Positions 1-64,000 of a stretch of 64,000 bases of DNA are shown here, piece after piece. The stretch is from NCBI GenBank assembly GCA_013265495.1, contig MU057487.1, positions 310,001 to 374,000 of the forward strand. The letters run 5' to 3'. The notes beneath the pieces are model-generated. The model saw only the letters and a program-made list of their open reading frames with translations. It did no database searches and was not told where the DNA came from. Source of the DNA: Vicugna vicugna. Its lineage: Eukaryota. Both the position numbers and the translations under genes were made by a program. Positions within the stretch are counted from its first letter, which is position 1. Each line of letters opens with the position of its first letter.

Positions 1-830
1 AGTAGATGAGATTGCCAAAGGAGAGGATATAGAGTGAAAGAGGAGAGTTAAGGGCACAACCTTGAAGAAGGTGAAATGAGGAAGAGGATCTGGAAAAGGG
101 ATGGAGAAGGAATAATTAGAAAGCTAGGAGGAGAAAGAGGAAGAATCAGGAAAGGACCAGACATCACAGAAGCCAAGGGAGGAGGAAGTTTCAAGACGAG
201 AACTATGACAAATGTCACAGAGTTTCAGGGGAGGGAGGGTTACGGAAATGTGCTCTGTACTAGTCTCCACTTCCTCTGAGGTTTTGCCCTTAAAGAATCT
301 CTTAAATTCTGAACCTATCAGAAGGGCAGAGGCCAAGACGAAGTGGAGGCTTCGGGTATACAACATTGTTCCCAGAGACTGAGAAGGGAGAGTGAGAGAT
401 AGGATGGTACCTAGACAGAAATGCGCTTCCAAGTGAAAACATTCTCTAGGATGAGAAAGACTTAAGCTATTTTAAAGGATGACGGTAAAGAGTGGTAGTA
501 AAGGAAAATCTGAAGATAAATGATGAGGCAAAGTTGCTGAGAAGGCAAGAAGAAATCATGACTGGGCCACACATGAATGGGAGAAGGCTTTCCTCTGGGT
601 GGTGATGCTATTATGTTTGGGGAACAAGAGAAAAGAAGGTTTGAAAATAACATTTGGTAGACTTTGTTTTCTCAATTATTTAACGAGATGGGTGGAAAGG
701 GAAAGGGAGTAGGTCAAGTATAAATAGAGCCAATTTTCAGAGGACTCGAATGATATTGGAAGCCATGTATTTCTAGTAGCGTCAGTTCATACTGTTTTGA
801 TATTCTCTCCAGTAGTGTACAGCCCGCAGA
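1..830 (-). mobile_element. Ancient L2 LINE fragment(s)
   Basis: Purine-rich degenerate sequence ('agatgagattgccaaaggagaggatatagagtgaaagag...agaagccaagggaggaggaagtttcaag') resembling the antisense strand of L2; boundaries approximate. Confidence 0.55.
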
Positions 831-870
831 TACAAGGGAGGAGTCTCAGCCTTCATAGCAGTTCATTAAC

Positions 871-888
871 TTGGCCACCTGCTGGCCT
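871..888 (-). promoter_or_regulatory. Candidate CTCF site
   Basis: Minus strand AGGCCAGCAGGTGGCCAA matches the CTCF core CCASYAGRKGGC. Confidence 0.35.
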
Positions 889-1130
889 GATGTCCAAAAC
901 TCCACAATATTTCTCTGGCTAATTGCATAGGATATCAGGTGCTCAGCAGAGATCATAGCCTAGAATTATCCTTTATCCAGCTCTTGTCACAAGACCAGAT
1001 GAAGGAATTGTTATTTAAGAATATCGTCTAAGAGATCACTATCAACCAATTTGCATACGTTAGGCTTCCAGAACACTACATACCGGACTCTGTTTACTCT
1101 TCCTGAAAAATTTCTTTTTCTAAAGCGCAC

Positions 1131-2037
1131 TTTTTAAATTGAAGTATAATTAATTTATAATGTATTATTTTCTGGTACAGCATACTATGTACAGCATAAT
1201 GATTCAGTTGTACATATATACATATATTCCTTTTCATATTCTTTTTCATTATAGGCTATTACAAGGTATTAAAAATAGTTCCCTGTGCTATAGAGTAGGA
1301 CCTTGCTGATTATCTATTTTACATGTAGTGGTTAGTATGTGCAAATCCCAAACTCCCAATTTATCCCTCCCTACCTTCTTTCCCCTCTGGCAACCATAAG
1401 TTTGTTTTCTATGTCTGCAAGTCTGTTCCTGTTTTGTACATAAGTTCATGTCATTTTTTTTTAGATCCAAATATAAATAATATCATGTGGTGTTTTTCTT
1501 TCTTTTTCTGGCTTACTTCACTTAGTATGACAATCTCCAGGCCCATCTGTGTTGCTGCAAATAGCATTATTTTATTATTTTTATGGCTGAGTAGTATTCC
1601 ATTGTGTATATATTCCACGTCTCCTTTATCCAATCATCTGTTGATGGACATTTAGGTTGCTTCCATGTCTTGGCTATAGTAGATAGTGCTTCTATAAAGA
1701 TTGGGGTACATGTTATCTTTTCAAATTAGAGTTTCCTCTGAACATCTGCGAAGGAGTGGGATTGCTGGATCCTATGGGAAGTCTATTTTTAGATTTTAAG
1801 GAAACTCCATACTGTTTTCCATAATTGCTGCACCAGAATACATTCCCACCAACAGTATAGGAGGGTTCCATTTTCTCCACACCCTCTCGAGCATTTATTA
1901 TTTGTGGATTTTTAAATGATGACCATTTTGACCAATGCAAGTTGATACCTCATTGTAGTTTTGATTTGCATTTCTCTGATAATTAGCAATATTGAACATT
2001 TTTTCATATGCCTATTAACCATTTATATGCCTTTATT
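1131..2037 (-). mobile_element. 5'-truncated L1 (ORF2 C-terminus plus 3' UTR)
   Basis: Typical L1 ORF2 end ('gatacctcattgtagttttgatttgcatttctctgataattag', 'catctgttgatggacatttaggttgcttccatgtcttggct') and artiodactyl-type 3' UTR ending in a T-run; ORF 1451-1633 '...MLFAATQMGLEIVILSEVSQ'. Confidence 0.93.
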
Positions 2038-2245
2038 TTAATACTATCTCTTTTAATTTATTAAAAATAAGAACAATAATTGGAAATGTAAATAATGTTT
2101 TATAATTTTCACAATTTTTTGTTGAAGACATTTCTTATTATGTTGTTCAATGTCCCTTGTGTAAGGTCCAGTGTTAACAATTCTTTTTAGATTTTAATGT
2201 GATGAAATCATTTATCTCTCTTGAAGAACTGACATGCTTCATCTT

Positions 2246-2448
2246 TCTTTTTTTAAGTGTCTTTCTTTTTTTTAATTTTTTAATTGAAGTACAGTCAGTA
2301 TTTTTTAATAGACAATTTTTTTTAACTTTGGGCAGGAGGTAACTAGGTTTACTTATTTATTTATTTAGAGGAAGTACTGGGGATTGAACCCAGGCCCTCA
2401 TGCATGCTAAGCATGTGCTCTACCATTTGAGCTATTCCCTACCCGCCT
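2246..2448 (-). mobile_element. tRNA-Ala-derived SINE (camelid vic-1 type) with 16-bp TSD
   Basis: Minus strand 'atagctcaaatggtagagcacatgcttagcatgcatgagggcctgggttcaatccccagtac' carries A/B boxes; perfect TSD tgacatgcttcatctt at 2230-2245 and 2449-2464. Confidence 0.9.
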
Positions 2449-3640
2449 TGACATGCTTCATCTTAAATGATAATGAGAGTATTGTGCTTTCCCTTTTTCT
2501 CTTTGTGTACTAGGAAGCTCAAACCTAAATTTGCTCTTCAAGCACAGAAAATGTTTAGTTTACACATGTGGATATTAGCATCTTCTACCTTACTTCAGCA
2601 GCATTATTTTATACTTTTTATAATTGCGAAATGTCTCAACTCCACTTTAAGAGGAGTGAGTATATTAATACATACGCTTTTAAATGAAAGTGACTCCAAT
2701 GTAGATAGAGATCCTTATTGAAGTTTCTGTACATTATGAAGCAGACAGTAATAGAGGCTGAGAGATTTTCTTAACTGTAGAAGGTTGTTATACTCATAGT
2801 TGAATATGCTGAAAATGGAAGAAAATTTTTCTGTATGTTTAGTGTGACAGAAGAATCTTCAAGCAATGATCATATACCACAGGAGAATCATACTCTTTCA
2901 GATTAGTGAAAAAGGCATTCCTCTGGCTCACAGATGCTCTGACCATTGCTGTCTTTTCCTTTTTTCAGTGTGTTCTGGGGTTTGCTTTGTGGCTGTGCTG
3001 TGCCCGGTTTTGGTAGGGTTGTATGTGTGGGTGAACCATTCTCTCACTTTTTCAAGATCAATAGTGAGCTGCGCTGCTGTGCCTCTGTGAATTTACAACA
3101 GCCTCTTTTTCTGATCTCCCCTCTTCTTAGTCTTAGGAAAAGATACATCTGTTTGTAAAGTGACTATTCAGTGACGAATGGATAGGTAGCTTGCTTTTTA
3201 TCCACTTCCTAAGTTTTCCTGGTGTTCTCATCCTGTGCCTTCCGGACCATAATTGCTTGGGAAACTAAGCTTGATGTAGGATGAGATCAAAAAGACATCC
3301 TATGTCTCTTAGTCCTGTTAGTAAAGTTGGTTGTTAAATCACCATGTGCAGGGAGGCCCTATGCATTAATATATGTGAATGATGAATTACCCTTTGTTTT
3401 TGGCTAGATATGCTAGGTTTGACACTGTGAAAAGGCAAATTTCATTTTTTTCTACATACCAAAGGAAAGCTTAGTATTAGATCCTTGATCTGTCATTTTA
3501 AAAGTAAAATTTTACTTGAAAAGAACTTCTTAAAAATAAAAAAAAAATTGAGTGAGTGATTAATTTTTGAAGTACTTATATTCTCCTTTTCAATAGATTA
3601 TTTTTAGGCTCTCCTAGATTTGGAGGAATGCACAAGAATG

Positions 3641-3797
3641 GAGCTTCTCAAACGTTAGTATGCATACAGATCACCTGGGAACTAGATAAACTGAAGAGTC
3701 TGATTCAGTAGACCTGGGATGGACCTGGAGTCTGCATTTCTATTAGGCTCTCAGGTGATATTGATACTGCTGGTCCATGTACCATAATTTGGGTAAA
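3641..3797. mobile_element. MER5A-like hAT-Charlie DNA transposon
   Basis: 'cttctcaaac...atcacctggga...ctgattcagtagacctgggat...tctgcatttcta...caggtgatattgatactgctggtcc' matches the MER5A pattern. Confidence 0.75.
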
Positions 3798-4104
3798 ACC
3801 TTCGGAAGCCCCTTCTGATAATGTACATCTTATTATAGACCATTTGATGTGATGGTTTATGAGTTATTTCCTTCAGTCATTTATACATGTCTCAAGGCAA
3901 TACTCTATACTCCTGAAATAGGCAAACAATGGCATTTAAAATGTGCATACTTAGAAAGTTATACTAAAGATATTTATCTCTTCATTTCTTACATTCATTG
4001 ATCTTTAAAAAATATGCATTAACTTAGCCTGAATAATTCCTGAATGTAGCCTTGTAGTTAATCACATTTCTCATTACATGTATGCCTTCTACTAGAATAC
4101 TCTG

Positions 4105-4245
4105 CCCCAATAGAATATATCCCCTGATGGAAAGTAAACTTTTGAAGTATGGGATCTTTGTTTTATTTTGTTCACTGATGTATCTCCATCGATTAGAACA
4201 GTGCCTTGCACATAGCAGACACTCAATAAATATTATTTTAATTGA
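4105..4245 (+). mobile_element. L2 3' end
   Basis: 'tagaacagtgccttgcacatagcagacactcaataaatatt'. Confidence 0.7.
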
Positions 4246-4699
4246 ACTAAGTGGGGAGGGCATTTGTTTCAGTCTCTTTTTCTACCTCCGTTAGGAGTTG
4301 GATGATTTAAGAGCTTGCGAGGCTTCACATCAATTCTTGTTGCCAGCCCTATCAATGTAAGTGAAACAAGATAGTAGACTAATTATTCAATTTCCAAGGA
4401 CCAAAAACCTTGAAAGTGTTTGGTTGTTACTAAATTCTTCATAAATAATTTTTCTTTTTGTTTGCTTCTTTCTTATAATAGTGGAATAAAGCAAAGAAAG
4501 TATCCAATTAATTGCATGTTTCTTGGGTAGACTCTTAGTATTCCTGTTCACCTTTCACCTATCTAATTATTGAGGAAAAATCACTGCATTTACTATCAGC
4601 TAAAACTCTCAAGTTGTAATATTTTTTCTTATTTTCTTCCTTTTTATGAACATTGCTGTGCAGCACCAATATTACCCTTAGCACCCACATGCAGTAGGA

Positions 4700-4905
4700 A
4701 GTGCATTGAGTAGGAGGACCAGAAGGGCCCGGGTTTGGTCTCACATCCTCTGTCAGCTACCCATGTGACTCTGGACAAGTCAATACACCACTTTAAATCT
4801 GCATTCTCATCTGTAAAGGATCAGGCATGCCTTTCTTCCAGGCCTCCTATGAGGACTATAGGAACTGACATGGAAGTGCTTTTGAAACTGTAAAGTTTCA
4901 ATAAC
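4700..4905 (+). mobile_element. MIR SINE
   Basis: 'tgtgactctggacaagtca...ttctcatctgtaaag' MIR core. Confidence 0.6.
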
Positions 4906-7009
4906 TGTAGTTAGTTGCACTGTATTATCCCATAGCTTATATCATTATTTTCTCACTTTAGCTATTAATAACTGCCTTCTGGCCTCGGCTTTTCCCGGAA
5001 AGTTACAAGCAGTCACTTCTATTTATCATTTATTTGGAATGGTAGATTTTGTGTGGAAGGAAATATTTATCTAAGTCCCTGATTTGAAAAGAAAGTTAGG
5101 TGACTTACCTGAGGTTGCATACAGAGAAAAGACTTTCATTGTAGCCCAGCTTTTGCTCTCTGTAACTCCTGAAGCAGCTCCAGATTATTTACTTTCATAT
5201 GCTCCGCCTATTCGCTGATATTTTTCCATCCTTAATCTTTCTCTGTTGCTTTGAAGGCAAACATCAGCTTTATATCAGTATATTGACCAGTTAATTCATT
5301 TATTCAGCAAATATAGATCCTACTAATCATCCGGCATCAGGTATCAAAAATGAATCCGGTTGCAGATGTTAATGAAGTTTTTTTTAACATAGGCAAATAG
5401 CCATAGGAAATTATCAGCTATTATATTTACAGTAATAAAAGATATATGTATTTATATTATTATACAGTAAAATAATATTGTCTTGTTTCCAGACTTTATG
5501 TATATCCTGTAGTTCCTGTCACTGCCATGATCCTGAAGGAGAGGTAGAGAAACAATTATTGCCACATCAGTGTGGCATGGATGAGAAGAGGATGAGGAGA
5601 GGGTGTGGAGTTGTAGAAGATCTGATTTGAAAAGAAGACCCAGATGTCAGACTGCTGAGAATGTCAGAGTTTGAATTTGTCTTCCATCTGCTAATTTAGT
5701 CAAAATAGAGTAGACCCTGTCTTGCAAATTTCTACCAAAGACTGATGAATCGGGACTTTTTTTGTTAACTTTTCCTGCCCACTCATTTTTCTGATCATTT
5801 TCCCCTCCTTGTAGCATTTGTGCTAGAAAGTGACACTTTTGCAAGGAAGCTACCTTCTTGGTTTGTCTGGCAAAATGTCGTTAATCTTACAGTCCATTTA
5901 CATTTTCATACCAATATAAATATTTGACTGTAAGAAGAATGCATTGCAATGGTTTGCAGCTAGAGTTGGAGCCTCTGTGGACATGTGGCCCGCCTCCCTG
6001 TGAAGCAAAAGGCATATTACAAGCTGGTTTCTCAGCTGTGAAATGCCACTACTTAGGTCACATGCCTCAGTTAAAAAACTGCCAGGAGCAACGCCTTCTT
6101 CTTGGCAGAGAGGCGTGCCACCTGTCACCCAAAGCTGCCGTCCCCTCTGGCATCAAGCATGGGTAACTTTGATTCACTTCTGCATATAGGAAGGTTGTGT
6201 TCTCTGCCTTTTGCAGCATGCTTCTCTATAGTATTTATCTAAGGTAGAATTCATTCTGGTACTCACTAAATTGGGGATTATTGCCCATCCATATAGGGGC
6301 CAAATCTTAATCAAGAAGAATAGTTATAACCTTGGGGATAACATTTGATTAAAAATGTGAATTGTCTTACATGTGAAAGATAGCAGGCATATTTCCACTC
6401 GACACCTAGCCTTGAAGCCACCCTTGGTGACATGACAAGTTGCACCTTATGTTACTCCTTAATAGCATGCAAGGATTCCTGGAAATCAGCCTTAGAGAAC
6501 ACACATTCTGGACCCACTAGAGACCACATCACATAGACTCTTAAGACATACAAAATAAGAAACATATTTCATATCTTTACAAGCAGGTAAAACACTCCTT
6601 ACAGCATGTACTTTATTTTAGATTCCTTCCATAGCTTTGTAAGATCTGACAGAGTGTCAAGTACCAAGTAAGTGCTTGAGTAATGTATGTTGAATGAATA
6701 ACCAAATGGTGGTTCTGTTAAAGGTAATGTAATTGACATTTGGACTGGCCATGGTATTGGAATCATTTGGCTTCCTAGTTCTTTAAGAAGCGTATACTAT
6801 AAAACCAATAATACCCAACTTTTATGAAGCAATACAGGTTCCTTCTGCCATAATGATGTCAACTTGACACAAGTGTCAAACTTGAGGGTTTTACAATGTG
6901 TTTTCTCTTGCATTTTTGAGTGGTTCAAGAAAAAAAAAACTATACTAAAATGCATATCTTCCAAAATGTTTTCAAATATAATTCCTATTTTGGGCATTTC
7001 TTCTCTTTT

Positions 7010-7447
7010 TCTGGGTTGAATTGTTTCTCCCCAACAACATTCTTCAATCTTCATGCCCAATACCTCAAAATGTAGACCCTAATGGAAGAGAAGGTCTTTG
7101 CAGAGATAATCAAGTTAAAATGAGATCATTAGGGTGGGCCCTAATCCAATATGATAGATGTCCATATAAAAAGGGGAATTTTGGGTATAGAGACATAGAA
7201 ACAGGGAAAATACTATGTTAAGATGAAGGCAGAGAAAGGATGATGCATCCAAGTCAAGAAACATCAAAGATTGACAGCTAGGAAAGAGACATGCAACAGA
7301 CTCCACCTCATGGCCCTCAGAAGGTATCAACTCTGTTGACATCTTAAGATTGGACTTCTAGACACCAGAACTGGTAGATAATAAATTTCTGTTATTTAAG
7401 CCACTTAGTTCATACTTTGTTACAGCAACCCTAAGAAACTAATCCAG
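7010..7447 (+). mobile_element. MaLR solo LTR (MLT1B/C-like)
   Basis: 'gggttgaattgt...agggtgggccctaatccaatatga...aataaatttctgttatttaagccac...ttgttacagcaaccctaagaaactaatcca'. Confidence 0.85.
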
Positions 7448-7639
7448 TCTCCTCAGGTTATCATAAGCCTGGTCTGGGTTTAGGTACCTCCTGCATGTGC
7501 TGAGAAAAATGAGTCTTTATGGTACAACTGATGCTTATCTGGTTTATAGACTATTGGTTGCTTAACCTTTAACCTTCTCCACCATCTGACCCACTGCCTT
7601 CTACTCATGAATAGTAATATAACTTTGATGTCTATTATT

Positions 7640-7875
7640 ACTGAAAAATAATAATGCCAGTACCATTGATTGAGCATTTGTTGTGTGCATAGCACTGTGC
7701 TGTGTGTTTTATGAATATTACTTTATTTGGTCCTCCCAATAATCCTATGTGTAAGGTACTGTTATTATTCTGGAAAGATTAAAAATGCTTTTCTGAGTCA
7801 CACAGGCAAAAAATGGCAGACACAGGGTCAGAATGAGTCAGTCTCATTCCAAAGCTCGTGTCTGATCACTATATA
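7640..7875 (-). mobile_element. MIR SINE
   Basis: 'ttgagcatttgttgtgtgcatagcactgtgct...caataatcctatg...ggtactgttattatt'. Confidence 0.65.
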
Positions 7876-8567
7876 ATCTGTATAATAAGGTGCTACGGTA
7901 CTTAACAGGCTTATGATATTGTCAGCATTTGAATACCCATTTAAATGAGTAAGGAAAATGTAAATAACTAGGGCCTAGACTGTATTAGTGTGAGTCAGAT
8001 GTTAAAAAAATCAGGCCCTTGAGTCATATTGTATTTAATATACCTGTCCTAGTCAACCAGGAGGACCACATAGGACCCACTACCACATTATCGGAGCGTG
8101 ACGAGGGCTACGTGTTGATTTGTTTTAAAGCATACCTGATACTTCTTAGGAAATCTTCAAATTTGTAACTCTTGGAAATGATAATAAAAAGGCATATCTT
8201 GTTTTTTTGTCTGTGTGTGTCCAGAAAAATTCTGCAATTAAAAAAAAAAAGAAACAAACACACTTATATTTCTAAAAACAAGGGGTATTTTTAGTGGGCA
8301 AAGCAGAAGTAAGTTTTTACCTTCTCTGGAAAATTTCTAGGGCTTTAGTCCTGGGAAGTTTACTACATTTTAAAATTTTTACAACACTCTGAATTGACTC
8401 ATTCTCAAAAGCAGAATGTACACACTGCTAATTGATTTTCCAGTGGAGTGTTACTTCATGTGGAATCCATCCTCTCTTGTTTGGTCCCTAGTGTGATTAT
8501 GGGCACGTGTTTGTGAGATTCTTGGATTGTTGTAGGAGGAATTCAGGTGTTAGGTGAGGTTGGAATG
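7794..8567. promoter_or_regulatory. Candidate AP-1/TEAD/RUNX enhancer
   Basis: Five perfect TGA(G/C)TCA sites (7794, 7834, 7991, 8020, 8395), CATTCCA/TGGAATG (7845, 8561) and ACCACA (8065, 8082). Confidence 0.5.
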
Positions 8568-8774
8568 AGCCCAACAACCTGAGTAGCTAGGATTCTATGA
8601 GTAGGGGTTCATAGAATCTATCGGTTTGTAAAAGAGCAGTGTGATCATCCCTTCCTGGAGAAGGGTACCAATGACTTTGGCTTACCGATGAAGCCCTTTA
8701 AATCAGCCCTTTAAATTTTGGATCCTCTGTTTGTAGTTGGTATTCAAACAGATGTATAATATGAAGTTTGGGAG

Positions 8775-8980
8775 ATTCCTGGTTAAGAGGGAGGCTTCTG
8801 GAGTTAGACTTGGTTTGTTGTCCCGTATCTGTCATTTTTAAGCTTTATGACTTTAGGCAAGTAACTTAACCTCTCTAAATCTCATTCCTCCAACCTGTAA
8901 ATTGGAGATTATAGTTGTATTTACTTTTCATGGGATTAAACAAGATAATGACTGGTACACAATAAGAATTCAATAAAATA
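8775..8980 (+). mobile_element. MIR SINE
   Basis: 'ggttaagag...tctggagttagac...tgactttaggcaagtaacttaacctctcta...ctgtaaattggagat'. Confidence 0.75.
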
Positions 8981-10149
8981 ACATATGTACATACACACAG
9001 GCTAATAAGGTGATGGTGTGATATGGTGCATTCTACTTTGGTAATCTATTGGGAATGACCTTTCCTCCCTTTGTAAATATGTTACCTTTCAGAGCTAGCA
9101 TAGAATTTATTGGTAGAGGGGGGAAAAAAAGGCGCCATGTAATTCCTGTCCCGTAACTACTTTTCATCTGGAGAATTTTTGAGTGTTTAATAAGCTTCTG
9201 GTAAAAGATAGTACCTTTGGAAAGTATAGCACTTAAAGCTCTTTTCATTATCTCAGGGTTATCAGATAAGCATTTAGAGTGGGCATGACAGGGTAGCCAA
9301 GAGGGGAGAGCCAATCCTGCACAGGCCAGTTGGAGGACATCAGAGGTTATTTCTGTTTAAAATTTTTATTTGGCTTAGTTATGAACACGTGTATAACATG
9401 TATTTCCTGAAAGTCCCTGATGATCATCTTTAATCAGCATCATTATCATTTCCTAAGCACCCTTATGTAATGTTGGTTTATAGAAAGTAACGGCTTCTGT
9501 TCCCTACAAGGTTGAAATCTGAAATGGATGACACTAGGAAGGAAGTGGTGGGGTTCAATTCATGTTAATAAGATCACAAGCCTGAAAGCAGATACTTGTA
9601 GTCCTGGCTGTAACTTTCTTGAGGGTAGGATCCATTTTATTGTTTTTGTGATTCTTATGGCATCTATTACAACTCCTTTCCTACAGGTTGCAAATGTTAG
9701 TTGAAATAAATTGATCTTTGTTAAAGCAGGACTTGTTTCTCAGAATTGCGAAGCTGTGAGGAAGAGATATTCTTTGTCTCAGGGAAGAGATTAGTGATTT
9801 GAGAGTGTTTTCTGTACCCAAATGTTCCTAAATGTTTTTTGACTTTATTACATCCCCCCTCCTTACTATTTTCTGGGCATAATCTCAGCCCCTCTTCTGT
9901 TTGTATCTTAAATCTTCACTTTTTTTGCTTAGGGCTCTGGTTCTCACTTCTAGCTGTACGTTAGAGATGTCTGACTTCACTGACAGAGGTTCTGATAGAG
10001 CCTGGAAAGCAAGTAAATGTGTGCACACGCACACATGTGCAAGGCCTTCCACGGGATGAAGGGCCTGGAGGTGAAAAGCAAAGGAGGCAGAGAGTGGGTC
10101 TGGCACTGTGAATGTAAAGGGTGAACCTGCAGTGATATCATATAGTATC

Positions 10150-10545
10150 GCCTGTTCCATTCTTCCCCACACCCTAGCCATTGGCCTCATTGCCATCTTT
10201 GAACACATAAAAAAGGGTGCCCCCTCCTGGAAGCCTTGATGTTAGCTGTTTCCTCTGGCTGGAATCCACATTGGATCTTTTAGTGACTGACTGCTTCTTT
10301 CCATTAAGACTTTACTTGGTTCAAATGTTATTTCCACAAGAAGGTCTTCTCTATCCAACATATCACTCTTCTCCTCTCATTTTCTATCCTATTGATTTGT
10401 TTTATTTATTGATGCCATTTATGACTATTGGAAATTATCTCATTAATGCAATTGTTTACAATTTTACTGTTAGTCTCACCTACTAACAGGACACTGTTGT
10501 ATTTCAGTATTACCAGAGCCTAGAACAGTGCCTGGCACACAAAAA
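10150..10545 (+). mobile_element. L2 3' fragment
   Basis: 'ctagccattggcctc...ctgtttcctctggctggaat...cagagcctagaacagtgcctggcacac'. Confidence 0.7.
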
Positions 10546-11129
10546 TCTTGTTATATACATATATTCATATATATATATATCTAATTAATAACTAATGCAT
10601 GAATCTATTGAATATATATTAATATTCATTAAATACATAAATTTAATGAATAATCCAAAGAGTTTATTTGCAACAGGATTGACACATACATGTATAGACA
10701 TTGCTAATTGACTATAGTATCTTTTCTCCTGGATTCAGTATCATAGTTCTCTCAACACAGTTCTCAATCATCCAGTTAGCTTCAAATAAAAATCTTTTTT
10801 ATATCCCAAGTTTAAAAAGTAGTTTTTGTACACAGCTTTTTTAGTTGAGGAAATTGAGACTCAACTAGTAAGCAGTGTCTCCTTGCCCATTCAATCTTTC
10901 ATTCATTCAGAAAAAATATTTGTTGAGAATTTAGAATATAAGAAGCAAGATTCAGGTTTTTCCCAAAATGTGTCCAGTGCTTGGATCTTGTGCTGTGCTT
11001 GGTTATAATATGTTTTTCAACATATATTTGCTGAATTTAATTCAATAGGGGCCTTAAAAAGGTACACAATTACTTTCTATAAGGCTCCATAAGACAAATG
11101 CAAGTGGAATGATTACAGTGTAGATTATA

Positions 11130-11345
11130 GGGTAGAATTAGAGAAGGGATTTCAGACCGTCCATTCTAATGGCCTAATTTTACAGATGAGGAAGTTGAAA
11201 CCCAGAGAGGACAATAGCTTGTTTTCTATGATTGCCCATAGGATGACTAAAGGACTGACAGACTGAGCGTTGCTCGAGGTCAGGTGATTACTTTGTGGCG
11301 CAGTGGGTATCAGAGCTCTGTTCTCAGTCCAGGGCTCTTTCATCC
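11130..11345 (-). mobile_element. MIR SINE
   Basis: 'attttacagatgaggaagttgaaacccagagagg'. Confidence 0.65.
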
Positions 11346-11354
11346 CTACAAGCT

Positions 11355-11481
11355 GATCCCCAAATGTGTGTACTTAGAAACATCTGGGGCTCGAAACATG
11401 ATGATGTCCTGGGGCTTGAATTTTTACCATCCCTCCCCTTCAGGTAATTCTATTGTACAGCCAGATTTGGGGGAACCACTG
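11355..11481. mobile_element. MER5-like hAT fragment
   Basis: 'caggtaattctattgtacagccagatttgggggaaccactg' terminus. Confidence 0.5.
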
Positions 11482-13888
11482 TATACGCCATATTATTAAT
11501 ACATGAAATTTGCCTCACCTATTCCTGCAGAGATGAAGAGGTTACACACAATGTATGGAAAGTACCGTTTATAGGACTTATAAACACACAGTATCATCAG
11601 TCTTTGAGTTAAATCTCAGTAAAGATTTGCTTTTGACATTTAATTAAATTTGACAGTTATTGAGTGTGAGGGATATAAAAATGAGTAAAACATACTTCTT
11701 AATATAGAGTCTTTAAATACTGCTTAAATGGAGGGGAATAAGTCAAAGGGCCTGGTATTCTCTTGAATTTTAGATAATCATGATTCGTTTGGCTTCTGGC
11801 AACATAGATTGTGCCTTCTAAGGCGCACAGGGATGCTTGATTTGTTCTGATTTACTGTTAGATGAAGGTTTCAGCTTTTTACTTAAACTATTGTGGAATT
11901 ATCCACCACATTATAAGTACTCAAAGATACTCTTTTATTACTTACATTCTGTGGATGATTGGGGAGGAAATAAAAAGGAAGCACCATATTTTTGTCCCTC
12001 TCATATTTTCAGATTGAACTGTAATATAATAGATGTAATTATATAATTGATACAACAATTATATAACAGAAGTCATTTTTCTATGACAGTAAAACCTTCA
12101 TGGCACACATTGCTTTTCCTAACCAGTTTTCACCTTCTATGCCTTGTAATTTTTCCTAAGGTATCTGTCAGCTATAAAATATCCTATGCATAAGCAGTTC
12201 CCTACTTGATCTCCACAGAATGTTAGGTCTGACGTGTTTCATCTCAGGAGACATAGAAATTCATTTCCCATATTTATGGAAAAGAAAACAAAAAAGAAAG
12301 ACTTTGGAAGCAGTCGTTAGACTCAAAGAGGCATTGGGAAATTCAGTGTACACTGGGGTGCAACATCCGTTTTTTGTATTTGTTTTTTAATGGTCTACCA
12401 GAAATGTTCCATAGCAAGAGCAGGACAAAGACAACTACCAGAACAGTGGGTGTATTTTCCCTCTAGAGGCTTATTGGGACTGTGTGGTTGTAGGAGAGGG
12501 ATGTCTGGGTCCCAATTAGTGTCACCAACAGTCCTCTCCCTTATCTTCTGTGGTGGGGAATTGTGTGGGTCGGTGTGGAAGACAAGTGACAGGCAGGAGT
12601 GGCTGTGGGTGGGTGAATGGGGAGAGCTGAATGCTGGCTAAGTGGCCAAGTGGAGAGACAGGAATGCGGAGAAGCAGACTTGCTTTGGGTCTGGGCTAAG
12701 CTTCCAATACAGGTAGGACCCTGCCTGTCTTGTTTATGCTGTATTTTGGGAGATCAGTACAGTGCCTGGCACACATCAGCCATTTTCAAAAAACATGTTA
12801 AATGATTGTTTACTATAAATAACTGTTCGCGCAATTATGCCAACTATTTTGAAGAAGTTGAAATTTAGTAAATAGGATTAGTAATGTTTAGATGAGTTTC
12901 TTGGTTCTAGCATATCTTGCTCATAACTGGCACATAAGAAAGTTTGTGTCCAGCCTCTAGCACTGATATTGAGATAAGCATTATAGATTTTAATACTTGA
13001 AATACATTAGAAAGGACTGAGAACACTGAAGTTTTTTAATTTTTACGAACTCATACTTCTGTTTTCACATTTTTGACTTAAATGTTTTTCCCTGAGAAAG
13101 AGGACTCACTCCATTCAAAATTGAAGTTACTCCAAAATTATGATTCTCAGTTCCTAACGTATTACCTGGCTTATTCCTCCTTTTGTAAATACCAACTTTT
13201 GGACTGAAACCCTAAGTACAAATATAATAAGACTATGATGCAGTTGTGTGTGTCTGTGAATTTAAGGGAACAGAACTTAAGGTGTGCTTATTTTCTGAGA
13301 CATGTAGACAGCATATAGAGCAATAAATTATTTCTCTCAGCAGCAGTAAAGGTGGATAATCTTTGGTTTTGCGTTTGTAAATGAAATGAAATAAAAATGA
13401 CTGCCAACAAAAATGGGAACATCACTGTACTGAAATAACTTGGAAAAAATGGAAACAGAATTGCCAGTACTAAAAGAAATGCCTGTTTCCTCTGTTTAGT
13501 GAATTTTAGGATTTTTATTTATACACATAAGGCATTAGTAAAAAGGCAAAACAATTGAATTTAATCAATCACTAAATTATTTTGAGGGAAGCAGTTAGAG
13601 AATAATCAGTGAGAAAAACCTAGCTGATTCATTAGTTATTAACATATTTACTGTTTATATGAATTCAGTCCTACTCAAACCATACAAAAATGCTTTCAAA
13701 TAATATACTCTTGTAATTTGTCCATTTTCTCCTCAAACTTGCTTTTGTGTGTGTAATCACTGTCAGATTAGAAATCCTATATCTTGTCTCTGTGAACAAT
13801 GGAAAAGCTGATATATTTTGAATGTTGTATCTTTCCACAAAATTAATTAATTTTTAATTTTTTTTTTTAAAAACCATCTGCATGGCAC

Positions 13889-14185
13889 CAGGGACCAAAA
13901 CCCGTAATATCTACAGAGGACAGGTGGGTGAGGATAAAACGGGGTGGCTGACCATGTGGGACCTGAGGGAGCAGGAGAACAGGTGCCATGTCATCTCCAG
14001 CAACTGTAGCTGTGGGAGAATGTGGGCTGGCTGGTGCCAGATCTCTTCTTTCAAGAAAAGCTAGAAATTGGAATTTCGATGCGAAATGTCTCTATCTTTA
14101 AATTTCAGCAACCAATTAGTTTTTAAAACATCATGTAGACCAAGCAAAGCCTAAGTGTGCCCTGGCTGCCAGTTTGTGACCACTG
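13889..14185. mobile_element. MER102-like hAT-Charlie element
   Basis: 'tgccagatctcttctttcaagaaaagctagaaattggaattt...gcaaccaatt...ggctgccagtttgtgaccactg'. Confidence 0.65.
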
Positions 14186-15024
14186 CTTTAGTTGAGCAGA
14201 TGTAGTCAGAACAGCACCACCCTAGGGGCTGGATACTTTGGGTTCTAACTAAGCAAGAACTAAATGTGGGGCCTTGGGCAAGTCTCTCTCATTTTTAAAA
14301 TTATGGATTTGGGCCAAATGATATATAATTCAGTGTCTTTTCAAGTTTCACAGCATCTATGATTGTATAAGGAGCCATTAACTGATCTTCTCATTCATTA
14401 CCATTCTTATTTTCACTGTGACTTATGTGATTTCCCCAAATATTTGAAATCTGCCTACTATTGGCCTCTCTGAGAGCTGTTTATGAACATTTGTTGAAAC
14501 TGACCAGAGAAAATACTGTCAACTTGTCTCTGAGTCGAAGCACATTGTTAGCAGAGTTGCAGAACTTGGCTATCTCCTGCTGTAGTAAACATATTAATAA
14601 GCTCTCACCAGAAGAACTGTGAACAGATGCAGTTCTTGAAAACACAGTGTCCTTGTCACATTTACTCGTCTGTCTCTCCTCATGAGGCAAGACTTGCTTG
14701 TACTATCCTAGCAAATGCTCTCCCTTTTTGTCATAACCAGACCATAGTTCAGGAATTCACTAGAAACATCATTGTAACCAGTATCTTTAATATACAGATC
14801 CAAGCCCTAGGGGCAGACACACAATAACATAAAATGACAAGTTCCTCCCCCCCTTTTTCATTCTGTCACATAATTTCTTTTATTTTATCACATAATTCCT
14901 TGGAGCCAGAAATAAGAATAGTACATTGCCTTTGTACCCACTTTTCAATGTGACATTTCAGGTGCTTCAAATATAATAAATGTATCCATATAACATATCT
15001 TATGTGGTAAATTGGGAACCATCC

Positions 15025-15250
15025 CCAGTGTAGCGGAACAACTTAGGCATTATACTTAAGCACCTCTGTCTTTGCTGATAACTAGCCTGGCAACCTTGAA
15101 AATTGCATACCTTTCTGAATTTCCATTTTTTTTCATCTATAAAAATGCTTCTTAAAAAAATTCCCATCTCATAGAGTTGTGGAGATCACAGGAAAGCAAT
15201 TAGATGTGAAAGTACTTTGCAAAACACAAAGCACTGTATGTCAGTGAGAT
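15025..15250 (+). mobile_element. MIR SINE
   Basis: 'cagtgtagcggaa...ttttcatctataaaa...ctcatagagttgtggagatca...atgtgaaagtactttg'. Confidence 0.6.
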
Positions 15251-15846
15251 AACATGCTAATCAATCACTTACCTCATTCCAACATGAGGAATGGAAGTAC
15301 AAATTGAATAAACCAGCTTGTTGGATATTGCATGCTGCAGCTGTAATTCTTTGGGATTTGGAATTGGCCAAATTCTCTTCTCTCATTCCTTCTTCCTGCC
15401 ACTTAATACTATCTCTTATATCTTAACTGTTTAATTCATTTGTCACTGGATACATGGAATCAAACTTGGAATCTCAGAGAAAAAAGGTCTTGTTCCTTGA
15501 ATGACCTTAAAAATATTCCATTGGATTTATTCTTTAAAAAGAGTTGTGTCTAATCTCCATTTTTTTTCCTTCTCTGGACTTCCAGTTTTTCTACATTAGT
15601 GTTAGAATTGAGGACCTTGAGGGATTGTAATGTCATATACACAATTATTTAGAGAAAACATTATTATCTTCTTTTCACTAAATCTTACATAATAAACAGT
15701 TTTCTAAGTTTCTATCTAGTATTGATATCTGCAATTTAAAACAGTGGCATGATATTTGAGAACTGGATGTACTAAAATTCCCTTCATTTTAAGTACTCAG
15801 GATATTTCTGGTCAGTTTTTTTTGTTTGTTTTTCCTCATATATATT

Positions 15847-16035
15847 CAGTAGTATGCTGCTCTCCAGAACATTTCTCTAAAAGCCCTGATTTGCAGCACT
15901 TACAGTTTTAATGGTGTAAATTCTCCCACCATATTTGAGGCCAAGCTAATGATTTTATGTCACTGAACTTAGAGTTGGGTAGAGATATGCCTGATGAGAT
16001 CTTACGAGACAGTAACCAGCCCATAAGTACATAGT
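15847..16035. mobile_element. MER63-like hAT-Blackjack element
   Basis: 'gccctgatttgcagca...atggtgtaaattctcccaccat...tgtcactgaac...agagttgggtagagatatgc'. Confidence 0.6.
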
Positions 16036-17140
16036 ATTATGATAAACATATTAGTAAATGTGGAAAGGAAAAAGCTCTAAGTAGTAAAGGTATTTTAGTA
16101 TCATAGTTTCTGAGCTGCCACATGACAGAGAGTCCCCCAAACCTCTGGATGTTGCTTCACTGTCCTCTGGTAGCCACTGCTACAGGAGAAAAGTTTATGG
16201 AAAGCCCGATTTGATTTCTTTTGAAGGTGAGTTTATTTATTCATTTTTTTCAGCTTGGATGCTTGTAGCATTTCTGACGTATGAGAAAATAAAACTTACC
16301 AGCATGTACCTAGATTGTCAGAGGCCCCGCTGCCCACGTTTTGTGCATAACCTTGTAAATCCTCTCGGTTTCCAGGTCTCCTACTAGTTCTGGTTGTTGC
16401 TCTTCTGTTTGTTGTTATTTCTGCCGCCCCATTGTCTTCTTCGTGGAAGGGATTGCTGTTCCATGTCTTGTTGTGCATGTCTCTTTTAACTTTTGTCTTT
16501 TATTTTTCATCATTTTTAGTTTATTTTCACTCTATACTTAGGTTTGTTAACTGTATCATCAATTTAGTTTTCTACCGTGCCTATTTTGTTTTTGTTTTTC
16601 CTCCAATGTGATTTTTTTGGGTCTATCACTCTATGTTTTATTTGGCTATAATCTGTTCTTATCCTTTTCTCTTACCTCAGTCAATTCTTGTTTAATAGGA
16701 ATGATACACTTTTAAAACCCTCATTTTTAAACAACAAGTAGATATTTTCTAAAACCGCCTTACATTTCCTCAGAAGCTATTTTTAAGGCTCCCTACTCCC
16801 TGCCATGCCTTTAGAGTATTGTTCTTTTTCTTCCTGCACTACAAATTTTCTTTCATGGACGCATGCTGACTATGTTTCCTGTTGCCCATCTTTGCGTAAG
16901 GCTAAGTCTGACCAGGTCTGAAAGGTCAAGGCAACCAACAGGCAGGACTTTCCTTAGAGCTCAGTGTCTCCTCCTCTGCCAGCAACGTCCGTGTGCAGAC
17001 CTGAGACAGGAGGGCAGGCTGATTTCAGAGCACCAGGCACTCCTCTAGCACAAAGTGTCACCAGAGCAGGTGTTCGACAAGTGCTAGGTTCTCCTAGCTG
17101 TGCAAGGACTGGTCAGACTTCAAGTTGAGGGGGAAATTCT

Positions 17141-17211
17141 ATTTGTCTTTTTTCTTTTTTAATTGAAGTATAATCAGTTACAATGTGTCCATTTTTGGTG
17201 TACAGTATAAT
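17141..17211 (-). mobile_element. ~70-bp extreme 3' L1 fragment with 17-bp TSD
   Basis: 'ttaattgaagtataatcagttacaatgtgtcc...gtacagtataat' flanked by gttgagggggaaattct (17124-17140) and gttgaggggaaaattct (17212-17228). Confidence 0.85.
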
Positions 17212-17822
17212 GTTGAGGGGAAAATTCTTTAAAAAGAGCTTGGATTGCTTCTTAATACTGTTTCCTAATTGAGTCTTATCAATTTGAGAGTTTGTAGAAA
17301 TGTATTTTTTGTGAGTTTTTGTTTTTGTTTTCTTTAGTTTGTAGATATGTTGACTGGATTCTAGAAGGTCATTTTCTTTGTATTAACTAGTTTCTAAACT
17401 TGTAAGAACATTTTTTCTTTTCAATTTGGACATTTTCTTGGCCATTTTAATAGGGATCAGGAAGGAAGCTTACTGTTAGTTTTATTTTCTGATCTATATA
17501 AACTCTATACTCAGTTTCTCCTTAGAAAAAAGTCACCGAGGTTTGTTTGTTTTGTTTTCTACTTCATATTTTACTTGTATAGTTCCACATACACAGCAAA
17601 GCAGGATGATTGTTCAGAGCTATGTTTTAGACTTTTATTTTAGCTCAGCAGCCACTTCCAGGCTACATGATACATCATACCATTCATCAACATTATGGAT
17701 CCTTAGGTACTTATGTTGCACACTGAGGTCAAGGACAATCATACATACTCCACTGGAATCACTGCAAATTCTATATTAATAAGACAGGAGTTAATGATAT
17801 TTAAATGCATTGCATACTCAAG

Positions 17823-18133
17823 TACAGTCAACTAATTATCTATGCCAATTAAGAGGTGCAGTGTCACAGAAATATAAAGCAATCCAGAAATCATTTATGC
17901 ATTATTTTCGATTCATATGCATTACAACTTTTCCCTGTTTCATATTTGCATAATTACAATTTCACCTAAACTTATATGCAAATTATCCTGGAATCTCTGA
18001 GAACATACCAAGTGCCTAGATTAGCATGCTAGTTCACAACCAAAAGGAAAAAAAAAAAACAAAAAACAAGCCAGGATACAAAATTCAAAGTGGATAATTC
18101 TCAAAATGGATAATCTGCAAATAGTTCAGAACT
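17823..18133. mobile_element. Possible ancient Tigger-like DNA transposon
   Basis: Starts 'tacagtcaactaattatc'; 'ggataat' repeats near the other end; weak. Confidence 0.3.
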
Positions 18134-19114
18134 GGCAAGTCCTCTCCAGGAGTCTGTAAGAGTTCTTGGAATGATGCACGTGTGTGCATTTGCATGTGTG
18201 TATGTTTTTCTGTATTGAAGGTGTACTTAATATTGGACATAATTGTATTAGTTTTAATTGTGCTATGTATTTTTCCATAGCATCAAAATGAACAAGACTT
18301 GTTACATGGTTTTCATCTAAATTCATTAGGTCTATTTTTGTAGATTACTTTAATCTAATTTAAAACTCTTTGATTCATAAATATATTAAATAATATGATA
18401 TTTAACACTATACTCTGCAATTCTGTACCGGTGTTCTATCCATGCTTTCTGTATTTTCAGAACATATTCAAACATATGACAACATTTGAGTTATTTTTTC
18501 TAAAATGTGATGCTTTTCCTGATTCTTAGTGTATATCTGTCCAACTCCCTTGATCCACTAATATTAAATTCCTCACAAAAACAAAAAAAGCAGGAGTCAA
18601 ATTTGTCCTCTTTAAATTTTTCTTTTTAATTATGAATATTCAACAATCATGATATTTACAGATTTTTTTCTTGGCATTAATATACTTAAGCCATCATTAT
18701 CTAAGTGCTAGATGGCAATTAGCACACTGTTTTACCTCATTAAAAACAGTTGCCAAAGTTACTAGATAGTTTTTAAGATCTGAAATTTTTGTGATTAATA
18801 CTTTAAAATTTTAATTTTGAAACTGTTTTAATATAAAAATATATACTAAATTGCCCTTTCAGCTTGTATCATCTAGGAAAAGCAACTTTCAGTTCTGAAC
18901 TCCTCCTTGATCTCCAAATGGCTACTTTAAATGCCTTAATTGGAATCCTATAAAAATATGTTCAAAATTTTCTTTATTATCAGATCCTTTATTAATTTTT
19001 AGAGTTAATTTTGGAGGAAAATGTAGTGATTCTGTGCTGGCATGGGCTTAGTCTGTGCGTGAACCACATTCAGATCTACTTGCACTCAGTGTCCCAAAGC
19101 CGAGTGACCGGGCA

Positions 19115-19325
19115 GCCCTGCACAATGGTATACAGCACAGTTTCTGAAGTCAGGCTGCCTTTGGTCCAAATCCTGACTCTGCCCCTTATTGAAGAAGTTC
19201 TTTAACCTCTCTGTGCTTCCATTTCCTTGTCTCTAAAGTGGAGATAATAATCATCTTACCTTTCAGGATAATTAACTGACAGACAGTTCAATGAGATAGT
19301 GCCTGCCACACAGTGCCTCATTGTA
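19115..19325 (+). mobile_element. MIR SINE
   Basis: 'tccaaatcctgactctgcc...ttaacctctctgtgcttccatttccttgtctctaaagtggagataataat'. Confidence 0.75.
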
Positions 19326-20320
19326 GAATTTGTTCCCATTGTTTTTATCCATTCAATAAAAGTGGGATACCCTACATAAATTACATTTTTTAAAAAAGGG
19401 CATTTATTGACTCATGATGCTGGGCTATGAGCAAGAGGAGAGGCAGAGTCCACCACCCCAGATCAACATGAAATGAGATTTCCAAAATGAAGAAGGGAGT
19501 AGTCCAGGGAGGAGAAGGCAGAAGAAATGCTAGGCAATTCAAAGCAACAGGTCTCCAGTCCATATGTGGAGATGTTATAGGAATCATAAAGGAAAAACAG
19601 CAAGACTAGTCCTCCTTATTATCAGAAATAATATTTTATGCAAAAGGGATTCGTCTTGTTCCATATGGTTTTAGAGATCAAGAATAGTACATACGGGGAG
19701 GAATTTCAGGACATCAGATTCCTCTAATTTAAGGGGAGAAAAACCAAACTAGTATTCTGAATGTCTGTGAGACACCTGTTGCTGGTAAAGACTTTTAAAC
19801 AGAGATCTAAAATCATTTTCTAAAGAAAAGATTATACCTAATAATATACAGGGATGGAGAGGTAACAGTAGATAAATATGTCTAATTCTATGACTCCTAC
19901 AAATATGGGACATTTAGGGAACAATCTCAGGTCTTTGAGTCATTGCTCTGTTAACATGTATGATACTTAGTCTTCTAAATTTCTAATGAAAATGTTGACG
20001 TTTTTATTCAACATTTGATTTCTTTGAGCTATAGTTTAGAAGTAATTTCGCTTTTGTCTTTCATATTTCATTACATACAGTCTAATCCTTGCTAATCCAT
20101 GCTTACTGGAGACTGGGAGAGTCCAGAAACATAACTGACTCTCAAAGCCCATTTTGCCTAATAATGGCAACTGGACTAGTGAACTTATGAATTTCTGGCA
20201 TGATACTCCTGACTCTGGCATTAATAAATTTCACTGAGAGAATAATTTATTAATTGATTTCATGTTAATGAACTGGTTACATTTGCCCATCAACAATGAC
20301 TCTTCATAAGTGAATTCCTT

Positions 20321-21506
20321 TTTTTTCTTTCTTTAGAATTTGTATTTTTATTAATTGAGGTATAGTCAGTGTACAATGTTGTGTCAATTTCTGGTGTATA
20401 ACACAATGCTTCAGTCATACATGAATATATATCATGAATATATATTCATTTTCATATTCTTTTTCACCATAAGCTACTACAGATACTGAATATATTTCCC
20501 TGTGCTATACAGTCTAAACTTGTTTATCTATTTTATGTATACCAGTCAGTATCTGCAAATCTCGAACTTCCAGTTTATCCCTTCCCACCCTCCGGCAACC
20601 ACAAGTCTGTATTCTATGTCTGTGAGTCTGTTTCTGTTTTATATACAAGTTCATTTGTCTTTTTTTTAGATTCCACATATTAGTGATAGCATATGATGTT
20701 TTTCTTACTTCACTTAGAATGATATTCTCCAGGGCCATCCATGTTGCTGCAAATGACATTATTTTATCATTTTTTATGGCCGAGTAGTATTCCCTAGTAT
20801 AAATAAACCACAACTTCTTTATTGACATCTGTCGGCGGACATTTAGGTTGTTCCCATGTCTTGGCTACTGTAAATAGTGCTGCTGTGAACACTGGGGTGC
20901 AGGTGTCTTTTTGAATTAAGGTTTCCTCTGAATATATGCCCAGGAGTGGGATTACTGGGTCATATGGTAACTCTATTGTTAGTCTTTGGAGGAATCTCCA
21001 TACTTTTTTCCACAATGGCTTCACCAAACTGCCTTCCCACCAACAGAATAGGAGGGTTCCCTTTTCTCCACACCCTCTCCAGCATTTATCATTTGTGGAC
21101 TTTTGAATGATGGTCATTTTGACTGATGTGAGGTGATACCTCACTGTAGTTTTATTTTGCATTTCTCTGATAATTAGTGATATTGAGCATCTTTTCATTT
21201 CATGTGCCTGTTGGTTATTCATATGTCTTTATTGGAGAATTGCTTGTTAGTTCTTCTACCCATTTTTGGATTGGGTTATTTGTTTTCTTCTTATTAAGTC
21301 GTATGAGCTGTTTCTATATTCTGGAAATCAAGCCCTTGTCAGTCTCATCTTTTGCAAATATTTTCTCCCATTCCGTAGGTTGTCATTTTGTCTTGCTCAT
21401 TGTTTCCTTTGCTATGCAAAAGCTTGTATTTAATTAGGTCCCATTTGTTTGTTTTTGCTTTTATTTCTATTGCTTGGGTAGGCTGCTCTAGGAGAACATT
21501 GCTGAG
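20321..21506 (-). mobile_element. 5'-truncated L1 (~1.2 kb) with degenerate 15-bp TSD
   Basis: ORF 20794-21222 is L1 ORF2 C-terminal domain ([16 protein letters not shown]...[14 protein letters not shown]); TSD ataagtgaattcctt (20306-20320) / ataaatgaattcttt (21507-21521). Confidence 0.95.
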
Positions 21507-21821
21507 ATAAATGAATTCTTTATAAAGACTTGTCTATTTATTGCTCAAATATTTATTCAATATGATATATGCATTAAATATTCTGTGGAAGAATTTTAGA
21601 CCTATTTCACTTTAGACCTATTTCAGCCACTATTATTCTAAAGATGTTATAGACATATATTTTGTTTATCTTTGTGGTTCTTTGACTATAATTTAGAATC
21701 AATTATCAAACATATCTGTGTCCTTTTGGAGTGTTTAAAATTTATTTGAATGGGACAGAACAAATTAATAGAATCACTATTATGATTATCCAAGTAAGAA
21801 AGAGCTTTTTTAAAGAAACAT

Positions 21822-21908
21822 TTTATTTTTTAACATTTTTTATTGAGTTACAGTCATTTTACAATGTATCAAATTCCAGTGTAGAGCACAATTTTTCAGT
21901 TATACATC
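21822..21908 (-). mobile_element. Short L1 3' end
   Basis: 'ttttattgagttacagtcattttacaatgtatcaaattccagtgtagagcacaatttttcagttatacat', similar to the 3' end of the L1 at 48189. Confidence 0.8.
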
Positions 21909-23155
21909 AATAAGTAATTACACATGATCCTCAGTCAAGTTATTTGAAATCATCTTAAACTATTTAAATGGTTTCAAAATAGGTTATAATTAACCTACCT
22001 ACCACAAGTTCTTTTTATAAAAGCAAAAGCATAGGGTAAAGACTAGGTTTAGATTTTCCTCATATAAAAAGAAAGCCCTGTTAAATTCTTTAAAAACAAA
22101 CAGGAGGAAAACAACAACAACCACAAGATTCCAAAGATGAAGGACTTGGAAAGAAAATCCCACAAATGACTCTGCAAATAATTCTTAAAGGGCTATTAAA
22201 ACAGTCAGTTCCCCAAATCTTACTGTTCATATTATGACATGATAAAATGACAATGAAGCAATGTTTTAAATTCTAATAATAGGAAAAATGATGTTTTGTC
22301 TTACTCTTACTGATTTGGTTTTGCTCGGTTCTAATCATGTTCTAGGGTTTAAAGGGGGAGAAGTAATAAAGCTCTTTGTGTTCCAAAAGGTGACTTATAG
22401 CTTCTCTACAAAACAACTCTTAGTTATTGGCAATAATTGGTAAGATTCACAGAAACTCAGGGAATTTAAGTACCTTTGACTCTCCAAATAACTCTGTTCA
22501 GATTTCGTGATGTGATAAATGATATCAATGCATTCAGTTTTTCTGTTTTTTTTCCTCCTCCTCCTGAGGTTAGAATTAAAATCTGTTTGCAAGATAGGGA
22601 GAGAAGACCCAGGAATGTGACAAGTTGTGATGAATGTCTATTTGGAATTAAAATTCAGGCCACAGCTAATCTGAAAAATGGGTAATCAGATAATTGCAAA
22701 TTATCTGTCTTGAAAAACATAATTGCTGTGAACCCATGGTATAGCCTACCCAACTGAAAGTATATCAAAAAAGGAAACTCTATATCATGCATCAGAAAAT
22801 ATTGTGAAGTAGTAAAGGAAAATAATTAGCTTGAATAACTTGAGATTCTAATTCTACTTTGCGATTATATTTACTTACCCGAACAAAATATGATTTTTAC
22901 CCAATAACACCTTCTTATTAAAAAAAAACATTACTTATTTAACCCAACAATCCTTGAACATCAATTGATAATTACATGTTATTTTAAAAAGTATTTTAAA
23001 AATCAAGGCTATGCTTTCTTTTAAAATTTTAGTATGAAATTTTTGTTACAAGTGTGCTATGTGGAATTTCTGTGCTTCTTGACCTCTGTGTTTCTTAGAA
23101 GGCTTCTAAGTTCCTAACAGTTTTTGAACTATTGAACTTATGGTCATTTGATATC

Positions 23156-23320
23156 AGTGGGATCCCAAACATCAAAATCACATGTGGCATTTTGAAATAC
23201 AGAAATTATTAGACTCCTTTGTAGACCTACTAAAAGCAGAATATCCAGAAGTAGAGTCCCAAATTATATGGCTTTTTAAACTTTCCTAGTAAATTTTACC
23301 TTATTCTTGGGGACCCTTGA
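23156..23320. mobile_element. MER5B-like hAT fragment
   Basis: 'cagtggg...catcaaaatcac...agacctactaaaagcagaatatccagaagtagagtccca'. Confidence 0.45.
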
Positions 23321-23949
23321 TCTTATGTATAACTCTTAGGACACTTATATCTTAATTCAGTGGTTCTTTTTTGGCCATTTAATTAAATCTCTTTTACCAA
23401 GTTTTAAGCTTCTGAACAATAATGCTCACATTACATTACATTAATGCCGAGGTTTTAAAAAAGTCTTCTAAAATAACTTGCACATGTTAAACATTAAAAA
23501 TATTTTTGTCACTGACTGATTCTAGGTTGTGTTTTGAGTAAGGAATATGAGAGTGTTTTTTAAAAAGAAATGCAGATAATATTCTAATATATTAAAATAT
23601 ATCCTATTCCATGTATAATTGTTAACATAAATTATTCAGATTCCCTGGGGGCCAGTTTTCAGTCTCATCCACTGGGCTTCCTTATAATCAGTGTCCTGTT
23701 TATAGAATAATTTTAATAAAGCCCATGAGTTAAGTTTATTTCTACCCTTAACTGTGTTTAAATAGTAACTGTGATTCAAGTTGAATTTTAAATGTGGATG
23801 TAATATTTTCATATGATGAAAGATTCTTAATGTTGTCTTATGAAAGTTGTGGAAACTCCTGGGAAGTCAATGAAGCAATCTACATTGAAGTTTAATATGC
23901 TTTTTTTGTACCCACCATCACCATCACCACCATTTCTTCCCCTACCACT

Positions 23950-24155
23950 GTTGTTTACTATATCCTGAATGCTATGCAAGCTGTTTTAAATATATTAGCT
24001 AATTTGCTCTTTATAACAACTCTACTAGGGTGAATGAAACTGAGGATTAGAGAGTTTAATTGGCTTGCCCAAGGTAGTACAGCTATGAAGTAGGGGAGCT
24101 GGAATTTGAACCATCATATCCAAAGCTCATCTGTATCTACTGTATTCTTCTGCCT
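23950..24155 (-). mobile_element. MIR SINE
   Basis: 'gaaactgaggattagagagtttaattggcttgcccaaggt...gagctggaatttgaacc'. Confidence 0.7.
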
Positions 24156-25799
24156 GATAATCACCCCCAAACCTAGTAAAAGTGTTTATTTGCCATGTTC
24201 CAGTTTCTGTGTTTGACCTTGGGAAAACCAAGATAAATAAGACCTGATCTCTACCCTTGGGGAGCTGATGATCTCAGAGAAGGCCCTCAAAACACTTCTC
24301 CATCTTGCCTCCAGTGCTCTTAAAGTTATTTTTTTCCCTCTAATGAGTTTATTACTTAATTGTCACCTGGTCCAATTTTTAAGGCCAGTTAAAAATATCC
24401 TAGAAAGCTCTCACAAAGCTTAAAGCATAAAGAATGTAAGTAAGAGAATACATTAGGAAGAGAATGGGCACATTTTGAGCACTGAATACATGTGATTTCA
24501 TTTAAAACTTAGAGCAATCTTGTGGTGTGTATTTTATATAAGATTTATTAAGGGAAAAAAATAAGACTCGTAGGGGTTAAGAGATATGGTGAAGGTCACT
24601 AACTTGTAAGTAGAAGTGCCAAGATTTTAATCTTGCCTGGCATCCAAAGCATTTTTGCATTTCCTTTGGAATCATGCGCTCTCCATCTCCCATGTGGTTT
24701 AGGTGCCTGATTTCTAATCTGGCAACCATGAAAAAGGGAGAGTTCCCTGGGGAAAATGAGATTTAAAGTGCAGGTTAAAGTTTTGCTGTTGTACTTGGTA
24801 AATTAGTAGAATCTATGTTAAAATACTTTTAAGATGTAAAAGTAAGAGGAAGCAAAAGCAGACTTAAATAAACTTTGTTCTGACATCCATCCAGTAAAAA
24901 TTACTGCTAAACCTATTTGTCAATGCTAGGCAGCAGAATCCTGCCCTTATTAGTCATTCGTGAATCCACTTGGTTCAAATGCCTCTCTAAATGTTAATCA
25001 GGATTTATTAGCCTGAGACCTTGTAACATAAATATTAGTTGAAAATGGCCGAACTTACAACATGTAATGAAAACTATAAAGACTTAACCAAAGTGTAATC
25101 ATATGCAGCAGTTATAAGTACTATAAGGCAAAGTTTGATATAAACATCTAATTCTCATTCACTAAGGAACTATTGAAAATTTAGCCTTATGGGGCTGCAG
25201 GAATCACTTGCTTTCAGTGTATCTGGATTTCTTTTCCAAGTTTGCAGTCGTTCTCTTTGTTCATTCTGTTCTTGCTGGTCTGCTTCTTTACATCAAGGTT
25301 ATTCTTACATTGACAGGAAATTCTTGGGCTCTGTCCATGTGATTATTATTCAAAGGTCACTTTAAGTACAGAATCTTTCTAGATTGTTTTTTAAGGGGGT
25401 TATTTCTAATATAGTTCTGGTAGATAAATTCCATCTTAGTTATTCTCTTCACTATAACGCTTTAGCAGTGCCCTGGACTGTTATCCACTGTCCCATGTTC
25501 TTCTCTGTGGCAGAAGGAAGGAATTTTACTCTGTTTACTTTCTGGTAGAAGAAATTCCAAATAGTAATTGAAGCTAGAAATGGACTTCATGTTATGCAGA
25601 ACTATGGATGTCACATGACTTCATACTTAATATTGTTACATACTTTCCTTCTCTTAGGCAATTCTGGAGTTTTCTCTTTAATCACATTTATTTTCCCTAA
25701 AATCATGTGGGCTTAAAAAGCAAGACTTTTTGGAAAAGGTAGCATGGTTTCTATAAGAGGAATGGACCATTATTAAGATCTGTTTTTTTTTTTCAGTCC

Positions 25800-26219
25800 T
25801 CTTATGTTGGGTCCCTAGGAAGCATACTCTGTGATGAAGATTAGCCTGCAGAAAGTTTATTAGAAAAGCTTCTGAGAGCCACATCTCTGAGGGAAAGTGA
25901 AGAAAGGAAACAGGATTGGGTAGAGGGACAACGATGTAGCCACATCAAAGCCTCAGCCAACCAGACAGGGAGCTCTGCAGGGGGGATATTGTACCCCTCA
26001 ATGGTGTATTCAGTTAGGGTGAGGGACTGGCTTTCATACCTCTGCATTGTCATTGGTTGCAGGCTGCCCTTGAAATCAACTTTGGGTAAGGGAAGTCTTT
26101 CAGTGGAGGCAATTCTAGAAAAAGGTTGACAGCTGAGAGCTGTCTCAGTAGTAGAGGAATAAATCTGTCAGTCATTGCTAAAGACAGGATCTTGGCAGCA
26201 CAATGCAACATCCATAACA
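25800..26219 (-). mobile_element. ERVL solo LTR (LTR16-like)
   Basis: 'ttgggtccctaggaagcatactctg...gcagaaagtttatt...aggattgggtagaggga...gcctcagccaac...cattggttgcaggctgccc...catccataaca'. Confidence 0.65.
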
Positions 26220-29200
26220 CTAGTATCTAATGAAGAGGAAATGATGACATACATTAAACCAATCTTTCTCAGTCTTTTCAAAATCATTCCACCTTTTGCT
26301 CAACATAGAATGTGACTCTGATGTGTCTGAGGGAAGGGTGGTATGGCTCTTGGTTGACCATCTGCACACTTTGCATACTCCCACTGGACAAGAGTATATC
26401 CTGAGCCCTGCTATTCATTAGGAGGTATGTCTTTTCTTTTGCTTTCCTCCTCTCCTAACTTCTCTTCCCAGCCTCCCCTATGCAGGAGTCTGAACTGTAA
26501 CATGTTCTGCAAAATATCAGGATAAAATTTAATAGCAATGTTGTGGTATCTTTTCCTCCTTTTATGCATTACTCTATAATATCCTGCACAGTGCCAGGAC
26601 CATACCAAATGCTCACAAAACATCAGGTGGTCAACGTGAAAAGGAAGAACCAATAGATAGTATTTGTTTTTACTTTCAAAAATTTTAAGCAATGGTCTAA
26701 ATCAAGAGCAAAGTAAATGAATAAACAGAACCTAAATTGGATTTTTTTTTGATCCTGAAAAAAACTGAATTGGTACTAATTCTGTGGTCAGATGACATAT
26801 GTAGCTATCAGATACATTTCATACAAGAATCCATGTTGAAATATGGGGTTACTAATTTGTACCAGATAGAAGAAGGAGAAATTGTGGGTGAAACAAAATT
26901 CATTCTAAAGCAAAAGACAATGACTGTTAAGGGATCAAAGGAGGAACTGATGATAAAAGAAGGAACTCGTTATAAATTTCTGAACACACGATATATTTGC
27001 CAGTGAGCATTCATTAGTTTTTATGATATGCTGGATCATATACTAGGAGCCTGGGAAACAAAGATGAATAAGGAATGATACTTACTGTCAAGCAAATTGC
27101 AGTCTTGTGGTGATAGAAGATGTGCACAAGGGTCTCAGTGGTCACCTGAATATGTAGGTCCAAATGCTTGCTCTCTCCTCTAACTCTCCCACCTACTCTG
27201 TCCCTCTTTGAGGTTAATGTGATAGGTTAGTTAAATATTTATAGAGTAAATGCAATTATATTGTTAATAATTATATTTACATATCTCAGGTTTGCTTATT
27301 AAGCCTGGGGATATTTGTTATTACTGTGATTGGAGGGACTGGAGATACATTGATGGATCTATAAGGGAGATTAACTGATTACATGCCAAACTCTGTTTGT
27401 CGACCTTGGTGGTTAGAAGAGTGTATCTGGCACTGAAGCTTAAGGAGTCAAAATATTTTCAGTGTGAATTAGAACATTATAGAGGTTTGGAAGAGAACAT
27501 TTTAAAGTATTCTTTCTTATGAAGGAGTGGCTTGCACTTTTGAGTACGATGCGGTGTAGTAAAATGTGGAACTGGGATAAGGGTCAAAAGGCTCCACAGC
27601 TTATTAGCTACATGAACACATAAGTTGTTAAATTTTACTTTTCATTTGTATTTGGCGCTAACACTTGGCCTACTTATATAACAGGATCAAAGGACACAGG
27701 CAATATAAATACACTTTGAAAACTATAAAACATGATAAGAATGTAATAAACTATTATAAAAGTATAGGCTATCAACTATCAAATGTGAGCTTAAAAGGAA
27801 ATCTAGGAGTCATTGTAAGTTGTTGCCTACAAAACTGGAGATGATAGGGGAAGAAGCAACTGAAGAGCCTTACAAGTATTATCAGCAATAATTTTAAGTG
27901 GCCACAAAGATATTAAGCATCACCCAGAAAGGCACTAGGAAAATCCTACAGCTGAGCAAAACCTTGTTTACATGCACCTGAAAAGATAAAATTCTAGTAT
28001 TGAATTTTGAGAAAAAAATAAATATGTGGATTACAAAAGTAACCAGCTGTGAAGACAATCAAGTGTAGACAGAGGCGTTCATATACAGAGTAAGTAGAAA
28101 TATGTATAGTATTTAGTCTTGACAAGTTGATGGTTAATGTAATCTATGAATTAAAATCTGTAAAAATCACCAAAATTAAGGGTTGTATGGCTGATTCATC
28201 GTTACAGGGAACTAGATTTTGGGAGCAGCTATCTCTTGAAGTTTGAAAGAGGTGCTGAGATAAAAAGATGAAAATTCTACTTTACCCAAGAAGTCATTAT
28301 ATTGAAAGGGCGTATATACTGCAGATGGGTGGGGGGAGAGATGTCTAGGCCAGATCATCTCACATGTTACCTTCCATAGAGTCGGATTCGAGTGGGAGTG
28401 GCAAGATCATGTGCAAACTTTATCTTCGAAAAGTGGGACTTTTTTCTGTGGCCTTTCTAGTCACCTGCTTTACCCTAAGGGGAGTTTAAGAAGTGAGTAA
28501 TGGGGCCCCCAATGTGTGGCTACTGTGCTTACTTACCTCTCAGCCCTCAGGCACCTGCCATGCCTGAGAACCTGCAGGGTTATTGGGATTCCCTTGAATT
28601 CAGGACCACTAGTCTGTGCCTGGATTAAACTCACTCAGAGACCTGGATGTCTTAAGTGAATGAATCAGTCAATCATGGGACATTTTGTGACCATTTCTTC
28701 TGTGCCCATGACTATGCTCACCTTTGGCCGGAGTACGGTTAGTCATTTCCTGTCAGATTTCTTCAATGGTAAATTGTTTGTTTTTAGATGTTGAGTTCAA
28801 AGTAATATTGCCCAATAAGTCTTATTCTTAAGTCACTTTGGCTCCCTTTGCTTTTGGCTATAATTACTTGGGCTACTCTCTTTTATAAGTAACAACAATG
28901 TTTTATTGAATAATTCAGAGTAATAAATCTAACAAATCTTCCATAGAAAATGCCTATTTACTTTCACATAACAGTTTAATGACATTAAACCTTGGTTCTG
29001 TGACAAGTAGAGAGGTCCAAAGTACCTGCCCAAATTATACATAATCAAGGGCTGTGGCAGCTTAGAGAAAAAAGTTATGTGCCAGTAAGAGCGATTTAAT
29101 TTATGGAAACTATAATTTGCTTTTCTTTTTATGTCTACTCTACATAATTTTTCCTTTTATAATTTAAATAAGGATCTATTTTTTCCAGAGTTCATATACT

Positions 29201-29449
29201 ATGCAACTGTGTGATCATATTTCCTCAAACTGGATTTCATATATCTCAAGGCCTTGATTGGTTCCTGCTAGTGTTGTGTATGGAAGAAGCATTAGATGTT
29301 AATCCTTTGTGAGTAACAAGGAGATATTTGATACACTCCAGAGAAAATAATATATTGTTGCCTCGATTAACAAAGCAATCCTATAGCACATTTCACTGTG
29401 AGAAAGCCCATTGTCAGACTCTAAAAGAAGGAGGCACAACTATTTCTTC

Positions 29450-30700
29450 TCATTTAATAATATTCACTGCCTGCCAGGCATTGTGCTAGGTTCTGGGGAT
29501 ACACCAGGCAATAAAATTCTCTGTCTTCAGAGAGCGGATATCCTATTGGGAAAAGAAAATAAAAATGACAAATGATTAAATTATATAAAATATTCAAAGC
29601 TAAATGCTTTGAAACTACAGGGCAGGGTAAGGGTGATATGGAGAAAAAGAATGGGCTACATCTTAAATAAAATGGTCAAGATGGGCTGCATTTAGAAGGT
29701 AGCATCTGCATAAAGAACTGAAGAAGAGTGTGTTCACTTCCTATGGCTGCTGTAACAAAATTCCACACAGCTAGTGGCTTAAAACCACACAAATTTATTT
29801 TCTTACAGTTACAAAGGCTAAAAGTTCCAAATCTCTGCGTTGGTAGGGCCATGCTCCCTCTGAACCTGCAGGTTAAGAACACCAGTCATGTTGGATTATG
29901 TCCCATTTTAATGATTGTATTTTAACTTGATTATGTCTACAGAGACTTTATTTCCAAGTAAGATCACATTCAGAGGCACCAGGGCTTAGGACTTCAACAT
30001 GTCTTGCTGAAGGACACAATTTAATTCACAACAATGAGATAATCACCCATGCAGTTATTTGTGTTTTGAGTTTAGGGTCCAGTACCAAGGCCCTGAGGAG
30101 GGAACATGACTGGTGTGTTTGAAAAACATGAAGGAGGCCATTTTTCCTGGTACAGTGTGAGTGAGGGAAAGAGCAGAAGGGAGTGAGGTCAGAGAAGAAC
30201 CAGGGGACAGCCCATGTGAGGCTTTGTGAGCCCTCAGAGGGCCTTGGCTTTTTGACGCAGAAGAAATTGAGAACTTTCAGGATCTGATTTTCATCTTAGA
30301 GAGTTCACTCTGGCAGCTTCATGGAAAACAAATTATGGAGGCAAAGGGGGATGCTGGGAATCTGATTAGAAGCCTATTGCAATATTCCAAATGAAATAGG
30401 ATGTTGACTTGGATCAAGGTGGTAGCAGTGGATGTGGCAAAATGTTACTGGATTCTGGGTATATTTGAAAGGTGTAGCCCAAGGATTTCCTGATAGTTTG
30501 GATGTGGGTATGAGAAAGAAGACTCAGGGATGACTCCCAAGTATTTGGGCATGAGTAACTGGAAGAATGAAGTTTGGAGGCAGGATTAGAAGCTCAGTTC
30601 AGGCCATATAATCCCTTTTCAACACTGGAGTGGAGATGTTGGATAGTTAGTTGCGTATAAAATTTGGAGAGCTCATGGGAGAGACCAACAGAAGTGATGC
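29450..30700 (-). mobile_element. L2 fragment interrupted by an MLT1 LTR
   Basis: 'tgccaggcattgtgctaggttctggggatac'...'ggcagcttcatggaaaaca...ggtggtagcagtgg...gattctgggtatatttgaaagg'. Confidence 0.75.
29729..30033 (-). mobile_element. Internally deleted MLT1 (MaLR) LTR nested in L2
   Basis: 'ttcctatggctgctgtaacaaaattccacac...tggcttaaaaccacac...ttaggacttcaacat...ggacacaatttaattcacaaca'. Confidence 0.8.
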
Positions 30701-31644
30701 TTCTTGCCAGATGGTATCTGTGTAAATTAGGAAGAGGTACCTCTTCTGGACCAGCAAAGCTCTGGACCAAGCATTTTAGCCCTGACCTTGTCCTCTGCCT
30801 GGGAGATTCACGTAGCACTAATGATGTACACAGTGCTGTGAGAATGGTGTCCACCAGGCCATTTCTTCCTTCCCATCTCCATAGGAGAGCCAGATTCTGA
30901 CTTTTCATTCTTCTCTGATGGAATGACCTTGGAAAAGGTGTGGGAAAAGTAGAGGTGTAAAGAGAGGGGAAGGAAGAGACTGATACTAAGATTTTCTTTC
31001 TAAGGGTGAAGGGGTGTTCTTCATTGGCCTTGCCTGGTGGTGAGAGGTTCCTGGCAGGAAGTCAGGAACCTCCTCATGGTTCAGGGGCTAGTCCAAACAT
31101 GCACATTTTTGTTTCTTTGCATCTGCCAATGACACACACAGTTCCATATACTCTCACTTTTAAATTTATGAATGAGAGATACTTACTGGTTATTTATGAA
31201 CTGTTAAGATTACTAAGTTTCGATGATAAAACAAAGTGCATTTCAAGGCTTATTGAGAACTGACTCAGTATTCTGTTGAGAAGTGTGGTAGCTGCTCAAC
31301 ACTTGGCATGCTTGCAAAGCCTTTTCTGTGCAAGTCCTCACACGACTTGTTAGACTTACTGCAAGTTTCAGAAAGGAACCTTTGTTCTGAGTGTATTATC
31401 AGTCTTGTCCTGTGTTGGTCATGCTTGTTTATTGCTGTTCTTTTGGCATTGTGATTAAAAATGACCCTTAATTTACCTTTCTCATTTTAAATTAAATTTA
31501 CTATGGGTTTTGTGATTAAAGCCACAGTATTGAGTGAGTGATACATATTTAAAACATACAGACTTACACAGACACCTCTCATCTGTGTGGCCCACTGTTG
31601 TCTATTAAAAAGTAACCTAATAAACTCCTTTCTCTTCCCATTAA

Positions 31645-31666
31645 ACACACACACACACACACACAC
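31645..31666. repeat. (AC)11 microsatellite
   Basis: Direct count. Confidence 0.95.
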
Positions 31667-34600
31667 AGAAACCATACATACCACCATTGCTAAGGCAGTG
31701 CAGAGAGGTACACATGATACATCTATTCCTCCCATATTTTATTTGGATGGTGGCCCTTCATGGGGGTACAGGAGATGGAGGAAGGCAGTAGGGTATTTTA
31801 CTTTAACCCGAGTCAGCCAGTTGCTGCTCTGCTCCGGAGGCTAATCTGATCCCCCCCTCCCACCGCTCCCCTTTTCCATCTCCTCAATACTGAATTGGAC
31901 CTAAGGAGACAGAAAATTTTCCACAACACAAGGGCAACTTTAAAAAGCAGAGTGGTGCAGTAGAACAGGCATTGCATTGAGCCTCAGAGATATCAGTAGA
32001 TAACTATTGAATTTCAGAAGGAGTAAAAATAATAGCCAATTATATCCTCTGCTTACCACAATTAGAAAATAAACTTCATATCTAAATAATGAAGGGGCAA
32101 AAATCTTACTTCACTTAAATTTTTACCAGGAAATTCAGAAGAACTCCCCTCACTTTCAAAAATTATTCCTAAGTTAACTGTATCTTTTTTTTTTTATGTT
32201 CACAAGGATGTACTGAATGCCTTCCTGTACGAGGTGCTGGTCTGAGCACAGAGCTAATTCTTCACTTCATTTTGGCAGAAGGACTTGGACTAAGAGGTCA
32301 AGGCAAGGCAGAGTGACTCAGTGTCTGCTGCGCTGCTCAGAGGAACCAGAGGGGCAGGTGATGAGGCACAGGGACAGATACTTGGCTGAGGGGTGGTGGG
32401 AAGAAAGCGCAGACAGCCCGACAGAGGTGTTTCATATTAAAATGAGACACTGAGTTTTGCTTTAATTCCTCTGATAAAGCAGGTGCTAGTTTAGTCGACA
32501 CATTCAGCAAAGTGTAAGCAAATGAACGTTATTAGGGAAAAGATTTCCCCCTTTTTTGGTTCTGCTTTGTTTGTTACAAGAGGAGTAGGCACTGTCAGCA
32601 AAAATTTTACACAGGCTGGAAATGTTTCCTAGTGTTTACTGTAACATCACATCTAAAGCATCTTCATTATTATTCAGTTTGAGATCTGCTAGTGTGCCCG
32701 AAGATGAAAGACAGGATTTTTTTGCTAAATTCTTTTCCTGTGCTGTGTCTGAACTGCTTTCTTTATGTGTTGTTTCTGATGGCAGTCTGAAAGACCTCCA
32801 GATGAATAACTCACTTGAGATAGCAGCTGTGGAAATACGCTGTTTAAAAAAGTTAAAGACACTGGCTGTTCAGCACAAGTGCTCACTGAGACTGGCATTT
32901 GGATACGTGCCGGTTCAGCCAGTGTCTGCTGGGAGTCACTGATAGTCCTAAAGTGCTGGGACAGAGACAGCAAAGAAAATAAAGGGGATGATGCATTTAT
33001 CACCATTCCACTGGCCAGAACTGTGGGTGTAGAGGTAAAGAAAGATTTATGTTAACACTGCATTTAATACACTTGGCTAAAGCATGTGACAAAATTATCT
33101 TATTTTTTTATAGGATATTTTACCATATTTAGAACTATTTCAGCAAAAACTTAGAAAATTAATGTGATTGGAGCACTTTAATAATCCCAATCTCATATTT
33201 TGTGTCATAAAGCCCTTCTTATGGTTCTAAGAGCATGGTATCATAACTGTTATCACAGATGCTGCATAGAAACACTTGTTGCAAACTCATGTGCTGGAAA
33301 TCAAGATGATAATATGCAGTTTCTGAGGCAGTTTTTAGTTTAAAGGCAACATCCCATCCAATATCTTGGATATGACATTTGTGCAACTTTAAGGTGATGG
33401 GTGGGATAGGAAGGCCTTCTGTGAATAAAATGGGAGAGACAAAGGGGGAGAAAGGGAAAAAAAGGCAAAATCCTCTGAAAAATATCCTCAGAATTAATCT
33501 TCTTTATTGGAGGAGGTTGTTGGATAACATTTTTTCTATTTATTTGTTTGTAAATTGTTGAAACTTTATAAGAAACACCCCCATTATTAAAACCTATTAT
33601 CTTGTTCCAATAGGTCAAAAATTAATACTTTTTTTAAACTATGTGAGAGAAAACTAAGGCAGAGGTAGGGAGTCTTTTCAGGCTCATGTCCCCTTGCCCT
33701 TCTGTATGGTACCTGGAAATGCAGAGCAAAGACTCTTGAGTGCAAAAGGCATTGAACCTGTCTTTTCTTTTGAAGCAATCAATAAGAGCCAGGTCTTCTC
33801 ACTTGTGAGGATATATAACATTCACAGCTCATGGATCATCAAAAATGAAAACCAGACCGATGTCGCCTTTTCAAAGCCAAGAGCTGTAGAGGAGCTATCA
33901 GTTGGAATTTTTATTTCATGTGCCTGTTGGTGCACATCCATCAGATCCCTTTAAAGCTACAGATAGGCTAAGAGGTGCCTAAAGGTGGTGAAACAGAAAC
34001 CTGAATTCTACTTTGTACTTTGTTCTTCAGTGAAAATGAGGCTTGAGAGATTTTCACAATTCTTTTTCAGAGATTTGACACAGTGACAGTACATAATTGT
34101 AAAGAGAGCATGGCAGTGGCTGGCTGTCACCAATAAAGTAGGTAAATGTGTGATTTTGGTGGCTTGGAAGAATCAACTGTATCTTCAAGAAACTGTTTGC
34201 AGAGACAGAGTTATAGCTTCCACTGGGGAGGGTGATTTTACTTTGTTATTATGTTCAAGAAGCTGATGTTGAGGTCAATGCAGCAATAAATTTCCTATTT
34301 TACACATTTTGCTAATGTAAAAATTTTATGTACACTATCATGTGGGTGGTGTGATGATGCTTTGAACTATTAACCAATTGATTTCTGCTCTTTTCCTATT
34401 CCACGTATACAAGCTTCTGGCTTCACTGCTTCGAGGAAGGGAAAATATAAAACATGGGAGCAAAGATATCAAATCTTACCTTTTGTGTTTCCAAAGCCTA
34501 GGTCCTGTGAGGGACACAGAATATAAAATTACACATGATGCAGGAGAGCCAGTTCTTCGTTCCTGAAACTAGAAAAGGTCCCTCATGTTATAAGAGAAGG

Positions 34601-35769
34601 GAGAAAGATAAACAAAAGAGTTAGATGTTGAGGGTTCCTGAGAAACGGCCCTCTACCCTAACATACTCCTCTGGGCTGACCCTGCATCCCTCAGATAGTT
34701 TGGGGGGATCTGAGAGCAGAGAGGGCCTAGGTCTTGGTGGGGTTTGAGAGAAGGGGTAGGGCAAAGAAGGGAGGAAAAGGGGGAAATGCAAGCAGCAAGG
34801 CTGTCTTTTTTGTGTTCCCAGCTGTGGCTTGGAAGCAGGAGGGTAGAAATGGCGGTGCAGTGTCCATACATGCAAGGCTAAGGAAGCTTCATTGTCGTCT
34901 GTGCCCCAGTGAGGGGAGGAGCACGCTGCGGTCTGCCTGGTCATAGGTAGCATGGGACCAGCTTACACGTTCCCACCGAATTTCCCACAGTCCTCAATGG
35001 AGTGGGAGCAGCTAAATGTTTTCCAGGTGTCTGAGAGAGCAGCACCTGAGCGTCCTTGCTCTTGGTAGTAGTGAAGGGTGATGCAGTAGCCTCCCATGAG
35101 AATAGATGACCCAGGGCCAGGCAGAGCAGTGTCCATCTTGGCAAAGCATCCTTTAAAATGCATTGAGTTACTGAAGTACTTGGAGTTAAAGAGGCATTGT
35201 GACTGCAACTTGCTCACAAGTGATTGGGGGCAGGAACTGGAAAATGATAAAGCAATTGTGATGAAATATTCACATTTGGGCAATCTGGGGAGGTCTGCAG
35301 AAATTCTTCACGTATTCCGTAAGTCTGAAATTATTTCAAAATGAAAAGTTAAAAAACTAGGAGAGAGAGAGAACAGAACCAAGAAATAAAAATTCAAGCT
35401 TGCAGAGAGGTCTGAGTTGTGTTAAAGATTTGCAGTATAACCTTTATTCAAAAATAGTAGCCTGGAAGCACTGAATTAGTAATAACTGGGAGCCTACCTC
35501 TTTACATCTGAGAAGAAGAAAGGAGGAACCGACTTATAGACGCTTTGAGGACACACAGGAGCAATAGCTGAGGGGTGTTAATTTCTTTTAAATTAAGTTA
35601 ATGTAAAGTGAACTGAATGTGACCTGAGGCAGCCCACAGCTTACAGAAAGATAAAGTTCAGAAGACTTGAACTTTTGGTGAGTTAGTTGAGTGTCAAATG
35701 TCTGATTTTGCCTGGAAGCACTTATTTAAAATTAAATTAATGTCATTATTTATTCCTGAATTCACTGAT

Positions 35770-36280
35770 GAAATGAATACGGTTTTGCATAATCTTAAGC
35801 ACTGTGTGCTAGGTGTTGTGGGGCTATAATGAACATGGCTGATAGCTATGAAGATGAGATGCTTTCAAGGTGATCGTGAGTCTTTAGGAGTGACAGATGC
35901 ATATACATATATGTATGTATATAAATAACCATGAAATGAAAGGATATAAAAATTACTATACAAAGTATGTAAGTAAAATGGTAAGGCAGCAAAATAAAAA
36001 ACTACTTATTTTTGGAGAGAAAGGAAAGGTTTTGTGGAAGAGGTGGCATTTCAGATGGATTTTGAAAAGGATCCATATGTTTTTAGAGGATAGAGGTGGG
36101 AAGTTTAGGGTGGCCCTTATGAAAAGATGAATATGAGATAAAATATAGACACAGGTAAGGGTTCTGAGTACTGGGTGGATGGGTGTTCTACACACTGCTG
36201 CTTTGGGAACCAGGTAGGTGGATTAGGTAGGTCAATAGGCAGAGTGGAACATATTCCAGAGGTCCTTGATTCCTTAAAGA
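35770..36280 (-). mobile_element. L2 fragment
   Basis: 'tgtgctaggtgttgtggg...gaggtggcatttcagatggattttgaaaagga'. Confidence 0.5.
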
Positions 36281-36449
36281 AACTCAGTGGTTTCGTTTTT
36301 TAAACATTTAATTTCTTTCTCTATCTAGAAGTTGTTTTGATATCTGTTTTGAAGTGGGATCTATTGTGATACTGTATCTCTGCCGTACTATCCCTCCATA
36401 CCTGGTCTATTGTCCTAAACACCTTTTATTAAATAATTATCTTTGTCTC

Positions 36450-37150
36450 TTTCCTTTCTCTACCCCCTTACACATCCAATAAATCACTGAGTTCTATCAA
36501 ATCTACTTCTAAGTAGTCCTCAAATATTTCCATTTTCTCCATCCTCCTTGTCAACACTTTAAGCTACAATCATCTGTTACCTGAATTACATGAACAATTT
36601 CTGCAACAGCCTTCAAGCTAGTCATGACATCCACCTCTTCCCCCCGATCCACTTTAAAAAGGAAAATCTGATCAAGTCATTTGTCTGCTTAAAATTCTTC
36701 AGTAGCTTCCCACTGCCCTTATATAAAGTTCAAAATTTCTAATATATAACACAGAGTCTTGCATAATCTGGCTCCTACCTACTTCTGCAGATTCATTTCT
36801 TACCACGTTCTCATTATTCTCTGTGTTCCAGCCACAGGGAACTTCTTTCTGTTCATCATGCCCTTCTTTATGACAGGATGACTCTTCATCTGCTGCCTCA
36901 GATCTCAGCTTGTAAGCTACTTTCTCATGGTATCCTCCCTGGAGTCCTGAATATAAGTTGGCTCTTTAAAATACTCCCCTAGTGCCCTACACAACTCCCT
37001 TACCATGTATGTAATTACATATCTTATAGGACCATCTTCCCCACTAGCCTATAAACTCAATGAGGCAGGACCTTGCTTGTTTTCTCTTTCCAGCACCCAG
37101 CGTGGATCCTAGTACATAGAGATGATACAGGTATATTTACTGACTGATCA
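36450..37150 (+). mobile_element. L2 3' fragment
   Basis: 'cacatccaataaatcactgagttctatc...aaatctgatcaagtca...cttaaaattcttcagtagcttcccactgccctta...ccagcacccagc'. Confidence 0.75.
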
Positions 37151-37274
37151 AATCCATCTCTTTCCCTATTGATTTGTGATGTATTCTTTGTCATATATTA
37201 ACATCTTTATTTTAAGGTCTGTTTCTGGGCCATTTATTCCATTCCAGTGATCTTGATCTCCCCTGCCTCCCCAA

Positions 37275-37338
<64 letters not shown>
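37275..37338. repeat. Perfect (CTAT)16 tetranucleotide STR
   Basis: Direct count of 16 uninterrupted units. Confidence 0.97.
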
Positions 37339-37339
<1 letters not shown>

Positions 37340-39739
37340 ATTCATCTGTTTTTACTGACATCACTAACCTTTATTTTAGTTGCTGCAACTTTTAAGTATG
37401 TTTGGATGTCACCTTAAAAAATGAAAGTTTATTGAACCTATTCCTTCCTGTTTATTTATTTTTCTAGGTTAGCCTAGAAACCCTTAGAATTTTGACTAGG
37501 ATTTTATAAAACTATTTTGGAAAGAACCGACACATTTACAATAGTGTCAACATTTTGCAAGACTCTTCCCATAAAGAAGTATGCTAAGCTTCACCATTTA
37601 GCCATGTCTTTCTTCAAGTCTCTAAGAAATGTTTGCAATTTTTTATAACAAAATCTGGAAGAAAATACAAATATGTGTTTATTTAATATCTGGACAAAAA
37701 TTATTTCCTAAACATTAAAGCAATAGAAGCGCTAACAATGGAAAAGGCTGGTTGATATAAGTGTATAACAATGAAAACAACAGTGTTTGCTTAAACACAT
37801 TATAAATAAAATTAAAAGACAAATGAGAAACTGGGAGAATAACTGCAATACAGATGCCAAATGGCTTCTATCCTTATCAAATAAGAAATGCTACAAATTG
37901 ATAAGAAAAACAGTAGTTTTTAAAAATAAAATTAAACAAAGAACTTGATTGATTTTCAGAAAAGGAATTAAAAATGTCATAGACTATTTTTTTAAAGTAA
38001 TTCTATTTCTGACATCACTGTTTGCCTCAGGCTGTTTTTAGATCCCAAGTAAGGCTCTTCGGTTGAATGATACCTACCAGATATTTAAAGTGACTAGATT
38101 CTTTGTTAAGTATAGGTTACAAGCTTTAAAATTTTATTTAAGTATCTTCTCAGTGCTTTTCTATTTAGATATGTAGGGGTAAAATTGATGGAAGAAATTT
38201 TCTATACTTCATAAAGAGAGGACAAAGAACTTGGTACGTGGTTGTAGACCTGTATAAACCAGTGTTCTTTTCATTGTATGTTAATTTCAATACCCTAAGT
38301 GTTTATTGGCATTTCCTTTTATCGCCATTAACCCAAGTATTATGTTTCTAGTTGCTTTGAGGAACAAGGACCTGAGTTTTCTTGAATAATTTCTCCTATT
38401 ATATACTTTTAAAATTGAGAATGATACTTCTATGTAGCTGCTGAAATTTCATCATGAAATTGGGGAGTTTATTTAGCAAAAATTGACAAAGTTATTACTT
38501 TGTACTGGCACAGCCTACATTCTGGGGATACAAAGATAGAAGACTGTTCCAGCTATCAAGAGCACTGGAGTGTGTGAATAGTATCTCTTGCTTTGTTACG
38601 ATAAGTGATATATATTAGATTTGAAAGAAGCACAATACCCCTTTTCTCTTTCTTGTTCAGGAATGAGTGATCATGGAGGAATCAGAGAGATAGTAATCAA
38701 AGTATCACTTTTCTTTCTGTTAAGTCTGAGTTAGAGTATTTGGCTTGACCTGTGGTGATAATGAGTTACACAAATTCTGATCTGCTATGCCTTCCCTCAG
38801 TGCCCCACTAAATTGAATCCATCCATCTAACACTGCAGCTTTCCCCCTGAAGGACAAAACCTGTCCCAATTAGCTTACAGCACAGTGGCAGAAAAGCGTG
38901 TCCCGAGGCCAGACTATTCTATAAGACAAAGAAGCTGAGCTGCATACGCTCAGTCTTCCCCAAACCACTAATCAGGTAAGCCAGGACCTGAGGCTTGGAG
39001 GGAGAGCTGAGAGAGGGGCCAGATACTACTTTCACTCAAGGAGTAGAGTTTTCTCTCCTGCATGAAAGTGTAAAAAGTAGGAGATAAACACTACCTCTAA
39101 CTCTCCCCCAGCCTTGTGTTTTCTCAGCCCACTGAGTTTAATACTTAAGCCTGTGGTCATGCGGGGTGTGACTGTCCTCTTCAGGGGGAGGAGATCATAC
39201 ACTTGTCCTGCTCTTACCTTCAGAAACTTACCCTCAACACCACCCTTGTTCTTAGTCTGTCTTCCTGAGACCGCTGGTGGGCAGTGGTCAGAACTGCACA
39301 TCAGTTGAATCCGTTCTCAGAGCTCGTTGTTATTAGGACTAGCAGGCATCCCCTAGTCTAATCCCCAACCCGAATTATGCCAGCCTGTGATCGACATAAC
39401 TCCCTGGAAGTTATTCAGGGAGATCAAATGGCAACAGAAAGGTACTCTGGTAATGTAAAAGTGTCCCCAAATGTGGATTTTCCCCCTTCATAAAATTCCC
39501 ATGTCAAAATCACCTTATTTTGTCTGAAACATTAAGGTCTACAAATTTTAAGCCACAATTTAAAAGAATGAATTTTCAAAAATTATGTCCCCCATTTTCT
39601 GTTTACGTTCAGTCTCAGTTAGGGACATCTACTCCACAGTCTGGATAGAATTGATTTCCTTACATTGGCTGTTGCTGCCTAGTATTGGAATTATAAATTT
39701 CTTTCAGTCTTAATCCTCCCCTGTGCCTCAACTTTTAAA

Positions 39740-40797
39740 TCTTTTTATTTGACATGATTTTAGATGATCATATCATTATATAGAGAAGTACTATGTATCC
39801 TTTGCCTAGTCCCCAGTGATAACATCTTACATGACAATAGTATCATAACTAAGTAAAGAAACTGACGTTGGTACAATCCATAGATGTTGTTCAGATTTCA
39901 CCAGTTTTACATGCACTTTGTGTGTGTGTGTATAGTTCTGTGAAATTTGGTCACACGGGTGGATTTGTGTAACACCACCACCATCAACATATAGGACTGT
40001 TCATCATCATAAAGATCCCTCGTGCTACCCCTTTATAGCCACACCCATGCTCTTCACCTTCATCATCCCTGATCCCTGGTCCACTAGTCTATTGTACCTC
40101 TCTGTGATTTTGTCATTTTAAGAATGTTGTATCAGTAGAATCATACAGCATATGACCTTTTGATATTGGAGTTTTTTACCCATCATAGTGCTCTTGATAT
40201 TCATTCAAGTTGTTGTTTGTATCAAGAGTTTATTCCTTTTTATGGTTGATTGGTGGTCCATGGCCTAGATGTATACTTTGTTTAACTATTCCCCATTGAA
40301 GGACATTTGAGTTGTTTTCAGTTTTTGGATATTACAAATAAAGGTGCTGTGAACATTTGTGTGTATGGTTTTGTATGGACAAACTTTTAATTTTTCTAGG
40401 ATAAATACTCAGAAGTGCTTTGTTGTTGGGTCATATGTTAAGTATATGTTTAGATATTTTAAAAACTTGCCAAACCATTTTCTAAAGTGGCTGTACCCTT
40501 ATATATTCCTACCAGAAATGCGTGACTGATGCATTTTCTCTACATCTTCACCAGCATTTGATATTGTCATTATTTTTTAATTTTAGCTTTTCTGATAGAT
40601 ATGTAGTAATAACTCATGGAATTTTGATTTTTGTTTCCCTAAAGGCTAGTTTGAATATCTTTTCATGTGCTTATTTTTCATGAGTATGTCCTCTTCAGTA
40701 TAATGTCTCTTCATGTTTTTTGTCCATTTTCAAATTGGATTTTTTTTTTTACTGTTGAGTTTTGAGAGTTTTGAGTCCTTTGTCAGATATATTGTCA
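39740..40797 (-). mobile_element. Old L1 (L1MC-like) 3' region
   Basis: 'gataacatcttac...ctgacgttggtacaatccatag...ttcagatttcaccagttttacatgcac...ttgaaggacatttgagttgttttcagtttttgg'. Confidence 0.8.
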
Positions 40798-41555
40798 TAT
40801 GCCTCATTTAAAAAGTTTAATAAATAAACACTTGACATTACAAGACCAGGCCCATGGAGATGAAATTTAAAAACACAAGCAAAAATTTGAGTTACTAGAA
40901 CTGTAATCCCAAGCAAAATAATGTTTCTAGAACACATTGTTTAGTCTAATGCAGATTCCTATTATTGTGGCCAAAGACCATAACAGGAATTCCATGATGT
41001 TTGGGAAAAGAAGGTAGGCAGAGTCAATCTTGTTTTAAGTCTTGCCAGGATGTCAATGTATGCGAGTGGTCTAGATACCATGATATATGAATTTAAACTT
41101 AACTGGGGGAAACCATTCACCAAAATGTTAGTTTGGCAACATACATGTCCCATAAATGGGGAGAAAAATCCAGTTATAGATGAGCAAGTCCATTTTTACA
41201 GTGGCTGCCACCTGTGTCTCTGGTTCTGGAAGAGACCTGTGAAGCAGGCCTTCCTAGGAGAAAATTTCCCCTGTCCACATCTGTTTCTCCCTTAGCTGAC
41301 ACCTTAAGAAAAGTTGCTGTTATTTCTTCTAAAGCTGAACCCTTAAGAGTCCATGGAGGTAGGGATTTATTTTTTTATAAATTCAAGGTCATATTATTTA
41401 ACTTTGCTGCATTTGCTTTTTCTCATTCAACAATACCTTTGGAAATCCTGTTAAATCAAGAGATATAAATTTATTCTTTACAGTGACTACGTAATATTCA
41501 ATGGTGTAAACATATGACAGTTTAACTAACTTTCCCCAATCGGTGCAGTTTAACC

Positions 41556-42142
41556 TGTACGGAGGCACAGACACTAAGGTAGCCACCTGTGATGGCCATT
41601 CTTGGTGTTCATACCTTTGCGTAATCCTCTTCCTTTGAAAGTGTGGAGGACCTGTGACTTGCATCTAACAGCGGAACACAGCAAAGGGGATGGGTATCAC
41701 TCCAGTGATTGTTACATTATGTAAGACTGTCTCACTAGCAGATTTCCTCTACAGACTCTCTTTGCTGGCTTGATGAAGTAAATGGCCATGAAGAACTGCA
41801 GGCCTCCTACAGGTGACCGGGTGACCTTTGAGACATGAGGGCAGTATCTAGCCAAGAACCAGCAAGGAGCCAGAGACCTCAGCCCTACAGTCACAAGGAA
41901 ATGAATTCTGTCAACAAACTGAATGAGACTGAATACGAATTCTTCTCTAGTCGAACCACCATTCTACATCCAGCATGCAGCCTGGATAACACCTTGATTG
42001 GAACGTCATAAAATCCTTCACAGAGAATCCAGTTAAGCTGTGCCTTAGTTTTGACTCACAGAAACTGTGAGATCATAAGTATGTGTTGTTTTGACTCGGG
42101 TAATTTGTGCTAGTTTGTTACCCAGCAATAGAAAACTAACAC
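41556..42142 (+). mobile_element. MaLR solo LTR (MLT1E/F-like)
   Basis: 'ggacctgtgacttgcatctaac...aaggaaatgaattctgtcaacaa...cacagaaactgtgagat...tttgttacccagcaatagaaaactaacaca'. Confidence 0.85.
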
Positions 42143-42144
42143 AG

Positions 42145-44250
42145 CTTTTCCCCCAGACTATTTATTTATGCCACTGAAAATAATTCTCAATAAATATTTT
42201 TGTTTCTATATTTTTATATATTGATGCCTTTATTTTATAGAATAGATTTTTTTCAGAAATGTGATTACCGTTTATATTATTTTTAATTTAAAAAGGTAAT
42301 GCCAGGTTGTGTTCTAAAGAAGGTCTAATAGTTCATACTTTACCAGCAATGTGTGAGTAAACCTTTTCCTTTAACCTTACTAGTAATAGGTTTATAATTC
42401 TTTCCCATCGCATGGATATAAAGAGATATTTCATTGTTCCCTGAATTCACACTTCATTGCCTATCAGTGAGTTTGAGCACATCTTCATGTTTCTTCATTA
42501 TGAGGGTTTGCTCTTCTGTGTGTTTCTCTTTTATATTCTTTGCCAATTTTCTCCTTGTGTGTGTGTGTGTGTTTTTTTTTTTTTGGTCTCCTTTTTATTT
42601 TGTAATAGGTCTTTTTGTACTATGGATGTTAACCTTTATCCTTGTATGTTGAAGAATTTTCTTTTTTTACTTTGCTTATTAGGGAATTTTTGTGATAAAA
42701 ATTAATTTTTTGCTAAAACAGATATTTTTACTTTATCAGTAACTGCTGAGTTTCCAATTTTATCTAAGGAGGCCTTCTGTCCCCACTTCCCCCAAACCAT
42801 GGCTCAAAGATATTTATGCTTTTAGGCTTTTATTCATCTAGAATTTCTTTTTGTACTTGGAGTAATTAAGGTTGAGACTGATTTTCTTCAAGGGGTGTAG
42901 CCAGTTGTACTAGCAAAATATGAATTGCCAAATTAACTCAAGAAAAGTTAGAAAACTTGAATAAACTAATTATCACAAAAGATTTAAAAAACTTAAAAAT
43001 ACACTTTCAAAAAGCCCCAGTGGATTCATACCTGCATTGTAACTAGCCTGTAAATAACAGATCACTCCACTTTGATTTAAACCTTTGTTAGTCAAAACGT
43101 CGTCCTGGGACCAGTAGCATCAGTATCACCTAGTTTATTACTAATTAATGCAAAGTCTCAGCTACCACCCTGACCTAAAGAATCAGAACCTGCATTTTAA
43201 CCAGATCCCAGATTATACCTGTATACATTAGTGTTTGAGAAGCACTGATTTAAACCATTGCAGGTGGTAGAAGATTTGGAAAGCTCCCTGTAAATTTTCA
43301 GTTGTTACTGTAGAGTTCCATGCAGTGTTCACTTACATGGTTTTAATTGCTCCCGCATTCTTGGTATGGCTCCTTTCGTCCTCCACACTTTAACTATTTT
43401 TGTTTATTATTATTTTTCCTTAATTATGCTTATAATAGATTTATCTATTTTGCTGGTCTTTTAAAAAGAACCGTCTTTTTGATTCTGCTACTGTGTTCTC
43501 TCATTAATTTCAAATTTTAGCTTAACTAATTCTTCTAGTTCCTTTTGGTTTAATTTGTTGTCGAATTTCTAAATAAATATTAAGTTGTTTTCTTTCTTTC
43601 CTCTTTTTTTTTTTTTTTTTTTAATCCTTTGAGTATAACTTTTGCGCTGCTCTTTAGGTTTTGGCCAAAATTTCCTTTTTCATTTCCCTTTGCTTTTCTC
43701 TTTTATCTAAGTGTTATCTAGAATTATGATTTTTAACTTCTAAGTAAATAAAATATTTTTATGTAAATTGGTTATTTTATGATTAGACTAAGTCCTCTTT
43801 AAAATAGCTTAAGATTTTGTTTGTGTGCAGTTATATATTTGAATTTTATAAATGTTGCATGGACATACAAAAATTATATATTCTCTATTTCTATTGAACT
43901 GATGGCTATTCAATTCCTCTGTGCCTTTACTTTTAAATTTTATTTTTGTCCCAAATCTGTGCAGAAAGAAGTCTTGATTTAGTGCTCTGGTTATAGATAT
44001 AGAAAGAGATTAAAGGTTGCTCATTGCTACTTTTTTTCATCTTCTGTCTTGAGATCTCTGTTTTGTTTGTTATTTGTTTAAAAATAATTTCTTTTTCTGA
44101 TAGTGCATTTGTTGGTAAAGTCTCTGAATTGTTTCATATTCATAAAACATTTTCTAGATGTGAATGTCTTCTTTCCTTTACTGTTTCTCAATTTTCAGGC
44201 CCAGATATTTTTGTTTATAACATATTGTGCCTTTGCCCCTTTGCTTGAAT
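42145..44250 (-). mobile_element. Highly degraded L1M fragments, with a plus-oriented segment at ~42920-43295
   Basis: T-rich antisense L1 ORF2-like sequence; the sense segment reads 'ccaaattaactcaagaaaagttagaaaacttgaataaactaat'. Confidence 0.5.
43083..43247. mobile_element. MER5A-like element with 8-bp hAT TSD
   Basis: 'gaccagtagcatcagtatcacct...gaatcagaacctgcattttaac...tttgagaagcactg'; TSD atttaaac at 43075-43082 and 43248-43255. Confidence 0.85.
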
Positions 44251-46199
44251 TTCTGTTTGTAAGATCAGAATGTGTTCTCCCTTCAGAACTGTGTCTGGAT
44301 GCGTCATTGTCCTGCCTGCCTTCCCCTTACTATGGTGCATCTTCCCTGGTTGCTGTCAGTTGTCCACATTCCATACCTTTCTTAGGCATGTGCCTTCAGG
44401 GCATAAATGATAACTGCATTTCTATTAGAATAGTTGTGTTTCCTTAAGCCTCATCTATCTGATTTCCTGTAATCATTTGAGATTGTTCAGATCTTTGAGA
44501 GTGATTCCCCTCTTGGTTTTACTGTGGACTCTCTACAGGCAACTTTAAGAGTACACTTCTTAGTAATTTCCTGGGTCATATCTCCTTCTGGGGAAGCCTA
44601 TCAAATTGCTCTCTGAGGTATTTCTTCTCTTGCTCTACTAGATTTCATTGGGCTTTTATGCTGTCTGATATAGTAAACGCTAAAATACCTATTTCTCTTC
44701 AAGTACCCTCTTTATGAGCTGTTAGACCCAGGTTCGTTTTTTGAATTTGCCACCTTTCTAGCCTGGCCTTCAAGATCTCATTTGTTTTCCTTTGGTAACT
44801 ATCTAGCCTGTATTCTAAGATATCAACATTCCATCTAAGGAAAACTCTTCCTCCAGCTTATTCAGCATCATATTTGCTCACCGTCTCATTGCTTCTGTTC
44901 TGGCACTAAGGCTGAAGTACAATAAGTCAATGCAGCCTCTCCTCGGCTTCCTCAGTAAACATGAGTCTTAACAATGATATGTTCCGGGCGCAGGCATTTT
45001 AAATTGCCTCTTCGTCTCTGAGTTTGCTATTATTTCATTTGTGGGTTTTTTTTTTTTCTTCATGCATTAAACACCGGCTCCTTTTTAGTTTTTGTTAATA
45101 GCATCCCTTCTGTGTGTGATGCCATAGTGAATCTCTGAAATGCAAAGCCGGTGTCCTGGTTATTTCAATAACAAGTAATAGCCTCTTTGAAACCATTGAT
45201 TTGGAGGACGACTCTTAAAAGCTTGTGAAAAGGCTACGTGGGCCCAATAGGTTATTTTCTCCATAGTTTTCTTTTTAACTCTTGTATTTCAAAACATAGA
45301 GAAACGCAATCTGGGGCCACATATTTAGTGATATTTACCTATACCTGATTTGAAACCTACCTTAGAAGAACTCTCTGGCTTAGGAGTAACTTAGCTGGCT
45401 CTGTACTTCAGAGACCCAGCCTGAGAAGAACAATAAAAGAAATTAAATTTGATCTGACTCCAAATGCCTAAAGAGCCTGTGTACTAAAGCTCTGCTTACA
45501 TTAAGGTTAGTCTTTATTGGAACAAAAGAGATGCTTACCTGTAATGCAATCTCTGTCCCACTGGCCTGCGTTAAGCCATAGCTGTGCTATGTAAGTCAGG
45601 TCAAGTTTAGGCACAAAGAACTACACGGATCACGATTATGAAGCCCCACATTCCCTTAACAATTAAAATCCAGCCACATGGTGACAATAAAAGCCACAGT
45701 AAACTATCGAGGTAAAAACGCATGTGGCTTAGGACTCCTAAGGCATCAAAGTTTTCAAATTTTGTCTCTGTCTTTCTATGCACTGCCCTCATTCTGGCCC
45801 AGGGTTTATTGCTCTGTATTTCCAGTGACTTAGGGCTAGAAAAAGCTAATTAATAACAGTCCTCTTCACCTCCTGAATATGGAAAAAAAAAAATCTAAAA
45901 AGTACATTCAGGAATTCAAAAAGATGATGGGAAAAATTTCTGCTTTTATGTTGATAATGAATAAGAGAATGCTTGACCTATAGCCACACTCTGTCCTCTC
46001 TCATGTGCTCCCGCAACCTGTGAATTGAACTTACAACTTCAGGCCTTGTGAAAGCAGAACCTTCCTGGTAAAGTTACTAGGATGGATGAGAGAAAAATTG
46101 TGTGTCCTGAAGACTTCGCATTCTAAAGCAGGGAAAGGAGCTGAATTATTTGCCTCAGCCCCTTCTTCCCATTGTCAAGATCAGAGATGTCTTTCCTCT

Positions 46200-46497
46200 T
46201 GTTGTTGAATCCAAACTCATTCTGCTCCCCACATGACAGGCCAGTAAATTGGGAGACAAAGTGTCCGGGCAAGGAATAGTGACTTTATTCAGAAAGCCGG
46301 CAGACCAATGTCCTGGAGAACCATCCTGCTCCAGTCAGAATACAAGCTCCTTTTATACAAAAAAATAAGGGAAGGGGTGTGGTTGATTGTTGTAATCTTC
46401 TTGCTGCAGGCATTCTTTGTTCTTGCAGCCATCCCCATGGGCCAGGTCATGGTGTCCCTGTAAACCTCCGACAAAACAAAGGTTATTCTCTACTACA
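46200..46497 (-). mobile_element. 3' LTR (298 bp)
   Basis: TG...CA ends; TATAAAA at 46351-46357 (-), AATAAA at 46284-46289 (-); preceded on minus by the purine tract 'agtggggaat'. Confidence 0.95.
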
Positions 46498-47109
46498 ATT
46501 CCCCACTGTCAATGTCCATTCCACAATCTTCTGGGCGATGACCACTCTGGCTACTTCCTGCTGAAAAGGGGCAATGAGGGGGTGATTATGGAATGGAATT
46601 GATCAGCCTTGGTCAGGGACCATTCCTGGGAGTTTTAGTCAGTTGTATAATCTCTCTCTCTTTCTTTTTTTCCCCCCGACTGTACCATAATTACTGTAGA
46701 TTCTTGTGCTATTTAGTTCATCAGAAGACTTAGAATGCTGTCATGATGCCTCCAGGCGACCAGTTCTATAGAGGCTAATGGTTGTCACTGTTTCCATCTC
46801 TTTATCTTATAAGCACCCAAGGTGTGGTCTTCTTGGTAATTCAGGCTATTTTGTAAGGTTAAAGTCCTGTGACCTTCTCCCTGGAGATCGACTCAGAGAC
46901 CAAGCATGATTATAGCTTTTGATTATTGGAATAAAGTAGAAACAGTGAGATCAATAGCTTTAGTTTTAACAATGGGCCTGGAACTGTGAGTAGCAACCGA
47001 TCATTCAGGCCAGTTGACCATTTTAAGGGCAAGCATAAGAATAAGAAATCTGTTAGCCTAAGTGTAGCCATTTTATTAATCCTCCTTCCAAATCCCCATC
47101 AAGTTTCTC

Positions 47110-47535
47110 TCATTTCATTTCTATGGAAACAGGGAGATGGGCGTCGAGTTCCTGCTGAAGGGGGTGTTGTTTGGGGCCCTTGAAATGGAATGAGTAAACC
47201 TGATCTTGCCATGTGGCTGGGGGTTCAGAAAGAGCCTTAGATGCTTGTTTTCCGCACATTACACAATGGAAAACAGTCTAAATATTAGATATATACCAAC
47301 TCCTGTTAACAAAAGTGGTAACAGAAACTGTAGAATTCCCATAAGGGTGGATTTGAGACCTTGGGGTATCCATGAAAAGAGACCAGAAAACCAGGAGTTA
47401 ACTTGGGTTATAACTTTCCACTCATATGCATCTGAATCCCCTACATTTTGTATTTGTTGTTTCATGTCCTCCAGGGAAGTTGTGATGTTCCTGGATTTAT
47501 CTGGTATGAAAGTACAACAGGCAGAAACTCAATAA
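47110..47535 (-). pseudogene. env: env TM remnant B (CC of the CX6CC motif, membrane anchor, frameshifted tail)
   Basis: Translates SACCTFIPDKSRNITTSLEDMKQQIQNV...WFSGLFSWIPQGLKSTLMGILQFLLPLLLTGVGIYLIFRLFSIV, then in a shifted frame MCGKQ...HPLQQE. Confidence 0.8.
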
Positions 47536-47973
47536 CTACAAGAGAAGAACTTAAACCTATAAGGTTGTAGCTACAAGTTGCCAGCAGACACTGCTTTGAG
47601 ACTGGCTGGTGGCATTCTAATTTTGACACAACACAGAAAACTCAAGTACTCAGCAATACAGAAACTTGTCTGAAATCACATCTACATCGGTTACCTAATT
47701 TTACCTTGGATGTCTGAACTAAGTTATTCCATTTTGATTTTCAAATGCATTTTTTCTCCTTAATGGCCAAAGCAGAAGTTACCATTAATGATTTTAGTGC
47801 TTTTCTAGATATGAGGAGATGCAAGAATTTGGGCTCATAAAATCTTTTCCTGAAAATATCTAGCTGTCTGAAGGCCTGTTCAGACAGTTTTCCCAGAGCA
47901 CAGAGCACCTCATTCCTGATCTCCACCCTGAACACCATTCAGGGTGTGTTGGAGGTCAGCAGCAGCAGCAGCT

Positions 47974-48057
47974 CATGATTTAATCCAAGCAGAGGTAGAT
48001 GGCAAGTGCCAACATGATTCCACCCTTGTAGAGGTAGATGGCAAGTGCCTTCATGAT
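47974..48057. repeat. 39-bp tandem duplication inside the provirus
   Basis: 'catgat' recurs at 47974, 48013 and 48052; identical agaggtagatggcaagtgcc at 47991-48010 and 48030-48049. Confidence 0.9.
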
Positions 48058-48188
48058 CATAAATTTGACCATGGTTTGGCATGGCCATTTCATCCCACGG
48101 TGCTGGTGCTAGGAATGTGTATTCCTAGGTCAGGTGAGGATTTAATTGACAAGCCACTCAATGTGCTATTATGGGACTAGACCTTATT

Positions 48189-49059
48189 TTTTTTTATTGA
48201 TTTATAATCACTTTACAATGTTGTGTCAAATTCCAGTGTTCAGCACAGTTTTTCAGTCATACATAGACATATACACACTCATTGTCACATTTTTTTCTCT
48301 GTTAGTTACCATAACGTTTTGTGTAAATTTCCCTGTGCTATACAGTATAATCTTGTTTATCTATTCTACAATTTTGAAATCCCAGTCTATCCCTTCCCAC
48401 CCTCTACCCCCCTGGTAACCACAAGTCTGTATTCTCTGTCCATGAGTCTATTTCTGTCCTGTATTTATGCTTTGTTTTTGTTTGTTTTTTTGTTTTTTAG
48501 ATTCCACATATGAGCGATCTCATATGGTATTTTTCTTTCTCTTTCTGGCTTACTTCACTTAGAATGACATTCTCCAGGAGCATCCATGTTGCTGCAAATG
48601 GCATTATGTTGTCGGTTTTTATGGCTGAGTAGTATTCCATTGTATAAATATACCACTTCTTCTTTATCCAGTCACCTGTTGATGGACATTTAGGCTGTTT
48701 CCATGTTTTGACTATTGTACATAGTGCTGCTATGAACATTGGGGTGCAGGTGTCATCCTGAAGTAGGGTTCCTTCTGGATACAAGCCCAGGAGTGGGATT
48801 CCTGGGTCATACGGTAAGTCTATTCCTAGTCTTTTGAGGAATCTCCACACTTTTCCATAGTGGCTGCACCAAACTGCATTCCCACCAGCAGTGTAGGAGG
48901 GTTCCCCTTTCTCCACAGCCTCTCCAGCATTTGTCATTTGTGGATTTTTGAATGATGGCCATTCTCACTGGTGTGATACCTCATTGTAGTTTTGATTTGC
49001 ATTTCTCTAATAATTAGTGATATTGAGCATTTTTTCATGTGCCTTTTGATCATTTGTAT
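48189..49059 (-). mobile_element. Young 5'-truncated L1 nested in the ERV, 15-bp perfect TSD
   Basis: ORF 48497-48937 is the ORF2 C-terminus; TSD ggactagaccttatt at 48174-48188 and 49060-49074; endonuclease site TT/AATA on minus. Confidence 0.97.
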
Positions 49060-49189
49060 GGACTAGACCTTATTAACGGTAGCAAAAATGTCTCTGGACC
49101 ACCTGTCTTACTAGCCTGTTATGATTCAGGAAAATATTCCCTCTTGTTGGTTCTTCCCATATGTAGAGTCACACTATTACAATCATTGG

Positions 49190-49376
49190 TCTCATACAGA
49201 AGTATATATCTGGTCTACTCTTTCAAGTTGCCTAGTCATTATTTTATTAGAGGCTCAGTCACATATTTGGTAATGCAAGAAACAACAATTTTGTAAAACA
49301 GGCAAAATACAAATAATATAGTTAGTAGTATTAGTAAGGTCATAAGTTAGAATTTAAGCCAAGAACTTTCATTAGG
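49190..49376 (-). pseudogene. env: env TM remnant A (membrane anchor plus tail)
   Basis: Translates PNESSWLKF*LMTLLILLTILFVFCLFYKIVVSCITKYVTEPLIK, then in a shifted frame IMTRQLERVDQIY. Confidence 0.55.
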
Positions 49377-51599
49377 TGCAGTTCAGTGTATCCCCAGGTC
49401 TTCTGACTTAGTCTGTTTTGTACCAATCCTTATCCTTAAGGAAAATGTTATACAGGCATTGTTCATAAGCAAAGATATGAGACAAAACCAAAAATTATAA
49501 TCATATTTATCAGTGTACTCAGTCCCATGTAACTAATCCTTTTTGTTAACAGGTTTATGAAATCAGAGTTTCCATCAGACTTTTAAAATTTCTTACCCAG
49601 TTTAGTTCAGTGCTATAGTTTGAAATTTATTAGGAACCAGTAAATCTCCTTGAAGAGAAAGCATTTTGCAAAAGCATCAGAATAAAACAATAATTGTCTA
49701 TAAATGGCAAAAGACTTAAAAGCATGGTTAAGCACCTAGTTACACTGTAATCGATAAAGAGACCTGGTCACAATAACCAGAATTATGACTGGTAACATTT
49801 CAGACATATCAGATTTTTAGTGATTTCATATAGTTTCTAGAATATCTATATTAATAATATTTTTTCAGACAATATAACCTAGGAAGATTTATTATTCATT
49901 TGACAATACTTCCCATGTTATTTAACATACCAAATGAAACTTACTAGTTTGAAACCTCTCTTTGGGATGTTTCAGGGGCCCTCTGAAGCATCCCAGATTT
50001 AGCTGGAGGTCAAAAGAATTCTGATTAAAATTTGATATTTGGGAAGCTTGTTAAAAAGTTTCAAAACACTTAGTCAGATAAAAATATAGGTTACTGTGAA
50101 ACAGTACTTACTCATTAACAATAAAAATATTTCAAGGGTAAATACAGAACTGATTACTTATGGGGTAAAAGAAACTTTACAATCTGTTACTAAAAGCAGA
50201 TTAGCATTTTAAGATAACTTTGTTCTCTCAACAGAGAGAAAGAGAACCAAATCTAGTCATCTTGTACCAGCTTACTTTTAAGATTTATTTAATCAACTAA
50301 ATTTATTTTAAACTTAGCCAATCCAGACCACGTACAAAATTCTTCTCTCAGAATTTCTCTTTCACAAACCTACGATTTTCTCTATCTATATTATTTTGTC
50401 CCTTGTTTTCTTTTCCATTCAGGAGCAACCAGCTTTAGGAAAAAGTCACTCTTTTTCCATTAACAAAATAAAACTCCATTTCTTATACCTTCTTTCACTG
50501 AAAACATTCGTCTTATTTTCCTAGCACACTGAGATATTTCCCTTAGTAGTAGAGACTATTTCAGGGTGGCACCAAACATTTATTAATATTTATTTCTAAA
50601 TATCTTTAGTTTCTCTGTAAGAGAAAGTCAATATTCAGCAAATAATGTTTCAATATCTTATTTTATCTGAAAATGACCCAGCTATTTAATAAATTTCCAT
50701 CATTTAACTTAATTTAGCACAACTCTAAAATTTTAATTAACCAAATATCTGGGGATATCATTTGAGTAGACATTTTTGAAATAATCATTCCTAGACAGTT
50801 TACCCAAAAGCTCTTTCTCACTTGCATTTAAGTTACTTACAAGAATATTATACTAAGTTGTTTCTCTTGCTGACAGATTTGTAACAGATATGACAAGGTC
50901 TTGTTGGACTTCTATTAAACCTAAGTACAACAGAAGTTTTATGCTTAACATTAATGAATCTTGAGACATGTCTATATTAATTAAGCCAATACGCTTAAGC
51001 TAGCTTTAATTACCCAATATCGATTCAGTACTGGATTTTTTTTTTAGATCACATGAAACTGATTTTCATTCTGGCCAGTTTCTTTTTTATTTCTGAGTAC
51101 TTATATAAGCATTTAATTTTCTTTAAGCCAATTAAATAGAACTCTTTTATAGATTAATTTTGGCAATGCCACATATCTACAACACACATATGTGTACGTA
51201 CAAACATACAAACACAGAGACCTCATAGTTCCCATTTTAAACTTTTAGCTGTGAATCAGATACAACAATGTAAGACTCATCAGTTACAAGAGGTTGGGTT
51301 CAAATTGGGTTTTTGGCAGATAGACCAAATCAAAGTTGCCTGACTAGATAGCTAAACGTAACTTCTATGGAAGACATTTAAGATTTCTATTTGTTTCCAA
51401 ATTACTCCCTTTTTCAAAATCTGCATTCCAGAGGTCATAGCAGCAGTTGAGGCATTGGTACTGGACAGAAGTTAGAAGTTACAGAGTCCACTAGTTGAGA
51501 CCCTGCTGTCAGTTGTACCTAAGGCTCTTGAGTGCCAGTTGTTATAGGGGTCTTTAAAATGGCTTAGAGCCCTGGACCCTGACAGCCATTACCTTCCTC

Positions 51600-51859
51600 A
51601 TTATGGGATTTCATAAAGGTTTATATATATATAGTATTTCTTCCTATTTAACTTTTCTCTGGCAAAACAGTTCTAGCTGGAGAATGGCTTAGTAATTTCC
51701 AGGCCGGTGTTCCCCAGAGCCTAAAGTGTACACTACTCATGCAGTATTACAGTAAAATACCATCCTTTTCTCAGTCACAGGCTCACAGCTATATTTTCCC
51801 CATTTATTTAAGATACGCCCCAAAGGGCTTTCCTTAGGGATAGATGGAGTACTTCCCAT
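51600..51859 (-). pseudogene. gag: gag matrix (MA) remnant
   Basis: MGSTPSIPKESPLGRILNKWGKY...KRMVFYCNTA*VVYTLGSGEHRP...AILQLELFCQRKVK*EEILYI, resembling the HERV-H/W/9-type MA (FCNTAWPQY...ILQLDLFC). Confidence 0.85.
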
Positions 51860-52466
51860 ATCTTTAAGTTTAAGAACAATAAGACACAAAAGGTGCAAAC
51901 AAACCCCGAGACCAAAAACACAAAGTATGACATGACTAAACACAACACTGGAGCCATCGTTCCCTTAGGCGTGGGTTCATAGCTGTATGCAATCAGACCA
52001 CTTATTCAAAACTGCCTCAAAGAACCTTCTTTAGGGATAGTTGAAGCGTTCCCTATATTTTTTTCTTTTTTAAGACAGGAATGCAAGACAAGCAAAACAC
52101 AAACGATGCACACAAATGCTAGCATCCAAAGAAACAAATGAACCAGTTTGCAAATCGGGTAGAAGTCCAACAACTATTTCACCAACAGGGTACCCCACCT
52201 AAAACAAATTGGCTTATTCCAGAGAAAAAGCCCTAATGGAGAGGAATAAAGTTCCTGGCTGTACACACCAGAGCGACTTGCCCTACTACATGGAGCCCGT
52301 TGGCCCCCAAATGTCGATTCCTTGCTCCAACTAACAAGTGCTGGGGCAGCTGGTGCCGCTTCAGGGAATTTTGAGGGGAAGATCCTCAGGACAGGTGGTC
52401 CTGGCAGCTGGAAGGGCCTCACCTGAGAATTCCCCAAACGGGATCGGCTGGCCACGAGCAGCAAGG

Positions 52467-52485
52467 CTCCAGGCTGGCTTCGCCA
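52467..52485 (-). promoter_or_regulatory. Primer binding site, tRNA-Arg(ACG)
   Basis: TGGCGAAGCCAGCCTGGAG vs the complement of the tRNA-Arg-ACG 3' end TGGCGAGCCAGCCAGGAG; 4 nt after the LTR end. Confidence 0.85.
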
Positions 52486-52489
52486 AAAC

Positions 52490-52803
52490 TGTTGCTGAGT
52501 CCAAACTCGTTCTGCTCCCCGCTCGACAGGCCAATAAATCAGGAGATGAGGTGTTGGGGCAAGGAAGAGCGACTTTATTTGGAAAGCCAGCGGACGGAGA
52601 GGATGACAGACTAATGTCTTGGAGAACCATCCTGCTCTAGTCAGAATACAGGCTCCTTTTATACAAAAAAATAAGGGAGGGGGTGTGGTTGACTGTTGCA
52701 ATCTTCTTGCTGCAGGCATTCTTTGTTCTTGCAGCCATACCTGTGGGCCAGGTCATGGTGTCCCTGTAAACCTCCAGCAAAACAAAGGTTATTCTCTACT
52801 ATA
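52490..52803 (-). mobile_element. 5' LTR (314 bp)
   Basis: Aligns to 46200-46497 (about 33 mismatches by hand count plus a 16-bp indel); TATAAAA 52657-52663 (-), AATAAA 52574-52579 (-). Confidence 0.95.
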
Positions 52804-52979
52804 CTCCCTTGTGAAAGTGTAGGTGGAGAAGCAGAGGGTGCCTTCCTGAGAAGTAGAGCTCTCTCTCCACTGTGGAAATGTGAGGAGTCAGGGGTGGGTA
52901 AGTGCCCTGCCTAACTTTATGATAATGTACATACAAAAGGCTCTTCATAGCTGATGAAATGCTTAGCTCTGTTTAGGAT

Positions 52980-53315
52980 TTGGATTGAGAAACAAGAGTG
53001 TGACGTGAAACCTGAGCTTTAACAGGTGAGCAGAAATGAGCTAGATTTTTGATGGCTGGAAAGATATTTTAGAGAGAGGAACAGCATAAATAAGGAGAGC
53101 CATAAAATTAAAGGGTGTGTTCAGGGAGCAGTGAGGGGTCCTATGTGGCTAGAACATGGGGAAAGTGGCTAGGGATGAGGGCGGACAGTCCTGCTGAGAC
53201 CAGGTTTTGGAGTATACTTCATTTCACACTAAAAACTTTGGAGATTATTGTATAGTTACTCATTTAAGGCTTTAAGTAGAAAAATGATTTTGATTTTTAC
53301 ATTGAAGGAAAATTC
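52980..53315 (-). mobile_element. L2 fragment
   Basis: 'agagagaggaacagcataaataagg...gggtgtgttcagggagcagtgag...tgtggctagaacatggg'. Confidence 0.6.
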
Positions 53316-55290
53316 CATCAAATAGATATCTATACAAGTGGTAAAATGATAGCTTTGAAACGTAGATACAGAGTTCAGCAGATAAACAGGGTGTAGCTAA
53401 TAATTGTGAACACATCTATGCCTGCTATTTTAGTAGAACTAAGAAACACTTAGATAAGTTTAAAGAGGTAAAAATGCTTTAATTAGTATTCTATGTGATT
53501 GGAGGAACTCTGTAAACTCAGAGAAAGGAAAAGGTAATGAGATTCAAACATGGTGGGATTTTTGAATTGTTGAGATTTCACGCTGCCATCCTCAATATGC
53601 CCCATATCTAATCAGCCACCAAAGCTATGAATTTTCCTTTGAAGTAATTTCACAGCCCATGATTCACTTTTCCATTCTCCAACCATTTCCATTTTTCCCT
53701 GGCCCACATTACCTCATACCTTGGTGATTTTGGCCTGCACTAATCATTTGACAATCTTAATGTCTTCATCGAGTTTTGGTCCTGTATTACCTTTCAAGAT
53801 TAAACTTATGATGTGGTTTCTTCTCCTTTGCATGGATCTGGTTGAGAGTTTATACATAAAGAGCCCTATAGACATGAAGTCCGATGTATATATGGATGAA
53901 GGACAGAGGCAGGGCTTTTGATTCTGTCACAGATTTAACTTATTCATCTTGCCATGGGTGAATGCAGTGACACACATCTGAAGGGTCTTACTGCCTGGAA
54001 ACTGGAAGCCCAAGGCCTAATGCATCTGAAGAAATAAAACCAAGAGGATAAACAAAGGAGAGAATAGACTTTCCTTTTAACTCTTGAGCCTAAGTGACTC
54101 CGATTGGCAGCATTGTCAGTGAAAGTTAGACTCTTACCAATATCATCAAATTGATATATTTTTCTCTTTCCAAGGGGAGGAACAAATATAGAGTAGAGTC
54201 TGAAACATTTCTAGTAATACTATCCTTTCCTTTCCGCGAGTTTGCAATAAAATTTTTCTTAACTTTTAGTTGGGGAATGGATGCAGGGGTAAGCAGGAGT
54301 AGAATCTTATACTAAATTATTCATCTTACGTATTATTTTCTAACCTTTTAGGGTATGTGCCTTTTATTTCTAGCTTGGTGCTCTCTGAGACCAGAGCCCA
54401 TGTATATTGCTTTAGTTTCTTCTAACATCAGTGAATATTTTGAACATATATTTAGATTTAGTTAGACATGCAAAAGGGGTATCATATGGGAAAGTCTCAC
54501 TGCTACAAGATCTAGGTAAGATTGGCTTGAGCTCAGTAATTCCATACCTTTGCAAGGTTTCCATCAGTTTCTAGGGCTTTATGTTTTCATGGTCTTGTCT
54601 GATTGCTCATCTCCTGCTCCCATATGTGCTGTCTTAGCTGTGCATGCAGTTAATTCACAGGGGACCCTAAGAACATTTGTTGTTTTACACACACTCAAAG
54701 CATTTGTGACTAGATATGACTGGCGAACTGACAGTCACAGAGAGAGGTCTCTTGATCAAAACTCTGTCAAAAACATACATCCACATGATGCATTCCTATT
54801 CTCTAAAATCTTTTGCAGTTATCCTTCAGAGATTTCCTGTCTCAGTCCCACACCCAGGCATTATGTTTTATATCCTTCTCTCAGCCTCTCTTTTTTCTTT
54901 TTTTCATTTCCCATGTCCTCCTTCCCATATTTCCCTAGAAATTCTAAATAATTCAATCTTTATTTTGCTAAAAATACAGCTTTCTCTTGCTCTTCTTCCC
55001 AAACACACATAACCAAATCCATTAAAGTGCTTGGTAAAGGACTGCCAGGCATCTATGATTCATTAAGTCTGATTCATTTTGAGTTAATTTTTGTATATGT
55101 TATAAGGCACACAAATGGTATTTTAAATTTCATTTTTCAATTGTTCAGTATTAGTATATAGTTATAGAATATATATTTACCTGTATATAATATGTTCAAG
55201 GGAACAAGCCCACCCTCCTTAGGAGAGACTTATACTATCAATAGCACATTTTTGTTGTTGTTGTTAGACTTAGGATAATATCCTTTCATT

Positions 55291-55399
55291 TCTTTTTTTC
55301 CCTCTCTCTCTCTTTTTTTTAATAGAGGTACTGGGGATTGAACCCAGGACCTCATGAATGCTAAGTACACACTCTACCGCTGAGCTATACCCTCCCCTT
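55291..55399 (-). mobile_element. tRNA-Ala-derived SINE (short vic-1-type copy)
   Basis: Minus strand 'ggggagggtatagctcagcggtagagtgtgtacttagcattcatgaggtcctgggttcaatccccagtacctc' plus A-rich tail. Confidence 0.9.
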
Positions 55400-56492
55400 C
55401 ATATACATTCATATCTATGTTAATTTTTCCTACTTTAATGATAAAGAAATACATATTAAAGCTGTATTAAGAAATCTCAGTGTTCATGTCCTATTAGGCC
55501 TCCTAAAACATAGAATAAAAATGAGTCTGAAAGTAAGTAAAATTTTACAGAATTTTATTTTACAAAATTTAATATGTTAATTGTGCTTATAAAAACCAAA
55601 CCAAAACCCCCCAAACTTTTCCAGTATTGATGGTCTCATGCCTTTTTTTGGATACGGATACATCTTGAATACATAAAGATAAAACCAGAGATAAAGAAGT
55701 CTTTAACAGAAAAGTCAACTGTAAACCTTATTGTTGGGATTAAACACAATGAATTCCAGGTCTCTACAAACAGGAGAAAGTGAAAGGAATACTCAAACTA
55801 TACAGGCAGTTTGAGTGCTGGGAATAGTAAATCTAAGGTGACTGTCTCTTTTCCTGATCTGAGGATACTACTCCTTCCAGTTAACTAGTGGCCAGCAGTC
55901 CTGGTCAGGCGCATACTTTATTCTGGTAGTTACTACATTCAAATAAACCTGAGGCCTTACAATTCTTTTTTTTAAACTTGTATCATTGTCATTACTATTC
56001 TGTAGGTTCCTGGAATCAAGAGCAATATTAACTTATCTTCATGTGACAGTTACAGGACATATTACTATATTTTCTTTACTATATTAATCATTTCATAAGT
56101 TTGGTAACACCAAGATGTCTGCATTTCAAACAAGTTTTATAATCATTTCATTGTTAATGGAATGATGTCAAATATTAAAAATACTTATTCTAAATTGCAT
56201 GTACTCAAGGATAGCAAAGACTTGGACACTCATTTTAAACTATAATTGCACTAGAATAGGATAATAATCTCATTGAGATATGTCATTGAGGATCTAGTAT
56301 AGGCTCATGACTGAACTCTCAAATCTCAGAAGATGCTCTAAGAATCAAGTATTAGTTTAAAAAGGGGGCTCAGGGCGGTGATTGTGTAAAAATAAAAAGG
56401 ATGGCATCTCATATGAGCTGCCATTAGACAATTCCTCTAATGAGCAGAAGGTAAAGTTTTCTTGCTAATCAAAATTAAATTAAAAGCTACTA

Positions 56493-57449
56493 TGGTGTAA
56501 ATATACCACAACTTCTTTATCTAGTCATCTGTTGATGGACATTTAGGTTTCTTCCATGTCTTGGCTATTGTAAATAGAGCTGCTATGAACATTGAGGTGC
56601 ATGTATCTTTTTGAATTAGAGTTCCCTCTGGATATATGCCCAGGATTAGGATTGCTGGATCATATGGTAAGTCTATTTTTAGTTTTTCGAGGAATCTCCA
56701 TACTTTTTTCCACAATGGCTACACCAAACTACATTCCCATCAACAGTGTAGTAGGGTTCCCTTTTCTCCACAGCCTCTCCAGCATTTGTCTTTTGTGGAC
56801 TTTTGAATGATGGCCATTCTGACTGGTGTGAGGTGATACCTCATTGTAGTTTTGATTTGCATTTCTCTGATAATTAGCGGTATTGAGTATTTTTTCATGA
56901 CAGATGACTGAATAAAGAAGTTGTGATACGTTTACACAATGGAATACTACTCAGTGATAAAAAATAATAAAATAATGCCATTCGCAGCAACATGGAGGGA
57001 ACTGGAGATCATCATTTTGAGTGAAGTAAGCCAGAAAGAGAAAGAAAAATACCATATGATATCACTCATATGTGGAATCTAAGGAAAAAAAAGAAAGAAA
57101 AAAAAAAGAGGACACTAATAAACTCATCTACAAAATAGAAACGGACTTGCAGACATGATAAACAATCCTATGTTTACCAGAGAATAGGGGGTGGGAATGA
57201 ATAAATCTGGGAGTTTGAGGTTTGCTAATGTTAACCACTATATATAAAAATAGATTAAAACCCCCCAAATTTCTTCTATATAGCACAGAGAACTATATTC
57301 AATATCTTGTAATAACCTTTAATGAAAAAGAATATGAAAATGAATATATGTATATATATATATATGCATGACTGGAACATTATGCTGTACACCATAAATT
57401 GACACATTGTAACTGACTATACTTAAAACAAAACAAGACAAAACAAAAA
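56493..57449 (+). mobile_element. L1 with 5' inversion (inverted 56493-56899, sense 56900-57449)
   Basis: Antisense ORF2 segment joined directly to a sense segment running through the 3' UTR to an A-rich tail. Confidence 0.92.
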
Positions 57450-58454
57450 CACCTTGGTCCTGTCATCAAAATTGCATGTGATGCCTTTGGTTTGCTAGCG
57501 TCACCCAAAGATAATCATAATGTGATTTTGATTCCACATTCAGTGTGAACCCCTGTTCTGGTCTGACATCTCCTGATAGCAGGGTGTACCCCATTGGCCC
57601 TTCCTTGATTAGCCCAATGGGTCAAGAAGGTAGCACTTTAAGGTAGAGGAACGAACATATCTGTGTTCATTGTCATATCATTCTCAGCTATTTATGAAGC
57701 ACATGAAGTCTCAGGAATGGAAGGTCTTAGAAGGCATTTATTTTCCCTCTGTATTCCCTGCCTTTATTCAGGTCTCTGCTCCACCTTCATCTCTTCCATG
57801 AACTCTTCATTAGTGTTTCATCTTTGCTCTGCAAACTTGGAAGTAATCTCTCCCCACCTCTGGTCTTTTTGGTTTTTGTGTTTTTTCTATGTGCTTACCT
57901 GGTAGCTATCACATTCTTATCTTATTCTTCAGTAGCACAGTGTATCCTCTGAATCTTGTTTGCATGCCTTATAGGACTTGCACAATGCATGGTCCAGGAT
58001 AGGGCTCGATAAATGCATTGACTGAATAATGAGATGCATCCTGCTGTGGGATCCATGAGAGCTAAGAACACTGGATTCTGACATTGCAACTTATGGTGAT
58101 ATTTTATATCCTGTTTGGAGAAGATCTTGGAACTTGATTTACAAGCTCCTCAACATCCCTGCCAAGTGAGCTTCCATTCTCTCCCTGAACAGCTCCCATG
58201 ATGATAAACTCACCTCTTTTCAAGGCAGTCCATTCCATTTCAGACAGCTCCAAGTGTGACTCTCTTCCCCTCTCTCCTGAGAGTATTCTGACCCCAAGAC
58301 TTCGATTTATTATCAGCCCAGCTGAAGCTACTTTAACTTAACTGAGCTAAAAACATTCTCTTGTTTTAATCAGTCTAAACAACTGTCTACATTCTACCTG
58401 ACTATGTTGGAATTTTCTGCAGCTATTTCCTTTTAAATTGCTATTTCTTTCGTA

Positions 58455-58565
58455 GATTAGAGGACTGGAAAAGATCTGGAGAGTAGCTAGTTTGCCTTAC
58501 TTAATTTTCAGGGGATCAAATTGAACCTCAAGAGAGGAAGGGACTTGCTGAAGGTCACCCAGCTT
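58455..58565 (-). mobile_element. MIR SINE fragment
   Basis: 'gactggaaaagatctggagag...agagaggaagggacttgctgaaggtcacccagct'. Confidence 0.55.
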
Positions 58566-60774
58566 CAGCGGCCTTAGCTGCAGTCATCAGCCGCACAGGG
58601 AATGGGGGTGCGTTTGCAGAGGCTGGCCTGCTTTAAGGAGCCAGTAGCTATTTATTCCCACATATTTCACATAGGCAATAATACCATATGCCTCAACAGA
58701 AGCTTTTCACTTTAGAAATACAATATTAATGGCATGAACTTAATTACAAACATAAAAAATCGTCTCCCTCCTCTCAACCCCTTACTTGTTCACTTGCTGG
58801 CATATCACCCATGACCAGGCAGACAACTGTTTGTCTTCTGTCAACTGATTGAGGAGTGATGTTGGGTGGGTGTTAGTTCTTATGAAGAAGAGAAAGTCAG
58901 AAATTCACCATAGGAATGTGCTACAGTAATAAATTTGATGATATAATTTTTAGCTATGAGACAGTTTTGAGTCTCAGAGAGGGATAAATTTTTATAACGT
59001 TAAGTTGCATTTTAATGTTATCCATTGAAATGCATTTGGGTTCAGCACAGGAAACAGATGATATTTGGTCTGAAAACACTGTGAATTTACTTTTTTTCAC
59101 AGATTGTTGCTTACTTTTTAAAAATTTCATGTTCTACTATGCCAGGGAATGACAGCTAGATTAGATTATGTAACTGATAATAGTAAATTGGGGAAATAAA
59201 TAATTAGAGTGGAACGGTGGTTCTGTTCACGGGGAGCATACTCAAAAAAGTTCATATTGCACATGTTTTAACTTTGTTCTGAAACTAAAATATGGACAAT
59301 CTAATAAATTTTAGGGGGACTTCTGCCTAATGGGAGGGGTTTCCAAAGTGAATTCTGATTTTACTCTTTTCCTCATCTCTCTGACATGCTGCTTGAGAAA
59401 AACTATATCTGTGTATAATGTTGTTTTATTTTAAATTCATGTTCTGACTAAATTATTTGATTTTTTTATAATTTCAAAATTTTCAGTAGAAAATAGTTTT
59501 AACCCTGTAGGACAGGTATTTGCTACTCCAGGATAAGAAGTACCTCAAGTAACAAGTAAATGTGGGTGAGGACAATTGGTTAAATGGAATTTTTGTCAGG
59601 ATTTATAATTCTGGAATGCATTTGCCAAGCTGTGTGATGGGCCACATTCTCCTCTCTTCTGTTAGAGTCATTTTAACCCAGTTGCTCTAAAACCTATAGC
59701 CACTTCTATATACTCAAAGGTGGGTTCCCATTGCCTATCCAGTGTGTTATTCCTCTACATCCTGCTACAAAGTGAATGTTCCACCTGTTTCAATCTCCTT
59801 TACAATCTTTGAGCATATCGAGGACTTTGCTTCTGCAATTTCCTCATTCTGGAGTGCCTGAAGAACTTGTTCAAATCATGCGCTGGTAAGGGCCTAATAT
59901 GGATCATCTGTCAACCTCCTTCAAATGACAATCTGTCCTGATTTACTCAGTCTGAATGAAATATTCCTATAGCATATTACTTAACCTCCAGTAAGCATTT
60001 ATATCAACTTCATTTTATGATTAGTTTGTTTCCTATTGATTTATTGAACTTTGCGACTTCCTTATTGGCCATGCGTTATTTACCCCTTTAGCTCCTCTTC
60101 CTCCCATACTTGATACAATGCCTTTCACAGTGCACACAAGCTCACTTGTGGAAGTGATACTACTTAAAAGAATAAAATTTTGCTTCTAAGTCTTACAATC
60201 AGTAGTTCTTGGATGAATCACAGTGCTTAACTCAGTTGATCTGAGTACCATCCTACCAGCTCAATCTTTAAAATTGGATATTAAAGAACAGAGGAAGAAA
60301 ATGAAATATGATTTGATGATTATATCTAAGATATTATTTTAAAAATATCAATATGTTAAACTTTAGAATATATGGATTAAACCACTTGTTTCAATAGGAT
60401 AACATATGCCCAAATGCCTTGGTTAGTTGCATATCTATTTGAAAAGGAAATTAATATTATTGCTCTCCTGTAAGGAAATCTACACAAAAGGGCTAGGATT
60501 ACTGGTAATCACAAGTTGTCCTAAACAGCTGAAATATACCTTCAAGTAATTTCTGAATTGAAAGAAAAAAATCCAGCTTTTAACAACATTTTTCTTTTTT
60601 CATGTTAGCTCCTGTGTACAAATACTTTAATATTACAATTATTGTACTTGAACAAGCATTTCATCTTATATGTATAGCCAAGCATGTTATATGGGTTATG
60701 TTTAATTCTCACAATAAGTTACTAAGTAAATGTTGTATTTTCCCACTATTGTCTAAAGTTAATCTCACCACCTA

Positions 60775-62712
60775 TATTTTTTCCCCAACACTTTTCATTA
60801 AGAAATATAACTTGCACACAGAAAAGTATATAACATGCATATGGACAGTGTGATAGATAACTATAAAGCAAATACCTGTGTAAACATTACCCAGATCAAG
60901 AAACAGAACATTTTATGTAGAAGATTCAGAATAGCTACTGAAGGCAGAGGGTGAGGAAACTATCCAGGTAAACTCATGCCAGTTGAAAGCTCATTCATTT
61001 CCTCCTGTGTTTATACTATCCTGACTTTTATAGCAATACTCTTTGTTTGTCTTTATGATTTTACCAATTATGTATGTATCCCTAAATAAAAAGGTTAGTT
61101 TTTTTTAAACTTTTGAACTATGAATAAGTAGAATAATATTATATGGATTCTTCTGTGACTTGTTTCTGCTTAATTTTGTGTTGGTAACTTTCATTCATGT
61201 TGTTACATGTGACTTTAGTTTGTCAATTCATTCTCAATATTTCATAGTGCCCATTAAATGAATACATCACAGTTTATTTATCCTTTCTACTGAAAACCAC
61301 AGTTTGGCATATTTCCAGTTTGGGGCTATGAACATTTTCTCTTGGTGCACACGTTTCTTTAAGGTATGTACCTACCCATGGTATTGCTTAGTCAAAGGAT
61401 ACATGTGCTTTCATTATACTAGGTAATGCTGCATTGTTTTCAAAGGGAGCGTGTGCATTTATGTTCCCACCAGCAGTGAGATGCTCCAAATCCTGGCCAA
61501 CACTTGGTGCTAGACTTTACATTTTCCAATCTTGGGGATGTTTAGTGTTAATTCATTGCTTTAATTTCCACCTACTCTAATTGTCAGTGAGGTTTAGTGC
61601 CCTTTTTTTTTTAGAAAATAAATTTATTTATGATTTGAATTTTCACATCTATGAAACTTCTTTTCAAGTTCTTTGCCTATTTTTTTTAAATAGGATTTCT
61701 TGTGTTTCTTTTTCTCCCCTGTTTATTTGTGTTTCTCACTGAGTTGACTGTGTATTGAGATCTAGTATGACCAGTTTGCAAATGTCATCTTCTGCTCTGT
61801 GGTTCATTTCTTTACCTTTTTCGTGGAGTCTTATAATAAACAGAAGTTTTTAATTTTAATGTAGTCAAAATTATCTATCTTTCCTTTATAATAACTTTTC
61901 TGTCTTATTAAAGGCCTCTACCCCTAGATTATGAAGATATCCACCTGTATTCTCTTCTAAAAGTTTAAAAATTTTGCCTTTTCCACTTAGATTTTTAATT
62001 CGCCTGCAAGTGATTGGTATATATGGATACTCATTATTGTAGTTCCATTGGTTGAAAAGCCTGTCCTTTCTCCATTGCTTTGGAGTGTTCCTTATAATAA
62101 ATCAGGTGTTCCTTTGTGTGTGGAGTTGTTTTGAGACTTCAATTACATTCCATTGGTATAAATATCTACCTTTGCAATAAAAATTCACCATCTTGATTAC
62201 TATAGCTTTATATAAGTGTTGGTATCCGGGCAAGCTCTTTTTATCTTATTTTTCTTTTTCAATTATGTCTTGGCTATTCTTAGCTTTTTTAAGGCACATG
62301 TAAATTTGCTTGTTAAGTATCCCCCTCACACACTGAAATAACTTGATGATATGGAATTCATTGAATCTATAAATTAATTTCAGGAGAGCCATTTATACTA
62401 GTGAGTTTTCCAATCTGTGAATTTGGTATATATTCTGGTACTTTTAAAAAGTGTTAATGTACATGCCCAGGTAAATTTAATTTTTTTCTTCCCCTCAAGA
62501 TTTATTGATATATGATTGATAAAAATTGTGTATATTTAGGATACACAATGTAATTTTTAAAGGTGTACAAAGTGGTGATTTAATATACATATACATTATG
62601 AAATGAAATTATTTCAGTCTTTGAGGTTTTTTAAAATATAATTCAATAACTCTCTACATCTTTTGTTAGTCTTTTTCTGAGGTGCTTGATGTTTTTCATA
62701 CTGTTATAAATC
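60775..62712 (-). mobile_element. Old L1 (L1ME-like), with a nested younger L1 3' end at ~62495-62605
   Basis: 'cccagatcaagaaacagaacatt...tttccagtttggggctatgaacatt...ttttaattttaatgtagtcaaa...ccatcttgattactatagc'. Confidence 0.75.
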
Positions 62713-62849
62713 CACCTTTGCTTTTGATCATAGTCCATCTGAATCTTCCAAGACCTTGCTCATTACTTCTTCTCTCTAACTAATATTCTCACTATTTCTT
62801 CCTCCTGAGCCAGTCCCTTTATTATATGAACATACTCTCTACCCATTAA

Positions 62850-64000
62850 AAAAGTACTCTAGAAGCTCCCTGTCTGCACTCCTCTCTCTTTCCTCTTATG
62901 GCTAACAACTTGGACTTGTAGTCTACTTGTGTCTCTTCTTTCTTCCTCGTCAGTCACTTCACAATCTGCTGTGATCCGACTCACTGCCACCACCACATTG
63001 CATCTGCTGTCTCCAAGGATCTCCTGAAGGTTGAAGACGGGGGCAATTTTTTTCAAAGACTTTCTGTTGATAGTTTTTGGATTATAGAACATTATTGATA
63101 ATGATAAAACTGTTAGTAATAGCCATAATAATTATAAAACAGTAATAATAACGTCAGTGATAAAATTTATCATTGGGTGAGTTTGTGTGACAGCACTCTA
63201 GGTCCATTATTTTTGCAAACCAGACATTATTATCACAGATAAGATGGCACATTCCATTGTTCAAGGCCACAATGAGTAAGTTCTATAGGGAAATCGGCCT
63301 AATGCGATAGTCTAAACTCTGTCCAATCCTTATCTCTCCCTTAAATTCGGGGCTCTTTCTCTCCTCTGGTTCTCCTTTTGCCCACCCAGCCTCCTTTTCT
63401 TATGTATTTTTCTTATGTTTCTCTTCCACTGCCCGTATCCTTAGTCGGCTTCTCCCCAGGGTTTTGACATGGTCCTCTTCTCACTCTTCCCATCCCTCCT
63501 TGTATGATTTCATCTCTTCCCAAAGCATTAGCTGTTATTAACCATACTATTGTCTTTATATCTAGGCCCTATCATGGTACCTTTCTCATAGCTAACTGAA
63601 TGCTAAATGAATGAATAAGTGAATGAGTCTATAAACTTGTCTGCCAAATTCATATTCCAAGCTCAGCCCTGAGCAGACTGACAGATCTAAAACTATCTTG
63701 TATTTTTGCTGGATGGTGTCCAGGTATTTGAGCTCAATATTTACAAAACTGAGCTCATAATCTTTCCTTCCCCAACCTGCTCCTCCTCTTATATATCTTC
63801 CCTGGTTAAAAGCACCACTCTTCGTCTATTTGCTCATTCATGAAACCTGGCAGTCACAGAACTGTTTTTCCTCATGTCAGCCCCGGAACTCAGGAATCAA
63901 AATCTACCAATGCAGATTTCTTGCATTCTAGTCTTTAGCACCCCATCTCTTGCTGCTGTCCTTTTTGGAGCACCTATATACTTCATATGTTGGTTATTTG
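62850..64000 (+). mobile_element. L2 fragments interrupted by MIR/low-complexity sequence
   Basis: 'ttcacaatctgct...tctccaagg'; 'ctggatggtgtccaggtatttgagctcaatatttacaaaactgagctcat'. Confidence 0.6.

Follow-up and report, generated by a model that had tools for sequence, protein, structure and literature searches.

An old class I provirus of Vicugna vicugna with stacked 3′ ends, apparently a mosaic of at least two retroviral lineages

The window analyzed here, a DNA stretch of 64 kb, carries on its minus strand a class I provirus of 6.6 kb (52803-46200), flanked by two LTRs of about 300 bp. The provirus is an old, non-coding ERV1 relic. Sequence comparisons support a mosaic of at least two lineages, because its two tails, the env remnant B and the probable env remnant A, are unrelated and because tail A, together with the block that follows it, has an independent homolog lacking tail B. 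The original prediction had described a recombinant provirus with a series of env ends; its mosaic character stands, but the parsing had to be revised, as an L1 insertion had been missed, tail A and the block form one unit, and the junction lies between the block and tail B. The features are given below in the 5′ to 3′ order of the provirus.

52804..52807, minus: candidate 5′ TSD, 4 bp, matching the 3′ copy (46199-46196) at 3/4 positions
52490..52803, minus: 5′ LTR, 314 bp, TA..CA ends, one TATAAA and one AATAAA
52467..52485, minus: PBS of Arg(ACG)/Trp type, 16/18 plus one inserted base against the listed R(ACG) PBS, by eye
51954..52138, minus: first gag-start-like copy, frame broken, 62% identical to the second over 186 columns
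51611..51924, minus: second gag-start-like copy, a matrix-like stub interrupted by stops, with its ATG at 51859
49460..51450, minus: AT-rich non-coding interior, about 30% GC, 2 kb, without pol motifs
49195..49451, minus: tail A, probable env remnant; short SU-like piece, membrane span and cytoplasmic tail, with stops and a frame change
49075..49194, minus: stretch between tail A and the upstream L1 TSD, including a weak purine run (49148-49137); in the homolog L016 it runs on into the block
49060..49074, minus: L1 TSD, upstream copy, 15 bp
48189..49059, minus: secondary L1 3′ fragment in provirus orientation; ORF2 end, 3′ UTR, AATAAA, A-tail
48174..48188, minus: L1 TSD, downstream copy, 15/15 identical to the upstream copy
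47765..48173, minus: 'U3-like' block, 71% to L016 (E 1e-62); LTR origin presumed
47974..48057, minus: 39-bp tandem duplication, 2.2 copies, 82%; single unit in L016
47545..47765, minus: junction zone between the end of the L016 homology (about 47780-47765) and the start of homology to tail B relatives (47543); 220 nt, unassigned
47259..47543, minus: tail B, remnant of a gamma-type env TM, comprising a CX6CC motif interrupted by one stop, the HR2 region and a membrane span
47149..47158, minus: env-end 10-mer TCAGCAGGAA, first copy, 100 nt past the tail B stop
46600..47140, minus: 540-nt segment between the motif copies, without env profile match
46555..46564, minus: env-end 10-mer TCAGCAGGAA, second copy, preceding the PPT
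46498..46510, minus: polypurine tract before the 3′ LTR, read directly from the sequence
46200..46497, minus: 3′ LTR, 298 bp, TG..CA ends, one TATAAA and one AATAAA

The provirus displays the features of a gamma-like class I element, with paired LTRs, a 4-bp TSD (3/4), a PBS, a PPT and a TM of the CX6CC type (tail B). The PPT and 3′ LTR that had been predicted are in place, and a matching 5′ LTR accompanies them. The two LTRs are identical at 266 of 298 aligned columns (89%; K2P 0.119-0.123, or 0.096 when CpG columns are left out). The terminal LTR may be MER41-like. A motif scan of this LTR detected no GAS (STAT1) motif; in the accessible part of PMC9435751 the motif is present in 1071/5491 MER41_BT copies, about a fifth, and is hence not obligatory. 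A 15-mer from the terminal LTR had no match in 11 of the 16 supplement files of the same paper, and a 30-mer gave 0 matches in a metagenome scan. For the PBS, the reference was the R(ACG) row in the available Table S6 of PMC4724089, and the comparison was made by eye. At the camel rate stated in the accessible text of PMC8605555 (2.5e-8 per generation, with a generation of 5 years), the divergence of the LTR pair corresponds to an age of ~10-12 million years, while assumed rates of 1.5-3e-9 per year give 20-41 million years. Depending on the rate, integration would have taken place about 10-40 million years ago.

At the 5′ end, two gag-start-like copies stand in tandem (52138-51760). They align with an E value of 1e-7, and 0/300 shuffles reached the score. 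These two stubs are putative gag starts; a Pfam search of the stub gave no match, and a search of the gag start in the Atlas returned nothing above 0.77. Comparison of the stub as a single sequence with the PDB matched designed TPR proteins, and this was judged to be chance. The doubled gag start mirrors, on the 5′ side, the stacking of the 3′ ends. Among 6 candidates, one relative of the second gag start was found (P0005; 72% over 36 aa), which matches the window at 51859-51752 and also both LTRs (E 1e-7 to each). P0005 joins the same gag start almost directly to sequence of this LTR family and is apparently a far shorter, deleted relative.

Downstream of the gag stubs, a scan of the interior in its three minus frames revealed neither RT nor protease nor zinc-knuckle motifs. 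The longest minus-strand frames inside the provirus are 155 aa (within the L1), 104 aa and 89 aa (within tail B). With pol motifs absent and frames no longer than these, the non-autonomous status that had been proposed for the element was borne out. The evidence supports that the provirus could not supply its own enzymes, although its present state without pol cannot prove its state at integration. Outside the L1, the interior contains 10 AATAAA hexamers; it is therefore not visibly purged of polyadenylation signals, which counts against the recombinant account favored below.

The L1 fragment of 871 bp lies between tail A and the block and was missing from the earlier description. It shows the signs of target-primed reverse transcription, namely 5′ truncation, an A-tail and a 15/15 TSD, and it is absent from L016. 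Since the L1 sits between tail A and the block, conserved A-block sequence is found on both of its sides. By these hallmarks, the L1 is a later insertion into the already integrated provirus. With its perfect 15-bp TSD, it constitutes a datable secondary event. The fragment is 65-86% identical (76-86% in another comparison) to four other L1 3′ fragments of the window (1173-2029, 20340-21228, 40237-40688 and 56492-57442), the last of which consists of two parts in opposite orientation. The window as a whole has 29-48% GC, L1 fragments and no long frames; it also contains a (CTAT)16 microsatellite (37275-37339) and, at 2360-2424 and 55314-55378, a SINE-like repeat that presumably belongs to the camelid Vic-1 family.

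Of the two tails, B is the clearer. Its stop-free frame spans 89 aa (47528-47259), and the CX6CC motif before this frame has one stop inside. An exhaustive search of 1.84 billion proteins yielded 11 relatives at E<=1e-3, and two of these exceed the TLV_coat cut-off, at 28.5 and 58.5 bits, whereas tail B alone reaches 11.3 bits, below the cut-off of 22.5. The profile built from tail B and its relatives had its best PDB matches in syncytin-2 (E 8.9e-9) and syncytin-1. As a single sequence, tail B gave 2 PDB matches at E ~1.8, to the CX6CC region of filovirus GP2, which are not significant. In a word-indexed search among longer proteins, 0/75 candidates were relatives. The homology does not reach upstream of 47543, and the ISD was not recovered. 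The predicted env TM tail at this position is confirmed by the CX6CC motif, the 11 relatives and the syncytin-2 profile match, and by homology tail B is a gamma-type env TM remnant.

Two copies of an env-end motif had also been predicted. The 10-mer TCAGCAGGAA indeed occurs at 47158 and 46564, exactly two occurrences in 64 kb, both on the minus strand. With an expectation of 0.085 copies per window, a repeat within 700 nt would arise by chance with a probability of ~6e-4, so the doubling goes beyond chance. We assume that TCAGCAGGAA is a class I env-end motif; syncytin-1 env reportedly ends in such a motif (SAGSS* in the original prediction). Neither the frames nor Pfam nor the tail B profile pointed to a further env tail in the segment that separates the motif copies. 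In viral contigs the motif gave 13 loci, all chance, with similarity limited to the seed. Among the scans of other collections, prokaryote genomes gave 1 chance locus, and plasmids and phages gave no match.

Tail A is more degraded. A hydrophobic span and a cytoplasmic-tail-like frame could be followed over ~49451-49195, with no CX6CC beside the span. The env TM tail predicted here is present in so far as span and tail-like frame exist, but Pfam gave no match for tail A or for its relative P0019. In the Atlas, the top entries for tail A are viral envelope glycoproteins (0.84), below the bar, and this serves as a lead only. Five further spans besides tail A passed the hydropathy cut, one of them being tail B. 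Among 7 candidates, one was a relative of tail A (P0019; 72%, E 3e-10). Aligned to 49451-49195, it shows 64% over 70 aa (E 5e-23); its frame is open for 135 aa and keeps the membrane span and the tail. File 4 of PMC4724089 prints a MER41a env putein, and visual comparison shows a likeness between its SU end and the N-terminal portion of P0019. P0019 seems to fuse an env SU piece straight to a membrane anchor, without a TM ectodomain. L016 preserves the frame of tail A as well (46% over 48 aa, E 5e-8). Tail A is, on these comparisons, a probable internally deleted env remnant. The two tails had been called unrelated, and this view holds: BLASTP produced no alignment between them, 130/300 shuffles reached the score of the DNA comparison, and tail A scored 2.5 bits on the profile of the tail B family.

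The block following tail A had been predicted to be LTR-U3-like with a 39-bp tandem repeat. The block and its repeat (31/39 matches between units in our own register) were found where expected, at 47974-48057 with 2.2 copies at 82%, but a U3 identity did not gain support: the sequence scan of the block detected no TATAAA, AATAAA or TG start, and the block is unrelated to the terminal LTR (194/300 shuffles reach the score). A purine-run scan, unspecific in that 15 runs in the interior passed its cut, revealed no PPT-grade run after tail A or before the block. As the original prediction suggested, the block may resemble the U3 of a cetartiodactyl LTR. The U3 of PERV carries a 39-bp repeat; in the present provirus the duplication looks local, since it is absent from L016. 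The block had no Pfam match, and its 17-mer in viral contigs gave 3 loci, all chance, with similarity limited to the seed. Self-comparison of the 64-kb window detected neither a second copy of the block nor an inner TSD.

A metagenome scan with a 20-mer from the block returned 3 loci, 2 of them chance and 1 a true homolog, L016. This locus (940-218, minus) contains tail A and the block colinearly, without the L1 and without tail B. Similarity amounts to 69% for tail A (E 1e-43) and 71% for the block (E 1e-62), and the divergence is even (K2P 0.25 and 0.275 for tail A and block, respectively). We take L016 to be a host contig of ruminant type, as a presumed BovB/RTE-like element lies upstream; the window itself gave no BovB-like match to L016. 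Since L016 has both parts colinearly with even divergence, tail A and the block are, as judged from this alignment, one old unit common to the provirus and the ruminant-type contig. The similarity stops near 47780-47765 of the window. The next 217 nt of L016 had no match to tail B, the LTR or the interior (13/300, 90/300 and 9/100 shuffles reached the scores) and contained no AATAAA and no R/U5 signs. Elsewhere in the window these last 217 nt had no match either. A weak hydrophobic frame was seen in them, and a candidate env tail after the block scored 4.2 bits, which is not significant, and was rejected. From the two alignment ends, the real junction of the provirus is that of block to B, near 47765. 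A second copy of this junction was found in none of the 20 fetched loci, of which the sole true homolog, L016, lacks tail B. Of the several lineages predicted, at least two are retained, while A and the block count as one donor unit and no third env tail was found.

The account that we favor, and hold to be probable, is a non-autonomous recombinant, MER4I-group/MER41-like and built like HARLEQUIN, which would have formed by template switching before integration and received the L1 later. All segments of the provirus have the same orientation and the same LTR type stands at both ends; this orientation, with no inner LTR pair or TSD left in the window, supports recombination before integration. 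The element would have retained LTRs, Arg-type PBS, leader and PPT as cis signals and depended on a helper virus for every protein. Non-homologous template switching among co-packaged RNAs would have put its interior together. One donor may have contributed the end of the AT-rich interior, tail A as a deleted env remnant, and what follows tail A up to a cut near 47765, and a second donor the TM remnant B along with the env-end motif that closes it; the backbone that bears the LTRs would account for the final 0.6 kb, the second motif and the PPT. The L1 fragment would then have entered the donor-1 segment after integration. Template switching is, by analogy, a plausible cause of the mosaic, which would have used a helper and may have spread as a family.

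The same order of segments could have arisen at a single locus, if an older MER41-like element (from the first gag start to B, the motifs and the LTR) had received another defective provirus, made up of the second gag start, the AT-rich interior, A and the block, and later deletions had taken the inner 5′ LTR and the end of the inner 3′ LTR, so that the mosaic was never mobile as a unit. We regard this as unlikely. The doubled gag start and the A-block fit a nested insertion followed by deletions equally well, which counts against the favored account; tandem gag starts and the free-standing A plus block of L016 are the pattern of an inner element, the locus has already taken one secondary insertion, the L1, and according to PMC4724089 mosaics are known to arise through secondary integration as well. 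Yet two further deletions are needed, each removing an LTR end, and self-comparisons of the window revealed no inner 5′ LTR remnant or inner TSD. Moreover, the L016 homology ends exactly where the provirus changes segment, with no AATAAA in the next 217 nt of L016, and nesting leaves the doubled env-end motif unexplained.

Another possibility is that B is the only env end, tail A being a hydrophobic frame in AT-rich DNA and the block ordinary interior or untranslated sequence of a plain deleted ERV1. The absence of Pfam matches for tail A, P0019 and the block is in keeping with this, as are the lack of a PPT-grade run, TG start, TATAAA and AATAAA in the block and the fact that T-rich DNA gives hydrophobic frames, with 5 other spans passing the cut, one of them B. 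What makes it quite improbable in our opinion is that P0019 is open for 135 aa over the same frame with span and tail kept, that this frame is also readable in L016 (46% over 48 aa, E 5e-8), that P0019 resembles by eye the MER41 env putein in the available file of PMC4724089, and that the env-end 10-mer occurs twice, which exceeds chance expectation. An assembly chimera of reads from different ERV copies is highly improbable. The LTR pair, its TSD and the perfect TSD of the L1 are coherent, and old, diverged segments assemble uniquely. Of 22 listed sequencing runs (9 studies, two organisms), 20 contain more than half of the sampled words of the surrounding 8-kb stretch; the fraction is only 0.51-0.59, which leaves some room for a chimera, and the words attest presence only, the junctions not being covered.

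Returning to the favored recombinant, one extension of it would treat A plus block as a reusable 3′-end cassette, cut at one fixed point near 47765, ahead of any poly(A) signal, and joined to varying downstream partners in non-autonomous ERVs of camelids and ruminants. We consider it a long shot, suggested by the one homolog, L016, in which the similarity breaks off at this point and unrelated sequence follows. If the cassette were true, stacking of 3′ ends and gag starts would be a selected way for defective ERVs to gather cis signals for export, packaging or enhancer function from more than one helper lineage. Recurrence of the cut point across many copies and species would point to a hot spot of recombination or to selection for a cis cassette, and the question of what non-autonomous ERVs keep, and why, would become testable. 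For repeat annotation, the segment boundaries, the hidden L1 and the shared camelid-ruminant module are of use. The provirus serves as one cetartiodactyl example of the patchwork, helper-dependent class I ERVs.

The terminal LTR may resemble the MER41*_Vpa families, for which the published table gives counts, not sequences, and no account of the interiors. The original prediction had suggested that a little-described camelid family may be represented; six camelid LTR families to which the LTR may belong (MER41_Vpa, B, C, C1, C2 and D) are already in the Repbase RepeatMasker library, with 978-2718 extracted copies each in alpaca (the available Table S13 of PMC9435751). Short, ORF-less ERV1 clusters of alpaca are thought to be non-autonomous; in the accessible text of PMC8605555 they are described in bulk, without segment maps, and they resemble the provirus in being camelid ERV1 with no coding domains.

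The MER4I group and MER41 resemble the provirus in being class I with a 4-bp TSD, an Arg/Trp PBS and a defective, patchy interior (accessible parts of PMC4724089 and PMC11905727). ERV-MER41E, for instance, is non-autonomous and has only 108 bp in common with MER41-int (PMC11905727, as far as available). They differ in that the LTR of the provirus is short (~300 bp) and has no GAS motif, and the available parts of these sources describe no serial env tails. No description of env tails in series was found in the openly searchable literature on mosaic ERVs; repeat-library notes would be the likeliest place for one. Patchwork relics are a known kind, and the layout of the provirus itself may be undescribed.

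In the accessible text of PMC4724089, 1959/3173 human ERV chains are noncanonical, some recombinants having gone on to spread, and the cause proposed there is template switching; mosaics of the HARLEQUIN type were re-integrated. The structure of HARLEQUIN is given as LTR2-HERVE-MER57I-LTR8-MER4I-HERVI-HERVE-LTR2 (PMC5753468, available part). Like the provirus, HARLEQUIN is class I, has several ERV1 pieces inside LTRs of the same type and is nearly without gag/pol products. It also contains an internal foreign LTR8 after its MER57I segment; in the provirus, the LTR origin of the corresponding block is putative. HARLEQUIN differs in comprising 68 chains, mostly with recognisable env, whereas the provirus is known from one locus and has remnants of TM ends only. 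The likeness drawn between the two is one of layout.
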